Notes: generated from the sequence alone by a model not told the origin. Shown: positions 1 to 64,000, counted from the first letter of the stretch. The stretch is 64,000 nucleotides of DNA from Thecamonas trahens ATCC 50062 (GCF_000142905.1 NW_013657662.1:62001-126000), one strand, 5' to 3'. Numbers and translations: made by a program.

Positions 1-339
1 GACAACCCGAACTGCGGCTTGTGCGGCGGTAAGTTTGAGAACCGCTGGGACGAGGACGAGGAGGAATGGCGCGCCATCGGTTCGTGCATCCTGCCCGGCC
101 GCCAGGGCCTCTTCCACCGCTCGTGCGTCGCCCAGGCCAACATCGGCTCCACCGTTGTTGTCCCGGCCGCCGGTAATAGCGCCGGCTCTGACTTTGTCAC
201 TCGCGTCGCCAAAGTCGACCTCTCCAACATGTTCTCGTCCGCGGCCTCGACCGCCACTCCTGCCGACACCCGCAAGCGCACCCGCGCGGCCGATGAGCCG
301 ACCGACCCGCGCAAGCGCGCAAAGCCACTTTCTTCGTAA
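1..339 (+). CDS. PCF11: 3' end of a Pcf11-like cleavage/polyadenylation and termination factor (C-terminal zinc finger); 5'-partial
   Basis: Frame 1 from base 1 reads DNPNCGLCGGKFENRWDEDEEEWRAIG...LFHRSC. This matches the Pcf11 C-terminal Zn-finger pattern CxxCxxxF..xW-DE-DE-EEW...HxxC. Confidence 0.7.
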   Translation, partial: DNPNCGLCGGKFENRWDEDEEEWRAIGSCILPGRQGLFHRSCVAQANIGSTVVVPAAGNSAGSDFVTRVAKVDLSNMFSSAASTATPADTRKRTRAADEPTDPRKRAKPLSS

Positions 340-345
340 ACTTGT

Positions 346-3300
346 TTACCCCAGCGTCAGCCGCAGATCGTTGTACCGCTTCTGCAGCTTCAGGTACCGC
401 TCCTCCATCTTCTTGCAGTCGATGACCGCCTCGTCGCGCTCAAACTTGTACTCGGCAAGCTTCATCTTGGCGTCCACGAGCGCTGCTTCGGCAGATTGCG
501 TCCTTGCAGACTCGGCAGCCAGCGACGACTGCGCCTCGCTCACGTCGCCACGCAGTCGGTCGAGCTCGGAGCACATGTCGGCCTTCTCGCGCGTCAGCTC
601 CGAAAGCACCGTCTCGAGCAGCGACCGCGCGTTCTCCAGCTCGGCCTTGGCTCCGGCCGCAGCCTTGTGCTCTTCTCGGAGCACCTCCAGCTTGGTCGTC
701 AGGTCGTCAAGCTCCATCCGCACTTCATCCAGCTCCTCGCTTGCCTTGACCTTGGCCGTGCTCGCCCGCTCTACATCGGCCTGAGTAGCGTCCAGCCGCG
801 TCTGTAGCGTCTCCAGCGATGCCGCAAGCGCAGACTTTTCGCCTTGCAGCAAGCCCATCGCCGTTGCAAGCTCCACCTTTTCGTCACGCTGGGCCTCGAG
901 CTGCATCTCCAGCCGGTCCACCGCGGCTTGCTTCGACGTCACTGACGAGCTCAGCGTCTCGTCCTGCGCAGAGAGTCGCGCCACCCGCATCTGCAGCTCG
1001 CTCAGCTCGCTCTGCGCCGCAGCTACCTGCGCCTTGCTCGCCTCCAGGTTGCGGACCTCTTCCTGCAGCGCGCGGACTTGTCCTGACAGCGACGCCGCCT
1101 CCTCCTCCAGCGCCGCAACCTTGGCCGTCGCTCTCTCGGCCGCGCCTTCAGCCTCCTCGCGCTGCCCCACGAGCTTGGCCAGATCGGCTTCGTTCTGCCG
1201 CTGCCGCTCCTCCGCCACCGCGCTCGCAGCCTGCAGCGTCGAGATCTGGCTCTCTGCCGCCGCCCGAGCCGATTCAACCGACGCCAGTGCCGACGAGCTG
1301 GCCGACTTTTGCTGCTCCAGCTGCGCCAGCTCGTCCTTGAGCCCCACGAGAGCCTCACGCGCTGCCGCCACCTCGGCCTGTGCCGCCACGGCCTCGGTGG
1401 TGGCAGCCTCGGCTGCCGCCCGCGCCGCTGCCTCGGCCGCCTCGGCTGCTTCGGCTACGCCGGCAGCCTGTGCCGCCGCCGCCTCGGCCTCTGCCAGCCT
1501 CGCTGCCGCCGCCTCCGACTCGGACACTGCCGCCACCCGCGCCGCCTTGGCCTCCGACGCCTCACTACGCGCACTCGCCGCCACCGCTGTTGCTGCCTCG
1601 GCTTCGGCCTGCGCCTCGTCGCGCGCCATTTCCGCTTGCGCGACCTCCTCGAGCAAGTCTTGTGACCGAGCCGTCAGGCTCTCCACCTTGGGCTCGAGCT
1701 TCTCAAGCGCCACCTGCGCCCGCTCGCTAGCCTCGGTCTTGGCCGCTACCTCGCACTCCAGCCGTCCTGCCTCGGCCTCCAACCGCGTCGCCTCCGTCTG
1801 GCCGGCCTCGATCTTGGCCTTGAGGTCGATAAGCGCCGCGAGGCCGATCGACCGCTGCGACTCGTGACGCGCTAACACGGCCTCGAGCTCAGCAACCTGG
1901 CTCGACAGCTCGGTGCTCTTCTGACGCACGCTAGCGAGCTCTGCTGTCTTGGCATCGAGCTCCGACGACGACGCTGCCAGCTTCAACTTGAGCTCCGCCA
2001 TCTGGCCAGTCATCTCGTCCTTGCGCTGCGAGAGGAGCGAGACCTCGGCGTTAAGCGTCGCCTTGTCGCCCGCGAGCGACGCCAGCAGCGCATGGAGATC
2101 AGCCTTGTCGTCGTCGAGCGCAGCAAGCTCGTCTTGCTTGGCCGCAACCGCCGCCGCCAGGCTCTCCTCGCGCTCAGCGAGAATCTCCAAGTTGGCCAGC
2201 GTCTTGGCCTCAGTCTCGGCGAGCGAACGGTGTGATTCGAGAATCGAGTCGTTGACCACAGAGAGCTCTAGCTTTTGCTTCTGGATGGTCGAGAGGCCCT
2301 CGGCAACCTGTGCCATGACCTCGCGGTGCGAGCGCTTGCTCGATGTGTTCCGTGGTGAGTTGGGGTTCGACGCTGTCGACAAAGGAGCCTCGGCGTCGGC
2401 CGTCGCGTCTAGGTCGACCGCTTCGGAGCCGACCGTCGAGTCGTCGTCGGTCGGCAGCGCATCGGCGACAGACGCTTGGCTGTTGTGCGCCCGCTCGAGC
2501 GCCGCGTTGGACGCACCCGACGAGCCAACTTCCGACGCCAGCGTCTCCAGCGCTGCCGTCACCTCGGCGTAGTTGGCCTGCAGCAGCTTGACCCGCTTCT
2601 TGAGCGCAGAGTTTTGCTTGACCAGCTTGTCCGAGTGCGCTTTCATCTGCAGCTTGGCCTTTTTCCACTTTTTCTTGACCTCGTTGACCCGCTCCGAGTC
2701 GTCGTTGAGCGCCTCGCGAGCAGCCTCCAGCTCGGCGAGGAGCGCGTTGTTAGCCAGCGAGAGCGAGGCGTTCTCCTCTTCAAACTCCTGCACCTGCCGC
2801 TCCAGCTCCTCCAGCGCCGCCGCCTGCTCTGCTGCCGCCTGCGCTGTGATCGACGACGCCCGCGGCCGACCGGCCGGTGCAGGCTCGGCCGGCCCGGGAG
2901 CAGGAGCCCCCACTACTCCGCTTTCGCTTGCCCCTGCCGGCGGCATCACTGCCGCATCCATCGACGCTGCCATCGACGCCACAAACTCGGCGCCGCCGCG
3001 GGCCTCCAGTTCGGACTCGAGCGCCGCAATGTACCCGCGGAGCTTGGCAATCGTCTTCTCGAGCTTGGAGATGTGGAGCTCCATCTCGGCCGGCGACCGC
3101 TTGGCGTTGACCGTGGCAACGTTTTTGATTTCCTTGGCTCGCTTGCCGAACCGCAGCGTCGACAGCGTCTCGGTTGCGTTGAACGACGATGGCGAACAGT
3201 TGATGATGAGCAGCGTGAGCGAGTTGCCGCCGAGCGACTCGGAGAGCACCCGGGTCAGCTTGGAGTCGCGGTACGGGATGTGCCGCGACTTGCCGTCGGT

Positions 3301-4140
3301 CAGCGCGTAGATGACCTTGCCCAGCGCCGTCAGAGACGTGTTGATGTTCTTGGCCTCGTCGAGCCGGTCGCCGGTTGCGTTCGTCTTCTTCACCTTTTCG
3401 GAACCGGCCAGATCAACCAGGTTGAGCTTGGCCGTCGTCTCGGACAAGTCCTTGAGGTTCTTGCCGCGGACCGTCATCTGGAACAGCGAGTGCGACCGCG
3501 AGGAGACCGCGTTCATGTCGGTCGATGAGACCTTGCGGTTCTCGCCGCCGGCGTCCATCACTGCCAGCACCTCGTCGGCGGTGTTGACCCGTCGCTCAGT
3601 GAGGCCCTGCACAAACACGCCACGGGCCTTGTTCTCGCGAATAGCTAGCTTGCCCTGTGTGGGATTGAGCAAGTCGCGCACCCGCTCGAGGTAAATCTCA
3701 AAGTAGGCCACCGAGACCTCGTACTCGTAGTTGACAGCGTTGCTGTCGATGCGGGAAAAGATCTCCCGCACAATCCGCGGAATAATGCCCATCATGGCCT
3801 CGTCCTTAGTATCAGGCCCCATCATGGTGTGGGTCTTGCCTGAGCTCGTCTGTCCGTAGGCAAAGATGGTGCCGTTGTAGCCAGCGAGCACATCGTCTAC
3901 AAGCTTGGAGGCACAGCCTTCAAAGACGGTCTTCTGGTCAGCCTGTGGCCCAAACACAGCATCAAACACAAACTCATGGTCGTCATGCACCACCCTCTTC
4001 CCGTTGTCATCCAGCACCATGACCTCCCGTCCGCCCTCGGCCACCTCGCGCGAGTTCTGAGGACGGAACCGGCACACCACCTTGACGCCCTTGCCTCCCT
4101 CCGGCCCGTCCGGTCCACTTGCGCCACTCCCGGAAGCCAT
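346..4140 (-). CDS. Kinesin-1 (conventional kinesin heavy chain)-like motor with a long coiled-coil tail, 1264 aa
   Basis: N-terminal motor domain: VVCRFRPQN, GYNGTIFAYGQTSSGKTHTM, SSRSH, LVDLAGSEKV, HIPYRDSKLTR, LGGNS and CSPSSFN, all typical of kinesin-1. About 900 aa of heptad-rich coiled coil follow. Confidence 0.9.
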   Translation of the reverse strand: MASGSGASGPDGPEGGKGVKVVCRFRPQNSREVAEGGREVMVLDDNGKRVVHDDHEFVFDAVFGPQADQKTVFEGCASKLVDDVLAGYNGTIFAYGQTSSGKTHTMMGPDTKDEAMMGIIPRIVREIFSRIDSNAVNYEYEVSVAYFEIYLERVRDLLNPTQGKLAIRENKARGVFVQGLTERRVNTADEVLAVMDAGGENRKVSSTDMNAVSSRSHSLFQMTVRGKNLKDLSETTAKLNLVDLAGSEKVKKTNATGDRLDEAKNINTSLTALGKVIYALTDGKSRHIPYRDSKLTRVLSESLGGNSLTLLIINCSPSSFNATETLSTLRFGKRAKEIKNVATVNAKRSPAEMELHISKLEKTIAKLRGYIAALESELEARGGAEFVASMAASMDAAVMPPAGASESGVVGAPAPGPAEPAPAGRPRASSITAQAAAEQAAALEELERQVQEFEEENASLSLANNALLAELEAAREALNDDSERVNEVKKKWKKAKLQMKAHSDKLVKQNSALKKRVKLLQANYAEVTAALETLASEVGSSGASNAALERAHNSQASVADALPTDDDSTVGSEAVDLDATADAEAPLSTASNPNSPRNTSSKRSHREVMAQVAEGLSTIQKQKLELSVVNDSILESHRSLAETEAKTLANLEILAEREESLAAAVAAKQDELAALDDDKADLHALLASLAGDKATLNAEVSLLSQRKDEMTGQMAELKLKLAASSSELDAKTAELASVRQKSTELSSQVAELEAVLARHESQRSIGLAALIDLKAKIEAGQTEATRLEAEAGRLECEVAAKTEASERAQVALEKLEPKVESLTARSQDLLEEVAQAEMARDEAQAEAEAATAVAASARSEASEAKAARVAAVSESEAAAARLAEAEAAAAQAAGVAEAAEAAEAAARAAAEAATTEAVAAQAEVAAAREALVGLKDELAQLEQQKSASSSALASVESARAAAESQISTLQAASAVAEERQRQNEADLAKLVGQREEAEGAAERATAKVAALEEEAASLSGQVRALQEEVRNLEASKAQVAAAQSELSELQMRVARLSAQDETLSSSVTSKQAAVDRLEMQLEAQRDEKVELATAMGLLQGEKSALAASLETLQTRLDATQADVERASTAKVKASEELDEVRMELDDLTTKLEVLREEHKAAAGAKAELENARSLLETVLSELTREKADMCSELDRLRGDVSEAQSSLAAESARTQSAEAALVDAKMKLAEYKFERDEAVIDCKKMEERYLKLQKRYNDLRLTLG

Positions 4141-4163
4141 GCTTATCCCTTCAAACTACCAAG

Positions 4164-4198
<35 letters not shown>

Positions 4199-4199
4199 G
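4164..4199. repeat. Compound (CT)n(CA)n microsatellite upstream of the kinesin start
   Basis: ctctctc...cacacac seen directly. Confidence 0.9.
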
Positions 4200-5079
4200 C
4201 GCCTTTGCTCGGTGCCTCGGCCAGGCGTCACGTGTGGCCTGCCGTCGTCTTGCGAACCCCGCTCGCTTCTGGTCCGAGGGCTGGAGAACGGGGAGGAGGG
4301 TACGCCGAGCCCTCGCTCGCCCTGTCGCCTTCCACGACTCAACGGTCTTTGAAACAAACGAACGCATGAGCGTTGAATCAATTTGCTCCACCGTGGTTTC
4401 TATGACAGTATGGACAACCAACCACCCAATGAATGCCACTGCAGCCAGAGTTGAGTAATTGACGTTTTGCCTTGTTCTCCCGCTCTACCACCATCGATGC
4501 CTTGGAAACCAGTCTAGTATCTAGATACGTGCTCACGCTTGATGTCACACTCTTGCCCGCTTGCCATCTTGCCTCTAACCCTCCTCAGCGCAGTGTCATG
4601 CCGAGCTTCCGCTGTGTCTTCTCAAAAATACGGCAGGCTGCCGTGCCTCTCATCAAGCCACTACCTCTGGCGCTCTCATCACTCCCCGCCACCATCCCAC
4701 CACGGCAGTGCAATCCTACACCAGCTAACCACTCTCCGTACTCTGCATGCTCTCCGGTCACGTCATAGTCTCTATATCTTGCAAACGCATGTTCGGTATC
4801 CTCTAGTGCGACCGCTACCGGAAAAAAACTTGTCGAACGCGCGCGAGGACAGAGCAGCACCCACCTCGCGTAGCACCCACGCAGAGACAAGGCCATCTCG
4901 ACGGGTAGAACCTGACCACACCGCTCTTCAGCCACTATCAGTATCTGCGCCAGGCAGAGAGTAGGCTTATTTTCCTGTAGACTAGCTGCTGAGGTTCAGG
5001 TCTCCGGCTTTGTCCCCGGCTCGCTCAGCTTTGCCTGTCGCTCCCGGCAGCAGCGCTCACGAGAGGGACTGTGCTGACC

Positions 5080-8000
5080 ATGGCGCGTCGCAAAAGAAAG
5101 GGCAACAAGCCGCCACCGCCTCCGGCGCACCTGGCGTGGGCAGACAGCCTTGATAGACCAGACCAAGTAAGCCAGGAGCATGTCGACACGGCGTACGGGC
5201 TCGCCGTCGAGCCGGTCTGCCCCGACGCGAGCGGGAAGAACAGGGCACACTCAGCGTACTGCCTCCACGGGTGGGCCAAGCGCGGCAAGGGTGTGTGGGC
5301 GACCCGGCCGAGTATTCTGAGCGGTTTCAAGGACAATCCCGAGGAGTTGCTGCGGATCCCGCCGCCTCCGCCGCCTCACGAGCGGTTCGAATGGGTCGGC
5401 AACACGAGCAGGCGGCCTTACAAGATCGGCAAATGCATGGTCGGTCTCGCCAACCTCGGCGCCACTTGCTACATGAACTCGCTCCTGCAGACGCTGTACA
5501 TGGATGTGCCGTTCCGGGCTGCAGTCTATGCCTTTGATCCTGCGTGCGTGGCTCAGACCATCCCGCCCGGACAGACCTCGGTCGTTCACGAGCTGCAGCG
5601 GGTCTTTGCCTACCTCGAGCTCTCTCAAAAGACGGTCTACGTTCCGCAGCAACTGGTTTCTGCTCTTGGCTTGGACACCACCGAGCAGCAGGATGCACAA
5701 GAGTTCTACAAACTCTTTCTCAGCGCCATCGAGACCGAGATGCGCCAGTCGGACGACCCGCATGTGGCGAGCGCGGTGGGTCGCACCTTCCGTGGCAAGC
5801 TCTCATACGTCACCACCTGTCAGTCTTGCAAGCACGCGAGTCGACGCAGTGAGCCGTTCTACGAGCTCGATCTCAACTTTCGGTCGGCATCGGACAAGCT
5901 GGCCACGCTGGAGAACCTCATCACCGACTACGTCACGCCTGAGGTCATGGATGGTGACAACAAGGTCTTCTGCTCAAAGTGTGAAGGCAAGCATGCTGCC
6001 ACCAGAGCCATCGAGCTCGAGGAGCTTCCGTCATCACTGGTCGTCCAGGTCAAGCGCTTCACCTATGACATGGTCACCTTCCAGAAGAAGAAGATCCACA
6101 CCAACATTTCGTACCCGCAGTCGCTCAACCCTGGCCGCCTCGTCCCAAACGCCGACTTCCCCGCTCACGAATACCGGGTGTGGGCCATCCTCGAGCACGC
6201 TGGTGCCACTACTTCGGCTGGCCACTACATTGCCTTTCTTCGCGAGCCAATCAACCAGTACTGGTACCGTTTCAACGACGAGGAGGTCCGCTGCGACATG
6301 AACTTTGACGATCCGCTTGACGCAGGTGCCGATGCGCTTGTCGCCGGCACCGACACCGCCACCGAGACAAAATCCAAGTCCAAGTCCAAGTCCAAGTCCA
6401 AGCCCAAGCCCAAGCCCAAATCAGCCGCCAAGTCCAAACCAGCTGCCAAACTCAAGTCGGCCGCCAAGTCCAAGGCTGCTGCTACCGCCAAGGCCAAGCC
6501 CAAGGCCAAGCCCAAGGCCAAGGCCAAGGCGCCCGCCACTGAGGCGGGTAAGAAGCGTGGACGGACCACCTCGAGATCTCGCCGTCGGACCAAGACGGCC
6601 AAGGCTCTTGACGGTTCGCGCCGCGCGTCGTCCTCTGGCGTGTGCGACATGATCGAGGAGCAGCAAGAGGAGGAGGAGATCGGCTCCGATGCGGTCGAGT
6701 CCACGTCGAGCTCGCGGCCGAGCCGCATCCGCCGCTCGCGCCGTACAGCGGCCGCCAAAGCCAGGTCCGGCACTGCCGACAGCAAGCACCAGATGATGTC
6801 TGTCACAGACATCAACAAGGAAATTGTCGAGAGTCAGAAGGCTGTCGGCCGGTCAGCAATTGTCAACCAAGCCCCCACGCTCGAGGAGAACACTTTGTCG
6901 CGCAGGTCCTCTCGCCGCAAGCGGAAGCGCAGCCCATCACCCAAGTCACCTGGCCCTGTGCCTGATGTCAAGCCGAAGTCCAAGAGAGTGGCCAATACCA
7001 AGACCAAGCCCACCGCCAAGGCGGGCAAGGCCAAGGCGACCAAGGCCAAGGCGACCAAGGCCAAGGCGGCCAAGGCCAAGGCGGCCAAGGCCAAGGCGAC
7101 CAAGGCCAAGGCGACCAAGGCCAAGGCGACCAAGGTTAAGCGGGAGCCAAAGATTGTCAAGCCGGCCGTGCCGCCAGCAGCGAGCGTGGACCCGCTCGTT
7201 GACGCCCACGGCTCATCGCTAGAGCGATGGGAGTCGAAGAACGCGTACATGTTTGTGTACTCGAGGCACCGCGACGAACCGCTGCCAGAGTACACAGTTC
7301 CGCAGGCGCTGCGCGAAGAGGTCGAGGCCGAAAACACCAAGCTGCTGGCCAGGATCTATGAGTTCAAGTCCAAAGTGCAGGCTGCGCAGGAGCAGGTCGA
7401 CACCGAACGTGCGCGATACACCAGCCTTATGGAGCGCAACCGCGAAGCGCTCAAGACCGATCCCCGCAACGTTCGCTGGCTGCCAGTCGCCTGGCTCCGT
7501 TCGTGGGCACTCGGCAACCGCCCGCCGCTCGTCGCAGAGCCAGAGCTGCTGTGCAAGCACGGCTGCATCGACCCGCAGGAGGCGCCCAACCTCAAGGTTG
7601 TCCACGCCTCGGTCTACCACGAAATGGTCGAGCTGTACGCCGACAGCGCTTCTCCACAATTTCCGGAGCTCAACCTCACGTCATGCTGCATCGAGTGCCT
7701 TCGCAGCTACGTCAGCCATCGAAAGTCGCTGCGCGACGACATCGCCCATCGCGCCGCAGTTCTCACGCGCATCGACAACGGCGAGCTCAACGGCGACGAC
7801 GACGCGGGTGTCTACATCGACAAGAAGTTCCTTACCCGCTTCAGACGGTCGACCACGTCGACCACCTATGGATCCGGCGACATCAACGAGAAGATCATGT
7901 GCGAGCATGGCAAGCTGACCCCTTCAGGTGCTGTTGCCGTCAAGGTCGGCTCGGACGACTTTGACTTTATGTGCCAGTATGCCGGCGTGACTGGCACCAA

Positions 8001-9036
8001 GCTGACTGGCGACGCCATTCCTTGCGCCATCTGTGCGGAGAAGTACGAGACCAAGAAGAGCAAGCGCTCCGCGCTTGCTAGCCAGCTCAAGGAGGAGCGG
8101 ATCCTCGCTCGCAGCTTCCTGGAGCGGCGTACCGTGGCGCCCAAAGAGGCTAGCGACGGCTGGTACTTTGCCATCCCGGAGGACTTTGTCCATGACTGGC
8201 GCGAATATGTCAAGCATGCGCTCGACGGCGACGTGGAGCGTCCAAAGGCCATCGACACCGCGCCACTGCGGTGCGAGCACGGTAAGCTCCTTTACCACTT
8301 TTCCAGGAACGACCTTCGCGAGAGCCGCCACATCAACGTCTTTGATCTCATGGCCGAGTCCAAGTGGTCATTGTTCGTCACCAAGTACCCATGCGAGGCG
8401 CCGGTCCGTCTCTGCCTCGCTGCTGCAGAAAACACGGGTGACTTGGAGCTGGTCTACAGTCCTGAGCCATGCAGCCAAGGATGTGTCGAGGCACAGCTCG
8501 AGCGCGATAGGCAGGAGGATGCTGACGATACGTCCGAGATCTTTGTGCGTCTTGTTGGGCCTGGCGAGAACTGGTGCGACATCGACGTCGAAGAAGAGCG
8601 CAAGCGGATCTTGCCCAAGACCACCGCCTCTGGCCGGGTCCGCCGGACCCGTCAGCAGACCAACCCGATCCGTCGGTTCGACTTTCACCCGGAGCTCACG
8701 GTTGGCGAGCTCAAGTACGACATCTTCAGGAAGTTCAACGTGAGCGATACCAAGCAAGTCCTGTTCTTCAACAATGACTCGCTCGAGGACAACGAGAAGC
8801 CGCTCATCGACTGTGGCGTCGCCGCCAACAATGTCATCATCTGCCAGACGAGCAGCCAGCCTGACGACGACGATGTTGCGCAGGCCATCGAAAAGAAGGC
8901 TGCCACCGTGCCCGAGACCGGATTTGCCGGTTCGCGCCTGGTCTCCTCGTTTGCGCCGCGCCTCTCTGCGACCGAAGAGCCCGTGGTCGACCTTGTCGAC
9001 GACGACGACGACGACAACAACAACAACAACAAGTAG
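5080..9036 (+). CDS. USP48: Ubiquitin carboxyl-terminal hydrolase, USP48/UBP26-like (USP domain, DUSP-like repeats, C-terminal ubiquitin-like domain)
   Basis: Cys box GLANLGATCYMNSLLQ, QQDAQEF, His box HAGATTSAGHYIA...WYRFNDEEV and NAYMFVY. Three CxHG DUSP-type segments, a Ubl-like region and a terminal ETGFAGSRL motif typical of USP48/UBP26. Confidence 0.85.
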   Translation: MARRKRKGNKPPPPPAHLAWADSLDRPDQVSQEHVDTAYGLAVEPVCPDASGKNRAHSAYCLHGWAKRGKGVWATRPSILSGFKDNPEELLRIPPPPPPHERFEWVGNTSRRPYKIGKCMVGLANLGATCYMNSLLQTLYMDVPFRAAVYAFDPACVAQTIPPGQTSVVHELQRVFAYLELSQKTVYVPQQLVSALGLDTTEQQDAQEFYKLFLSAIETEMRQSDDPHVASAVGRTFRGKLSYVTTCQSCKHASRRSEPFYELDLNFRSASDKLATLENLITDYVTPEVMDGDNKVFCSKCEGKHAATRAIELEELPSSLVVQVKRFTYDMVTFQKKKIHTNISYPQSLNPGRLVPNADFPAHEYRVWAILEHAGATTSAGHYIAFLREPINQYWYRFNDEEVRCDMNFDDPLDAGADALVAGTDTATETKSKSKSKSKSKPKPKPKSAAKSKPAAKLKSAAKSKAAATAKAKPKAKPKAKAKAPATEAGKKRGRTTSRSRRRTKTAKALDGSRRASSSGVCDMIEEQQEEEEIGSDAVESTSSSRPSRIRRSRRTAAAKARSGTADSKHQMMSVTDINKEIVESQKAVGRSAIVNQAPTLEENTLSRRSSRRKRKRSPSPKSPGPVPDVKPKSKRVANTKTKPTAKAGKAKATKAKATKAKAAKAKAAKAKATKAKATKAKATKVKREPKIVKPAVPPAASVDPLVDAHGSSLERWESKNAYMFVYSRHRDEPLPEYTVPQALREEVEAENTKLLARIYEFKSKVQAAQEQVDTERARYTSLMERNREALKTDPRNVRWLPVAWLRSWALGNRPPLVAEPELLCKHGCIDPQEAPNLKVVHASVYHEMVELYADSASPQFPELNLTSCCIECLRSYVSHRKSLRDDIAHRAAVLTRIDNGELNGDDDAGVYIDKKFLTRFRRSTTSTTYGSGDINEKIMCEHGKLTPSGAVAVKVGSDDFDFMCQYAGVTGTKLTGDAIPCAICAEKYETKKSKRSALASQLKEERILARSFLERRTVAPKEASDGWYFAIPEDFVHDWREYVKHALDGDVERPKAIDTAPLRCEHGKLLYHFSRNDLRESRHINVFDLMAESKWSLFVTKYPCEAPVRLCLAAAENTGDLELVYSPEPCSQGCVEAQLERDRQEDADDTSEIFVRLVGPGENWCDIDVEEERKRILPKTTASGRVRRTRQQTNPIRRFDFHPELTVGELKYDIFRKFNVSDTKQVLFFNNDSLEDNEKPLIDCGVAANNVIICQTSSQPDDDDVAQAIEKKAATVPETGFAGSRLVSSFAPRLSATEEPVVDLVDDDDDDNNNNNK

Positions 9037-9054
9037 CTCCCATAAGACTTTGCC

Positions 9055-9695
9055 TCACGCCTGCTCGCCACCCGAAGCCGCTAGCGTCGGAAAAGGATTA
9101 AAGCCGTACTCGAGCGCCCGCATCTCCTCGGCAGAGAGGCCCTTGTTCTCTGGCAGCGCCGACTGCGAGACAAAGACAAGCTTGCGCTTGCCGGTCGAGA
9201 CCTTGCGCGACGGCAAGTGCTCCGGCGCCACTGCCAGCTCGTCCAGGGTCAGAGCAACCAGCGATCTGCTTGCTCCCGCCCCCCCAGCCGTTGCATTCTC
9301 TTGCAGTCTCGCAAGATAGGCCTTGACAATCGAGGCAAAGACAGCAACATCGTGCTTCCCCCGTCCGCCGCATCACCAGCTATCGCCGCCGCCACCGCTG
9401 CCTCCACCGCTAGTGCGAGGCACATGCGATCGGCCCGGACATCATCCACAGCAAACACATCCAGCATATCGTTATCGTTCTTCCCGTTGCCACCATCAGC
9501 TCCATCATCAGCATCGTTCAAACTCTCCAGTTCAATGGCCTCATCCCAAACACACGCCGCACCCAGCACTGCCGTCCGCACGCACATCACCTCTTCCTCT
9601 GACAGCAGACCAGTCTTCCCCGCCTTAGTAGCCAGCCCCAGACCAACCGCAGCTCGCCGCGCACCCTCTTCCCGTCGCCCGTCTGTGGCAGACAT
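9055..9695 (-). CDS. Hypothetical ~210-aa protein with a C-terminal GLEBS-like (Rae1/Bub3-binding) motif; one frameshift at 9358-9362; may extend 5' across the gap
   Basis: The upstream frame (MSATDGRREEG...AIAGDAADG) joins the downstream frame (GKHDVAVFASIVKAYLARLQ...FVSQSALPENKGLSAEEMRALEYGFNPF...GEQA*) if one G is added to a G5 run. Confidence 0.5.
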
Positions 9696-9765
9696 GTCAC
9701 TCTGTGTCCTGATACCGTCACAATGAGAGGCGTGCAAGCGACCTCGGTCCTGTCGTCCCCCCCCC

Positions 9766-9865
9766 NNNNNNNNNNNNNNNNNNNNNNNNNNNNNNNNNNN
9801 NNNNNNNNNNNNNNNNNNNNNNNNNNNNNNNNNNNNNNNNNNNNNNNNNNNNNNNNNNNNNNNNN
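9766..9865. other. Assembly gap (100 N) flanked by poly-C
   Basis: Run of N. Confidence 1.
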
Positions 9866-9943
9866 CCCCCCTCCCCCCTCCCCCCCCTCCCCCCTCCCCC
9901 CCACCCCACGCACTCACCTACCGCTCTCCATCTACACCCCACA

Positions 9944-12022
9944 TTGACTCACATGCTGTGTGTGGGAAGTAGGATGGTCCGGATGATGTGGCTAAATGCT
10001 GGTGGAGGTGCGAGGGCTGGGTCGGCGGCGGCGGCGGCGGTGGACGCGCTGGTCAAGGGCAAGCTGCTGTCTCGGGCAGAGGACGCTGATCGACGAGGTG
10101 AGGAAGGTGCTACTGGTGGTCAACATGGAGGCCTGGGGGTCGGGCAAGGGATTTCTAGTCGTGAAGGTCTGCTTCAGCGCAAGCTGGCCAGGATGGAGGC
10201 TTCTAAAGGTCTGGATGCGCCGCGGCCGATCATGGACGGCTACTCGGTGGTGGACTTGGCGGAGCGAGGCGGGCTTGCCGGGCACGAGTTGAGTGCTGTG
10301 GCCAAAGCAGTGGCTCGTGCGGCAGATGCGGCGGAGGGGAGCCGCGATCCGGTGCCGGTCGAGGTGCTGCATGCGGTGGCGCGATCGGTGTTTGGGCATG
10401 CCGGCGGCTTGAGGGCGACCCAGGTCGAGGCCATCGCTGCGCTGATGGAGGGCAAGCACACGTTTGCTTCGCTACCGACCGGCGGCGGTAAGAGCCTCAT
10501 TTACCAGATGGCCGCGGCGCTGATGCCGGGCTTGACTCTTGTCGTCTCACCGCTGCTGGCCCTCATCTCGGAGCAGGCAACGCGGACCAACTCGTTCGGC
10601 ATTCCTTCGACCTTTATCACCTCGGCAACCTCGCGCGATACACGAGCGTGGATCGAGGGCTCGCTGGCCATGGCCAGTCAGCCCTATCAGCTGCCGTGCA
10701 AGATGCTGTTTGTTACGCCGGAGCGCGTGGCCCTGGACTCGTTCCAAAGCCTCGTCGCCGACCTATCCGCCAGCGGCCTCCTCTCGCTCTTTGCCATCGA
10801 TGAGGCCCACTGCATGTCCGAGTGGGGGCACGACTTTCGGCCGCACTATGCTGAGCTCGGTGTCCTCCACGACATTGCACCCGAAATCCCGGTCCTGGCG
10901 GCGTCCGGCACCGCGCCGCCGCGGGTCCGGCGCGACGTTGGTTCCATGCTCCTCGGCGACGCCAGCAAGTTCCATCTCGTTGCTGAGTCGTTTGACCGGC
11001 CGAACCTGACCTACGTGGTCCGGCCGAAAGAGTCGGATGTGGAGGACGACATTGCGGCGCTCATTGCCACCTCGTTTGCCGCCGAGTCGGGCATTGTCTA
11101 CTGTCTCACCACCCGCGACGCCGAGCGGGTGACTGAGCGGCTGGCCGAGTCGGGCATCGCCGCCGCGCACTACCATGGCGGCATGTCGCTTGCCGACCGC
11201 GCCAAGGCCCAAGAGGCCTGGTCATCCGGCGAGACACCGGTCCTCTGCACCACAGTCGCGTTTGGTCTGGGCATCGACAAGCTCGACGTCCGCTTTGTCA
11301 TCCATCACTCGCTCCCGATGTCGCTCGAGGGCTACTACCAACAGTCGGGCCGTGCGGGTCGCGACGGCAAGTCCGCCACCTGTGTGCTCTTCTACAAGCC
11401 GCAGGACCTGGTCCGCGCTGAAAAGGTTCAGTCCTCGACCGTCGTAGAGCACCCGGCTGTTGACGAATCGCCCGACGCCCCGCCGATCCTCCACCGCAAC
11501 CGTGAGTTCCAGATCAAGGACCAGCTCGACGACATCAAGCAGTTCTGCCTCGCCACCTCGTGCCGTCGCGCCCATGTCCTGAACCACTTTGGCGAGTTTG
11601 ATCCGCCGCGCGTCCAGGCCTCGCCCTGCTGCGACGTCTGCTCGCCACAGCTCGCCCCTACCCCCCGTGCCGAGCCGCCGCCCAAGCCGCGCGCTGGCCG
11701 CCGCACGACTTCAGGAAGCCGCCGCGCTCGCCCACGCCGCCGCGCCAGCCCAGCCCTCATCACCCCCGACGACCTCGGCTCCAGTGGCGTCCGTGGCCCA
11801 GCATCGATTCCCCACGCCCTTCGTGTCCTAGACTCCGCCCGCCAAGCCATCGCCACCCGTCGCGGCATCAAGCCGGCGCATGTCTTTTCCAAGGCCGCCC
11901 TCCTTGACCTCGCCCGCCGCCAGCCATCCACCATGGACGAGCTCCAAGCCATGGCCTCAATCCCCAACAAGAAGGCCGCCCTCTACGGCGAAGAGATCAT
12001 CGAGGTTCTCTCCCGACTGTGA
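9944..12022 (+). CDS. RecQ-family DNA helicase with Zn-binding and HRDC domains; start uncertain (next to the gap)
   Basis: LPTGGGKSLIYQ, VSPLLALI, IDEAHCMSEWGHDFRPHY, SFDRPNL, SGIVYC, TVAFGLGIDKLDVRFVIH, YYQQSGRAGRDG, CRR...HFGE...CCDVC, and a C-terminal HRDC (PAHVFSKAALLDLA...LYGEEII). Confidence 0.92.
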   Translation: MTHMLCVGSRMVRMMWLNAGGGARAGSAAAAAVDALVKGKLLSRAEDADRRGEEGATGGQHGGLGVGQGISSREGLLQRKLARMEASKGLDAPRPIMDGYSVVDLAERGGLAGHELSAVAKAVARAADAAEGSRDPVPVEVLHAVARSVFGHAGGLRATQVEAIAALMEGKHTFASLPTGGGKSLIYQMAAALMPGLTLVVSPLLALISEQATRTNSFGIPSTFITSATSRDTRAWIEGSLAMASQPYQLPCKMLFVTPERVALDSFQSLVADLSASGLLSLFAIDEAHCMSEWGHDFRPHYAELGVLHDIAPEIPVLAASGTAPPRVRRDVGSMLLGDASKFHLVAESFDRPNLTYVVRPKESDVEDDIAALIATSFAAESGIVYCLTTRDAERVTERLAESGIAAAHYHGGMSLADRAKAQEAWSSGETPVLCTTVAFGLGIDKLDVRFVIHHSLPMSLEGYYQQSGRAGRDGKSATCVLFYKPQDLVRAEKVQSSTVVEHPAVDESPDAPPILHRNREFQIKDQLDDIKQFCLATSCRRAHVLNHFGEFDPPRVQASPCCDVCSPQLAPTPRAEPPPKPRAGRRTTSGSRRARPRRRASPALITPDDLGSSGVRGPASIPHALRVLDSARQAIATRRGIKPAHVFSKAALLDLARRQPSTMDELQAMASIPNKKAALYGEEIIEVLSRL

Positions 12023-12168
12023 GCCCCTGATGATCGCCGTGGACCTCTAAACTGCAGCCATCGACGCATACGTCCCAAATCAACCGATGGTGGAGCCGAG
12101 CAGCGGCTCGCCAGACAGGACTCAAGCGGCTGGCCACTCGTCTCTTGTCGGCACATCAGCTGTCAAAC

Positions 12169-12685
12169 ATGGGCAAGGGAGACGGCGGCAAGAAGAAGAG
12201 CAAGGGCAAGCCGAAGCATGGCGATGATGCGCCTGTCTTTGCTGATGACGATCGCTTTGCCCGCATGCATCATGATCCTCGCTTCATGAGTCGGCCCAAG
12301 AAGGAGCGCAAGGTCAAGATCGACCACCGGTTCAAGGCCATGTTTGACGACCCACGCTTCCAGACACAGGGTACGTATAGCTCCCATAATCACCATCTAC
12401 ATACCCCCTCCTCCCTTCTCCCTCCTCACCAACTCTGGCTGTCACCACTGTCCGCCACCCTCAGCTCCAGCTGTTCTCCTCCCCCCCCTCCCCCCCACTT
12501 TGGATGGATGGGCCAAAGTCGACCATCCTCTCGGGAGAGGGGGACCGAGACGGGTCGGGCGGCTATGACCATGGCCATGGATGACACACTCACATATTAC
12601 ATGCATGGAGAATAGCATCCGTTGACAAGTACGGGCGCAAGAACAAGGTCTCGCAGGCCGAGGAACTGTCAAAGTTCTACGAGCT

Positions 12686-12718
<33 letters not shown>

Positions 12719-14658
12719 CCGAGTCGGCTCGGGCTCGGGCTCTGGCTCTGGCGAGGCTGCTGGTAGTGATGTCGAGGCCGGATCTGGCTCTGAGACTGAA
12801 TCGGTCTCGGGCGGTTCCGAGTCTGGATCCAGCAGCAACAAGCCGATGTATGATCCTTCGCGTGGTATCGGGATCATCTCCGAGTACTCCGAGTCCGAGT
12901 CTGAGGATGAGGATGCGGCCAAGTTTGAGGAGGAGGACTCGAGTGTGGAGGAGGGCTATGTGGTGCAGGACACAGTGTCGAAGGAAAAGGTGCCGGTGGG
13001 AGATGCGCATCGGCGGCTGGCGATCATGAACTTGGACTGGGAGTACATCAAGGCTGTCGATCTGCTGGCGATCCTGCAGTCGTTCTGCCCGCCGGCCGGC
13101 TCAGTCATCTCGGTCACCATCTACCCTTCGCAGTTTGGTGCGGAGCAGATGGCAATCGAGGACAAGCACGGACCGCAGCTTGAGGATCCCGCCGAGGAGG
13201 GCGAGGAGAAGCTGTACAAGGTCGACGCCGAGTCGCTCAACCAGGTCAACGACGCAGCCAAGGATGAGGTCGACAAGGCCAAGCTCCGGGCGTACCAGCT
13301 CCGCAAGATGCGGTACTACTACGCCGTGGCCGTGGCCGACAGCGTGGAGACTGCACATGCGATCTACGAGCAGGTGGACGGGATGGAGCTTCTGCAGTCG
13401 TCCAACTTTATGGATCTCCGCTATGTGCCGGACGAGGTCGAGTTCAACGACTTTCCGCCGCGCGAGACAGCGACGACGGTGCCGTCCAACTACACGCCGC
13501 CGGACTTTTCACCCGGGCCAAGCAGCACACTAACGTCGAACTGACGTGGGACACCACGCCGCACGATCGGGTCAAGGTCACCCAGCGCAAGTTTACCAAG
13601 GACGAGCTCCGTGACATGGACTTCAAGGCGTACCTCGCGTCGGTCTCAGACTCGTCGACCGATGACGACGAGGCAGAGGCCCTTGCCACTGCCGCCAAGG
13701 CAGCCGATAAGCTCGACGCCGAGGAGCGCAAGAAGATCAAGCGCAAGTCCAAGCGCAACAAGTACCGTTCGCTGCTGTTTGGCTCGGGCGAGCAGAAGAG
13801 CAGCGCGTCGTCGTCGGACGCCAGCAGTTCGGGCGAGGACGACTCGGCGTCGGACTCGGACGTGTCGTCGTCGAGCTCGATTGCCCCCGCCAATGACGAT
13901 GGCGACGTCATCACGTTCCAGACCGGCGTCCGCTCCGAGGTCTCTCAGCTTGTCCGCGCCAAGCTCGCCGCCAAGCAGGCCGACGGGGACGACGAGGGGA
14001 CCGGCAAGGTCGACGACGGGCTCACCCTCGGCCAGCGATACCTGGCCAGGAAAAGGAGCGCCGCCGGGAGTACCGCCGGCAGAGGAAGCTCGAGCTCAAG
14101 CAGGAACAGCTAGAGGCTGAGCTCGAGGCTAAGATGGCGGGCGGCAAGAAGCGCAAGCGCGGGAGCAAGCCCGGCGACGAACTTGATGCCAAGGCCCGGG
14201 CCCAGCTCGAGCTCCTCATGTCAGGCTCCGGATCTGACTCGGAGGACGACGGGACGGGCAACTTTGACTTCCGCAACGTGGTCAAGGCATACAAGGAGGA
14301 GACTGCGCCGAAGCGCAAGCGGCGGAAGCGCGGCAAGAAGCAGGCGGAGAGCGCGAGCAAGGCGTCGAGCCAGTTTGATGTCGATGTCAACGACTCGCGC
14401 TTTGCCCCGCTCCTCACCTCGGCCGCCTTTGCCATCGATCCCAACGATCCCCGGTTTATGCGGACGCGTGGAATGGACACCATCCTCGAGGAGCGCCGCA
14501 AGCATAGCGAGGCTGTTCGCGAGGCCGAGGCCGCCGAGGCCCGCGCCGGCGGCACCACGGCCACCAAGACTGAGCCAGCGAATGACGGTAACGACATCAA
14601 GTCGCTTGTCCAGCGCGCCAAGGCCCGGTCCAAGCGCCGTCGTCGGCGGCGGCGGTGA
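12169..14658 (+). CDS. ESF1: Pre-rRNA processing protein ESF1; intron 12371-12615; apparent frameshifts at 13506-13509 and 14051-14054
   Basis: DDRFARMHHDPRF...KVKIDHRFKAMF; splicing GTACGT...AATAG gives ASVDKYGR. Also RRLAIMNLDWEYIKAVDL, IYPSQFG, LRAYQLRKMRYYYAV, DLRYVPD, VELTWD and the NUC153 motif VDVNDSRFAPL...FAIDPNDPRF. Confidence 0.92.
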
Positions 14659-14862
14659 TCCATCGCATAAAACATGGCCCATCCCTCACGCACGCCCGAC
14701 CGTCAAGCCACCCGTCCCAAGTCGCACCCTGCCCGGCCCGCCTCGTCGTCCCCCGGCCGTCCAACCGGACACACGCTCGGTCCGCACCCCTCACCACACC
14801 CACCCCACCGCAGCACCGAGCTTCAGGCCCACGGCCTCTCTCCTCCCCACCCCTACACACGT

Positions 14863-14894
14863 ACACACACACACACACACACGCACACACACAC
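14863..14894. repeat. (CA)n microsatellite
   Basis: acacacac tract upstream of the ankyrin-Sec8 gene. Confidence 0.85.
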
Positions 14895-14934
14895 GCGACT
14901 CGTAGTTTGAGGTATTGCTGGGGAAGTGGCCGGT

Positions 14935-17900
14935 ATGAGTGGGGCAGACGAGCTGTTTGAGGCCATTGAAGCTGGCGATGAGGAGGGGGTGGAGGAGGCC
15001 ATCGACGACCATGGCCTCAATGTCAACACACTGCTGGATCCGCTAGCCAACACTCCGCTACATGCTGCTGTACGGGCGGGGTCCGAATCGGTTATATCGC
15101 TGTTGCTCGAGACGTATCGCGCTGATGTCACTGTTCGCAATCCGGTCACTCTCGAGACCGCTCTGCATGTGGCGGCTCAGTCGGGCGATGTGCGTGCTGC
15201 CATGACCTTGTTGGGCACGCGCGGTGCGGACTCGGTGCTGGATGCTCGTGATGAGTACGGTGCGACGGCGTTGCACTATGCTGCGCGTCTGCTGCATGCT
15301 GATCTCGTGGAGCTGCTCCTCGACGCCGGCGCTGCGCCCAACATCCGCGATGAGGACGAGGCCACTCCGCTTTCGCTGGCCCGCGCCTCGGCAGCAAGCG
15401 CCCGCCGGAGAGACGAGGCCGAGGCTGCGCTGGCGCTCATCGAAGAGGCCATTGCGCTTGAGGGTGGAGAGGTGTCGGACGATCCGCCGCCGGCCCCTGA
15501 GCCTACCGCCCGTATCACGCCGCCGCCCGCGGTTGATCTTGACCCGAGACCCACGCCTGAGCTCGCGCCCACGTCCGTCGTCACTGATGATGGCACGACG
15601 AGCACGCTCAAGAGAGACTCGTCGTCTTCTGTCAACGGCAGCAGTGCCAGCAACGGTACAGGTGGCAAGGGCGGGCGGCGTGGGCGGCGAAAGCGCCATC
15701 GTCGCCATCGAGGTGGAACAGGGCGCAGTGGCAGTCGTGGTGGCGACAACGAGCTGTTTGCATTTGTGAAGACGGCTGATGTCAACGAGAATGCGTCGGA
15801 GCAGGCACTTATGCAGCAGCTGGACTCGGTCTCCGAGCTGAAGGGCGAGCTGGCCATGTTTGCGCAAGTCCTTGCCACCGTCTCGCCCGAGTTTCGGGTC
15901 GACGACTTTAACGCGCTCCCAATTGTCATCGACATCATCAAGAACCAAGACGCCGAGCGGTATGCCAAGCTCGAGTCGTGGGATGCCATGTTTGACAAGA
16001 TCATGAGCATTGTGGTCAAGCGATACGACGAGCCGCTCAACACCTCGATTGCCAACTTTGGCAAGGTTGCGTCGTCGGTGGCGACGGCGCAGGACTCGGT
16101 GGTGGCGCTCAAGGACTCGCTGCAGTCGATGAAGTCGCTCCTCGCCCTCCGCACGCGCAATGTCAAGCGACTCTATGCATCGACGCTGCAGCACAAGGAG
16201 GAGCTCCGCATTCTTAAGCTCGTCCAGGCCATGGTGGCAGTGCCGGCCACGCTTGACGCGCACATTGCCGCGGGTGAGTACCGCGCTGCGGTGCGGACGC
16301 TCAACGCGGCCATCGCCGACATGTGCTCTGAGGACTTGCAGAACGTCGGGGCGCTCAACGAGGTCATGCGCACGCTCTTTGACAAGCGGACCGAGTACTA
16401 CACGCTGCTTACAGGTGAGCTCATCGACGTGCTCTACCTGCACTCGGTCCCCATGGCAGCTGGCAGTGACGATGCCGAGCCTGCCGAGCGCATGGCCGAT
16501 CTTGTGGGCGCACTTGCCGAGCTCGAGTCGCTGTCGAGCGCGCTCAAGCTCCTCGGCTCGACGCTGCATGGCGAGCTCAAGCGGATTGTGGGTGCAGGCG
16601 TGGTCGAAGTGGCCAAGGTGTGTGGCGGAAGCAGGTGCGAGTCGAGCAGTGACGCTCCGGGAACAGTGCTGGAGGCCGGCGGAGTGTTTGCGACTCGAAT
16701 CCCGCTGCAGGTGCTTATTGGCATGATAGCCCGACGGTTCCGGACGCTGCTGGCGAGGTTCGACTTTCTTCTCCACGCGCTCGAGGAGGCGCTGGTCCGC
16801 GGCTGGCTGGTCCGGGCCGAGGGCGAGGCTTCGCTAGTCCGGCCGGTTGCAGTTGCCACGGTCGATGCCGAGACTACTGTGGTCAAGCTCGACGTGCTCA
16901 CCTCGGCCATTCCGGGCTACTCGGCTCTTTTTACGCTCAGCGACGTGTGGGCGGCGATGCAGCTCGAGCTCGAGCTCCTGCTCTGTGACTACCTCGGGCT
17001 GCCCAAGTCGGCCATCAAGCTGCTCGACGCACAAGTGTCGGGTGACAGTGACGACGGTGATGATGGCGGTGGCAAGGCGGTCCGCAGCGCGGAACGGGCC
17101 GCGACTGTCGCGGCCCGCGGCTCGGGATGGCTCCGCCGCCGTCGCCAGTCGCTGGCGCCGGGTTTGCTGGCGGCCGACAAGGAACTGTTCAAGTTTGAAA
17201 GCACCCTGTACGACGACGGAACTGGCAGCAGCGAGGCCAGGGCCGGGCCAGAGCTCCTTGTAGCACCATCGGCGTACAACGTGGTCGGGATGTACGTTCC
17301 GGTGATGGAGCTGCTGGAAGCTTGTTGCACCGAGTCGGGGCTCTCGGAGCTTGGCAACGGCGCCGCTCCTGCGCCCCGCAGCGAGAGCTCGCACGTCTAT
17401 GTGCTCGAACTGAGCTCAGTGCCAGAGGCGATGCAGGCAGCAGTGGTGCGGGCGGACGACGACGTGGAGCAGCTCACCGCGGCGGGAATGCTGGACGGAT
17501 GTGTCAAGCTCCACACGATGTGGCGGGCAGGTCAGTCCACAAGCGCTGGCGGCGAGGCGAGTGGTGCGGCGAGCAGCGGAGGCAAATTGCTGAGCGGTCT
17601 TGCCATGCCGGGCAGCCGGGCGGCACAGAGTCACATGTTTCAGTTTCTCTACCACTTTGTTGAGAACGAGATGCTCGAGCGTGTGGCAGCTGACTACGAG
17701 GCGCGGGCATGTGCGGTGATGGACGGACCAGACGCGTTCACGCCGCGGGGACGCGAGCCACGGCCGCGGTACGATCGGTCATCGCCGCGGCGGCCGCTAC
17801 TTGTGTCGAGCCTCGGGGTGCATGCGCTGCTGCTGGAGCTCAATCAGATTGCGATGGCGCTGCCGCATCATGCTGGACGAGTGGCACAGATCATGGAGAG

Positions 17901-19266
17901 CATCGTGCTGCAGTACTGGGAGCGTTGTCAGATCCGGTTTGCCGAGACAGTGTCGGAGACGGCGGTGGAAGAGCTTCTGTGTATGCGTGAGCTCGTGGCG
18001 CACTTGACGGCCGATCCGGGGTGGCGGCGCGTGCAAGCGCAGAGTGTGGCGGTGCACGGTGCGTCTGGGGCGTGGGACGATCGGTTGGGCCGGACGGTGT
18101 GGGTCGACGCAGGGCTGCGGCTGGCCGATGCCGGGTGGCTAGTGGCCGACCCGCAGCGGCCACGAGGCGCGGCGAGCGATGCAGGACAGGCGCGCGCTGG
18201 CGAGCGGGCCAAGAGTTCGCGCGCGTTTGTGCAGGAAGAGCTCGCGCTGATGGACCGCCTGCTTGAAAGTCCGCCGGGTAAGGCAGCTCTGCTAGGCGGC
18301 GAAGGCGTCATCCCACTCCTCGCGGCGCTCTGTGACTCGACCGAATGGCTGGCGGGACGAATCGATGCGCTCGGATACGGGGCCGGCTCTGCAGCTGTGG
18401 AGACGGCGTACGACCCGCCGCACTCGGTCATGCTCTGCTCTATGCATGCGCGCGCAAGTGAGGTCGAGGAGCGCAGCGTGCGGCGGCGCGGAGCGTCGCG
18501 GCTGGCGGGAGTGACACGGCCGCTGCGGGCATGGCTTTGCAGAGAGATGCCGAACGCCGCAGGTGGCGGCGCGGGACGGTCGGGAGTGGTGTCGCGCGAC
18601 CGGGAGGCGCGGTGCTGTTCGCGGGCTGGGCTGGCGGTTGCACTGGCGGGAGCAGCACATCTTGTGCGTTCGCAGGCGTTGGCAACTAACCTTGCGGCGC
18701 TCTCTGACAAGCTGCGGGCGCTCTCGGAAAAGGTTGTGTTTGCGCTTCGGCTAGAGGTCCGTGTCCGGTGCTACCACCACCTGCAGTCGATCCGTGAGGT
18801 GCGGTACGAGGAGGCGTCGCTGGCCACGCAGCCTGACGCGTTTGTGGTAGAGCTGAACAAGGAGCTGACGGCGATGGCGACCGAGCTGGCGGCGTACATG
18901 TCGGTGAGCAAGGTGAGCTACGTGTTTGGCGGAGTAGAGGCCGTCCAGGGTCGCATTCTGGTCGGCTCGATGGCGTTTGTGACGCAGGTCTCGACAGCCG
19001 GCATCGGCAAGCTCGAGCGCAACGTGGTGGCACTGCAGCAGACACTCTCCTCGCTGGTGGCTGTGGACGAAGTTCACTACGAGCGAGCACGGTCGTACTT
19101 TGAGCTCCTCAAGCTCTCGATCAAGAAGTTCCTGTCGACAGTCTCGGACGCGTCGCTCGACTTTAGCGCCGAGGACTTTCGCCATGCGCTCCGCATCATC
19201 AGCGGCGGGAGAGTGGTCGAGAGCGCAGTGGAGATCCTGGAGCGGTTGCTCCAGCAGCAAGCATAG
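14935..19266 (+). CDS. EXOC4: Exocyst component Sec8/EXOC4 with N-terminal ankyrin repeats
   Basis: Ankyrin motifs TPLHAAV, TALHVAA, GATALHYAA and ATPLSLA. Sec8 N-terminal region (LNTSIANF...LKDSL...VPATLDAHI...ELIDVLYL) and Sec8 C-terminus (LRLEVRVRC, PDAFVVELNKEL, YVFGG, RNVVALQQTL, RARSYFELL). Confidence 0.82.
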   Translation: MSGADELFEAIEAGDEEGVEEAIDDHGLNVNTLLDPLANTPLHAAVRAGSESVISLLLETYRADVTVRNPVTLETALHVAAQSGDVRAAMTLLGTRGADSVLDARDEYGATALHYAARLLHADLVELLLDAGAAPNIRDEDEATPLSLARASAASARRRDEAEAALALIEEAIALEGGEVSDDPPPAPEPTARITPPPAVDLDPRPTPELAPTSVVTDDGTTSTLKRDSSSSVNGSSASNGTGGKGGRRGRRKRHRRHRGGTGRSGSRGGDNELFAFVKTADVNENASEQALMQQLDSVSELKGELAMFAQVLATVSPEFRVDDFNALPIVIDIIKNQDAERYAKLESWDAMFDKIMSIVVKRYDEPLNTSIANFGKVASSVATAQDSVVALKDSLQSMKSLLALRTRNVKRLYASTLQHKEELRILKLVQAMVAVPATLDAHIAAGEYRAAVRTLNAAIADMCSEDLQNVGALNEVMRTLFDKRTEYYTLLTGELIDVLYLHSVPMAAGSDDAEPAERMADLVGALAELESLSSALKLLGSTLHGELKRIVGAGVVEVAKVCGGSRCESSSDAPGTVLEAGGVFATRIPLQVLIGMIARRFRTLLARFDFLLHALEEALVRGWLVRAEGEASLVRPVAVATVDAETTVVKLDVLTSAIPGYSALFTLSDVWAAMQLELELLLCDYLGLPKSAIKLLDAQVSGDSDDGDDGGGKAVRSAERAATVAARGSGWLRRRRQSLAPGLLAADKELFKFESTLYDDGTGSSEARAGPELLVAPSAYNVVGMYVPVMELLEACCTESGLSELGNGAAPAPRSESSHVYVLELSSVPEAMQAAVVRADDDVEQLTAAGMLDGCVKLHTMWRAGQSTSAGGEASGAASSGGKLLSGLAMPGSRAAQSHMFQFLYHFVENEMLERVAADYEARACAVMDGPDAFTPRGREPRPRYDRSSPRRPLLVSSLGVHALLLELNQIAMALPHHAGRVAQIMESIVLQYWERCQIRFAETVSETAVEELLCMRELVAHLTADPGWRRVQAQSVAVHGASGAWDDRLGRTVWVDAGLRLADAGWLVADPQRPRGAASDAGQARAGERAKSSRAFVQEELALMDRLLESPPGKAALLGGEGVIPLLAALCDSTEWLAGRIDALGYGAGSAAVETAYDPPHSVMLCSMHARASEVEERSVRRRGASRLAGVTRPLRAWLCREMPNAAGGGAGRSGVVSRDREARCCSRAGLAVALAGAAHLVRSQALATNLAALSDKLRALSEKVVFALRLEVRVRCYHHLQSIREVRYEEASLATQPDAFVVELNKELTAMATELAAYMSVSKVSYVFGGVEAVQGRILVGSMAFVTQVSTAGIGKLERNVVALQQTLSSLVAVDEVHYERARSYFELLKLSIKKFLSTVSDASLDFSAEDFRHALRIISGGRVVESAVEILERLLQQQA

Positions 19267-19368
19267 GCAGGTCGGTAGGCATGTTGTAAAGCGGCTCCGC
19301 CACGGCAGTATTGTCGGCAATTTGTCCACCTCTCTCGCGTGCTTGCAGCAACACGAGAGGGATACATC

Positions 19369-20745
19369 ATGGCCACAAACGATGACGGCAACAGGATGTT
19401 TGTCATGGGCATGATGTCTGGGACGTCGATGGATGGAATCGACTGCGCAATTGTGGAGTTTGCCAAGCTGGAGGGTAGAGCCGTGGATGACGAGGTGGAT
19501 GATGTCCGCGGCAGCAAGTGGCTGCCATTGGCCCGGCCACCTGCGCCGCTTTCGCCGCTGGGCGCGAGCCACGTCCGACTGGTGGCGTACTCGGAGACAC
19601 CGTATGCTGCTGAGACGCTGCAAGCGCTGCGCGGGCTGGTAGAAGGTGGCGCACAACGTGCGCTCGAGGTGGTTGGTGCGGTGTGCCGCGCGAATGCGGC
19701 CGTGGGTGAGGCCTTTGCCCGAGCTGCGGTCGAGCTTCTCGCTGCTGTCAACGAGGACACGGGCAGCCGAGTGGCGCTCGTCGCCTCGCACGGCCAGACC
19801 ATCTTCCACTACCCAGAGCGGGTGGACCAAGTGGACGAGCTTGCCGATGCTGTTTCCACGCTACAGATTGGCGAGCCGGCACGAATCGCGGTGGCGACGG
19901 GCCTCCCGGTCATAGCCGACTTTCGGCAAGCCGACATGGCGGTCGGCGGCGCCGGCGCGCCGTTGATTCCGTTTGTGGACGCAGTACTCTTTCGTGACGT
20001 CGAGGGGCTGGAGGCGCGAGTCCTGGTCAACTTGGGTGGCATTGCCAACGTCAGTCTGGTGTCACCGCGGTCCGCTGATCTGCTACTGGCCTACGACACC
20101 GGGCCGGCAAACATGCTGGTGGACGAGCTCGTCCGCGCCGCCGAACTCGGGGTATGCGACGAAGGCGGGGCGATTGCGGCTTGTGGGACGCCGTCGAGCG
20201 AGGCCGTGGACGCCGTGCTCGCTGCCGAGCCGTTCTTTGCGGCGGCTCCGCCCAAGGCGACCGGCCGTGAGCTATTTGGAGCAGCCTTTCTCAACGAGGT
20301 GCTCAAGCCTGCGTTTGAACGAGCGACGGGCTGTGACGCCGAGTCTGCAAATGTGGTGGCCGATCTGGTGGCGACAGCGACGCTACTCTCGGCGCGATCG
20401 CTGGTACAGAGCGTGGCGGCAGCGAGTCGTGACGTTCCGGGCTTTGCCGCCGGTGGCCCTGTCCTCCGGCTCATCTGCTCGGGCGGTGGCGTCCACAACG
20501 CTAGCCTGATGTCCATGATTGCAAGCGAGGCTGCGGCCGAGCTCGGCTCGATCGGCTGGGCCGCGGTCCACGTCGATGACGTCTCGCAGCACACGGGCTG
20601 TGCCGACTTTGCGTCTGCCAAGGAGGCCATTGGTTTTGCCATTCTCGGCTACGCCAGCCTTCATTTGCTACCATCGAATGTGCCGTCGGCAACCGGGGCG
20701 AGGCGGCCTGCGATCCTTGGCACGATGACGTATCCGCCACCGTGA
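19369..20745 (+). CDS. anmK: Anhydro-N-acetylmuramic acid kinase (AnmK / levoglucosan kinase family)
   Basis: GMMSGTSMDGID, SHGQT, TLQIG, DFRQADMAVGGAGAPLIPFVD, NLGGIAN, YDTGPANMLVD, PKATGRELF, GGGVHN, KEAIGFAILG and PSATGA. Confidence 0.92.
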   Translation: MATNDDGNRMFVMGMMSGTSMDGIDCAIVEFAKLEGRAVDDEVDDVRGSKWLPLARPPAPLSPLGASHVRLVAYSETPYAAETLQALRGLVEGGAQRALEVVGAVCRANAAVGEAFARAAVELLAAVNEDTGSRVALVASHGQTIFHYPERVDQVDELADAVSTLQIGEPARIAVATGLPVIADFRQADMAVGGAGAPLIPFVDAVLFRDVEGLEARVLVNLGGIANVSLVSPRSADLLLAYDTGPANMLVDELVRAAELGVCDEGGAIAACGTPSSEAVDAVLAAEPFFAAAPPKATGRELFGAAFLNEVLKPAFERATGCDAESANVVADLVATATLLSARSLVQSVAAASRDVPGFAAGGPVLRLICSGGGVHNASLMSMIASEAAAELGSIGWAAVHVDDVSQHTGCADFASAKEAIGFAILGYASLHLLPSNVPSATGARRPAILGTMTYPPP

Positions 20746-21201
20746 TGGTCTTTCCTCTTGGCCACAGGCGGTTGTGCCCGGTGTAGACGCTGGGAACGAT
20801 CATCTTGGCGTCATGCCCCCCCCCCCCCCCCCCCCACGCACACACAAGCATCTGTACCTAGCCAGCGTCCGGTCTGTGATGCGTCGTGTCGGACACCCAA
20901 GATCAACCTGTTCCCAATGAACACCGCTCCTCCACGATCACCACCTCCCACACAAACCCATATGTGTAGACGGCAACTTCATCCACACCTACCCCCCCCC
21001 CCCCCCCCCCCTACCCTCCGCCCATCTCCTTTCACTACCCCGCGCCGAGCCAGTCGCCCACCAACCAGCATGCCGAACCATCGAACGGGCGACCGAACTC
21101 TGTTATGGCGAGCAAAACCAGGAGCGACCAAAGGGGGCGCCGTCCGGCAGCGACGCCACCGTCTCCCACCACACTCGTAGGGGGGGGAGAGACGAGCAAC
21201 C

Positions 21202-22611
21202 ATGTCGACCATCTTGGACAAGATTGCGGAGATTGAGAATGAGGTATGTGCAAGGGGGTGAAGGGGGGAGGGTGGGGGTGGGGGTGGTAGGGGGAGGGGG
21301 GAGGGAGGGGGGGGGGAGGGAGGGAGGGAGATGGAAGCCGTGTCGTGTTCGTGTCGGACATGAAGGGCATGGGCAAGGGAGGGAGGGACTCATGGTTTTG
21401 TGGGAGGGGGTTGTTTGTGTGTGGGGGGGTATGGTATACAGATGGCGAGGACGCAGAAGAACAAGGCAACGGCCAAGCATCTGGGACTGCTCAAGGCCAA
21501 GCTGGCCAAGCTCAAGTCGGAGCTGTTGCTGCCAAAGTCGTCGTCCAAGGGAGCTGGTGATGGATTTGATGTGACCAAGTCGGGAGATGCACGTGTGGGT
21601 ATGATCGGCTTCCCCTCGGTGGGAAAGTCGACTCTGCTCTCAAAGCTGACAGAGACAGAGTCGGCTGTCGGTGCTTATGAGTTTACCACCCTCACTGCTG
21701 TCCCTGGTACCGTCGTGGTCCATGGCACTCGCATTCAGCTCGTTGATCTGCCGGGTATCATCGAGGGCGCAAAGGATGGCAAGGGCCGTGGGCGCCAGGT
21801 CATCTCCACTGGCCGGACCTGTGACCTTATTCTCATTGTCCTCGACGCCATGAAGCCGCTGACGGTAAGTTCTTCCGGAGAGGGGGGGAGGAGGGAGGGG
21901 GATTGGAAGGGTGGCGAGGGGAGTTGGAGGGTACGACTCACAAAGTTATGGGGGCATGGAGGGGGGTCACAGATCAAGAACATCATCGAGAACGAGCTTT
22001 CGGGCTTTGGCATCCGGCTCAACAAGACGCCGCCGGACATTTCGTTTGTCAAGCGCGAGCGCGGCGGACTCAACTTTACATGCATGAACTCGAACGCGAC
22101 GCTCGACGCGGAGACGGCGCACGCGATCTGCAAGGAGTACAAGATCAACAACGCGTCGATCACGGTGCGTTCTGCGGCCAACGCCGAGGATCTCATCGAC
22201 GTCATTGAGGGCAACCGGGTGTACATTCCGGCGCTGTACGTGCTCAACAAGGTCGACGGGCTGTTCATCGAGGAGCTCGACGTCATCACCGAACACATGC
22301 CCGACGCCGTCCCGGTCTGCGCCGACCACGAGTGGGGCCTGGACGAGCTGTTGGAGCGGGTGTGGGAGAAGCTGAGCGTGACTCGGGTCTATACCAAGCC
22401 CAAGGGCCAGCTTCCGGACTACAACGAGCCGGTGGTGCTCCGCGGCGAGCGCCGGAGCGTGGAGGACTTTTGCCGCCGCATCCACAAGGACTTTGTCAAG
22501 TCGTTCAAGTACGCGTGGGTGTGGGGCAAGTCTGTGCAGCACAACCCGCAGCGGTGCGGCCTGAGCCACGTTCTGGAGGACGAAGACATTGTGCAGATTG
22601 TGCGCAAGTGA
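21202..22611 (+). CDS. DRG1: Developmentally regulated GTP-binding protein DRG1; exons 21202-21243, 21442-21864, 21973-22611
   Basis: [14 protein letters not shown]|[10 protein letters not shown]; [39 protein letters not shown]|[17 protein letters not shown] and a TGS domain. Both introns are canonical (GTATGT...CAG and GTAAGT...CAG). Confidence 0.95.
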
Positions 22612-22649
22612 GTAAAGCTAGCCTCGTTTGCTCAGCGGCGCTCGGCATC

Positions 22650-25600
22650 CTAGCTCGGCTCGAGGAGCTGCGAGATCGAGAGCGCTCGGGCGCGGTACTT
22701 GCGCATGTACTCGTCCGAGGCACGGACCGTCGGGCGGTGCGGCGTCATCGGAGGCGGCGGCGGGACGACTGGCGTGACCAGCGGTGGCTCGGCCGACGAG
22801 AAGCCGAGCGAGGCTCCCGATGGCGCGCGGAGCGAGACGGTGAGATCGTGAGACGAGACCGAGGCCTGGCGTACGAGTGCCGGCTCGTCGTGCGAAGCGC
22901 CATAGAGCGAGAACTTGTTTCCGGTTTGGTTGGGCATGTTGGCGGGAATGGGCGGGTCTGGCGGGACAATGTCGTGCAGCGGCCGGCGGAGTAGGGTGTC
23001 GCGGAGCTGGGCAACAAAGCCATCCCAGAGTGCCACCGTGGCAGCCGAGAACGGGAGCATGACTGTGTAGCCGCGAACGCCGTACTTGTCGACAGTTCCG
23101 ATCTGAAGCCGGACCCGCTCGCGGATGTCGAGCTTGCGTTCGGCGTCGAGGATAATCGACGCCCACTGGAGCGCCCACTGGCGCTGCGCGTTGTCGGCAA
23201 TGTCCTGGTATGTGTTGTTCATCATGGCGATTAGCATGTTGAGCATGAGTACAATGACCACAACGTCAAAGACAATAAAGACGAGGACAGCCATGACATA
23301 GCCGCCGTCGCGAACGGTCGGCCCGAGGTCCTTATAGTCAAAGTCGTTGACGCCGGTGCCGGCGGCAAAAACCTCAATGAGCGCAGTGAGCCACCAATCG
23401 TAGCCCTCGACGTCGCGAAACTTGACACACACGTGGAGCGCCTGCGCAAAGGCGACGGCAAAGATGACAAAGATGGCCGAGAACCGCACAAGGTCGCGGA
23501 CGAGCACGTTCCAGATGGTGATGACCAGTGGCCCGAGACTCTGCAAGCCGCGGGCGTAGTAGAGCAGCGAGCACCAGCCCGCTATGATGGCGGCGGCGAG
23601 GATGCAGCGCTCAACAACTTCGGCGCCGGAGAGTCGGGCCACAAACGCTGATGGGATGAGGAGGAGGAAGAGCGAGTGGAGGACCTGCGTCGAGGTCAGT
23701 GAGGAGATGAGAACGTCGCGCAGCGGCTGCGTCGACGACAGTCCTTCTCGTACCTCGAGGGCGATGAAGCAGATACAAATGAGGAGGTTGATAAACTCGA
23801 GAGCTATGCGGAAGCGGGCAGCTGACGACGAGGCCTCAAAGTAGCCTCCACTCAGCTTGCCCGGGAAGAGGCCGACCTGGATGGTGAAGAGAATGAGAAA
23901 CATGAGATCGGCGCAGAGCGACTTGAAGAAGCGGATGCGCCCGAACCGATACCACTTGAGCTGTAGGATCTGCATGGTGACCGGATGAAAGACCATATCG
24001 TCGCGGCCAAAGTGGATGAGAAGTGGAAGGACCTTGCGGTCGCGTGGCTGGCGCTGGCGAAGGAGCTCGAGCGAGGCCGGCGACGGCTTGTACGTGGTCT
24101 TGGTCACTCGGCCGCGACCGCGGCGGCCGTCGAGGCCCTGGGTCAGATTGGCGGTCCGCGACTTGACAAACGACCGGACCTTGGCCCACGGCGATGGCTT
24201 CTTCTTGCCCGGCTTGGCCTGTGTCTTGCTAGCGCTGGCAGCAGGCGAAGCGCGTGGTGGCGATGGCGTACCGCCCGGCGGCGCCAGCGTGGCGGCCGAC
24301 GGTGGCTTGGCTTGTGAAATGGATGAGCGGCGAAGCGAGCCACCAAGCGCCGTCGACGGCGGGATGGAAGACGCGGCCGAGACCTCGCTCGGGCGCAGCG
24401 GAGAGTCGGCTGTCGAGGATGCACCCGAAATGGCGCTACCGATAGAGGCATTGCCGGAGCGGTCGGAGAGGAGCGCGCGATGGTGGAGCGGGTCGGGAAC
24501 CTCGGGCAGGCGCAGAAGCGGTGGGTATGCATGTCCACCGCCGTCGGCGCGAGGGGATGGGAGCTCAGACGGCGACGAAACAGCCCCACGCGAGCGGTTA
24601 GACGACCGGGCCGAAGGCTCGGCCGAGGTGTGAACAGCTGAGGGGGAGAGCGAGAGCGAGAGCGAGAGCGAGTGGGAGGGTTGGATGGCTGCGAACGGCG
24701 CGGCTCGTCCGAGATCGAACCGCCATTGATGGCCGGCAGAGTAGCCGACGAGGCTGATGAGCGCGATGATGACGGGGTGCGCGAGTTCGAGATGAACAGG
24801 TGTGGGTCGGTGACGTCCGAGTCGGTTTCCAGTGTATCATACTCAGAGTCGGACTCTTGCTGCTCGTCGGTGGTGACGGTAAACTTGACTGATGGTGGAA
24901 ATACATGATCAGCGGCGCCGGACGGCGAGACTGGATCCGGAAAACGAAGCGAGCGCTTGGGCTGAAGCTTGAGGCCGGCAGTCGCGGCCTTGGTGGCGGG
25001 CCCAACAGTGTCGACGAACGACGCGCCTGTCAAGGTGGCGTCGAGCGGGTTCGTGCCTCTGCGCGACTTGGAATATTGGTGGCGGCGGTGGCGGTGGTGC
25101 CGGTGATTGTGGCTCTTGCCACCACCCGAGCTTCGGCCGTGCTTGGAGTGCACGGAATCGTGGAGTGGCGACGCCGCCGGATCGCTAGCGGCGCCGCTCA
25201 AGTTGGGCAGCATGTGATGGCGGCGAGGGCGGCGGACGAGGTGGATGTGGTCGTGAGCGAGAGCGGGAGCGGGTCCTCCCACTCGATGAGCGGGTAGGTG
25301 ACGTTGGAGATGCCTGCCCAGCGCCAGTTGATCTGGGTGGTAGACGAGAGGATCTCGTCAAACATAACTGGGCGGTGGTACTTGATGGAGAGCGTGAGCG
25401 GCGAGTAGAGATCACGGTTGAGATACGTGGGGTCGGCGTGGTACGAGAGGAGCAGATGGTAGATGCGCGGCTGGTTGTGGATGACCGCAAAGTGGAGCGG
25501 GGTGTTCTCGTGGGTGTCCGAGGCGTTGGGGTCGGCGCCGGCCTGCAGCAGGTACTCAACCACGTCGTAGAAGCCGCGGGAGACGGCAAAGTTGAGTACG

Positions 25601-26463
25601 GTCTCGCCAAAGTATACGCGGCCGCGGCGGGCAAAGAACGAGCCTGTGGCGCGTGCACTGGCAAAGTCAGCATTGTACTGCTCCACAAGGATACGAACGA
25701 GTTCGAGGTCGCCGTGAACAGCAGCGAGGTGCAGCAGCGTCTCGCCCTTGTACAAATCGCCCGAGTATGGCTCGGCCACCAGCTCGGGGTAGGCTGCGAT
25801 GAGGTTGAGGACAAAGGTGCGATGGTCCGGCGAGCAGCGCGGGTACATGTGGAGGACAGTCCAGCAGAGGATGGTCTCGCCCACAGCGCCGCGTAACCCG
25901 AGCACGGCCACGGTCCGCTCCGACGAGAGGAGGCGCTGGACCCGATGTGCGTTGCCGAGCTTGAGGGCGCGCCATAGCTCGTCTTCTTCGCCCCTGTGTG
26001 GTCCGACCCAGTTGAGCGATCGGAGGTGTACCAAGAGACAGTCCATCGGTCCAAAGCCGGCCGTCCGTCCGATGATAGCCATCGCCATCGCCATCGCCAT
26101 CGCCATCGCCGTCGCCATCGCCATCGCCATCGCCATCGCCATCGCCATCGCCATCGAAACGGCCATCCGTCCATCAAACACCAGCCAGCCATCCCGTCGT
26201 CTCTCCACCGTGAGTCCCTTGCCTTGTCCCAGCCAGCGGAGCACACCCCGTCCCGCCCACTCCCTCGTCCTCGTCGCACTCGCCCACGCCCCCACGCCCA
26301 CCCACGCCCACCCACCCGCCAGCACAGGTCCCTCTCTCTCTCTCTCTCTCTTCCCCCCCCCCCCCCCCCGCCCAAAGAGTTACACATACATGAGGTTCTG
26401 TAGGTCTGTAGCATGATGGGAGGCACGGTGGAGATGCACCTGCGACCGTAGCATGCCCGCCAT
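22650..26463 (-). CDS. TRPV-like ankyrin-repeat cation channel; probable intron 25994-26389; frameshifts at ~25200-25280 and 24642-24646
   Basis: TRPV ankyrin motifs RGAVGETIL, YKGETLLHLA, ATGSFF...YFGETVLNFA and ENTPLHFAV; WRWAG...YPL; LKWYRFG. Six TM segments, including GPLVITIWNVLVRDLVRF and LMLNMLIAMMNNTY, and a TRP box (QWALQWASIILDAER). The start codon and 5' exon are inferred. Confidence 0.85.
26078..26155. repeat. (GCCATC)n hexamer repeat, ~13 copies, in the predicted TRPV intron
   Basis: Tandem gccatc seen directly. Confidence 0.9.
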
Positions 26464-26540
26464 GGCAGGCAGTGCGGTGTGGAGAGCCTGCAGACCAGGT
26501 CTCTCCCTCGGGTGGCTCCGGGGCAACAGGCAGCCCATCA

Positions 26541-26608
26541 CCCGCCAGCCACCCGCCAGCCACCCGCCAGCCACCCTCGCCAGCCACCCGCCAGCCACCC
26601 GCCAGCCA
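26541..26608. repeat. 11-bp tandem repeat (CCCGCCAGCCA) x~6 in the TRPV/ZFAND2 divergent region
   Basis: Seen directly. Confidence 0.85.
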
Positions 26609-26877
26609 TGCCTCTCAAGACTAGGCTGACTACCGGGGTGGGTTCTTGGCATGGCTTGATCTCTCGGCAAAGGGGGGAGGAGGGGGGGGGGGGGGTAGCA
26701 GATTGGAGCAGACTATGATCGATGTCCATCAGGCTGATCATGTGGTTGCGGTGTGTGCTGGTCGAGACCCGGCTATGGCAATGGCGGCGACATTGGCGGA
26801 GAGGGTGGTGGCTCGGGTTGGCGGTACGGTGGGGTACGGTTTGAGGCAGACTTGACGCAGGAGGACAGGCGGGGCGG

Positions 26878-27348
26878 ATGGAGTTCCCGGACTTGGGCAT
26901 CCAGTGTGCGTTGAAGACATGCAAGCAACTGGACTTTCTCCCCTTTGTCTGCCCTGGGTGTGACGAGGCCTTCTGTGTCAAGCATGCTCATCCGCGACAG
27001 CACGAGTGTCCGCAGACCAATGACGTTCCGAACCGAGTTGCCGCCATGTGTCCCATCTGCTCAGCTGTCTTTCCTTTAGATCGTGCCGGTGATGCTGATG
27101 AGGTCATTGATGGCCACATTGATCGTGGCTGTCCACCTGATGAGGGCTTTCGCCCAAAGGTCATCGCCTGTGCCAAGGACGGATGCAAGAAGAAGTCGTC
27201 CGATCCCGTCGTCTGTCCGCTCTGTCATCGCGGCTTCTGCGTCAAGCACAGACTGGAGTTTGATCACGAGTGCGAGCGGAACCAGGCCATTCTCGCATCT
27301 ATCCGTGCGTCGGTGAGCAAGCGCAAGCGCAGGTGTGTTGTTTCGTGA
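26878..27348 (+). CDS. ZFAND2: AN1-type zinc finger protein ZFAND2/AIRAP-like with a C-terminal CaaX motif
   Basis: MEFPDLG...CKQLDFLPFVC...FCVKH...HEC, CPIC...HIDRGC, a second AN1 finger (FCVKHRLEFDHEC), and the ending KRKRRCVVS. Confidence 0.85.
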   Translation: MEFPDLGIQCALKTCKQLDFLPFVCPGCDEAFCVKHAHPRQHECPQTNDVPNRVAAMCPICSAVFPLDRAGDADEVIDGHIDRGCPPDEGFRPKVIACAKDGCKKKSSDPVVCPLCHRGFCVKHRLEFDHECERNQAILASIRASVSKRKRRCVVS

Positions 27349-27369
27349 CAAGCGCAGAGCCATCGCTGG

Positions 27370-29039
27370 TTACTCGTCGCGGTGCGCTCGGAGATCGCAG
27401 TCGGAGCCGCAGCCGCAGATGAAGGCCAGAAATGTGGTCCCGTGCACGACGTCATGGCCGGCGTGGCATCCGTCCGCGCACGAGTTGCACACCTTGCGTT
27501 TGCAGCTCTTGCACTCGGACCACAGCTGGAAGAACCGCGTCTTGCCCTTGGAGCCGGCCGTGCAAAGGCCGTGCGAGAGCCGGGTCTCGGGTGCCAGCGA
27601 TGCCGTTGACGAGCCGCCGGCCGAGAGCGTCCGTCCACGGACGCGGTCCTCTACCCGCGAGACCACGCCCGAGGTGCGAACAACAAGGTCTCGCGACGCC
27701 AACGACCGCACCCCGGAACGGTCGATGCCCACAACACGGACCCGGAACTCGCAGCCCGACGCCAGGCGCCGCAGCGTGTGATGCGTCTCGCTCACCACGT
27801 CCTCGCCCTCGATGTCAGTGTTGGCAAGCGACCACTGCAGTGCGTACTGGCTCGCACCAGCAAGCGGAGCCCAGGTAAACGAGAGCGACGTTTTGGCCGT
27901 ATCCACCAGCGTCAGTCCCTCCACTGAGCCGGTCATGCTCTCTGCCACCGCCACAGAGGCCGGCGGCGGAGCCGTCGAGCTCTTGGGAGAAACTGGCGGC
28001 GACGCAAGACGCCGCGCCTGAAGATACTGCTGCTTGGAGACCGAGACCGGCCGCACCGGCCCATCACCTCCGCCTGCCGCCCGCTCTGCCGCCTGTGGGC
28101 CGTCGACCATGTCGCTACGGAGCGCAAGCTCCATCGCCGACCGCTTGGCCACCTTTTCCGCCAGCGGCATCGCCTTGGTGGCAAACTCCAGCTCGGTAGA
28201 GCTCGGCCCGCGCTCGCCCATCTCATTGACGGCGCAAACGCAGACAGAGTACTGGGTCTCCGGTCGCAAGCCTGAGACCGTCAACGAGCACCCGGAGGTC
28301 AGCCGTGTCTCCTCTGGCGGCCACGACTCGGCCTCGGGCGCAATGCTGCCGCCGATGCCGGCCAGCGATGCAATCGACGCCAGATCCGGCCTACCCAGCG
28401 GGACCAGCTGGAGCTCAAACCCAGCCTCGTCGCCACACCCAGGCTGCCACCGGATGAGAGCCGAGTCGTGGCTCACATCGGCCACGCCATGTTTGCCATC
28501 AACCGGCCACAGCGGCGGCTCCAGCTCTGAGACGTCAACATTAGTACACGCTAGGGCCCTTGGCAGCTCTGCCGAGCCAGCAGCGACAGCTGTAGTGGTA
28601 AACTCGATGGAGCGAGTCGGAGTCGACGAGACAGGCCAGGTCTCCCCACTGGCAGCCAAGATGAACACCCGGTATCGCGTTCCCGGCGAGAGCGTGGTCA
28701 GCTCGACCTTGTTCTCCGTCGTCCTCTGCACCAACGAGATTTCCGTCCCCACCACTGTGTATTCCACCTTGTACCTGCGTGGGTGGTGTGGTGTGGGAGG
28801 GGGGGGGGGTGGGGGTTAGTGGGTGGGTGGGAGGGGAGGGGGAGGGGAGGAGGAGCGGGTGTTCTGCGGGGAGCATGACCCGGCACGGCGTGGGGAGGCA
28901 GGAGGGAGGGGGGGGGGGGGGGGAGGGAGCCATGTGGGGAAGAGACGAAGACATACTGGCTTGCAGATGGATGCAGTTGCCAGCATATGGTGGCTTGGGT
29001 TGAGCTGATGCGCGCGACATGCGCTCCTTCTACCTCCAT
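27370..29039 (-). CDS. Protein with three fibronectin type III domains and a C-terminal UBR-box-like zinc finger; intron 28775-28956
   Basis: FN3 motifs ATICW...LSPGTRYRVFILA, ALIRW...GLRPETQYSVCVCAVNEMGERGPSS and LSFTW...LASGCEFRVRVVG. C-terminus CT...FFQLWSECKSC...VCNSCADGCHAGHD...FICGCG. The GTATGT...GCAG intron restores the frame. Confidence 0.7.
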
Positions 29040-29406
29040 GGGTAGAGTGGGGGGAGGTGGGGGGAGTGGCGTCGGGGTGGGACGGGGCGAAGGAGAGGTG
29101 CGTTTGTGGTTGGGCAGCCGGGGAGTGTGGGAGGCGTGGGCGTGCAGTGGCGAGCGAGTGGGGTTGGCAGGAGTGGCGGGGTGGTGGCCAAGTGTGGCAT
29201 TGGGGCGGTGGGTGCCTTGATGTGTGTGTGTGTGGGGAGGGGGGGGGAAGGGGGAGGCTGTCACGCGGGGGATTGTGCTGGGCGCGGGTGTATTGCCGGG
29301 GAGGGAGAACGGGGTATGCAAGGCAGCACGACGGTGCACGCACAATCAAAAGGCGGCGGAGCATACGGGCGGAGCCCACGTCCAAGGCCTGCTTGGGGCC
29401 TTGCGC

Positions 29407-29891
29407 TTACTTCGCGCGCTTGCGCATCTTCCGGCGCTTGCGCTTGAGACGGCGCTGGCGCTTCTTCTTCCACTGTTGTCGAGAAAGAGACGAGCACAAG
29501 AGGGTGAGTGGATGGTCAGGAAGGGGGGGGGGAGAGGGGGAGGAGAAGGGGGGGTACTTGCGTCCGCCGCACAACTGCGCTCATAGCCGGGTCCAAGACC
29601 AAGACTCGGTCGGGGGGACGAGCCAAGCAAAGGCCCATGCCAATGTAGTTGGAATGTGCCCAGGCATAGAGATGGAGTGCAGGAGGGCCCGCAGAGGTGA
29701 GAAGGAAAGGAGCGGCTGTTGGTATGACGACGAGGATGAGACCAGGACAAAGTCATACAAACCAAATGACTAAAAAATAGGAATGCGGCAACGGGGGGAA
29801 TGCCCTACGACAGAGGCGACGCCTAAGAGCAGCAGGGGGTAGTAAAGAGCAACAAAGCCGGCTAGTGTAGAGAGCATACCTTGCCACGCAT
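29407..29891 (-). CDS. RPL41: Ribosomal protein eL41 (25 aa); exons 29880-29891 and 29407-29472
   Basis: The spliced product MRGK|WKKKRQRRLKRKRRKMRKRAK* matches eL41 in length and sequence. The intron is GTATGC...CAACAG, 407 nt. Confidence 0.95.
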
Positions 29892-30410
29892 GGTGTCTGT
29901 GTCGGTAGAAGGAGGAGGTGAGTTGGTGTGTGTGTATGAGCGAGGGAAATACCTCGATAAACGCTCTGTGATTGTTCCCACTTTGATGACCGTCAAACGC
30001 TCACCACCACCACCCTAGCCAAAGCCATGCCACACCAAGCCCAGTGCAAGCACCAAGGACAAAGAGAGCAAGAGCATAGAGGTGTAAAGGCGGGGGGGAA
30101 GGTAGGCACATTGTCAGGGGGGGGTCGACATCTTTGACGTACTTCGGAGATGAGTATACTAACTTGTATTTGTCACGCTTACCTCTCGCCTTTGATCGTT
30201 CTGCTGTCGACCGAGTGACAAACCCGTTTCGACTCGGTTGGAGATAGTTTGCGCTGCGGCCCGCCCCCCCCCTCTGCTGTTGGTCGAGCTTACACGCCGA
30301 TGGCAATTGGCACGCGAGACGGTGGCGATGAGTGCAGGTGCAGGCGAGAAGGCTTTATCATTACACCAGGCAAGGGCAGCAAAGCCGAGGCAAGGTGCGG
30401 GTGGGAGGTA

Positions 30411-32238
30411 TCACCCACCGCCCATGTGAACAAGCTGGTCATGGTCGATGAGGCCAAGGCCAATGGACTGCAGACCCTTTGCGGCGTTGCGGTGGATGAC
30501 ACCCTCGCGGATGGTGGCGACCTGCTCGAGGGTCTTGCGAAAGTCGGGGTGGTCGTCGAGGAGGGCGAGGACCATGTCCTTAGAGGCGACGTGGATGCGG
30601 GCTTCTGTCTTGGCGACAACGTTTGCGGTCCGCGGAATGCCTTTGAGCACGGCGATCTCGCCAAAGAAGCAGCCGGTGGTAAAAGTGTTGAGGACGCGGT
30701 CAAACTGCTCGTCGACAACGCAGACATCGCCCTCATGAACAAAGAACAGCTCGTCAGAATCCTCGTCCTTGCGGCAGAGAACGGTTCCTGCGTCGACGGT
30801 CTGCTCCTCAAACTCGGGATGCAGGTTGGAGAGGAGACGCAGCATCTCGTTCGAAGCGTTGCGCTGGACGACGACCGACCACTGCTGGTAGTTTTCGTCG
30901 ATGGCGTCGACGTAGGCACCGAGCGGCGGGAGGAGGACCGAGGCCGAGACCCAGAGCGGGCGGAGGAGAAAGGCGATGAAGCCGATCTGCGACTTTTCAA
31001 GGACAACCTGGTCGCGGTCCATAAACGGCAGGAATGGAAGGCCCATGGCCTTCTCGCGGTCGACCTGGTTTCCAAACTCCTCAACCAGCCTGTCGGCCCA
31101 GATGCGCGAGACCGAGAAAGGGCGGACCTCATTGGAGATGTCGCAACACATGAGGACAATCTGGGCCAGAAGGGCCCGGTGGCCGGCGTCACCAAAGTCA
31201 AAGGTCGGTGCGTCGGTGTCGACCGACTGCGCGGCCGAGACGTCGGTCAGCGACGCCCCGGCCGCCCGCAGCGGCGCGATGAGCTTGTCGAACCGCCCGA
31301 GGATGTCAAAGTGGCGACCCATGTCGGTGGAAAGCACGCAGCCGATGACCAGCTTGCGGAACTTCTTGTACTCGTCCTCGGAGTAGCCGCTGAGCAGGTT
31401 CGACGGCGGGCGGTGCAGGATGCGAAAGGCTTGCGAGCAGTGGTGGTTCTCCAGACATGACTGGTCATTGTAGATGACCGCAAGCTCGGACTTGGAGTTG
31501 ATGTGGAAAGAGTTGTTGACTCCGTCGTGGTCCAGGTCGTGACACACTGCAGAGACCATGAGCGCCAGCCGCTCCCATTCGTCAAGGAACTCGGGCAACT
31601 CGTTGCACGCCATCAGCACCGTAAACACCATCTGCGTCACGCAGAACGAGTGGTACAGATTGTGGAACGGATTGTCGTTGTAGTTGGCCTTGACTGCGTT
31701 GAGAAACGCAAGCAGGACGTCTTCCTCCAACGAGAACGCGTACACCAGGCCTGTGTCTTCAAACATGGCCTCGAACAAGTACACCAGCTCCTGCAACAAC
31801 AGTGTATGATATGAGTCTGGGCGCAGTGGGGAGGGCAGGTCGAGCCCCCCCCCCCCCTTGATCGATATCTCCCTCTGATCTGATCTGTCTCTCCATCTCC
31901 TCGACATTCTCCACTTCCTCCATCTACTCCTCCATATTCGCCACCACCACCCCCCCCCCCCTTCCCCTCCCCATCTACTCCTCCATATTCGCCATCTCCT
32001 CCTCGACAACCTCCGTTGCCTCCCCAGGACCTACCTCCTTCGAATACCGCCACATGTCAAACTCAACCGAGCGAAGGGCATCACGGACTTCTGTGGTGAT
32101 GAACGAGCGAGCCGATCCAGCATGTTTCGGGCAGTAGCGAGCAAGGCCATGCGCTGGAGTCTTGCACTTTGCCTTGCTGCAACCGCTCCGTGCCTTGCTC
32201 GACTGACGGACTCGCTGGCCGCTCGCGGAGTCGGCCAT
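30411..32238 (-). CDS. Class I cyclic nucleotide phosphodiesterase (PDE9-like) with a C-terminal cNMP-binding domain; intron 31791-32034
   Basis: DALRSVEFDMWRYSKE|ELVYLFEAMF, NPFHNLYHSFCVTQM, CHDLDHDGVNN, LENHHC, STDM, CCDISNEVRP and PFMDRD...SQIGFI are PDE9-like. These are followed by the CNBD motifs LFFVHEGDV...GCFFGEIAVLKGIPRTANVVA. Confidence 0.88.
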
Positions 32239-33124
32239 TCCAACCTTTCCGCGAGATGAACAACAACGGGCAATGGTGGACGTGGTTGCGGAACGTGTGG
32301 CAGAGGGGATGTGGATGGGGATGGGGGGGGGGGGGGGGGGAGGGAGGTGAGGAGCAACCAAGTGTGGGAGTGGAGTGCTGATGCCGGTGTGCGGAGGTTG
32401 GTGGTGGTGGAGGCCGTGTCAGCGTGGGCGGGGGGTGCCGCTGCCAGCCGTTTGAGAACACTGTTGGAACGGGGCGGGGAAGAAAGAGGGGGGGGGGGGT
32501 AGAAGGAGGGAGAAAGGGGAAGGGAGGGAGAGAGGGAGGGGGAGGAGGCCATCGATACTGCCAAGCGGCCGGAGCCACATCGCATCAATCGTAGCCAACG
32601 ACACTGCTGCACCTGGCTGTACCTTCGAGCTTGGACCGAACATCCTCCATCAAGCAGCCATCACCCTCTCCATCCAAACACACATCCGCCATGCTCCACA
32701 CTTGATCCATACATGATACAACTATCCCACCACAGCAGCTGCTGCATGCTCGCGGCAAATGGCTCCAGGAGGCCATCACTGGGCTCGCGCCAGCGCCAGC
32801 GTCAGCGCCAGCGCCAACTCGAATGCGACCAGAACACCTCACTCAGTCCATGTCGAACCGTACGCAGCCAGAGCCAGCCAACTAGCCAGCCAGCCAGGGA
32901 GGGAGGGAGCAGAAGAGTGAGCCTTGTGAGGGGAGCGAGCAAGGAGTGATGGTCATGGACTCACAGAGTGGGCAAGCGGGTTGCGACGGTGGCCGGTGGC
33001 GACAGGGAGCTCGCTTTTGAGCAGGTTCCGGCGCCTGGGGCGACGCAAGTCGGTGGCTGATGCCAACGAGGACGACGGCGGCAGCGGTGGTGGTGGTGGT
33101 GGTTGTGGAGACTATATTGGAGGC

Positions 33125-36100
33125 ATGGCGAGTGGAGCTGGTGGAAGCGGGGAGGTTACGACGCTGCCTACGCCCATTCCGAGTGCGCGGCTGGACGGGG
33201 GACCGCTGGCCAGGACGGCGAGCTCGCCAGTGCTCGGTGTGGCAGGCAGCGGCGAGGAGGCGATGTTTGCAGACCACGGAGGCGTTCCGCTCATCAATCG
33301 CAATCTAGAGGCCGTGGTCGGCGGGAGCGGAGGTGGGCGTGCTCGCGGGCGGCCGAGGTCCGGCACCATGTCACTGCCCAAGGGCGATCGCAAGATCCTG
33401 CACTCGCTCTCCAAGGCCGTCTCCAAGCTCACCAAGCGAGTCAAGGCCATCGAGACAGCCATCGAAGCACTGGGCACGCCCAAGGACACGGCCACATTCC
33501 GGCGCAAGTTTGTCAAGTTGTGCAAGGAGGCCAACGCGGCGCTGGCCGACGTGCTCCCGCCGCTCTTTGCCGCCATGCCGCCAGGAGCACTCGAGGGCAC
33601 GTCGGCAGACGCCAAGGGTGCGTCGGCGACGCTCGTTCGGACCGGCACTTTTACGTCAAGCTGCGGCGGCGAGTCAACGAGCTGCTGGCTGTCTCATCGG
33701 CACTGGCTGCAGTCGAGGAGCAGTACCGTGAGAAGGAGTCGCTCTTTCTCACCCAGGCGCGGTCGCTGGTCCAGCTGATGGCCTACGACTCGTCGTTCAG
33801 GCCCAATGAGCCCGACGGAACGGCCATGACCGCTGAGTCCATTGAGACCCGCGAGCGGGTTCTCTCTGCTGTCGACGCCGCCGCGCTCCTTACTGCCGAG
33901 AAGCACGACCGCATCGCCAGCCTCCAGCGCGCACTCGCCGGCAGCGTCACGGCGGCAGGCAGCTCGGTGCGGGCCGACTCACCGGTGCCCTCCCGCCGAA
34001 CCAAGGTCCGCAAACGTGTGCGGGTGGGCAAGCATCTAGCGACGCCAGTGGCGGGCGGGAGCTCCGACCACGACAACGACGACTGCAGCCGATCCGGCGA
34101 GTACTCACAAGAGGCGCTGCGGCTCCTGCGCAAGTCGTCGAGCACGATGCTTGAGACGCTCAAGCCGATGCCCATCGGCGACTACGGCGTGTACCAGGGC
34201 CTGCTCAACGACGACGAGCGCCCGCACGGGTTCGGAACACTGCTGTTTCCGAGCCGCGGCACGCTGTACGAGGGGGAGTTTGTCAACGGCCGCCGGGCCG
34301 GCCTTGGCCGCCTCGTCGTGCCGGGCGCGTACGTATTTGAGGGCGTGTTTGCTGGCGATGTGCCGGTGAGCTCGGGCCGGATTGTCTACCCGGACGGCGC
34401 CAGCTACAGCGGCGAGGTGATGGTGAAAGCGTCGCCGGCCGCTGGTGAGCTCTTGCTCGACGACTACGATGTGGAGCGGAGCGGATACGGCGCCATGGAA
34501 TACCTCCGTGAGGGCGTGGTGTACTCGGGCATGTTTGAGGCTGACGCATTGAGCGGGCCGGGCGTGCTCTCGGCGCTGTCAACCGGCGCGTCGCTGGCGG
34601 CCTGCCGCCGGGTGATGGCAGAGGCGTTTGAGGTGGCGGCGCAGGGAAGCTTGGTTGCTGAGGCCATGACGAGGTCGCGGTCAGGCTCGGGTCGGTCACC
34701 GCCTGTCCTTTCGCCGAGCGGGAAGCTAGGCATGAGCCGGGCCGAGCACGACGGCGTAGTGCGAGTCCTGGACTCCTTCCCACGCTTCGGCGTCTTTTAC
34801 GGCACCTTTGCTGCCGGCACGCTCTCCGGACCAGGCGTGCTGCTCTGCCTTGATGGCTCGTGCGTCGAGGCCGTCTTTCGAGACAACGCACTGGTCGGGC
34901 CTGCCGCCTTCAGCTCGCCGCTGGGTCAACGCGTGGCCGGCGAGATCCAGGGAAGCTCAGGGGAGTTGCTTGGGGCCGTGGTGGAGCGGCCGCGGACGGC
35001 AGCCGCGCTGGCAGCCGGCACGTCGGCGGTGGCAGCTGAGCTTGTGCTCGCCAACATGGAGATGTACGAAAAAGCACGGGCCGGTGGGAGCCACATGGTG
35101 ACGTTGCTTGCGCCTGGTAACGAGGCCGAGCAGCTGGCCGGCGCAGGGCCGGCTGGCGAGGGTGCGATGCTTGCGCAGACAGCAGGGCAAAGCGGGTTCG
35201 TGGACTCGCTGCGAAGTGCGCTGTGCGCTCCGCTTGATCCGCGACGTGCATGGGAGAGCGAGCGGTTGGGCAAGCTGCGGCGGCAGGTCGGGTCGAGCTC
35301 GTCCAAGTGGTGGGGCCTTGTCGAGGCGCACCTGCCAGGGACGCTGGACCGACTGGCGATGGCGATGGCGCCGTTTATCTCGTCGCCGTCGCTCGGGTTT
35401 GGCGATCGGGTGCGGTCGCTGCTGACCTCGCTCTCGCTCTCGCCGCTGGCCTCGCTTGTGCGTGCGTTTGTTGACATCTATAACCTGCTCTATGGCTCGT
35501 TCTCCGCGGCACGGGCGGTGAGCATGCCCAAGGGCTCGTCGGGCGCGATACGGGCGCGGGCGGCGGTGGCCAACGCCATCGACGACCTCGCGTCGTTCCG
35601 ACTTTTGCTCCGGCTGACGGTGCTCGAGGTGCTGTGGATGTCGGCGCACGGGTTCGAGGTTCCCGAGGCGCCGGGCGTCGGGGTCGGGTCGGCGGCGGCG
35701 CGTGGGACGCCCGACTCGTTCGACATGCCGCCCGGATGGGAGGTGCTCTCTCTCGACGTACTCGACACGGTCCTGTTTGAGCGGACGTGGCAAGTGCTCT
35801 CCGAGCTGCTGAGAGCGCGGTGTTTTGCCGCCAACCACGCGCTGGCGTCCAAAATTGCCGGCTTTGCACGCGTCTCGCTCCGCGACCTCGGCGTGAAGGA
35901 CGAGCTGCTGCTGGATGCCGATGCCCGCGTTCGCGGCGGCGTGACCGACTCGTTGCCGCCTGTCATCTCGTCGATGTCATCGGTTGGCGGACTCACCTCA
36001 GAGTATGTGTACGACCAGAGCGAAGACGACGACCAAGTGCCCGACAGTGGCGACGCAGGAACCGATGTTGCCGAGACGGGGGCTCGCGGTGACGACGGCG

Positions 36101-37251
36101 ACGACGGCGACGACGGCAATGATGAGGATGATGCTGAGGTCGACGAAGAAGATGACGTCGACGACGAGGACGGATACGAGGCTGGGGTGGTGATGACGAC
36201 CGATGACGAGCCCGGTGGCGGCGTCTTTGAGTTTGACGAAGGCTTAACGTCGCCTCGGGTGGCGGTGGGCAGCGGCGAGGCAGCCCAGCGGTCACCACGC
36301 GGCGGGGTGCGATCAGGCGGCGGGTCGTCGTCGTCGATCTTTGCCGCCTTTGATGCCGTCGACTCGCCCGACTTTGCGCACGTCGACTTTTTCGATGCCG
36401 ACGAGACGTGCGAGACCGGCGACGAGACCGACGATGCAGGCATCTTGCTTCGAGTGCCTGTCAGCCGGCAAGTGGTGGCAAAAGAGAGCACCACGCTGAG
36501 CGATCCGTACCACGCAGCGATTGCGTGCATGGAGCGGGTGGCGCACGAGGTCTCGCCGCGGAGCAAGCTGGCGGCCCTGATGGGCGGCTCGGAGGCTGTT
36601 GTTAGTGCGGTGCAGGCAGCCAAGGAGCGAAGCGGGAGCGCATCGTGCGCGGTGGCGCTCGGAGCGGAGGACATGTTCCCGATCCTGGTGTACACCATGG
36701 TCAAGGCGCGAATGGAGGAGGTTGCGTCGTGCATCGAGCTGCTCAAGCTCTTTGTGTGTGAGGAGTTTGAAGGCGAGGAGGCGTGCTACCGGGTGGCGTC
36801 GCTCGAGTCTGCGGCCAACTTTCTGGGCTCGCTCGACCCGCGAGTGCGCGACAGCGGTGGTGCGCTGCTTCCACCGTCGGTCCTCGAGTCAAACATGGTG
36901 TTTGCCATGTACAGCGGCGTGACGCGCAGCAGCGACGGCGCCGTGGAGCGGCGCAGCGGGCAGGTCGGCGGTGTCAGCTGGGTCGTTGACCTCCTGCAGA
37001 CGATCGGCTACGCGCCACACCTCGACTACCACTACGACGACATCCTGTTCCGCCCGCAGTGGCGCGACGAGGTGCTTGAGTTCCCAGACATGGCTTCCTC
37101 GCTCCTGGACGCGGCCGGCCTCGAGCTGGTGGGCAGCGAGGACGGAGGCGGCGACGGCCTGCTCCGCATCCGGTTTGTCCGGCGGTATCCGCTCTCGGTC
37201 TACGTCCTGCTCGCCGACGCACTCGCTGCCGAGAGCTGGAAGGATGAATAA
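33125..37251 (+). CDS. MORN-repeat and VPS9-domain (alsin-like Rab5 GEF) protein with an N-terminal syntaxin-N-like helical region; frameshift at 33649-33652
   Basis: MORN repeats (YEGEFVNGRRAGLG, YSGMFEADALSGPG and others). VPS9 motifs SPRSKL...LGAEDMFPILVY...YRVASLESAANFL. N-terminal ALGTPKDTATFRRK. Confidence 0.75.
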
Positions 37252-37310
37252 AGAGGTAAGCGTGTGGCAGGAGAGGAGTGGCAAGCTGGCTTCGCCGTCT
37301 GTTGCGCGGT

Positions 37311-37838
37311 TCACATGGTCTGCGCTGCCGCCCGCGAGGCGAGGAGCAGAAAGTCTGCGCGGGTGATCCGGCCGTCGTCGTCGAGATCAGCCTCGGCAAA
37401 GACGTCGTCCAGCGAAATGAACGGAGCACCGACGGCCGAGCCCGGTGCATCGGCGGTGACAAGCTCCAGCAGGGTGGAGACACCGAGCGCGTCGAGCGCA
37501 GCCTGGCAGTTCTCCTTGGTCAGGTAGCCAAGGCCCGATGCAGACGCCAGGGCGTCAAAGGCATCAGCGGCGCGAGCAGAGACATCCATTCTCGCCATCT
37601 TGTCAGACATGTAGCTCACAAAGGTATCCTCGCTCACCGTCGCACTCTGCAGCTCTCCAGCCGGTGCATCCAGCGGGAGGCCGAGGACGACAGCGACGTC
37701 GACCCGCGACGGCTCATAGCCAAGGACCGCCGTCATGGCCAGGCAGACGCCGTCTCGCCCCAGCCTCCCACGCCCGCTCTTGTCAAACGCACGAAACGCA
37801 TGCCGGATGTGCTCCCGGGTCTGCCGCTCGCTCGCCAT
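37311..37838 (-). CDS. EF-hand calcium-binding protein, EFCAB11-like
   Basis: AFRAFDKSGRGRL...AMTAVLGYEPSRVDV, AFDALAS...GYLT and FAEADLDDDGRITRADF. Confidence 0.7.
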   Translation of the reverse strand: MASERQTREHIRHAFRAFDKSGRGRLGRDGVCLAMTAVLGYEPSRVDVAVVLGLPLDAPAGELQSATVSEDTFVSYMSDKMARMDVSARAADAFDALASASGLGYLTKENCQAALDALGVSTLLELVTADAPGSAVGAPFISLDDVFAEADLDDDGRITRADFLLLASRAAAQTM

Positions 37839-38954
37839 GACCAACCTTGCGTCGTTGGTGTTGTGATTGCTGTCGGTCGCTGCGTGTGGCGCCAAAGGTG
37901 TGCGAAACCACAGAATGGCGGAGTCGGGTGGTTGGGGGAGAGGAGGAGCGGTGGACGCGGGAGGAGGGGAGAGAATGGCCTGTAAAGGGAGAAGTCAGCG
38001 GTTGTTGATGATGTGGGGATGGCGTTGGGAGGATCAAGGAGAAGGAGATGCTGGTCGCGAGAAGAGGTCGGCAGGGATCGGGGCTGTTTCATGATGGCGG
38101 CAGGGTGAAGAGTTCGATGAGCGATGGTCATCGAGAGAAGCCAGCGATTTCGTTGAGACAATGCAACGCAGAAGATGGGGGATCATAGACGCGTGTAGTG
38201 TGGTGTATGGTAAGCAATGGGGAGCATGTGCCGGCAGAATGGCGTGTGATGTTTGTTGAGCTGGCGACGATGAAAAATCACTGATCAATGGCGGGTGCTG
38301 TTGTAGACACAAGGCGTCGCTGTAGCCGGCGACAAAACGCTCATCGTCACCGTAAGCGACGCCATCAACGAGGCACCCCAATCTGTGCATGTGTCTGTTA
38401 TTGGTGCTCCCTCATATAGTGTGGCCGATCATCATGGTGTGATTGATGGATGACGTGCATGAATGATAGGTAGGCCCAGTTGGAGGAAGGCGGGGTCACA
38501 AGGCGACAAGCCGGGCTGTTTTGATGGGGGGGGAACATGCAATGGCTTGACCCGACAACAGATCACAAGCGATGAGGCCAGGCGATGAGCGGGCTGACCT
38601 TCTTGACTTGTTGCATGGGTTGCGCGGGCTACACGGGGTATACGGGCTGTGTGGGATGGACAGATCCGTGCAGGATGTGCCAGGGGGGGGAGGGGGGGGG
38701 GGGGGGCTGTGCGACTCGTCGCTCTTGTGCGACTCGGCGTGTCTGCGGGCCGTTTCATGGGTGAGTGGCGGCAGTTTTTGTTGGCAATTTGGGGAACAAG
38801 GTATCATTAATTTCGCTGACGACAGGCAACATTCGACTCTGACCGGACTCCGGCCTTTGTCATCCGGCATCAGCGCACGTTGCTGCTACCGAGGGCAAGA
38901 GGCGGGCGTGAGGGAAGCGACCGAACGTGAGGAGCATAACCAAGAGAGAGCAGC

Positions 38955-40739
38955 ATGTCGACACATCGGCCGCATGCAGCAGACACAAGCGTGGCCACGC
39001 GTAAGCGGAAGGGACTCGGCTCTGACGCCGCCCTTCCGCGCCGCAAGTACGCGCGAACTTTTGACGACGGCCGACCTGGTGTGAGCCGCGTCCACCTGCC
39101 GACGGCGCCCACGGGCGGTACGGCGGGCATGACGGGCATGCCTATGGCGAGCGGCTCGTCTGGTGCTGGGCCTTCGGGCTCGGGCTCGGCTACGTCGACC
39201 TCGGCCTCATCCGCTCCCTTGGGCGGAGCGGTGGCGAGCGCAGCTGGCTCGGCGGCAAAGGGTACACTCGCCACGTCGGCGCGGTCACAGGCAGGCGCGG
39301 CTGGGAGTGGGAAGCGGGAAGCTGGGGCGCTGTACGCGCTGACAGGCAAGGATGTACTGGCGTTGCCAAAGGCGGACCAGGTGCTCTACGCGACACGGTA
39401 CGGGCTGCTTGTGGGCGACCGACCGGTCATTCCGTCCTCGTTTGTACCGCCGGGCGCGAGGTCGGCCCAGTGGCGGCCCGCAGGCGGGAGCGGGACAAGC
39501 AAGTCAAGCAAGAGCAGCGGAGCGCACAAGAGCGCAGCGAGCGGGACCAAGAAGGCTTCGCGGCATGGCGGGAGCAGCAGCTCGCGGGCGCCCAAGGAGC
39601 CGCGGCCGTCGTGCGATGACGAGAACGGACACTTTATCGTGCGGCTGGGCTCAAACATCACGTCGCGGTACAAAATCCAGGCGCTGCTCGGTGAGGGCAC
39701 GTTTGGCAAAGTGGTTGAGGCGTGGGACAACAAGCGGCGGCAGTGGGTGGCCATCAAGATCATTCGCAACATCCCCAAGTACCGCAAGGCGGCAGAAATT
39801 GAGATGAACATTCTGGACGACGTCGAGCAGCGTGAGGCCAAGAACGGTGACTCGGGGTGCATTCATCTCCGCGGGTACTTTGACTACCGCAACCATGTGT
39901 GCATGGTGTTCAAGCGGTACGGGCTCTCGGTCTTTGACTTTATGAAGGAGAACAAGTACCGTGGCTTCCGCTACAACCACACCATCGACCTGGCGTACCA
40001 GCTCATCTACTCGGTGGCGTACCTCCACGACATGGATCTCATCCACACCGACCTCAAGCCGGAGAACATCCTGTTTGCCAACTCGGACACACTACCGACG
40101 TACGACCACACCGGGCGCGAGCGCTCGTACCGGCTCCCGGCCTCGACCGCCATCAAGCTCATCGACTTTGGCTCGGCCACGTACGAGCACGACTACCACT
40201 CATCGGTTGTCTCGACCCGCCACTACCGCGCACCCGAGGTCATTCTCGGCCTCGGCTGGTCGTTCCCCTGCGACATCTGGTCCGTCGGCTGCATCCTCAT
40301 CGAGCTCCTCACCGGCGAGGCCGTCTTCCAGACCCACGACAACGTCGAGCACCTCGCCATGATGGAGCGCCTGCTCGGCGCCATCCCGCCGTCGATGGCC
40401 CGCAACGCAGACTCGCACGCGCAAAAGTACTTTGACGCCTCCGGCAAGCTCCGCTGGCCCGAGCTTGCCCAGTCCAAGTCCTCGCTCCGCCACGTCGAGC
40501 AGATCACCCCCATCGACCTCATGTTCTCCTCCGAGAAGCGCCTCCTCGTCGACCTGGTCAAGAAGATGCTTCGCTTTGAGCCTGGAGAGCGCATAACCGC
40601 CCGCCACGCGCTCCGCCACGAGCTGTTCAACAAGGTCCGCGAGCGCATCATCGCCTACGAGAAGCAGCAGCGGAGCAAGGCCGCGAGGCCCGAGGCCGCG
40701 GCCGCGGCTGCCCGCCCAACCACGGCCCCGTCACAGTAG
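38955..40739 (+). CDS. CLK: CLK/LAMMER dual-specificity protein kinase
   Basis: DDENGHF, LLGEGTFGKV, HTDLKPENIL, LIDFGSAT, VSTRHYRAPEVILGLGW and EHLAMMERLLG. Confidence 0.95.
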   Translation: MSTHRPHAADTSVATRKRKGLGSDAALPRRKYARTFDDGRPGVSRVHLPTAPTGGTAGMTGMPMASGSSGAGPSGSGSATSTSASSAPLGGAVASAAGSAAKGTLATSARSQAGAAGSGKREAGALYALTGKDVLALPKADQVLYATRYGLLVGDRPVIPSSFVPPGARSAQWRPAGGSGTSKSSKSSGAHKSAASGTKKASRHGGSSSSRAPKEPRPSCDDENGHFIVRLGSNITSRYKIQALLGEGTFGKVVEAWDNKRRQWVAIKIIRNIPKYRKAAEIEMNILDDVEQREAKNGDSGCIHLRGYFDYRNHVCMVFKRYGLSVFDFMKENKYRGFRYNHTIDLAYQLIYSVAYLHDMDLIHTDLKPENILFANSDTLPTYDHTGRERSYRLPASTAIKLIDFGSATYEHDYHSSVVSTRHYRAPEVILGLGWSFPCDIWSVGCILIELLTGEAVFQTHDNVEHLAMMERLLGAIPPSMARNADSHAQKYFDASGKLRWPELAQSKSSLRHVEQITPIDLMFSSEKRLLVDLVKKMLRFEPGERITARHALRHELFNKVRERIIAYEKQQRSKAARPEAAAAAARPTTAPSQ

Positions 40740-40780
40740 CCAGCCGCCCTCACCCTGTAGCGAGGCAGAGGCAATGTTCA

Positions 40781-42307
40781 TTACATCATGGTACATCCCT
40801 TCTTGGCTTTCTGTGTGCCGGCGGCGGGTGAGGGCGGCTGTGGCTGCGACTGGGGAGGCTGCGGCTGAGCCGGTTGCGACTGCCGGGCACGTGCCTGCTG
40901 CCTGCGACGGGCGTCGTCGTGGCGGCGGTCGCGCGCGTCATGCGCGCGCGCGTTGCGTTCTTCCTCGGCTTGCAGCTGGCGGGCGAGGAGGAGATCGGCA
41001 TCGTGCACTGCAGGGACTGGCGCGGCGGGAGCCGCACTGGCGCCGTACGGACGGAGCGCACCGGTGTAGAACCCGTCGTCGCCGTCGATCGACGCGAGCT
41101 TCTCCCACACCACATCGTCGTAGTCGGCGTAGCCGACGTCGGTGATCAGGGCGTAGAGGCCCGACTCGTCGCGGAGGATGGTGGAAAAGTGGTTGTTACG
41201 GTAGAGGACCGCCAGCGAGTTGATGCCAAGGTGGCGATGAAGCTCGGCGAGCCCGTAGTACGTCAGCTGGCCTGCAGTGCTAGCCAACCACTCTTGAGCC
41301 ACTGCGCGCTCCAAGCCCGCCTTGCTTGCGGCGTCTGTATCGCCTGACCCAGCAGCATCTTGGTTGCCATCGCCCGCGTCAGCCGCAGACGGTTCGGCGC
41401 GCGCGTCAGGCGTGGAGATGGAGATTGTTCCCTCACCACCAGAGTCGGCGGAATGCGAACTATCATGGCTCGAGTCAGCGGTCGCAGCGTCTCCACCGTG
41501 GCCCGGGTCAGCGGCCGCAGCGTTTCCACCGTGGCCCGGGTCAGTCGCAGTGTCTGCTCCACCATGGCCCGACTCCCCCGCGGCATCTGCCCCACCGTCA
41601 CCCGAGTCAGCGACCACAGCTTCTCCACCGTGGCCCGACTCCCCCGCGGCATCTGCCCCACCGTCACCCGAGTCAGCGACCACAGCTTCTCCACCGTGGC
41701 CCGACTCCCCCGCGGCATCTGCCCCACCGTCACCCGAGTCAGCGACCACAGCTTCTCCACCGTGGCCCGACTCCCCCGCTGCAGTCGACACAGGGACGGG
41801 CGCCGCACCAACGATGAGGTCGACGAGCTGATTGTAGGAGCGATGGGCAACAACAGCACGAGTGGCATCGTCCTGCGGATCTACCACCCAGCCATGGACC
41901 AGCTCGACGCCAAAAAGATCAAACAAAACCAAGTTAGCGGTGTACTCATGCTGATCAACACCACCAAAGCGGAGATTGACATCGAGACCGACAGCGAGCG
42001 TCGGCAGCGAGTCGATGGCCTCATCCACCAGCTTCTGGACCCGAGCATCATCCCCATCATGACCAGCAAGTCGGCGAGCAGCAACCCGATCCAGAACAGC
42101 AGTTGCCAGCAGAGTGACGAGATCAGCAAAGGAGACGATGCCCGTGCCGTCTGGAGAGAGAACAAGGTGACCACGGAGACAAAGGACATTGACCAGAGCA
42201 AGGAGCGGGCATGGGCCATTCTCGCCCTGCAGGACAATGACCACAGGCTCGGGCTGGACGCCCCATACCACCTTCTTGGTTCGGTAGTACGCCTCGGTCT
42301 CTGCCAT
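40781..42307 (-). CDS. MINDY-1/2 (FAM63) family deubiquitinase with MIU motif and CaaX
   Basis: LQGENGPCPLLALVNVL, GLDVN, LVHGWVVDPQ, QLTYYGL, YRNNHFSTI, LITDVGY and VVWEKL..IDGD. MIU motif DADLLLARQLQAEE; ends KKGCTMM. Confidence 0.9.
   Translation of the reverse strand: MAETEAYYRTKKVVWGVQPEPVVIVLQGENGPCPLLALVNVLCLRGHLVLSPDGTGIVSFADLVTLLATAVLDRVAARRLAGHDGDDARVQKLVDEAIDSLPTLAVGLDVNLRFGGVDQHEYTANLVLFDLFGVELVHGWVVDPQDDATRAVVAHRSYNQLVDLIVGAAPVPVSTAAGESGHGGEAVVADSGDGGADAAGESGHGGEAVVADSGDGGADAAGESGHGGEAVVADSGDGGADAAGESGHGGADTATDPGHGGNAAAADPGHGGDAATADSSHDSSHSADSGGEGTISISTPDARAEPSAADAGDGNQDAAGSGDTDAASKAGLERAVAQEWLASTAGQLTYYGLAELHRHLGINSLAVLYRNNHFSTILRDESGLYALITDVGYADYDDVVWEKLASIDGDDGFYTGALRPYGASAAPAAPVPAVHDADLLLARQLQAEEERNARAHDARDRRHDDARRRQQARARQSQPAQPQPPQSQPQPPSPAAGTQKAKKGCTMM
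41468..41779. repeat. Coding tandem repeat: 66-bp unit x~3 plus degenerate 33-bp half-units (AGESGHGGEAVVADSGDGGADA)
   Basis: GACTCCCCC recurs at 41571, 41637, 41703 and 41769. Confidence 0.9.
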
Positions 42308-42880
42308 CTCCCTCCTCCCTAGAGTCTGGTCTGTCACTGTCTCGTTGCCCCCCCCCTCCCCCCCTCCCCCCCTCCCCCTCCCCGTGCCGCCTGCTGACCA
42401 AGTCTTCCATGCCACATGACGGATGCCGGCATCACGGGACGGGCGAGAGAGTGAATGACATCGGGGTTGATCAAGGGAGGGCCACCATCCCATACATCAT
42501 GCTCTGGTTTGATCTGTGTATGGCACCCCATCACACCATCCGATCCCCATCCCCATCCCCCTTCGGGAAGGTCCTCCTCGGCTCGACTGGCTAGCACGGC
42601 GAGTGTGATTCAATGCCTTCTTCAGCTCGGTCAACGCCTAATGAGTCACTTTGGAGGCCATGGACCAGCCGTACTGGTGACGAGCTCGGTGAGTTGGAAT
42701 GGCACGACCAGGTCTCGTCGCCAAGCGTCTTGACCACAACTGGCTCTGAAAATGAGTGCATGGACAACGCCAGGGCGCAAGAAGCACTCACAGTGATGGA
42801 GGCACGGACACAAGATGGAGATGAACGACGATATGCAGAAGCTAGACTCAACTCTCAACGGCGATGCAATATTGAGAGGA

Positions 42881-42980
42881 NNNNNNNNNNNNNNNNNNNN
42901 NNNNNNNNNNNNNNNNNNNNNNNNNNNNNNNNNNNNNNNNNNNNNNNNNNNNNNNNNNNNNNNNNNNNNNNNNNNNNNNN
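42881..42980. other. Assembly gap (100 N)
   Basis: Run of N. Confidence 1.
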
Positions 42981-44941
42981 CGACCCCCACCCCGACCTCT
43001 GTCTTTGCCTCCTCGGTGGTGGGCCTTGAGGCCGACGAGGTGTGGGCCTCTCTGGGTGCCTTTGGTGCTGTCGTCCCCCTCGAACCCACAAAGGTGGCTG
43101 CCGTGGCCATGGCTGATGGCGCTCCTCCGTCGGCTGTCGGTGCCACTCGCTGCGTCAGCTACGGGTCAAAGGCTGCCGGTGGGCAACAACAGCATGCCCT
43201 CCTTGCTCTGTCAGAGGCAAAGCATCTCGTTCGATGGAAGGTCGTGGCGGCAGACGCGGCTCCGGAGCTGGTCGGCTCGGTCTGGGGCATCGCCCTCACC
43301 CGCATCACCGAGAATGCCGCTACCTACATCGCGCTCTCGGCCACGCTGGCTCGTCCGGCCTCGGAAGACGTGCTTGCTGGTCTGCAAGCCTCATGCCAGG
43401 CTTCACTCTCTGATCTCCGCATGTTCCTGCAGAACAAGCACGAGCTGCTCCGCGTTCGCTTCCGGCCCTACTCGCGCCCACATCTGCTGCTGCAGCAGGT
43501 CTCGGACGCTCTCCTTGCCGACGCCGCCCATGCGCTCGCCCACAACTCGATCGTCTCGTCCATTACCCTCGCGCGCGGCTCGGTCTCCCGCCACGGCGTC
43601 GAGACCCTGATGGAGCTGCTGGCCTCGGCCGCCGGCCTCGCCTCTTCGCTCACCGCCATCACCCTCACCTCGCTCCAGCTCTCTCCACACCTATTGTCGG
43701 CCTTTGTCAGCGGCCTGGCACACTGTCCCATTGCGCTTGCCTCGTTTAAGATTCTCGGCTCGACCCTCGCCGACGACGCCGCCCTCGTTGCCCTCGTCCC
43801 TGCCCTCGAGGCTCTCGCCGACGCCATGCCCTCGCTAGTCCAGCTTGAGGTCCACGTCGGCGACCCGCGCTCGGCCCTGCTCCCGCTCTCGATCACCAAC
43901 CGCGTCCAGCGCAACCGCGCGGCCCAGCTCGAGCACCCGGACGCCGTCGCTGGCCTCGAGGCCCTCGACCTCGTCACAAACCCCGAGGTTGACCCGGAGC
44001 TTGCCGCCCGCGTCGCCCGTACCCTCGCCACCGCACCCAAGCTCAAGTCGCTGTGGATTCATGACGTTGGCGGCGCCCCGCAGGCGGTGGAGGCTCTCAT
44101 CCGCGCTGGCCTCGGCGCGCCCAAGCTCGAGGCCTTCCGCCTCTCGCGCACCCGCCGCCAGCCGCTCACACAACCCTTCCTCTACCCGCTCGTCGACGCT
44201 ATCCTCTCTGCTCCGCACCCGGACGCCCTTGCCCTCCGCTACCTCGAGCTCTCCGGTCTTGAGCTCTCCACCATTGCCGAGGGCGACTCGTCGCCGCTCC
44301 TCGCGTCACTCCTCGCGCTCATTCGCGCAAACACCCCGCTGCAGGTCCTCGTCGCCCCACAGGACGGCGTCGTCGCCGAATCTGTCCTCACCGCTCTTGC
44401 CGCCGCCGTCTCGGACTCAAACTCCTCGCTCCTTGTCCTCGAGCTCGGCTCGCCCTCCTCACACGCGCCCGTTCCGACCCGCATCGCATCGGTCGCTGAC
44501 GGCATGGCCTTTGGCCAGCCTGGCCTCGCTCTCCTCGCCTCGGCCCTCCTTGCCAACCGCGACCGCGCCATCAAGGACATCGTCGCCCACCTCGCTGCCA
44601 ATGACCCGAACACCACCATCCTTCACTCGGAAATCCTCGTCGACGAGCACTCGCTCCTCCACGGCGGCCTCGCCGATGCCCTCCGCACCAACACCGTCGT
44701 CGAGACCATCCGCCACTTTCACACCAATGACGCCGCGGCCGTTGCCCTCGGCGAAGCCCTGCTCGACAACCCCCGCTCCGGTGTCCGTCTCATCCAGCTC
44801 GACGGCGCGCTCACCCACCCGACCTGTGCCATCTTTACCCAGCTCGTCCACGCCCGTGAGAACCTCTCCGTATCGCTCGGCCCGGCCAACCCGTACAACG
44901 AGCAGTCACGCTCATTTGCCCACTCTCCGGCCTCTGTCTGA
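42981..44941 (+). CDS. RNI-like/tropomodulin-like leucine-rich repeat protein; 5' end lost in the gap
   Basis: Long ORF with coding-like codon use. LRR-like segments include LAHNSIVSSITL, LRYLELSG, LAANDPN and LADALRTNTVVETI...DAAAVALGEALLDN. Confidence 0.55.
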
Positions 44942-44963
44942 CTACCGGTACCTTCGCCGCCGC

Positions 44964-46436
44964 TCACTCGCGACGTCGCAACTTTGCCACCCGCTCGCCT
45001 ACCCTCAGCACGGCCTCGATCTCCGCAACCTGAGCCTCAGCCCATGCCACTACCTCGGCCCGGACAGCCGCTCGTCCCGCCGCCGCGCTCGCTCCGTCGC
45101 GCTGCAGCTCCCCGAGCAACCACTCGCTCGCCGCCTGCGGCTCGTCGCCACCCACAGACACCAGACCAGAGACGCCTGCCCCCCGCAGCGCATCCACCAC
45201 CGGAGCCGCTGCACCCAAGTTTGGCCCGACCGCTACCGGCGCGCCCTCACCGAGTGGCTCGATCACGTTGTGCGAGCCAATGATCGGCGTAAACGAGCCT
45301 CCCATGACCACCCCGGACGGCCCGGCCGCGTACAGCTGCGAGAGCACGCCCATCTCGTCCACAACCACGGCACAACCCGGCGGGACCTCGCCGCGCGCCT
45401 CTGACCACAGAATCAAGCTGCGCTCGAGCTCAAACCCGGCGTCACGGAGGCCATCGACCGCCGCGCCAAGCGCGTCCATGTGCCGCGGCGCTACCACCGT
45501 CACCGCCTCCGGTGCGGCCACCCGCACCTGCTGCGCCACCCGCGCCACCAGGCCCATCTCGGCAGCATGCACACACGAGGCCATCCACCACGGCCCGGGA
45601 AAGACCAGTGGCCCGCCCTGCCGCCTGGCCCCACGCCCTCTGCTGCCGAGTGTACCCAGCGCTCCTAGCGCCTTGATCGGCGGCATGGCCAAAACACGCG
45701 TCGCGTCACCGGCCATGTGCGCACGGGCAAACGTCCGCATGTCCGCATCCGGCGAGGCAATGACATCAAACGCCGAGCCAAGACCACGGAGTGCGTCAGC
45801 AGCCAACCCCAGCCCGAGCCAGCGCTTCTGCGACTTGGCCGACATCCGCGCATCGAGCAGCATCAGCGCGTCGACGCGAGCTGCTGCGCCGAGCACAAGC
45901 GCCGGCCACAGCTCCGACTCGAGGACGACTCCGATGTGCGGCGAGCCGATAGCGTCGAGAAAGGCATCCACCGCCTGCGGCGCATCATGCGGCGCAGCAG
46001 CAACATCCACTCTCCCGCCACTCTCGGCTGCCGCCTTTTCCAGCGCCGCCACCCCGGACGCCGTGCCGACCGAGACCACCGCCGACCGCTCGCCACTCTC
46101 GCTCCCGCTGCCGTCCAGCCACAGCTCCGCCAGCAGCAAGCCGGCCTTGCTCTCGCCCACCGACGCGCCATGGACCCAGAGCCGGCTCCCGCACTTGGAC
46201 ACACCGCCATCCTCGCCACCAACCCGTCCCGCCATAGCCTCGTAGCGCCCGCCGACCCGGCGCCACCCTCCCCATGCCCGCACCGCCGGGAACATCGCAC
46301 GCGCCACAGCCAGGTATGCGCCCAGCGCCGGCGATCGCACAGGGCTTGCCATTCTGACGCCCTCGATTCCGAAGTCCTGCACCACCACTTGGCTCTGCTT
46401 TGCCGAGTCGAGTCTACCACCGCTTGCCTTGCCCAT
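44964..46436 (-). CDS. kdtA: 3-deoxy-D-manno-octulosonic acid (Kdo) transferase, KdtA/WaaA (GT30); start may be the ATG at 46352
   Basis: LWVHGASVGE, APHD, ESELWPALV, DARMSAKSQKRW, VAPRH, VVDEMGVLSQLY, VMGGSF and GSHNVIEP. Confidence 0.88.
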   Translation of the reverse strand: MGKASGGRLDSAKQSQVVVQDFGIEGVRMASPVRSPALGAYLAVARAMFPAVRAWGGWRRVGGRYEAMAGRVGGEDGGVSKCGSRLWVHGASVGESKAGLLLAELWLDGSGSESGERSAVVSVGTASGVAALEKAAAESGGRVDVAAAPHDAPQAVDAFLDAIGSPHIGVVLESELWPALVLGAAARVDALMLLDARMSAKSQKRWLGLGLAADALRGLGSAFDVIASPDADMRTFARAHMAGDATRVLAMPPIKALGALGTLGSRGRGARRQGGPLVFPGPWWMASCVHAAEMGLVARVAQQVRVAAPEAVTVVAPRHMDALGAAVDGLRDAGFELERSLILWSEARGEVPPGCAVVVDEMGVLSQLYAAGPSGVVMGGSFTPIIGSHNVIEPLGEGAPVAVGPNLGAAAPVVDALRGAGVSGLVSVGGDEPQAASEWLLGELQRDGASAAAGRAAVRAEVVAWAEAQVAEIEAVLRVGERVAKLRRRE

Positions 46437-46552
46437 ACCCTCGCCGCGCCGCGGCCGTCTCTGATCCGTGGGTCACTCTGGGCCACACACACCTCGCTGC
46501 AGCAAAGCAAGCACATGGATGACATTCAATTGTGTGCCTCAAGGCAAAAAGG

Positions 46553-49500
46553 TTACTCAAAGCCGGCGGCAAGGCCAATGACCTCACGGAGGCCGTCGTG
46601 GACAAGGTGCCTGGTGACGCTAAGCGAGTACGGGACGATCGAGTACGATGGCTTGGCTGAGAGGAGCTGGTAGTACGGGTGCGCCGAGCGCGCCGCGTTA
46701 AAGACCACCTTCTTGGCCGCAGTCCGCTTGGTGTACGAGGGATAGACCTTGGCAGTCACCGCGAGCGTGAACCGGACCGGGTCGAGGATGCCCTCAAAGA
46801 TGACGTCGACGGCGATCGAGAACACATACCGCTCCGAGTCGCCGCACGGGCCGCGCGGGAAGAGCCGCCGCTCCGACTGGACCGAGAGCGAGGCAACGAC
46901 GGCTGCGACGCCGTCCTTGCCACCGCTCCGCGGCTCAAACGTGTCGACCGGCAGCTCAAAGTGATCCTCGGGGTCAAAGTTGGCGAGCGGCGAGACATAG
47001 ACTCCGGCGCACGCGGCAACCTTGAGCGGGCCACCGAGCGACGTTGAGGCGCCTGCTGCCGCCGCCGGCGGTGCCGCCGCCACCTCGAACCGAATCTTGC
47101 GGGCATGCCCGATGATGAGGCAGTACTGCAGGCCGTGCCGCTTGCGCTTGACAGCCACAGGCACGTACTGCGTGCCCTCAGCCTCGAGGACAGTAAACCG
47201 GGTCGCAAGTGGCACCGTTTCCACCGTCCGCGGGTCGTCCGAGAGCACGCCGTGGAAAACGGTAAACGGCTCGGGCCGCACGCCATGCCGCTCGACAGAG
47301 TACGCCACACTCGGCCGCGTGTGGACAAAGCCGGTGATAGCTGGCTCCTTGGCCCGCGCCTCGAGCTTGCGCCGCTGATGGGCAGCGAGCTCTTGCTCAG
47401 TTCCGTGCGCCACGTGGGCAGACTGAATCATCGACTCGCGCGGCGCGGCTCGACGCCGCATCTTGCGGATGACATGCTCGCCCTTGGCCCGCGCGTACTC
47501 GGCTTCGCTCATCGACGCGTGCTTGGCTGAGTTGTACGCTGCGCGCTCTGCGCGCGTCAGCCGAGACTTGCGCTTGCCCTCTAGCGCGAGTGGGAGCCAT
47601 GGCTTGTCCACCCGCCGCAGCACCTTTTCCTCCGCCACCCGCTCGGCGCGCCGTGCCCGATGGGCAGCCTTGCGCCGCTCGTACTCATCGCGCCCATAGA
47701 ACTCCATCTTGGCCCGCGCGTACTCCTTCTTATCCTCGCGGGTAAACTGCGACCGCGGCTTGTTGCGCAGGTGCAGCGGGACCCACCCGGCGTGCTCCTT
47801 GGTCGACGCAGTGGTCGTTCCAAGCGATAGCAGTGTGCTGTCGCCGCCCTCGGCCACTGACAGCCGCAGCAGCTCGAGCTCCTGCCAGTCCTCCATCCGC
47901 TGTGCCCGCTTCAGCTGCCGGTTTCGCCGGTAAGCTTCGTAGCCGGCAGGCCCCATCGCCTCGCGCTTGGCGCGGAAGTACCGCTGAAAGTCGGCTCGCG
48001 TAAAGTCGACCTTGGGCTTGCCCACCAAGTCGCGCGGAACCCACGCCTCGTCCTCGCCCTCGTCGTCCGACGACACTTCCTCCAACCTAGCCGCCAGCTC
48101 GGCAATTCGCGCCTCGGCCAGCTCGACCTCGGTCGGCGCCAGATGCGAGCTGTTGACGCCGGCGGCCGCTGACCGCGCACTTCCACGCCCACCGGCGGGC
48201 GCCAAGCCCGACGCGGCCTCCGACCCGCTCGAGTCCGAGCCGGAGCCGATATCTGGGCCGGGGCTCGAGCTGGAGCTTGCGCTTGCACTTGCGCTCGAGT
48301 TAGAGTCCACACCCGAGTTGTGGCTATCAGACGCGCTGTCCGACGACTCGCGGTTCGAGTTGCGCGACCGCTCCACGTTGCGCAGGAACGCCCGCTTGGC
48401 CTTGACGTATGCCTTCTTGTCATCCTCGGTAAAGGCGGACTTGGCCTTGTTTCGCAGGTTGTCTGGAATCCATGACCGGTCGGCCTTGGTAGCCTCGCGC
48501 TGCTCTTCCTTGGTGAGCGAGATCCGGTCGCGCCGCGACGAGCTCTCACCATCGTCCTTGGTGCTCCGCTGCGACCGGTGCCGCTCCCGCTGACGACGGT
48601 ACTCGTTGTCGCCAAGGAACTCGCGTTTGGCACGGTTGTATGCCTTTTTGTCAGCGCGAGTAAACTCGGACCGTGGCTTGCCCTGCAGATGCTCGGGCAC
48701 CCACGACTTGTCGCGGCCTGCCTTGGCCTTGGTCGGCGATGCCTCGGTCGGCTCCACCGAAGAGACTTCTGCCGCCGGCAACTGCAGCTTGGCAGCCTCC
48801 AGCTCAGCCCGCTTTGCTCTCAACAGCTCCTGGTACGCCTCCTCGCCGAGGAACTCGCGCTTGGCCTTGGCGTACCGCTTCTTGTCATCGCGGGTAAACT
48901 GAGCTTTGGGCTTGGTCTGCAGATCGGCAGGCACCCACGACCGGTCGCGCTGCGCCTTGTCGAGCACTTCGGCGCGCGTCGGTGACCTGGGCGCCTCGGC
49001 TTCAGGCTTGAGTTCGGGCTTGGGCTGAGGTTTGGCTTCCGCTCCAGGCTCTGCCTCTGCCTTTGCTTCGGCCATTGCCATTGCCTCGGCCTTTGCCTTT
49101 GCCTCGGCCTTTCCTTGGCTTCGGCATTTCCTTGGCTTCGGTCTTGGCCTTGGCTTCGGCCTCGGCCTCGAGCTCCTTCAACCGGGCCTCGAGCTCGGCA
49201 CGATCCCTCTCGTCGTCGAGAGCTAGCTGCTGCTCGCGCCACTCACGCTGCGCAGCCAGGTACTCGGCCCGCTCGGCGGCTGTAAACTCACGCCGCTTCT
49301 TGTCGCGCAGGTGGAGAGGGACCCACTCCGGCACCTCATTCCGGGTGATGTCCAGCGCCGCGAGCACAGCCGAATTGGTCACAACCTCGGAGCTAGCCTC
49401 GGAGCCCGAGTCCGAGTCCGAGTCTGCACCCAACGCCGGCGGCGGCGCCTGGGTCAACTCCTCCTCGGAGGTGGGGGAAGCTGCGGTCGCCAAAGGCGCT

Positions 49501-52500
49501 TCAGTACCACTCTCGCCCTCCTTTCGCGACTCCTTTCGTGACGCCTTGAGCGACTCGTACGCATCCGAGCCCAGGAACTCGCGCTTGGCGCGCATATACG
49601 CCTTCTTGTCATCGCGCGTGTACTCCGACTTGGGCTTCTCGCGCAGGTGCTGGGGCACCCACGAGCGATCCGTCCTGTCGACCACCGGGCCGACTTCGCC
49701 GAGCGAGTCCGACTTGGACTTTTTGTTGGCTCGGAGCTGCTGGTAGGCCTCGCGACCCAGAAAGTCGCGCTTCGCCCTGTTATACCGCTTCTTGTCGTCG
49801 CGAGTGAACTCGGCCTTGCGCTTCTCGCGCAGATCCGCAGGTACCCACGACCGGTCTTCTTTGGCTTTGCGGGTCAGCGTCGCCGGCTCGGGCCGCTTGG
49901 CGACTTCCGGTGTAGCCGCCAGGTCGGCCTCGGCGCTCGCACCGCTCTCGTTCACCGCGTCCTCTTCCTTGCGCGACCGCCGCTCGCGTAGCCGGCGCTC
50001 GTACTCGTCCTTGCCCAGAAAGTCGCGCTTGGCCTTGGCGTACCGCTTCTTGTCGGCACGGGTAAACTCGGACTTGGGCTTGTACCGCAGATCGGCAGGC
50101 ACCCACGGGCGATCGTCGTCATCAGCAGCATCGGTCGCCGGTCCACTAGGCTCGGCCGTGGTTCCAGCTTCGCTCTCGTCCGCCGCCTCCTCCTTGCGCG
50201 ACCGCCGCTCGCGCAGCCGGCGCTCGTACTCGTCCTTGCCCAGAAAGTCGCGCTTGGCCTTGGCGTACCGCTTCTTGTCGGCTCGAGTAAACTCGGACTT
50301 GGGCTTGCCTTGCAGATCGACAGGCACCCACGAGCGGTCGTCGTCATCAGCAGCATCGGTCGCCGGTCCACTAGGCTCGGCCGTGGTTCCAGCTTCGCTC
50401 TCGTCCGCCGCCTCCTCCTTGCGCGACCGCCGCTCGCGCAGCCGGCGCTCGTACTCGTCCTTGCCCAGAAAGTCGCGCTTGGCCTTGGCGTACCGCTTCT
50501 TGTCGGCACGGGTAAACTCGGACTTGGGCTTGCCTTGCAGATCGACAGGCACCCACGAGCGGTCGTCGTCATCAGCAGCATCGGTCGCCGGTCCACTAGG
50601 CTCGGCCGTGGTTCCAGCTTCGCTCTCGTCCGCCGCCTCCTCCTTGCGCGACCGCCGCTCGCGCAGCCGGCGCTCGTACTCGTCCTTGCCCAGAAAGTCG
50701 CGCTTAGCCTTGGCGTACCGCTTCTTGTCGGCACGGGTAAACTCGGACTTGGGCTTGCCTTGCAGATCGGCAGGCACCCACGAGCGGTCGTGGTCGTCAC
50801 CATCGTCCTTGCCCTTCTCGTTCTCGACACTCTTTGGTGCTGCTGCTGGCGGCGTCTTGTTCTCCATGCCAGTGGCAGCGAGGCCGAGGTCCGACTCGAG
50901 CGACGACTGGCGCGATGACTGGCGCGACGACTGGCGAGAGTTGGAGCGCAGTTCCATAATCTTGGCAAATGCCTCGTCGCCGAGATGCTTGCGCTTCGCC
51001 TCGTTGTACGCCTTTCTCTCCTCACGGGAGAGCGAAGTGCGCGGCCGGTTGCGAAGGCCGTCAGGAACCCACGGGTCGCTCGAGGTATTTGCACCAAACC
51101 GCGGCGAGTGCGACGGCGAGAGCGGTGCCGAGTCAGGCAGGGCCAGTTTGCCGTCGTCGGTCGAGCGGGGCGCGCCGGGGCGGCGCTTGCGCTCCTTGAG
51201 CGCGAGGTATGCCTCGGTGCCCATGTATGCGCGCTTGGCCTTGTTGTACCGCTTCTTGTCCTCGCGAGTGTACTCAGCCTTGGGCTTGAGCCGCAGATTC
51301 TCCGGGAGCCACGACTTGTCGTCAGCGTGCTCGGAGGCAGTCACCGGCGGTGTCGGCTCGCTAGCGGACGGCATTGCCGCAGACGGCTCTTCAGCCTTGC
51401 CGCGTGCCTTGGCCTTGGCTGCCTGGTATGCCTCGGCACCAAGAAACGCGCGCTTGGCCTTGTTGTACCGCTTCTTGTCCTCGCGGGTGTACTCGGCCTT
51501 GGGCTTCTCGCGCAGGTCGGCAGGCACCCACGACCGGTCCTTCCCGCCGTCGGCCGGGAACGAAGACTTCTCTTTGCCCGGCGACGGCGCGTGCACGATG
51601 ACCGGACCGGACATAGAGGTGGGCAGCTCCGGCAGCGGGCGCTTAGGCGAGCTCGGCGGGCGCGCAGGGTCGGCGGCGGCGACGGCGGTGGCCGCGCTGC
51701 CGGACTCGTTCGACGTCTTGGCCGCCTGGCGCATCTCGTTGTACACCTCTTGACCAAAGTAGTCGCGCTTGGCCCTGTTGTATCGCTTCTTGTCCTCGCG
51801 AGTAAACTCTGACTTGGGCTTGGTCCGCAGGTCGGCAGGCACCCACGAGCGGTCGGCTTTGGGGTCGGCTTTGGGGTCGGATGACGCGGGTAGGTCCGGC
51901 TTGGTCGGCGACGGCGGCAGGACGCGCGGCGACATTGAGAGCACACCGCCCGATTCACCGGTAGCCTTGACCGCCCGCAGGCGCTTGTACTCGGCCTCGC
52001 CGAGGAACGCGCGCTTGGCCTTGTTGTACCGCTTTTTGTCATCGCGGGTAAATTGGGACTTGGGCTTGTCGCGCAAGTCGAGCGGAATCCACGACCGATC
52101 CTTGGTGGCGTCGGGCACAATGAGAGCAGCAGGCGCAGACATGGCCGAGTTGGCGCCGGGATCCGAGTCTTCGGCGGCGGCGGCCTCGGCGGCTGCCGCC
52201 CGCAGCGCCTTGCGGCGCTTGTGCTCGGCATGCACCAGCGCCCGCTCCTCGGGCGTCATCGCATGAAGCTTGGCCTTCTTGTACCGGTGCTTTTCTTTCG
52301 GCGTCATTTCCGACACCGGCTTGCCGCGCAAGTCCTCGGGAATCCACGATCGGTCGCGCGACGTCGACATCTCTTCCAGAATTGACGACCGCTCGTGCGG
52401 CGCATGACTTCCGGACGACTCGGCCGGCGCGCGCGGCGCGACGTGGCGCGCGAACCGCGACCGCGCTGCTGCGCGCGCCTCGGACTCGAGTCGCGGGTGC

Positions 52501-53832
52501 AACCCGGGTTCGGCGCCGGCATCGGCCTGCACGCCACCATCGTCGAGCGCCTCGGCACGGACAGCCTCCAATGCCTCGGCTCGCGCTTTGCTGCGAGCGC
52601 GAGACTGATCTGCCCGCCGCTCTGCGTGACGTTGGGCCTTGCTGGACGATGCACGCTGCGCCTCTACCTGCTCGTCGTATGAGCGGGCAAAGTCAATGGC
52701 CTCGGGCCGGACGCCGGTCGACCGAGCTGCCGCCTGTCGGCACTGCGCACGCTCCATCGAGCTCAGCAGCGGCTTGGGCTTGGGCAGCTTGACCACGCCG
52801 GACTGTGACATGATCTCCTCGCGGACGAGAACAAACGCCTCGGCCCGCGCCCGACGCCGCAGCCGCGACTGCTCCATCCGCCGCGCAGCATGGCGCGCCA
52901 GCTTGCGCTGCATTTCGGAGCCAGACGCCACCGGAGGCACGCACTCGGCACCAGCATGCCGCAGCGCACGCCGCTCCGCATCGTTGTCGTTGTCCTTGCG
53001 CTCGGTGCTTTTGGCAATCCGGATCGGCCGCGAAGCCGGCTTGAGCGGGCTTGGCGCCGGCTCGCCGTCAAAGCCGGCCGAGTTCGACCGTGGCGTCGGG
53101 CCCTGCGGCGTGGGCATCTCGATCTCGATTGAGAGCTGCACGTCCATTTCGCTGTTGCTGCTCGCGGCAGCGTCGTCGTCATCAGAGAGCTCAGGTGACG
53201 AAGAAGCCGACGAAGAGTTGGCCTCGGGAACTGGCGAAGACGTCGGGCCTCCGGCCTCCAACGGCGGCGAGTGCGCCTCGTCTGCCGCGGCAGCCTTGCC
53301 CTCGCCGTCTTCTTCCGACGGCAGGACCTGCTCAGGCTCGACAAGTCCAGCAGCAACCGCCGCCCACTGCGCCATCATCATGTCTGTCTGCAGCACCATC
53401 GCCTCGTTCTCGTCCGACATCTCGCCGGCGGCGTCCCCACTCACCGCTTCGGACTCGCGGCGGGAGAGCACCTTGGTCGGCGTCGGCACTCGATCAAGGC
53501 TGTCCCCGTACAAGCCGAGTAGAGCCCCAACCAGAACCGCAGCACCCCATACCACACCCGCAGCACCCCATACCACACCCACCACAGTGCGTACCGCACC
53601 CGCCACACAACCTGTGAGTTTCACCTCTAGCTCTGGCTACCTCGTCGTGAAGGCACCGCCCAAAAAATGGCCTTCTTCCGCTGGCAAGCCGCCACCACCA
53701 CCTCCCGCCGACCGGGCGAGGAGGCACAACGTACTTGCCAGACGCCAGCATGGCCTCCCACTTGGCGGCCTGCTTCATAGACGCCTCCTCGGCCAAAAGC
53801 CGAGCAGCGTCATCCCCACCAGGCTCTGACAT
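46553..53832 (-). CDS. Large (~2,350 aa) protein with 19 copies of an unrecognised ~40-aa repeat and a C-terminal DUF3694-like (RABGAP1/kinesin-3-associated) domain; intron 53500-53734; frameshift(s) near 49110-49129
   Basis: Two long ORFs share the repeat DRSWVPxDLxxKPKSEFTRxDKKRYxKAKRxFLGxxxY. The GTACGT...GACAG intron joins MSEPGG...LASG to NLDRVPTP in frame. The C-terminal AVDVIFEGILDPVRFTLAVTAKVYP resembles RABGAP1 DUF3694. Confidence 0.75.
49966..50790. repeat. Near-identical 225-bp (75-aa) coding tandem repeat, ~3.6 copies
   Basis: Segments recur with a 225-bp offset; for example, the ORF copies at 50146 and 50371 differ at only two residues. Confidence 0.92.
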
Positions 53833-54002
53833 GTGCAGGGGAGGGAGGGGAGAGGACAGTGGTGCAACGCAGTGGTGCGCTGCCACGACCACGACCGTGC
53901 CAAGGCAAACGTGTTGATCATGATCATGATCGGCCATGACGACCGCGTTGGCGATCGCGATCGGAGCTGGCAGCGCCACACCCATCTCTGCCGCCTCCCG
54001 CC

Positions 54003-54602
54003 ATGCTCCGGACACGGACTGTTGTGAGCTCGCTGTCGGGCCTTCGCGCTGCTGCGGGAGCCTCCATGGCGATGCCTACCCGCACTGCATACACATGGGA
54101 CCAGCGTGCCGAGGCTGAGCGCCTCCGCGTTGAGGAGGGCCGCGTACGTCGTCCTCTTCCTCGTCTCCCCTCCCCTTCCAACCCCCCAACCCCAACCCCC
54201 CCTACCGCACCACCTCCCACCCGTCGCAGAGACTTGCTCTGGTGGCTCGCCTCCCCCTCCCCCTCCCCCCTCTCGGCACGTTACTCACCATTTCATACTC
54301 TTCTGCGCTCTGGGGGGTGGCACTGCGCGGTATGATTGCAGCTCCATGAGGAGGCCGATGTGCTTGACGAGCCCATTATTTTCGACACCGACCCGTACAT
54401 CACGCCCGGGCGGGCGCTCGGCGCGCTGGGGCTGGCCTTTGTGGGCATCGGCGCCTTTTACGGATTCTTGACCATCATCGATCCGTCGCAGTCAAACCCA
54501 GCCGTTCCGCGCGAGTTCCCCTTCAACGGCCTCCATGTCGAGCTCGGTGGTGATCCCGATGTCGTGCCGGCCACCGCTTCCGCCGATGCCGCCGACGAGT
54601 AA
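54003..54602 (+). CDS. NDUFB8: Mitochondrial complex I subunit NDUFB8 (ASHI); intron 54144-54341
   Basis: R/S-rich presequence, a single TM helix (ALGALGLAFVGIGAFYGFL), and the C-terminal PAVPREFPFNGLHVELGGDP typical of fungal/plant NDUFB8. The GTACGT...TTGCAG intron is in phase. Confidence 0.8.
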
Positions 54603-54645
54603 ATGATCTTGTTCCCCCTCCCTCTCTCCTCTCCGCCGTCTGCCT

Positions 54646-57558
54646 TTACCCCGAGTAAGATGCCGACGACGAGCCGGTGACATCGTAGATGGTAACCTGG
54701 CGGGTGAGGCTGTACTTGGCAGCGCCCCGCCGCGATGGAATGCGCTCAAAGACGATGAGGATCGAGTCTCCGGGGCTGAGCTCGTGGTGCAGCTGCTCAC
54801 GCTTAACTCGCTTGACTCGGGTGCGAACCTTACCAGCCCTCTTCTTGAGAGCGGCACGCCGTTTCTTGGCTTTGCGCTTCCCGATTTTCAGCCGGAGCCG
54901 GGCCTGGTCTGCAGCCGGGCCCTTGAGGGCGAGGAGCGACGGTGAGTCCGAGTTCGACTCGGAGGCTGACCACGAGGTTGGCGACGCAATGGACGATGCC
55001 GACTGTGAGGGCGCCGAGGATGACGGTTCGGGCGTCTCGCCGACAGCGCGGATACGCATGTTGGTCAGCTTGACCTCGAGCGTCTCGACGAGTGCTTTGG
55101 AGTCTTCGAGGTTGCGGACGACCATGACAAAGTAGTCGTTGTTCTTCCACTCGTAGCGGAACACATTGCCTGCACCCTGCTGGGCGTAGTTGATCTTGCG
55201 CCCGTGCTTGATGGCGAGCCGGCGGAGCTTGGACGAGCTGAGGGCTGACGCCAGGCGCGACGATGGCCCACGGGCCTTGGCTCGCTTCCGGGCCTTGCGC
55301 AGCCGCGCGATCTCGGCTGCTGCCGAGTCATGTTCGGACGACGACGACGAGCGCAGAGTGCGAGCGCCGGTACGGGCACGCCGGCCGCGACGGAGCTTCC
55401 GGCTCGGGGTGGCGCGCGACAATTCAAGGGCGCGGCGCGGCTTGGCACGTATAAGCGCCTTGGCTGCGCGCGCAAAGTCTGCACCCGCGGCTGGCACTTT
55501 GGCCTTTTTCCGGGCCTTGCGATCCTCAAGTTTGCTGGCCTTGATCTTGTACGCCGCCGGCTTGCGCTTGGCGACGCGCGGGAGCGGGACAAGCACAAGC
55601 CGCAGCTGCCCGCCGCGCGGCGAGAGGTGGACGCTGAACGAGTGGACGTGGCGCACGTTGGATCCGCGGCGGACCACTGTGAGCATGTCGGGCTCCTCGG
55701 CAACAGCATAGTTGGTCATGTCGAGCGAGACCTTGCCATGGATGGCGACCGAGCGCGACGGGTTGCTAAAGACAAGCGCTCGGCCAAGAGCGCCTGGCAG
55801 CGGCACGTCGTGGACAATGACATTGTGGCTGTTGCCCTTCAGCGTCCGCCCGTCCTTTGCGTGCGCCGCCAGGTGGGCGGCGACGGTAGGCGCGACGAGG
55901 CCGTGCCAGCCAAAGCTGTCGACGTCGCGGAGCTCGATTTCGGCGTCGATGGCTGGCGACGTGTAGAGCGCGAGCGTGACCGGGTTGGAGCTCGCCGAGT
56001 TTGTCATGGCAAGGAGCGCATATTGGCCGTACCCGGTGATGTCGTAGAGCGCGTCAGTGCGGCCGCGCGACGAGCTCCACTCGCCCCACGGCGAGCGGGC
56101 CTGCTCGAGCCATTCACCAGAGGCGAGATCGAGGACCACAAGATCGGCTGGTGAGCTCTTGGTTATGAGTGAGAGCCAAAGCGTGCCGGATGGGACGGAC
56201 CGGGTCTCGCTAGGCGCGAGGTGAATGTTGGGCCTGACGGTGATGAGCGCACCGACGGCATACATGTCCTCGCCAAGAACCCGCTGGTTCGTAGTGGCTA
56301 GCGAGGTGAGACTCCACTTGGGCGCAGCAAAGCTGGCGGTGACAGAGTCAAAGACCTTGACAAAGTCGTCGATGGCCATCCACAGCGCACAGCCGTCGTC
56401 GTTCCATGAGCCAGCAGTGAGTTGCGACTCGGACTCGATGGAGGCAGACTCAGAGGCCGATTCGGCCGCGCCATGGGCGGCGCGAGCGAGCTGGTCCTCG
56501 AGCCGCGATGACCAAAACGCCCAGTCTGGCGACCATGCGCCGGTCCACGACGCGGCGCCGTCGGGGTTGGCAAGCAGAACGAGAGGTGTGGCCTTGCGGG
56601 AGCCCGGGCGGGTGATTCGAGCCGTACGCAGGACGGTGTACCGCGACGAGGCAACGAGGCCGCGGGTTGGGTGCTTAACAAAGGCAGTGAGTGGTACATG
56701 GGCGTCGGACATGAGGGCGAGGGCGGCGAAGACTGCGTGCGGCGCGAGGCCAGCGCCCAACGCGAGCGACTTGGCCGGCGCACCGGTGAGGACCGGCCAG
56801 ATCTCGAGCGGCGACGCGATGGCCATGGCGGCATACGAGCCCATGGCCTTGGCAACCATCTTTTCAAAGACCAGCGCCCACGAGCCCGGTGGGCGGCGCG
56901 AGGCCCGGCCGAGCACAGTGTTGACCCCGAGCGGGATGTTGGTGCTCGAGCGGACAACGACCGGGAACCAGCTGTCAACGCCGAGGCTGCGGGCCATGCC
57001 GCCGACGGCGAGCTGGCCGTAGACTCGGCCATCGGCAAAAGAGGCGTCGTGCTCGACGACGCTCTGCAGCAGCGCTGGAGAGGCAGCCGCGGTAGCTTGC
57101 AGGACTGCAGCCATGCCGTCGCACGGAAGCAGCGAGCGCGGCTTTCGGCGGCGGCTCATGCTAGTCAGCTGAACATGGGCAGGATGTGGCGCCCGTGGAA
57201 AGACCTCCATATCGGCGCGGCCGATCTGACGCCACTCCACCCGAGATGCCTTTTGCCATGCCCCGAGGATGCCGAGTGCAGCCGAGCCGTGGGCAAACTC
57301 GTCGTCTTCCCATGAGCACTGCAGCGACGATCCGAGATCCGACTCGGATCGGGAGCCCCCCCGTGACCTCTCCGCAACACGTGTGGCCCCAGCTGTAGTC
57401 TGCCTGCCGATGTTGACATGTCCTTTGCCCACAGCCCTTCGCCTCGTTCTGCCAGAGTCCGAGTCGAAGTCGGAGGAGTACGGCGAACGCGAGTCGGAGG
57501 AGCACGACGACGAGGACTGTGTCGAGGACGACGTCGCTCTGCGCTTCTTCCTCGACAT
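54646..57558 (-). CDS. Calpain-like (CysPc) protein, probably catalytically inactive
   Basis: WALVFEKMVAKAMGSYAAM, LTGAP, GLVASSRYTVL, LLANPDG...WTGAWS and WMAIDDFVKVF. The catalytic Cys and His motifs are degenerate. Confidence 0.75.
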   Translation of the reverse strand: MSRKKRRATSSSTQSSSSCSSDSRSPYSSDFDSDSGRTRRRAVGKGHVNIGRQTTAGATRVAERSRGGSRSESDLGSSLQCSWEDDEFAHGSAALGILGAWQKASRVEWRQIGRADMEVFPRAPHPAHVQLTSMSRRRKPRSLLPCDGMAAVLQATAAASPALLQSVVEHDASFADGRVYGQLAVGGMARSLGVDSWFPVVVRSSTNIPLGVNTVLGRASRRPPGSWALVFEKMVAKAMGSYAAMAIASPLEIWPVLTGAPAKSLALGAGLAPHAVFAALALMSDAHVPLTAFVKHPTRGLVASSRYTVLRTARITRPGSRKATPLVLLANPDGAASWTGAWSPDWAFWSSRLEDQLARAAHGAAESASESASIESESQLTAGSWNDDGCALWMAIDDFVKVFDSVTASFAAPKWSLTSLATTNQRVLGEDMYAVGALITVRPNIHLAPSETRSVPSGTLWLSLITKSSPADLVVLDLASGEWLEQARSPWGEWSSSRGRTDALYDITGYGQYALLAMTNSASSNPVTLALYTSPAIDAEIELRDVDSFGWHGLVAPTVAAHLAAHAKDGRTLKGNSHNVIVHDVPLPGALGRALVFSNPSRSVAIHGKVSLDMTNYAVAEEPDMLTVVRRGSNVRHVHSFSVHLSPRGGQLRLVLVPLPRVAKRKPAAYKIKASKLEDRKARKKAKVPAAGADFARAAKALIRAKPRRALELSRATPSRKLRRGRRARTGARTLRSSSSSEHDSAAAEIARLRKARKRAKARGPSSRLASALSSSKLRRLAIKHGRKINYAQQGAGNVFRYEWKNNDYFVMVVRNLEDSKALVETLEVKLTNMRIRAVGETPEPSSSAPSQSASSIASPTSWSASESNSDSPSLLALKGPAADQARLRLKIGKRKAKKRRAALKKRAGKVRTRVKRVKREQLHHELSPGDSILIVFERIPSRRGAAKYSLTRQVTIYDVTGSSSASYSG

Positions 57559-58065
57559 ACGCCAGGCGTGCCGGTGAGCTCGCGAGCAGGCAGTCGAGTC
57601 TACTGACTAGTGGTAGTGTGCCAGTGGCCTAGGGCGAGTCGGCCGCGCCTTGACACCATTGCTCTGCCCGAGAGCAGCCAAAGACTACGATCTTCCAGTG
57701 CCGGCGGTGCGATACTTGCCACGCACTTGGATCCTCCCACGATGCTACTGCTGTTGTGCATGGTGCTCGCAGCAGGCCGTACCCTGTCTCTCAAGCCGCT
57801 CACCAACCATGGGGAGCCACAAAACCGTCTGCATCAGTCCAAGGCCAACCAGCCTCCAATCATTTTGTTCGTTGGCCTCAACTGTTCCCTGGAGCCAAAA
57901 GGATGGTTTGGTTTGGCTCACGATGATCATGGTATTTGCCATGAACAGAGTGATCGGTACAAACGTGCTCCTCTTGACAGACCTCCTCCTTGCTCGTCGA
58001 CCTGCGGGTGAGTACGGACGACACACAACTCTCCGAAGCGGAGCAAGCGGAGAGAAAGTTAGAAG

Positions 58066-60928
58066 AGTATGTTACCGAATAAGTAGAGTGTACCTCATCC
58101 TCTCTATGCGCATGACCTTGACTATGGGCCTTCCGGCGAGTAGCGAGCTGGCCTTTGCCAATATTTGCGACTTCCAACGGACTTCAGCAGACAGAGCTCG
58201 TCAAGGGGCACGAGCGAGGCCTTGGCGAGGTGTGCCTGCCGAGAGAAGAGGGAACATACATGGGTGTACAGAATCACTGGAGGAGCGAACCATATGTGTG
58301 TGTGGATGTGTGCGTGTGTGTGGTTGGATTACTTCTGCCGCTGCAGTGGGGGGTGGGGCGTCAAAAGACAAGCCGAGCAACGAGCCGAGCGAGACGCCAG
58401 AGTCGCAGTCGGATGTGCGTGGGAGCGGAAAGAGCAAGAGCAAGAGCAAGAGCAAGAGCAAGGGCAAGGAGTCTGTGAAGAGCTCGATCAAGACAGGCAA
58501 GAGCAAGGGCAAGGGCAAGGGCAAAGGAAAGGGCAAGGGCGGCAGTGGAGGCAAGAAGAAGGAGGACGACTACAAGCTCGAGACTTTTGTGCACGAGGAC
58601 GGGACGACTTATCAGGTGTGCGTGGCGCGTGGTGGGGATCGGTACTACCTGGACCCGGCCAAGGACGACTGGGAGCCGTTCCCGAAGGAGTGGCTCAAGC
58701 GTGGCAAGTTCCAAGAGTTCCAAAAGGTGGTGTTTGTGACGTGGACCGATGTGGCGACAGGCATGGAGTATCTGACGTTTGAGGACTCGGGCGTGCGGTA
58801 CTACTGCGACTTTCAGCTTGGCGAGTGGGTTCAGTTCCCGGAAGAGTGGGAGGATGCGCGGAAGGGCACGTTTGGCGGCGAGGTTGATCCGGACGAGTGG
58901 GCACAGAAGCATGAGCCGTCGGCGGTCGGCGGCTCGCAGTCTGTTGAGGCGCAGGTCTCGACGTACGAGGCGCCCACGGGCGAGGTATACACCACGTACA
59001 TGGGCGAGGAGGTGACCCAAGTGTGGTACTACCTCGACGATGCTGAGCTCAAGTGGAAAAAGATGCCGCCGTCATGGGTTCGCGACATGAAGGAGAAGGC
59101 CGGCATTCCGCTCGAAGAGCACGAGCAGCAGATGCTGGGTGGGGCGGTGGAACAGGGCGACGCGGTGGAGCAGCTCGAGAAGGAGGTCCGCAACCTCAAG
59201 ACCAAGCTCAAGCTCGCCCAGAAGCGTGCCAAGCGGGTGAAGGAGGTCGAGACCATCCGCGACACGCTCAAGGAGGAGCACGACCGGACCGAGACCAAGT
59301 TTGAGGAGATCATGGCCTCAAACCGGCAGCTGTCCAAGGAGAAGCTCGACCTTAAGAAGAAGGTCCGTGAGCTGACCAAGAACAACCGCCGGCTCAAGAA
59401 GGACCTCGACGACGCGGCCAAGAACGTCAAGATCGAATCCAAGCTCCGGGCATCGGCCGATACCGAGGAGCTGCTAGAGCGCAAGGATGCCGAGATTGCC
59501 AAGCTCAAGGCCAAGAACGCTGAGATGTCGTCGGCGCTCAACGCGTACTCGGAGGCACAGAACTCGGTCCGTGTTGTCGGCTCGGCCATCGGCTCGCTCG
59601 ACGACCAGGTCGATGCCCTTCGCAAGGAGGCCAAGGCGCTCCGTAAGGCGCTCATCGAGCAGCAGCAAGAGTTTGTGGCCATCATGGCCGACATCTCGTC
59701 GGCGCTCGATGCCAAGCTGGAGGACACCACCCGCGCCATCCAGGAGTATCAGTCCAAGTACCGGGCCGAGTCGCTCAAGCGGAAGCTCCTCTACAACCAG
59801 CTGCAGGAGCTCCGCGGCAACATTCGCGTCTACTGCCGTGCCCGTGGCCTCCTTCCCAAGGAGGTCCAGGCCGGCTTCCGCGAGTGCACCAGCTTCCCCG
59901 GCGAGGGCGAGGTCTCCATCACTTCGGACGACGGCAAGGTTAAGGCCTTTGAGTTTGACTCGGTCTTTGGACCGGGGGCGACCCAGGACGAGGTCTTTGA
60001 GGACATGGAGCCGCTTATCCTCTCGGCCATCGACGGCTACAACGTTTGCGTCTTTGCCTACGGCCAGACCGGTGCTGGTAAGACCTTTACCATGATGGGC
60101 CCCAAGAACAACCGCGGTGTCAACTTCCGCGCCCTTGACAAGCTCTTCCGCTCCACCGATTCGGACTCGGACGCAGACTATGAGATCCTCGTCTCGTACC
60201 TCGAGATCTACAACGAGGAGATTCGTGACCTGCTCAACCCGCAGCAGTCCGAAAAGGGCTGGGGCAAGTCGGGCTCGTCGTCCAAGAAGCTCGACATCCG
60301 CCGTGGCCCGCACGGTATGGAAGTGCCGGACATCACCCTCGAACCCGTCGCCTCGACCCAAGACGTCATGGCCATCATGGCCAAGGGCGACAAGGCACGG
60401 TCAGTCACGGCCACGGCCATGAACGACGTCTCGTCGCGCTCGCACTCGATCATGCAGGTCCGCATCACCTCGACGAACCGCATCTCGGGCGCAAAGGCCT
60501 TTGGCAAGCTCACACTCGTCGATCTTGCCGGTTCAGAGCGCGTCGGCAAGTCCAAGGCCACCGGCCAGGCCCTTGCTGAGGCCGCCGCCATCAACAAGTC
60601 GCTCTCTGCCCTCGGCAACTGCATTTCCGCCATCTCCTCCGGCAAACCGCACGTGCCCTACCGCGACTCTAAGCTCACCTACCTGCTGCAGGATTCGATC
60701 GGCGGTGACTCTAAGACCCTCCTCTTTGCCAACATCAATCCGGCCTCGGAGCACTTTACCGAGACCGTCTGCACCCTCCAGTTTGCCACACGCGTCCGCT
60801 CTGTCGTCCTCGGCCCGGCCTCCAGGAACTCCACAGGCAGCGGGCCGAAGGTCCGCGGTGCTGGTGGCCTCGTCCCGAAGCTCCCCGATGGACGTGCTGT
60901 CTCGGTCTCGATGCCGCCCAAGGCCTAG
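58066..60928 (+). CDS. Kinesin-14 (KIFC3-like) C-terminal motor; predicted start codon split by intron 58067-58346
   Basis: Neck RKLLYNQLQELRGNIRVYCR, DGYNVCVFAYGQTGAGKTFTM, SSRSH, LVDLAGSER and HVPYRDSKLTYLLQDS, with an upstream coiled coil. A|GTATGT...CTGCAG|TG GGG gives MGGGASK. Confidence 0.85.
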
Positions 60929-61599
60929 CGCCTAGCTACAGAGTAACACGGAGAATCTTGTCTCGTCTATCACCTTTATGGCCGTGGCCCGATGGCCTGC
61001 TGCGCTCCGCTCCGCCTCGCCGCCGCTGCTCTCGACACCGAGACAGTAGATTTGACCTGCCCACTGCACACCTCACCCTCTCCCCCGCCCTCCTCCCTCC
61101 CCTCCACCCCTCCACCCCCCTACCAGGTATGTCCACCCCCCCCACTCAGCCCAACCACCCCCTTTCCCTACCCCACCCCCACCCCCCGCTCCGCTACACC
61201 CCCGTGTAGCAGTGACTGTCCCCAGCCCGCCAAAAAGGGCGCCAATGGCCATTTCGACAACCTCCAGCAGCCCCCCCCCCCCCCCCCCCCTCCGCACCAC
61301 CCATGCACCCCCCTCCCCTGGACCACTGCATGCCCCCTTTCCATCCCCCCCCCTCCCCTACCCCTTCCTCATCTCCCCTCCCCTCCCTCCATCGCCACCA
61401 CCCTCACCGTCACCCCACCTTCCCCCCTTCCCCCCCCTCCTCCCCCTCCCCACACAATGCGTCTCGCTGTCACTCGGCGGCAAACCCCCGCCGGGTGTTT
61501 GTGCTTTCTACTGGCATTTGGGCGCCAACGCAAACATGGCCCCGCCCCACAACGCAGGCTCTCCTGAATACCTCCTTCCATACACAACAAGTCAGCTCG

Positions 61600-62968
61600 A
61601 TGTCGCGTGGAAAGAAGGCTACCGCCTCGACTCGTGCCGTCAAGAAGAATGCCACTGGTGGCCATTCTGGACAGGCCACGCCCGTGGGCTCGGCAGCGTC
61701 AAAGTCGGCCAAGAGCTCAAAGTCAAAGTCGTCGACGAGCAAGCCATCAAGCAGGCCGACGTCGGCCGCAGGCAAGTCGTCCGAGTCGCGCAAGGAAAAG
61801 TCGCTGGGTAAGCTTTGCTCGCGTTTTGTCTCGATGTGCGAGGAGCTCGACTCGGACATCGTCGAGCTGCTTGAGGCGACCAAGACGCTGGGTGTCGAGC
61901 GCCGGCGCATCTACGACGTTGTCAATGTACTCGAGGCCCTGACCGTCATTGAGCGACTCGGCAAGGCACAGTACTACTTTCACGGCATGTCCGCCCTCCG
62001 CGGCCTTGTCGAGCGGCTCAAGATCGAGATCAACGCCGGGTACTGGGTTGGCATCGTCCCGCCGGCCCTCCGCCCACCGCCTGGGCCTTCGGGTAAGCAG
62101 GCCGAGCCGCGCAAGCTCCGCCTCCTCTCGCAGCTCACCCGCCAGTTCCTCAAGTTTGTTGTTGCCTCCTCGGACCATTCCATCAGGCTCGAGGCCGCCG
62201 CCGATCAGCTGCTCCGGATGGAGGGCTGCGACGAGACCATGGCGCGCGAGCGCCGCAATAAGCTCCGCCGTATGTACGACATTGCCAACGTGCTCGAAGC
62301 TCTTGGCCTCGTCAAGAAATCGTTCCGCGGCGGCTCCTCGGCCCGCAAGATGTACACTTGGGCCTCGTTTGAACTCGCCGACATTGGCCCTCCCCTCGAC
62401 ATCGACGCCGGCCTGGCCGCGGTCATCGAGGGTGTGGCCGGCGCCGCCCGCATGCCGCCGTCCGCCACCCTCCCCAAGATCTCGCCGGCGCTCCGCGGCG
62501 TCACCCCGCGTTCGCGCTCTGCGCGCGAAAACACCTCGTTTGTGCCTATCGGCGGCACTCCGCCGGTCACCTCGCCGTCCTCGCCCTCGCTGCCAGAGGT
62601 CGAAACTGGCTCGACCATGTCGTACCATGCCCTGCTCTCGCTCATGGGCTCCAAGTCAGCACCGGCAGCCACCGAGTCGCAACCTCCACAGGCCGGCGGC
62701 ATCAACCCCGGCCCCAGCCTCGCGCGTACTCTCGAGTCGGCGCACTACCTCGCCCGCGTCATGCGCGTTATGAACGCCGCCTCGCTCGAGGTTCCCGCCA
62801 TGCTTAAGACCTACGTCGACCGAGTCCTCGACGCCCAGACCGAGCTGAACATGGCGTGCGTCGAGCCGTTCTCCGTCCCGGTCCCGGTCCCGAACACGCT
62901 GTCCACTGCTGCGCCGACACCTGCGCCTGCGCCTGCACCTGCACCTGCACCTGCACCTGCTGCCGCAT

Positions 62969-62999
<31 letters not shown>

Positions 63000-63636
63000 T
63001 GTATCTGGTACTCCGCCAGCCTCGCAGCCGACCAAGGTCATCGTTGCAGCTGGCACCCCGGCGGCCCGCCGCCCGGCGGCGCAGGTGGCGGCCTCGTCAT
63101 CCTCGGCCTTTTCTCCGTTTACCAACTCTGCGCCGGAAGCTGCGTCCGCCCCCACAACCGCTCCGCGCCGCGTTGCCCGCTCCTTGGACACCACGCCCGC
63201 CAACGAGCCATCGCCAGCCGTCGCTCCGGCGGTGGCGACCGCGCCCACCTCGCCAGCAGCGACCGCAGTTCCTGCGGCCTCGCCGGCGGCGCGGTCGGCG
63301 TCCGCCACGCCCTCGCGCAAGCGCCCGCGTTCGGCCCAGGCGACAGTCGCCAGCGAAGGCGCCGGCTCGCCGCACGACCTGCTCCCCGGCTCGCCGCATA
63401 CACCACCCAACAAGCGCCAGCGGATGCTCGAGGCGCCTGCATTTACCAGCAGCCCCTCATCGTACGAGGCCGGCACTGGCCCACAGGCCTTCCGCTCACC
63501 CACCGCCGCCGGATCGACCACCCCGCGGAGCCTCTCCTTCTCGCGCGTCGACGTCCTCACCACCACACCTGTCAAGCCGCACGACCCGTCCATCTTTGAC
63601 GAAGTCGAGGTCCTCGAGGTTGCCTTTGATCCGTAG
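61600..63636 (+). CDS. Atypical E2F (E2F7/8 / DEL-like) transcription factor with two DNA-binding domains
   Basis: RKEKSLGKLCSRF...LGVERRRIYDVVNVLEAL and a second domain LSQLTRQF...KLRRMYDIANVLEALGLVKK. Confidence 0.88.
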
Positions 63637-63672
63637 CCGCTGCTAAATACCGGCTGTAATCTGCCCCCCGCC

Positions 63673-64000
63673 TCACCGGCCGCCAGCACCGCTCTCCGAG
63701 CCGGCAAAGCCCTTAGCCACCAGGAACATCTCCCTGCTCTCGGACCGTGACGCCTTGGGCTTGACCAGCACCACCTTGGCAAACAACTCGCGCGCCTCGT
63801 CCAGCGCCGCGCGTTCCATCCCGTTGCGGAAGATCTTGGCCACCATGCTGCCGCCACGAACAAGGACCGCATCAGCGAGCGCCAGCGCCGCCTCGAACAG
63901 AGCCTCGGCTCGGGCCCGATCCGTTCCGCGATGCCCGGTTGCCGCCGGCGCCATGTCCGATGCCACCACGTCAAAGACACCCAGCTCGTCCAGCTCGAGC
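63673..64000 (-). CDS. 3' part of an FtsJ/RlmE (MRM2)-like rRNA 2'-O-methyltransferase; 5'-partial
   Basis: FDVVASDMAP..TG, GGSMVAKIF and KPKASRSESREMFLVAKGF. Confidence 0.88.
   Translation of the reverse strand, partial: LELDELGVFDVVASDMAPAATGHRGTDRARAEALFEAALALADAVLVRGGSMVAKIFRNGMERAALDEARELFAKVVLVKPKASRSESREMFLVAKGFAGSESGAGGR

What the first reader, a model, noticed from the sequence alone, without database searches (positions are those of the whole stretch)
46553..53832. Giant protein built from 19 copies of an unrecognised W-P/HMG-like helical repeat, capped by a RABGAP1/kinesin-3 DUF3694 domain
Seen: 19 copies of a ~40-aa module (consensus DRSWVPxxLxxKPKSEFTRxDKKRYxKAKRxFLGxxxY) separated by variable low-complexity linkers. 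The W, P, L and Y positions are conserved even in diverged copies, which implies an independently folding bead-on-a-string domain. I do not recognise it as a named family; its second half loosely resembles the last helix of an HMG box (xxEKxxYxxxA). Established: the C-terminal domain resembles DUF3694 of RABGAP1 and KIF1/KIF13, but here it has no TBC or motor domain. Inference: a multivalent scaffold whose basic repeats bind a polyanion (microtubule tails, nucleic acid or membrane) and couple it to kinesin/Rab traffic. This is the best candidate for an undescribed system in the window.
Basis: partly seen in the sequence, partly recalled or inferred. Interest (0 to 1): 0.8.

Follow-up and report, generated by a model that had tools for sequence, protein, structure and literature searches.

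The report
Giant protein with undescribed 19-fold repeat
A gene of the gliding protist Thecamonas trahens encodes a protein of about 2,300 residues made of 19 copies of a small, basic, helical module seen almost nowhere else in public sequence data; its function is still a guess.

Summary
The minus strand of 46553-53624 carries 19 copies of a ~45-aa unit (invariant W, P, L, Y, A). A profile built only from copies outside this gene finds all 19 (i-E 1e-12 to 1e-21).

- **Organism:** Thecamonas trahens ATCC 50062, an apusomonad.
- **Gene model:** the coding region is two overlapping ORFs, not one. They are offset by one base inside an 18-nt-period low-complexity tract (~49109-49130). GC3 periodicity switches frame there, so this is one gene with an assembly indel or a real frameshift.
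- **Fold of the unit:** AlphaFold2 gives an extended W-x-P arm plus two helices (pLDDT 78). No solved structure matches it. The HMG-box resemblance is noise.
- **Distribution:** a profile scan of 1.84 billion representative proteins gave 9 hits. About six are true environmental relatives. Four other Thecamonas genes carry 1-3 units.
- **DUF3012:** Pfam DUF3012 passes its cut-off only by summing weak repeats. The similarity covers 21 columns (hhalign 52%, or 23% with copies from outside this gene) and lacks the family's cysteines.
- **C-terminus:** the DUF3694 call is plausible but below threshold.
- **Function:** unknown. I favour a multivalent electrostatic tether linked to the cytoskeleton.

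Another first-reader note on this window had already flagged the 225-bp duplication.

The parts
49002..53624 (-). Upstream ORF (frame A, 1540 codons, stop at 49002-49004). It holds an N-terminal ~420 aa without any recognised domain, then units 1-13. The first in-frame ATG is at 53420.
46553..49177 (-). Downstream ORF (frame B, open from 49177, first ATG at 49081, stop at 46553-46555). It holds units 14-19 and the C-terminal domain.
49109..49130 (-). Zone of the one-base frame change, A to B. It lies inside an 18-nt-period GCC-GAG-GCA-AAG (E/A/K) low-complexity tract at 49053-49162. One repeat unit there is 16 nt long instead of 18.
   Evidence: GC3 periodicity switches frame between the 49424 and 49124 windows.
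52236..52355 (-). unit 1 (40-aa core, divergent second half)
51981..52100 (-). unit 2
51735..51854 (-). unit 3
51420..51539 (-). unit 4
51201..51320 (-). unit 5
50961..51080 (-). unit 6
50670..50789 (-). unit 7 (first copy of the 225-bp tandem array)
50445..50564 (-). unit 8 (tandem array)
50220..50339 (-). unit 9 (tandem array; 2 nt different from unit 8 over 224 nt)
49995..50114 (-). unit 10 (last copy of the tandem array; its linker differs)
49737..49856 (-). unit 11
49551..49670 (-). unit 12
49215..49334 (-). unit 13 (degenerate, net charge 0, runs into a coiled-coil-like E/A/K tract)
48827..48946 (-). unit 14
48593..48712 (-). unit 15
48362..48481 (-). unit 16
47933..48052 (-). unit 17
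47675..47794 (-). unit 18
47489..47608 (-). unit 19
46556..47290 (-). C-terminal ~245-aa domain, probably beta-rich. It is homologous (26-28% identity) to the C-terminus of a Thecamonas ankyrin-repeat protein. The weak Pfam DUF3694 match falls at 46739-46840.
49961..50799 (-). 225-bp tandem array, 3.7 copies, 97% matches: a recent amplification of one unit plus its linker

Best explanation
This is one protein-coding gene of Thecamonas trahens of about 2,290 codons. In this assembly it is interrupted by a one-base frame change inside a low-complexity spacer. The protein has an N-terminal ~420 aa without a recognisable domain. It then has 19 copies of a ~45-aa module separated by 22-103-aa disordered A/S/E/R/P-rich linkers. 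It ends in a ~245-aa domain remotely like DUF3694, the cargo-binding tail region of kinesin-3 motors. Each module is a small, basic, autonomously folding domain (net +2 to +6 in 17 of 19). It has an extended W-x-P-x-x-L arm and a K-P-K turn. A first helix is opened by a hydrophobic staple and capping box (F-T-x-x-D) and closed by a glycine. A second helix follows. The module family is undescribed and almost confined to apusomonad-like organisms. Inferred, not shown: the protein works as a multivalent electrostatic tether. Many weak contacts of the basic modules with an acidic polymer would add up to high avidity. I favour the microtubule surface or tubulin tails as that polymer. The C-terminal domain would dock a partner or cargo, as DUF3694 regions do in KIF13B.
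For: Anatomy. One gene: the ORFs overlap, there is no intergenic space, the same repeat family lies on both sides, and GC3 periodicity switches frame at ~49124. Organism: (100% identity to a named Thecamonas protein, and the contig length equals that of G000:C27). Folded module: AF2 with a 26-row alignment gives pLDDT 77.6, pTM 0.51 and helices at 22-36 and 38-59. Constraint: an independent profile recovers all 19 units, and core dN/dS is 0.40. Charge pattern and aromatic-free linkers. Restricted family: 9 hits in 1.84e9 representatives, and none in JGI metagenome or IMG/VR contigs. Cytoskeletal company: the other Thecamonas carriers are two long coiled-coil proteins (my reading of the translations; Pfam finds no domain in them), a CAP-Gly plus RING protein whose CAP-Gly domain is completed by an upstream exon, and one protein with no recognised domain. 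C-terminus: a weak DUF3694 match occurs in this protein and in two homologues on the same part of the profile, and language-model features score 0.92 with 13 of 30 hits in DUF3694 clusters. DUF3694 regions of KIF13B take part in NPHP4 binding and Rab6-vesicle binding (PMC5290278, PMC7710357).
Against: There is no direct evidence for any ligand. The microtubule preference rests on the domain company kept by paralogues and on charge alone. One environmental carrier is an RPB2-like RNA polymerase subunit, which points towards the nucleus or nucleic acids instead. The DUF3694 assignment is below Pfam's threshold. The single-sequence fold failed (pLDDT 32), and no PDB sequence relative exists. The frame change could be real, in which case the gene is broken or makes two products. 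No annotated protein with either ORF's exact sequence is on record.
Confidence: 0.4

Rival explanations
1. The module is an RNA- or translation-linked interaction unit. Its N-terminal arm, W-[VIL]-P-x-[DH]-L-[RQ]-G-K, is a Trp variant of the YxPPx(phi)R motif (ELM LIG_eIF4E_2). That motif occurs in DDX3X, eIF2A and eIF3g. The protein would then be a multivalent binder or sponge for eIF4E, eIF4A or another initiation factor, or a scaffold of RNP granules.
For: The spacing of the aromatic residue, P(+2), L(+5) and R(+6) is the same. Thecamonas eIF2A carries AYVPPHLRGKSGK, which compares with units such as SWVPEHLQGKPRS and GWVPLHLRNKPRS. The profile also picked up an environmental protein with five KWVPPHLRG repeats. 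The motif is known in translation factors (PMC3510515) and in Ded1 N-termini that interact with eIF4A (PMC11917139). One carrier is an RNA polymerase subunit.
Against: The defining Tyr is Trp in every unit. None of the 19 units has the second Pro, and R/K at +6 is present in only 12 of 19. The motif is followed by 30 conserved residues that the translation factors lack. Even in eIF2A, mutating the motif did not abolish eIF4E association (PMC3510515). The complex prediction with Thecamonas eIF4E never ran, so the idea is untested.
Confidence: 0.15
2. The module descends from the bacterial DUF3012 lipoprotein motif. It would have been acquired by horizontal transfer into an apusomonad ancestor, lost its cysteines and then multiplied. 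On this reading the finding is a divergent member of an existing Pfam family.
For: Pfam DUF3012 scores 35.1 bits on ORF A, above its cut-off of 25. The pattern [LM]-x-x-K-P-K-[GS]-[DE]-[FW]-T-x-x-[DE]-x-x-x-[FY]-A-K is shared in register with 96 real DUF3012 proteins. hhalign gives 51.7%, P 1.5e-4, against a shuffle mean score of 7.8, sd 2.2, with the observed score at 20.5. The unit profile in turn finds a bacterial BON/OsmY protein with four DUF3012-like repeats.
Against: No single unit is significant. Only 21 of ~45 columns align. The W is out of register by one residue. Both conserved Cys and the lipoprotein signal are absent. The probability drops to 22.5% when only family members outside this gene are used, and many of those have K-A-K or K-S-K instead of K-P-K. 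One of 150 column shuffles reached the observed score.
Confidence: 0.15
3. The units are not folded domains. They are an array of linear motifs in a disordered, highly basic protein, for example bipartite-NLS-like or hub-binding motifs. The helices would form only on binding.
For: In other carriers the units sit inside long disordered regions. The K-x-K...K-K-R spacing resembles a bipartite NLS (my reading of the sequence). A 60-residue model with pTM 0.51 and no structural neighbour above Z 4.8 is not strong proof of a stable fold.
Against: The conserved positions are mostly hydrophobic or helix-capping residues (W, P, L, F, T, Y, A, G, Y) spread over 35 residues. That is the signature of a core, not of a short linear motif. 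pLDDT is 85-90 over residues 11-30.
Confidence: 0.15
4. The frame change is real. The locus would then be a recently broken gene, or two products: a 13-unit protein, and a 6-unit protein with the C-terminal domain.
For: The assembly shows the shift. There is no GT in 49002-49180 that could start a conventional intron. The only candidate 5' site is at 49182, and using it would remove coding-like repeat sequence. An ATG at 49081 opens ORF B.
Against: Both halves keep the repeat under constraint, and coding GC3 periodicity continues. The ORFs overlap with no promoter space. The shift lies in a short-period repeat with A-runs, a typical place for an assembly error.
Confidence: 0.12

Closest known systems
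Pfam PF11216 (DUF3012), ~55-aa lipoproteins of Gamma- and Alphaproteobacteria
   Same: They share a central pattern in register over 21 columns: hydrophobic-x-x-K-P-K-[GS]-[DE]-aromatic-T-x-x-[DE]-x-x-x-[FY]-A-K. Both are probably a turn followed by an N-capped helix.
   Different: DUF3012 is a single-copy, secreted, lipid-anchored peptide with two invariant Cys (W-C ... H-C). The unit here is cytoplasmic, Cys-free, about 15 residues longer and repeated 19 times. It has a W-x-P arm and a second helix. The statistics are marginal.
Pfam PF12473 (DUF3694) of kinesin-3 tails (KIF1B, KIF13A/B) and RABGAP1
   Same: The last third of the profile (positions 93-149) matches weakly but repeatedly in this protein and two homologues. 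Language-model features place the domain with DUF3694 clusters. Its position, as a terminal docking domain after a long flexible region, is similar.
   Different: The score is below the gathering threshold (16.6 against 27 bits). The first two thirds of the profile are unmatched. There is no motor, FHA, PH, PTB or TBC domain. Thecamonas shows no canonical DUF3694 anywhere.
YxPPx(phi)R motif (ELM LIG_eIF4E_2) of DDX3X/Ded1, eIF2A and eIF3g
   Same: The unit's arm has aromatic-[VI]-P-x-x-L-R-[GN]-K with identical spacing (PMC3510515).
   Different: It has Trp instead of Tyr and a single Pro. It is embedded in a conserved 45-aa module rather than standing as an isolated linear motif.
Tandem basic microtubule-binding repeats of structural MAPs (tau/MAP2/MAP4 type) and other beads-on-a-string scaffolds
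   Same: The architecture is the same: many short basic units separated by flexible linkers, which gives avidity for an acidic polymer (comparison from general knowledge).
   Different: There is no sequence similarity. MAP repeats are disordered until bound, whereas this unit is predicted to fold on its own. Binding has not been tested.

Membership tests
DUF3012 (PF11216) | A significant match of an individual domain to the HMM | tested here: not met
   Whole ORF A scores 35.1 bits (cut-off 25), but no stretch passes on its own. Scanned singly, 7 of 19 units match, with a best E of 0.015.
DUF3012 (PF11216) | Coverage of the 32-position model, including the two conserved cysteines (W-C ... H-C) and a lipoprotein signal peptide | tested here: not met
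   Matches cover profile positions 9-28 only. No unit has Cys at either position. Real members fetched here all have both Cys and a lipobox.
DUF3012 (PF11216) | Profile-profile homology | tested here: inconclusive
   hhalign gives 51.7%, P 1.5e-4, over 21 columns. It gives 22.5% with family members from outside this gene. One of 150 column shuffles reaches the score.
DUF3694 (PF12473) | HMM score above the gathering threshold (27 bits) | tested here: not met
   16.6 bits, E 0.009, profile positions 113-146 of 149.
DUF3694 (PF12473) | Consistent remote signal in homologues and by an independent method | tested here: met
   P0010 (Thecamonas ankyrin protein) gives E 0.015 at positions 93-148. 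P0011 (an environmental orthologue of P0010) gives E 0.0043 at positions 106-149. Atlas features score 0.92, share 197 of 256 features, and place 13 of 30 hits in DUF3694 clusters.
DUF3694 (PF12473) | The fold shared by family members | tested here: inconclusive
   Single-sequence AF2 reached pLDDT 32; strands predominate but the model is unusable. No PDB sequence relative was found. No canonical DUF3694 sequences could be fetched for hhalign.
HMG box (PF00505) | HMM match or an L-shaped three-helix fold | tested here: not met
   No HMG hit at E<=1 for any of the 19 units. The model has two helices. LEF1 and SSRP1 HMG boxes score Z 3.2 and 3.1, at ranks 16 and 28, within the noise.
ELM LIG_eIF4E_2 (Y.PP.[ILMV]R) | Tyr at position 1, Pro-Pro at 3-4, hydrophobic at 6, Arg at 7 | tested here: not met
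   Position 1 is Trp in 19 of 19 units. The second Pro is present in 0 of 19. Leu at 6 is present in 19 of 19. Arg at 7 is present in 12 of 19.
ELM LIG_eIF4E_2 (Y.PP.[ILMV]R) | Binding to eIF4E | not tested
   Complex prediction with Thecamonas eIF4E (L031:1435-2109:-) was never run: one call failed on a mistyped residue range, and the machine was busy at each of 11 further tries.

The most novel reading that the evidence does not exclude
The unit is a new class of folded mini-domain. It would build the translation-factor YxPPxLR-type arm into a stable helical scaffold. The 19-unit protein would then be a multivalent organiser or sponge of an initiation factor or RNP assembly in apusomonads. 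This may derive from a bacterial DUF3012 peptide captured by horizontal transfer and re-used inside the cell.
Probability: 0.08. Interest if true: 0.75.

Novelty: new variant of a known kind. Interest (0 to 1): 0.5.

Why it matters
Apusomonads are the sister group of animals plus fungi, and their cell biology is almost unexplored. A 19-fold array of a protein module that appears in only a handful of sequences among 1.84 billion representatives is a clean example of lineage-specific domain invention. The array is still expanding, as the 97%-identical 225-bp copies show. It gives a small, tractable 45-residue fold to characterise. The module co-occurs with CAP-Gly, RING, coiled-coil and DUF3694-like parts. 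If it binds microtubules or a translation factor, it would define a new interaction module. It also shows a way Pfam repeat scoring can mislead: DUF3012 passes its threshold here only by summation of weak repeats.

Tried and rejected
1. **HMG-box likeness:** rejected.
2. **Foldseek against the PDB with the unit model:** nothing at E<=0.001. VIA-align wide gave a best Z of 4.8 (TatB), which is generic helix-helix similarity.
3. **Word-based homologue search with the C-terminal region of ORF B:** no hit. With the repeat region of ORF A: only P0002.
4. **JGI metagenome contigs with the C-terminal alignment and with the unit alignment:** no relatives. IMG/VR with the unit and with the RPB2-like carrier: none.
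5. **Genome-contig scan with alignment A2:** I replaced it with a DNA pattern for K-P-K-G-D-W-T, which fetched real DUF3012 genes.
6. **A third 'DUF3694-like' place in the genome (G000:C31, L024):** rejected. It is probably an antisense-frame artefact, because it overlaps a 951-aa ORF on the other strand and has an R/H/L/D-rich composition.
7. **Single-sequence AF2 of the C-terminus:** failed at pLDDT 32. A profile of three homologues against PDB sequences found nothing.
8. **Exact look-up of four candidate products of the two ORFs:** none is on record, so the public gene model could not be compared.
9. **Intron explanation of the frame change:** the only GT is at 49182. The implied 64-nt intron would be purine-rich repeat coding sequence. 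I consider this unlikely, but it is not excluded.
it is in a different frame, and the GT...AG pair I tried (53734 to 53612) does not restore frame A. The N-terminus is left open.
11. **Complex prediction (unit with Thecamonas eIF4E):** not run (one mistyped range; machine busy at 11 further tries). **Atlas look-up of a single unit:** not run.
12. **Joined protein:** Each piece was searched by reference on its own.
Full report
**What is there.** The minus strand between 46553 and 53624 holds two long ORFs, 49002-53624 (1540 codons) and 46553-49081 (842 codons from its first ATG). A motif scan finds 13 copies in the first ORF and 6 in the second. The 19 copies align without gaps. Their consensus is xxxDRSWVPxDLRxKPKSEFTRxDKKRYxKAKRxFLGxxEY. 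W7, P9, L12, Y28 and A31 are invariant, and K15, T21 and K32 are nearly so.

The signal does not depend on this gene's own sequences. A profile built only from the 7 units of paralogous genes and 16 environmental units recovers all 19 at i-E 1e-12 to 1e-21. Pairwise comparison of the 40-codon cores gives mean pN 0.32 against pS 0.52, with a median dN/dS of 0.40. So the copies have diverged under constraint. Seventeen of the 19 cores have a net charge of +2 to +6 (pI 9.2-10.4). The 773 linker residues are A/S/E/R/P-rich and hold only 4 aromatic residues. Four copies form a 225-bp tandem array with 97% matches, and copies 8 and 9 differ at 2 of 224 nt.

**Gene model.** The region is not a single ORF. 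The upstream frame stops at 49002-49004. The downstream frame is open from 49177 and lies one base further on. The change falls inside an 18-nt-period tract coding E/A/K repeats (49053-49162), where one repeat unit is 16 nt instead of 18 (my reading). Third-position GC is high in frame A down to ~49124 and in frame B from there on. The ORFs overlap by 80 nt with no intergenic space, and both carry the same repeat family.

I therefore read this as one gene with either an assembly indel in a short-period repeat or a recent real frameshift. A conventional intron is unlikely. The only GT upstream of the frame-A stop is at 49182, and splicing from it would remove coding-like repeat sequence. No protein with the exact sequence of either ORF is on record, so I could not compare the public annotation.

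**Organism and surroundings.** The neighbours are eukaryotic: protein kinase, MINDY, calpain, two kinesins, E2F/DP and VPS9+MORN. A paralogue search returned a protein 100% identical to 'ankyrin domain-containing protein [Thecamonas trahens ATCC 50062]' on a contig whose length equals that of G000:C27. So the window is from this apusomonad (28.7 Mb, ~65% GC). Notes by other first readers on talin and RSU1 in this genome had pointed the same way.

**The unit as a structure.** AlphaFold2 was run on a 60-residue unit with a 26-row alignment of units from this gene, from paralogues and from two short environmental proteins. It gave mean pLDDT 77.6 and pTM 0.51, with pLDDT 85-90 over residues 11-30. 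The model has an extended N-terminal arm, a helix at 22-36 and a second helix at 38-59.

The conserved residues fit that model; this is inference from the sequence. F20-T21-x-x-D24 is a hydrophobic staple plus capping box at the start of helix 1. G37 ends helix 1. W7, P9, L12, F20, Y28, A31, F/L35-36 and Y41 can form a small core. Foldseek found no PDB match. The exhaustive VIA-align search gave a best Z of 4.8 (TatB), which is generic two-helix similarity. HMG boxes appear only at Z 3.1-3.2, and no unit hits the HMG profile.

**Distribution.** In the Thecamonas genome the unit profile finds, besides the 19 copies here, units in four other genes:
- a 1177-aa coiled-coil protein with three C-terminal units (C32);
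- a protein with two units, a RING-type C-terminus and a CAP-Gly domain whose first half lies in an upstream exon (C21);
- a 1035-aa coiled-coil protein with one unit (C55);
- a 663-aa protein with one unit by the profile and a second, W-K-P-type copy seen in its translation (C27).

The coiled-coil label for C32 and C55 is my reading of their translations; Pfam finds no domain in either.

A profile scan of every one of 1.84 billion representative proteins returned 9 hits. Six look like true relatives:
- P0001 (5 units);
- P0002 (6 units, an orthologue of the C27 protein from another GC-rich organism);
- P0003 (2 units);
- P0004 (an RPB2-like RNA polymerase subunit with one unit in its C-terminal tail);
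- P0008 and P0009.

All six come from metagenome or run assemblies without names. JGI metagenome contigs and IMG/VR gave nothing. The family is real, occurs in more than one species and is extremely narrow.

**Relation to DUF3012.** Pfam DUF3012 scores 35.1 bits on the long ORF, above its cut-off of 25, but with no individually significant stretch. Scanned one by one, 7 of 19 units match, with a best E of 0.015, on profile positions 9-28 of 32. I fetched real DUF3012 genes with a DNA pattern for K-P-K-G-D-W-T. They are ~55-aa proteobacterial lipoproteins of the form ...G-S-x-x-W-C-x-x-M-K-E-K-P-K-G-D-W-T-A-N-E-A-x-D-F-A-K-H-C.

The central pattern [LM]-x-x-K-P-K-[GS]-[DE]-[FW]-T-x-x-[DE]-x-x-x-[FY]-A-K is shared in register. 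hhalign gives probability 51.7%, P 1.5e-4, over 21 columns. Column shuffles average a score of 7.8 (sd 2.2) against 20.5 observed, and one of 150 reaches it. With family members from outside this gene the probability falls to 22.5%. Both cysteines, the signal peptide, the W register and half of the unit do not correspond. So this is a motif-level resemblance, and may be a remote relationship. It is not membership.

[quoted passage not shown] The only Y-V-P-P-H-L-R in the Thecamonas genome is in eIF2A, as AYVPPHLRGKSGK. The profile also found an environmental protein with five KWVPPHLRG repeats. The defining Tyr and the second Pro are absent from all 19 units, so membership fails. The resemblance is kept as a rival hypothesis. 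I located Thecamonas eIF4E, but the complex prediction never ran: one call failed on a mistyped residue range and the machine was busy at all 11 further tries.

**C-terminal domain.** The last ~245 residues match Pfam DUF3694 weakly (E 0.009, 16.6 bits against a cut-off of 27, positions 113-146 of 149). Their closest relative in the genome is the C-terminus of the ankyrin-repeat protein on C27 (E 8e-5, 26-29% identity by tool). That protein and an environmental orthologue (P0011, 50% identical) give the same weak match to the same end of the profile. The language-model look-up places the domain with DUF3694 clusters (score 0.92, 197 shared features, 13 of 30 hits).

Single-sequence AF2 failed (pLDDT 32), and there is no PDB sequence relative. 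A third candidate in the genome is probably an antisense artefact. I put the DUF3694 relationship at roughly 70%, which is short of 'established'. In KIF13B the DUF3694 region contributes to NPHP4 binding and lies in the fragment sufficient for Rab6-vesicle binding (PMC5290278, PMC7710357).

**How it most likely works.**
- *Shown:* the protein is a long flexible chain carrying 19 small basic folded modules and one terminal domain of a type found in cargo-binding tails.
- *Inferred:* the modules act together as a multivalent binder of an acidic partner, and the terminal domain docks something else.

I favour a cytoskeletal partner, the microtubule surface or tubulin tails. The reason is that other carriers of the module are long coiled-coil proteins and a CAP-Gly/RING protein, and the terminal domain type belongs to kinesin-3 tails. 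The support is circumstantial, about 0.25-0.3 for that ligand. The RPB2 fusion and the YxPPxLR-like arm keep a nucleic-acid or translation-linked reading alive.

**Novelty.** The module is an undescribed, lineage-restricted family. The architecture, tandem basic modules on a disordered string, is a known kind. Hence I class it as a 'new variant of a known kind'.

Noticed in passing
L011:5349-6014 (G000:C32) and L012:4025-4120 (G000:C21): A second short motif, [RK][RK]K-x-Y-R-[IV]-x-H-R-[DN]-G-x-V-E-[IV]-V-x-x-K-P, probably a beta-hairpin. It occurs four times in the C32 coiled-coil protein and once in the CAP-Gly/RING protein. A whole-genome profile search finds it nowhere else. It therefore occurs only in two of the five proteins that carry the W-P unit.
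   Followed up: partly
L022:3586-8970 (ENA ERZ4220937, 48% GC): P0004 is a 1794-aa RPB2-like RNA polymerase subunit. It is only 32-39% identical to the three Thecamonas RPB2 paralogues. It carries one W-P unit in a long basic C-terminal tail. Its source organism is unknown (a divergent eukaryote or a giant virus), and there is no IMG/VR relative.
   Followed up: partly
L020:3138-8207 (G000:C27:349137-354206); P0010, P0011: An ankyrin-repeat protein of 1428-1689 aa has a weak Raf-like RBD hit and a C-terminal domain homologous to the one in this finding. This is a second architecture for the DUF3694-like domain in Thecamonas, and it is conserved in an environmental relative.
   Followed up: partly
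L012:2737-3267 and 3110-5455 (G000:C21): The CAP-Gly domain of the unit-bearing RING protein is split by an intron. The first half (MSWLEVGKRVRVNGASGTVRFLGYTQF...) lies in an upstream exon, and the second half (GKHNGTVRGVAYF...) starts the long ORF.
   Followed up: no
P0006 (JGI metagenome, 406 aa): A bacterial BON/OsmY-like protein has four tandem DUF3012-like repeats (W-A-L-K-P-K-S-E-W-S-K-E-D-F-K-A-F-A-V-A-K-R). This shows the bacterial motif can also be repeated and Cys-free.
   Followed up: no
window 52400-53300, minus strand: The N-terminal region of the protein holds two copies of an R-H-A-x-R-R-x-[ED]-Q-S-R-x-R-x-[KR]-A-R-A-E-A helix-like segment and no Pfam domain.
   Followed up: no
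window 53525-53580, minus strand: A 21-nt tandem repeat (2.7 copies) codes V-V-W-G-A-A-G in the open frame upstream of the first ATG. It is unclear whether this is coding sequence or 5' UTR.
   Followed up: no
L029:987-2912:- (G000:C8): The Thecamonas eIF2A orthologue carries the only Y-V-P-P-H-L-R in the genome, followed by G-K-S-G-K-S. The eIF2A motif described in PMC3510515 is thus conserved in apusomonads.
   Followed up: partly
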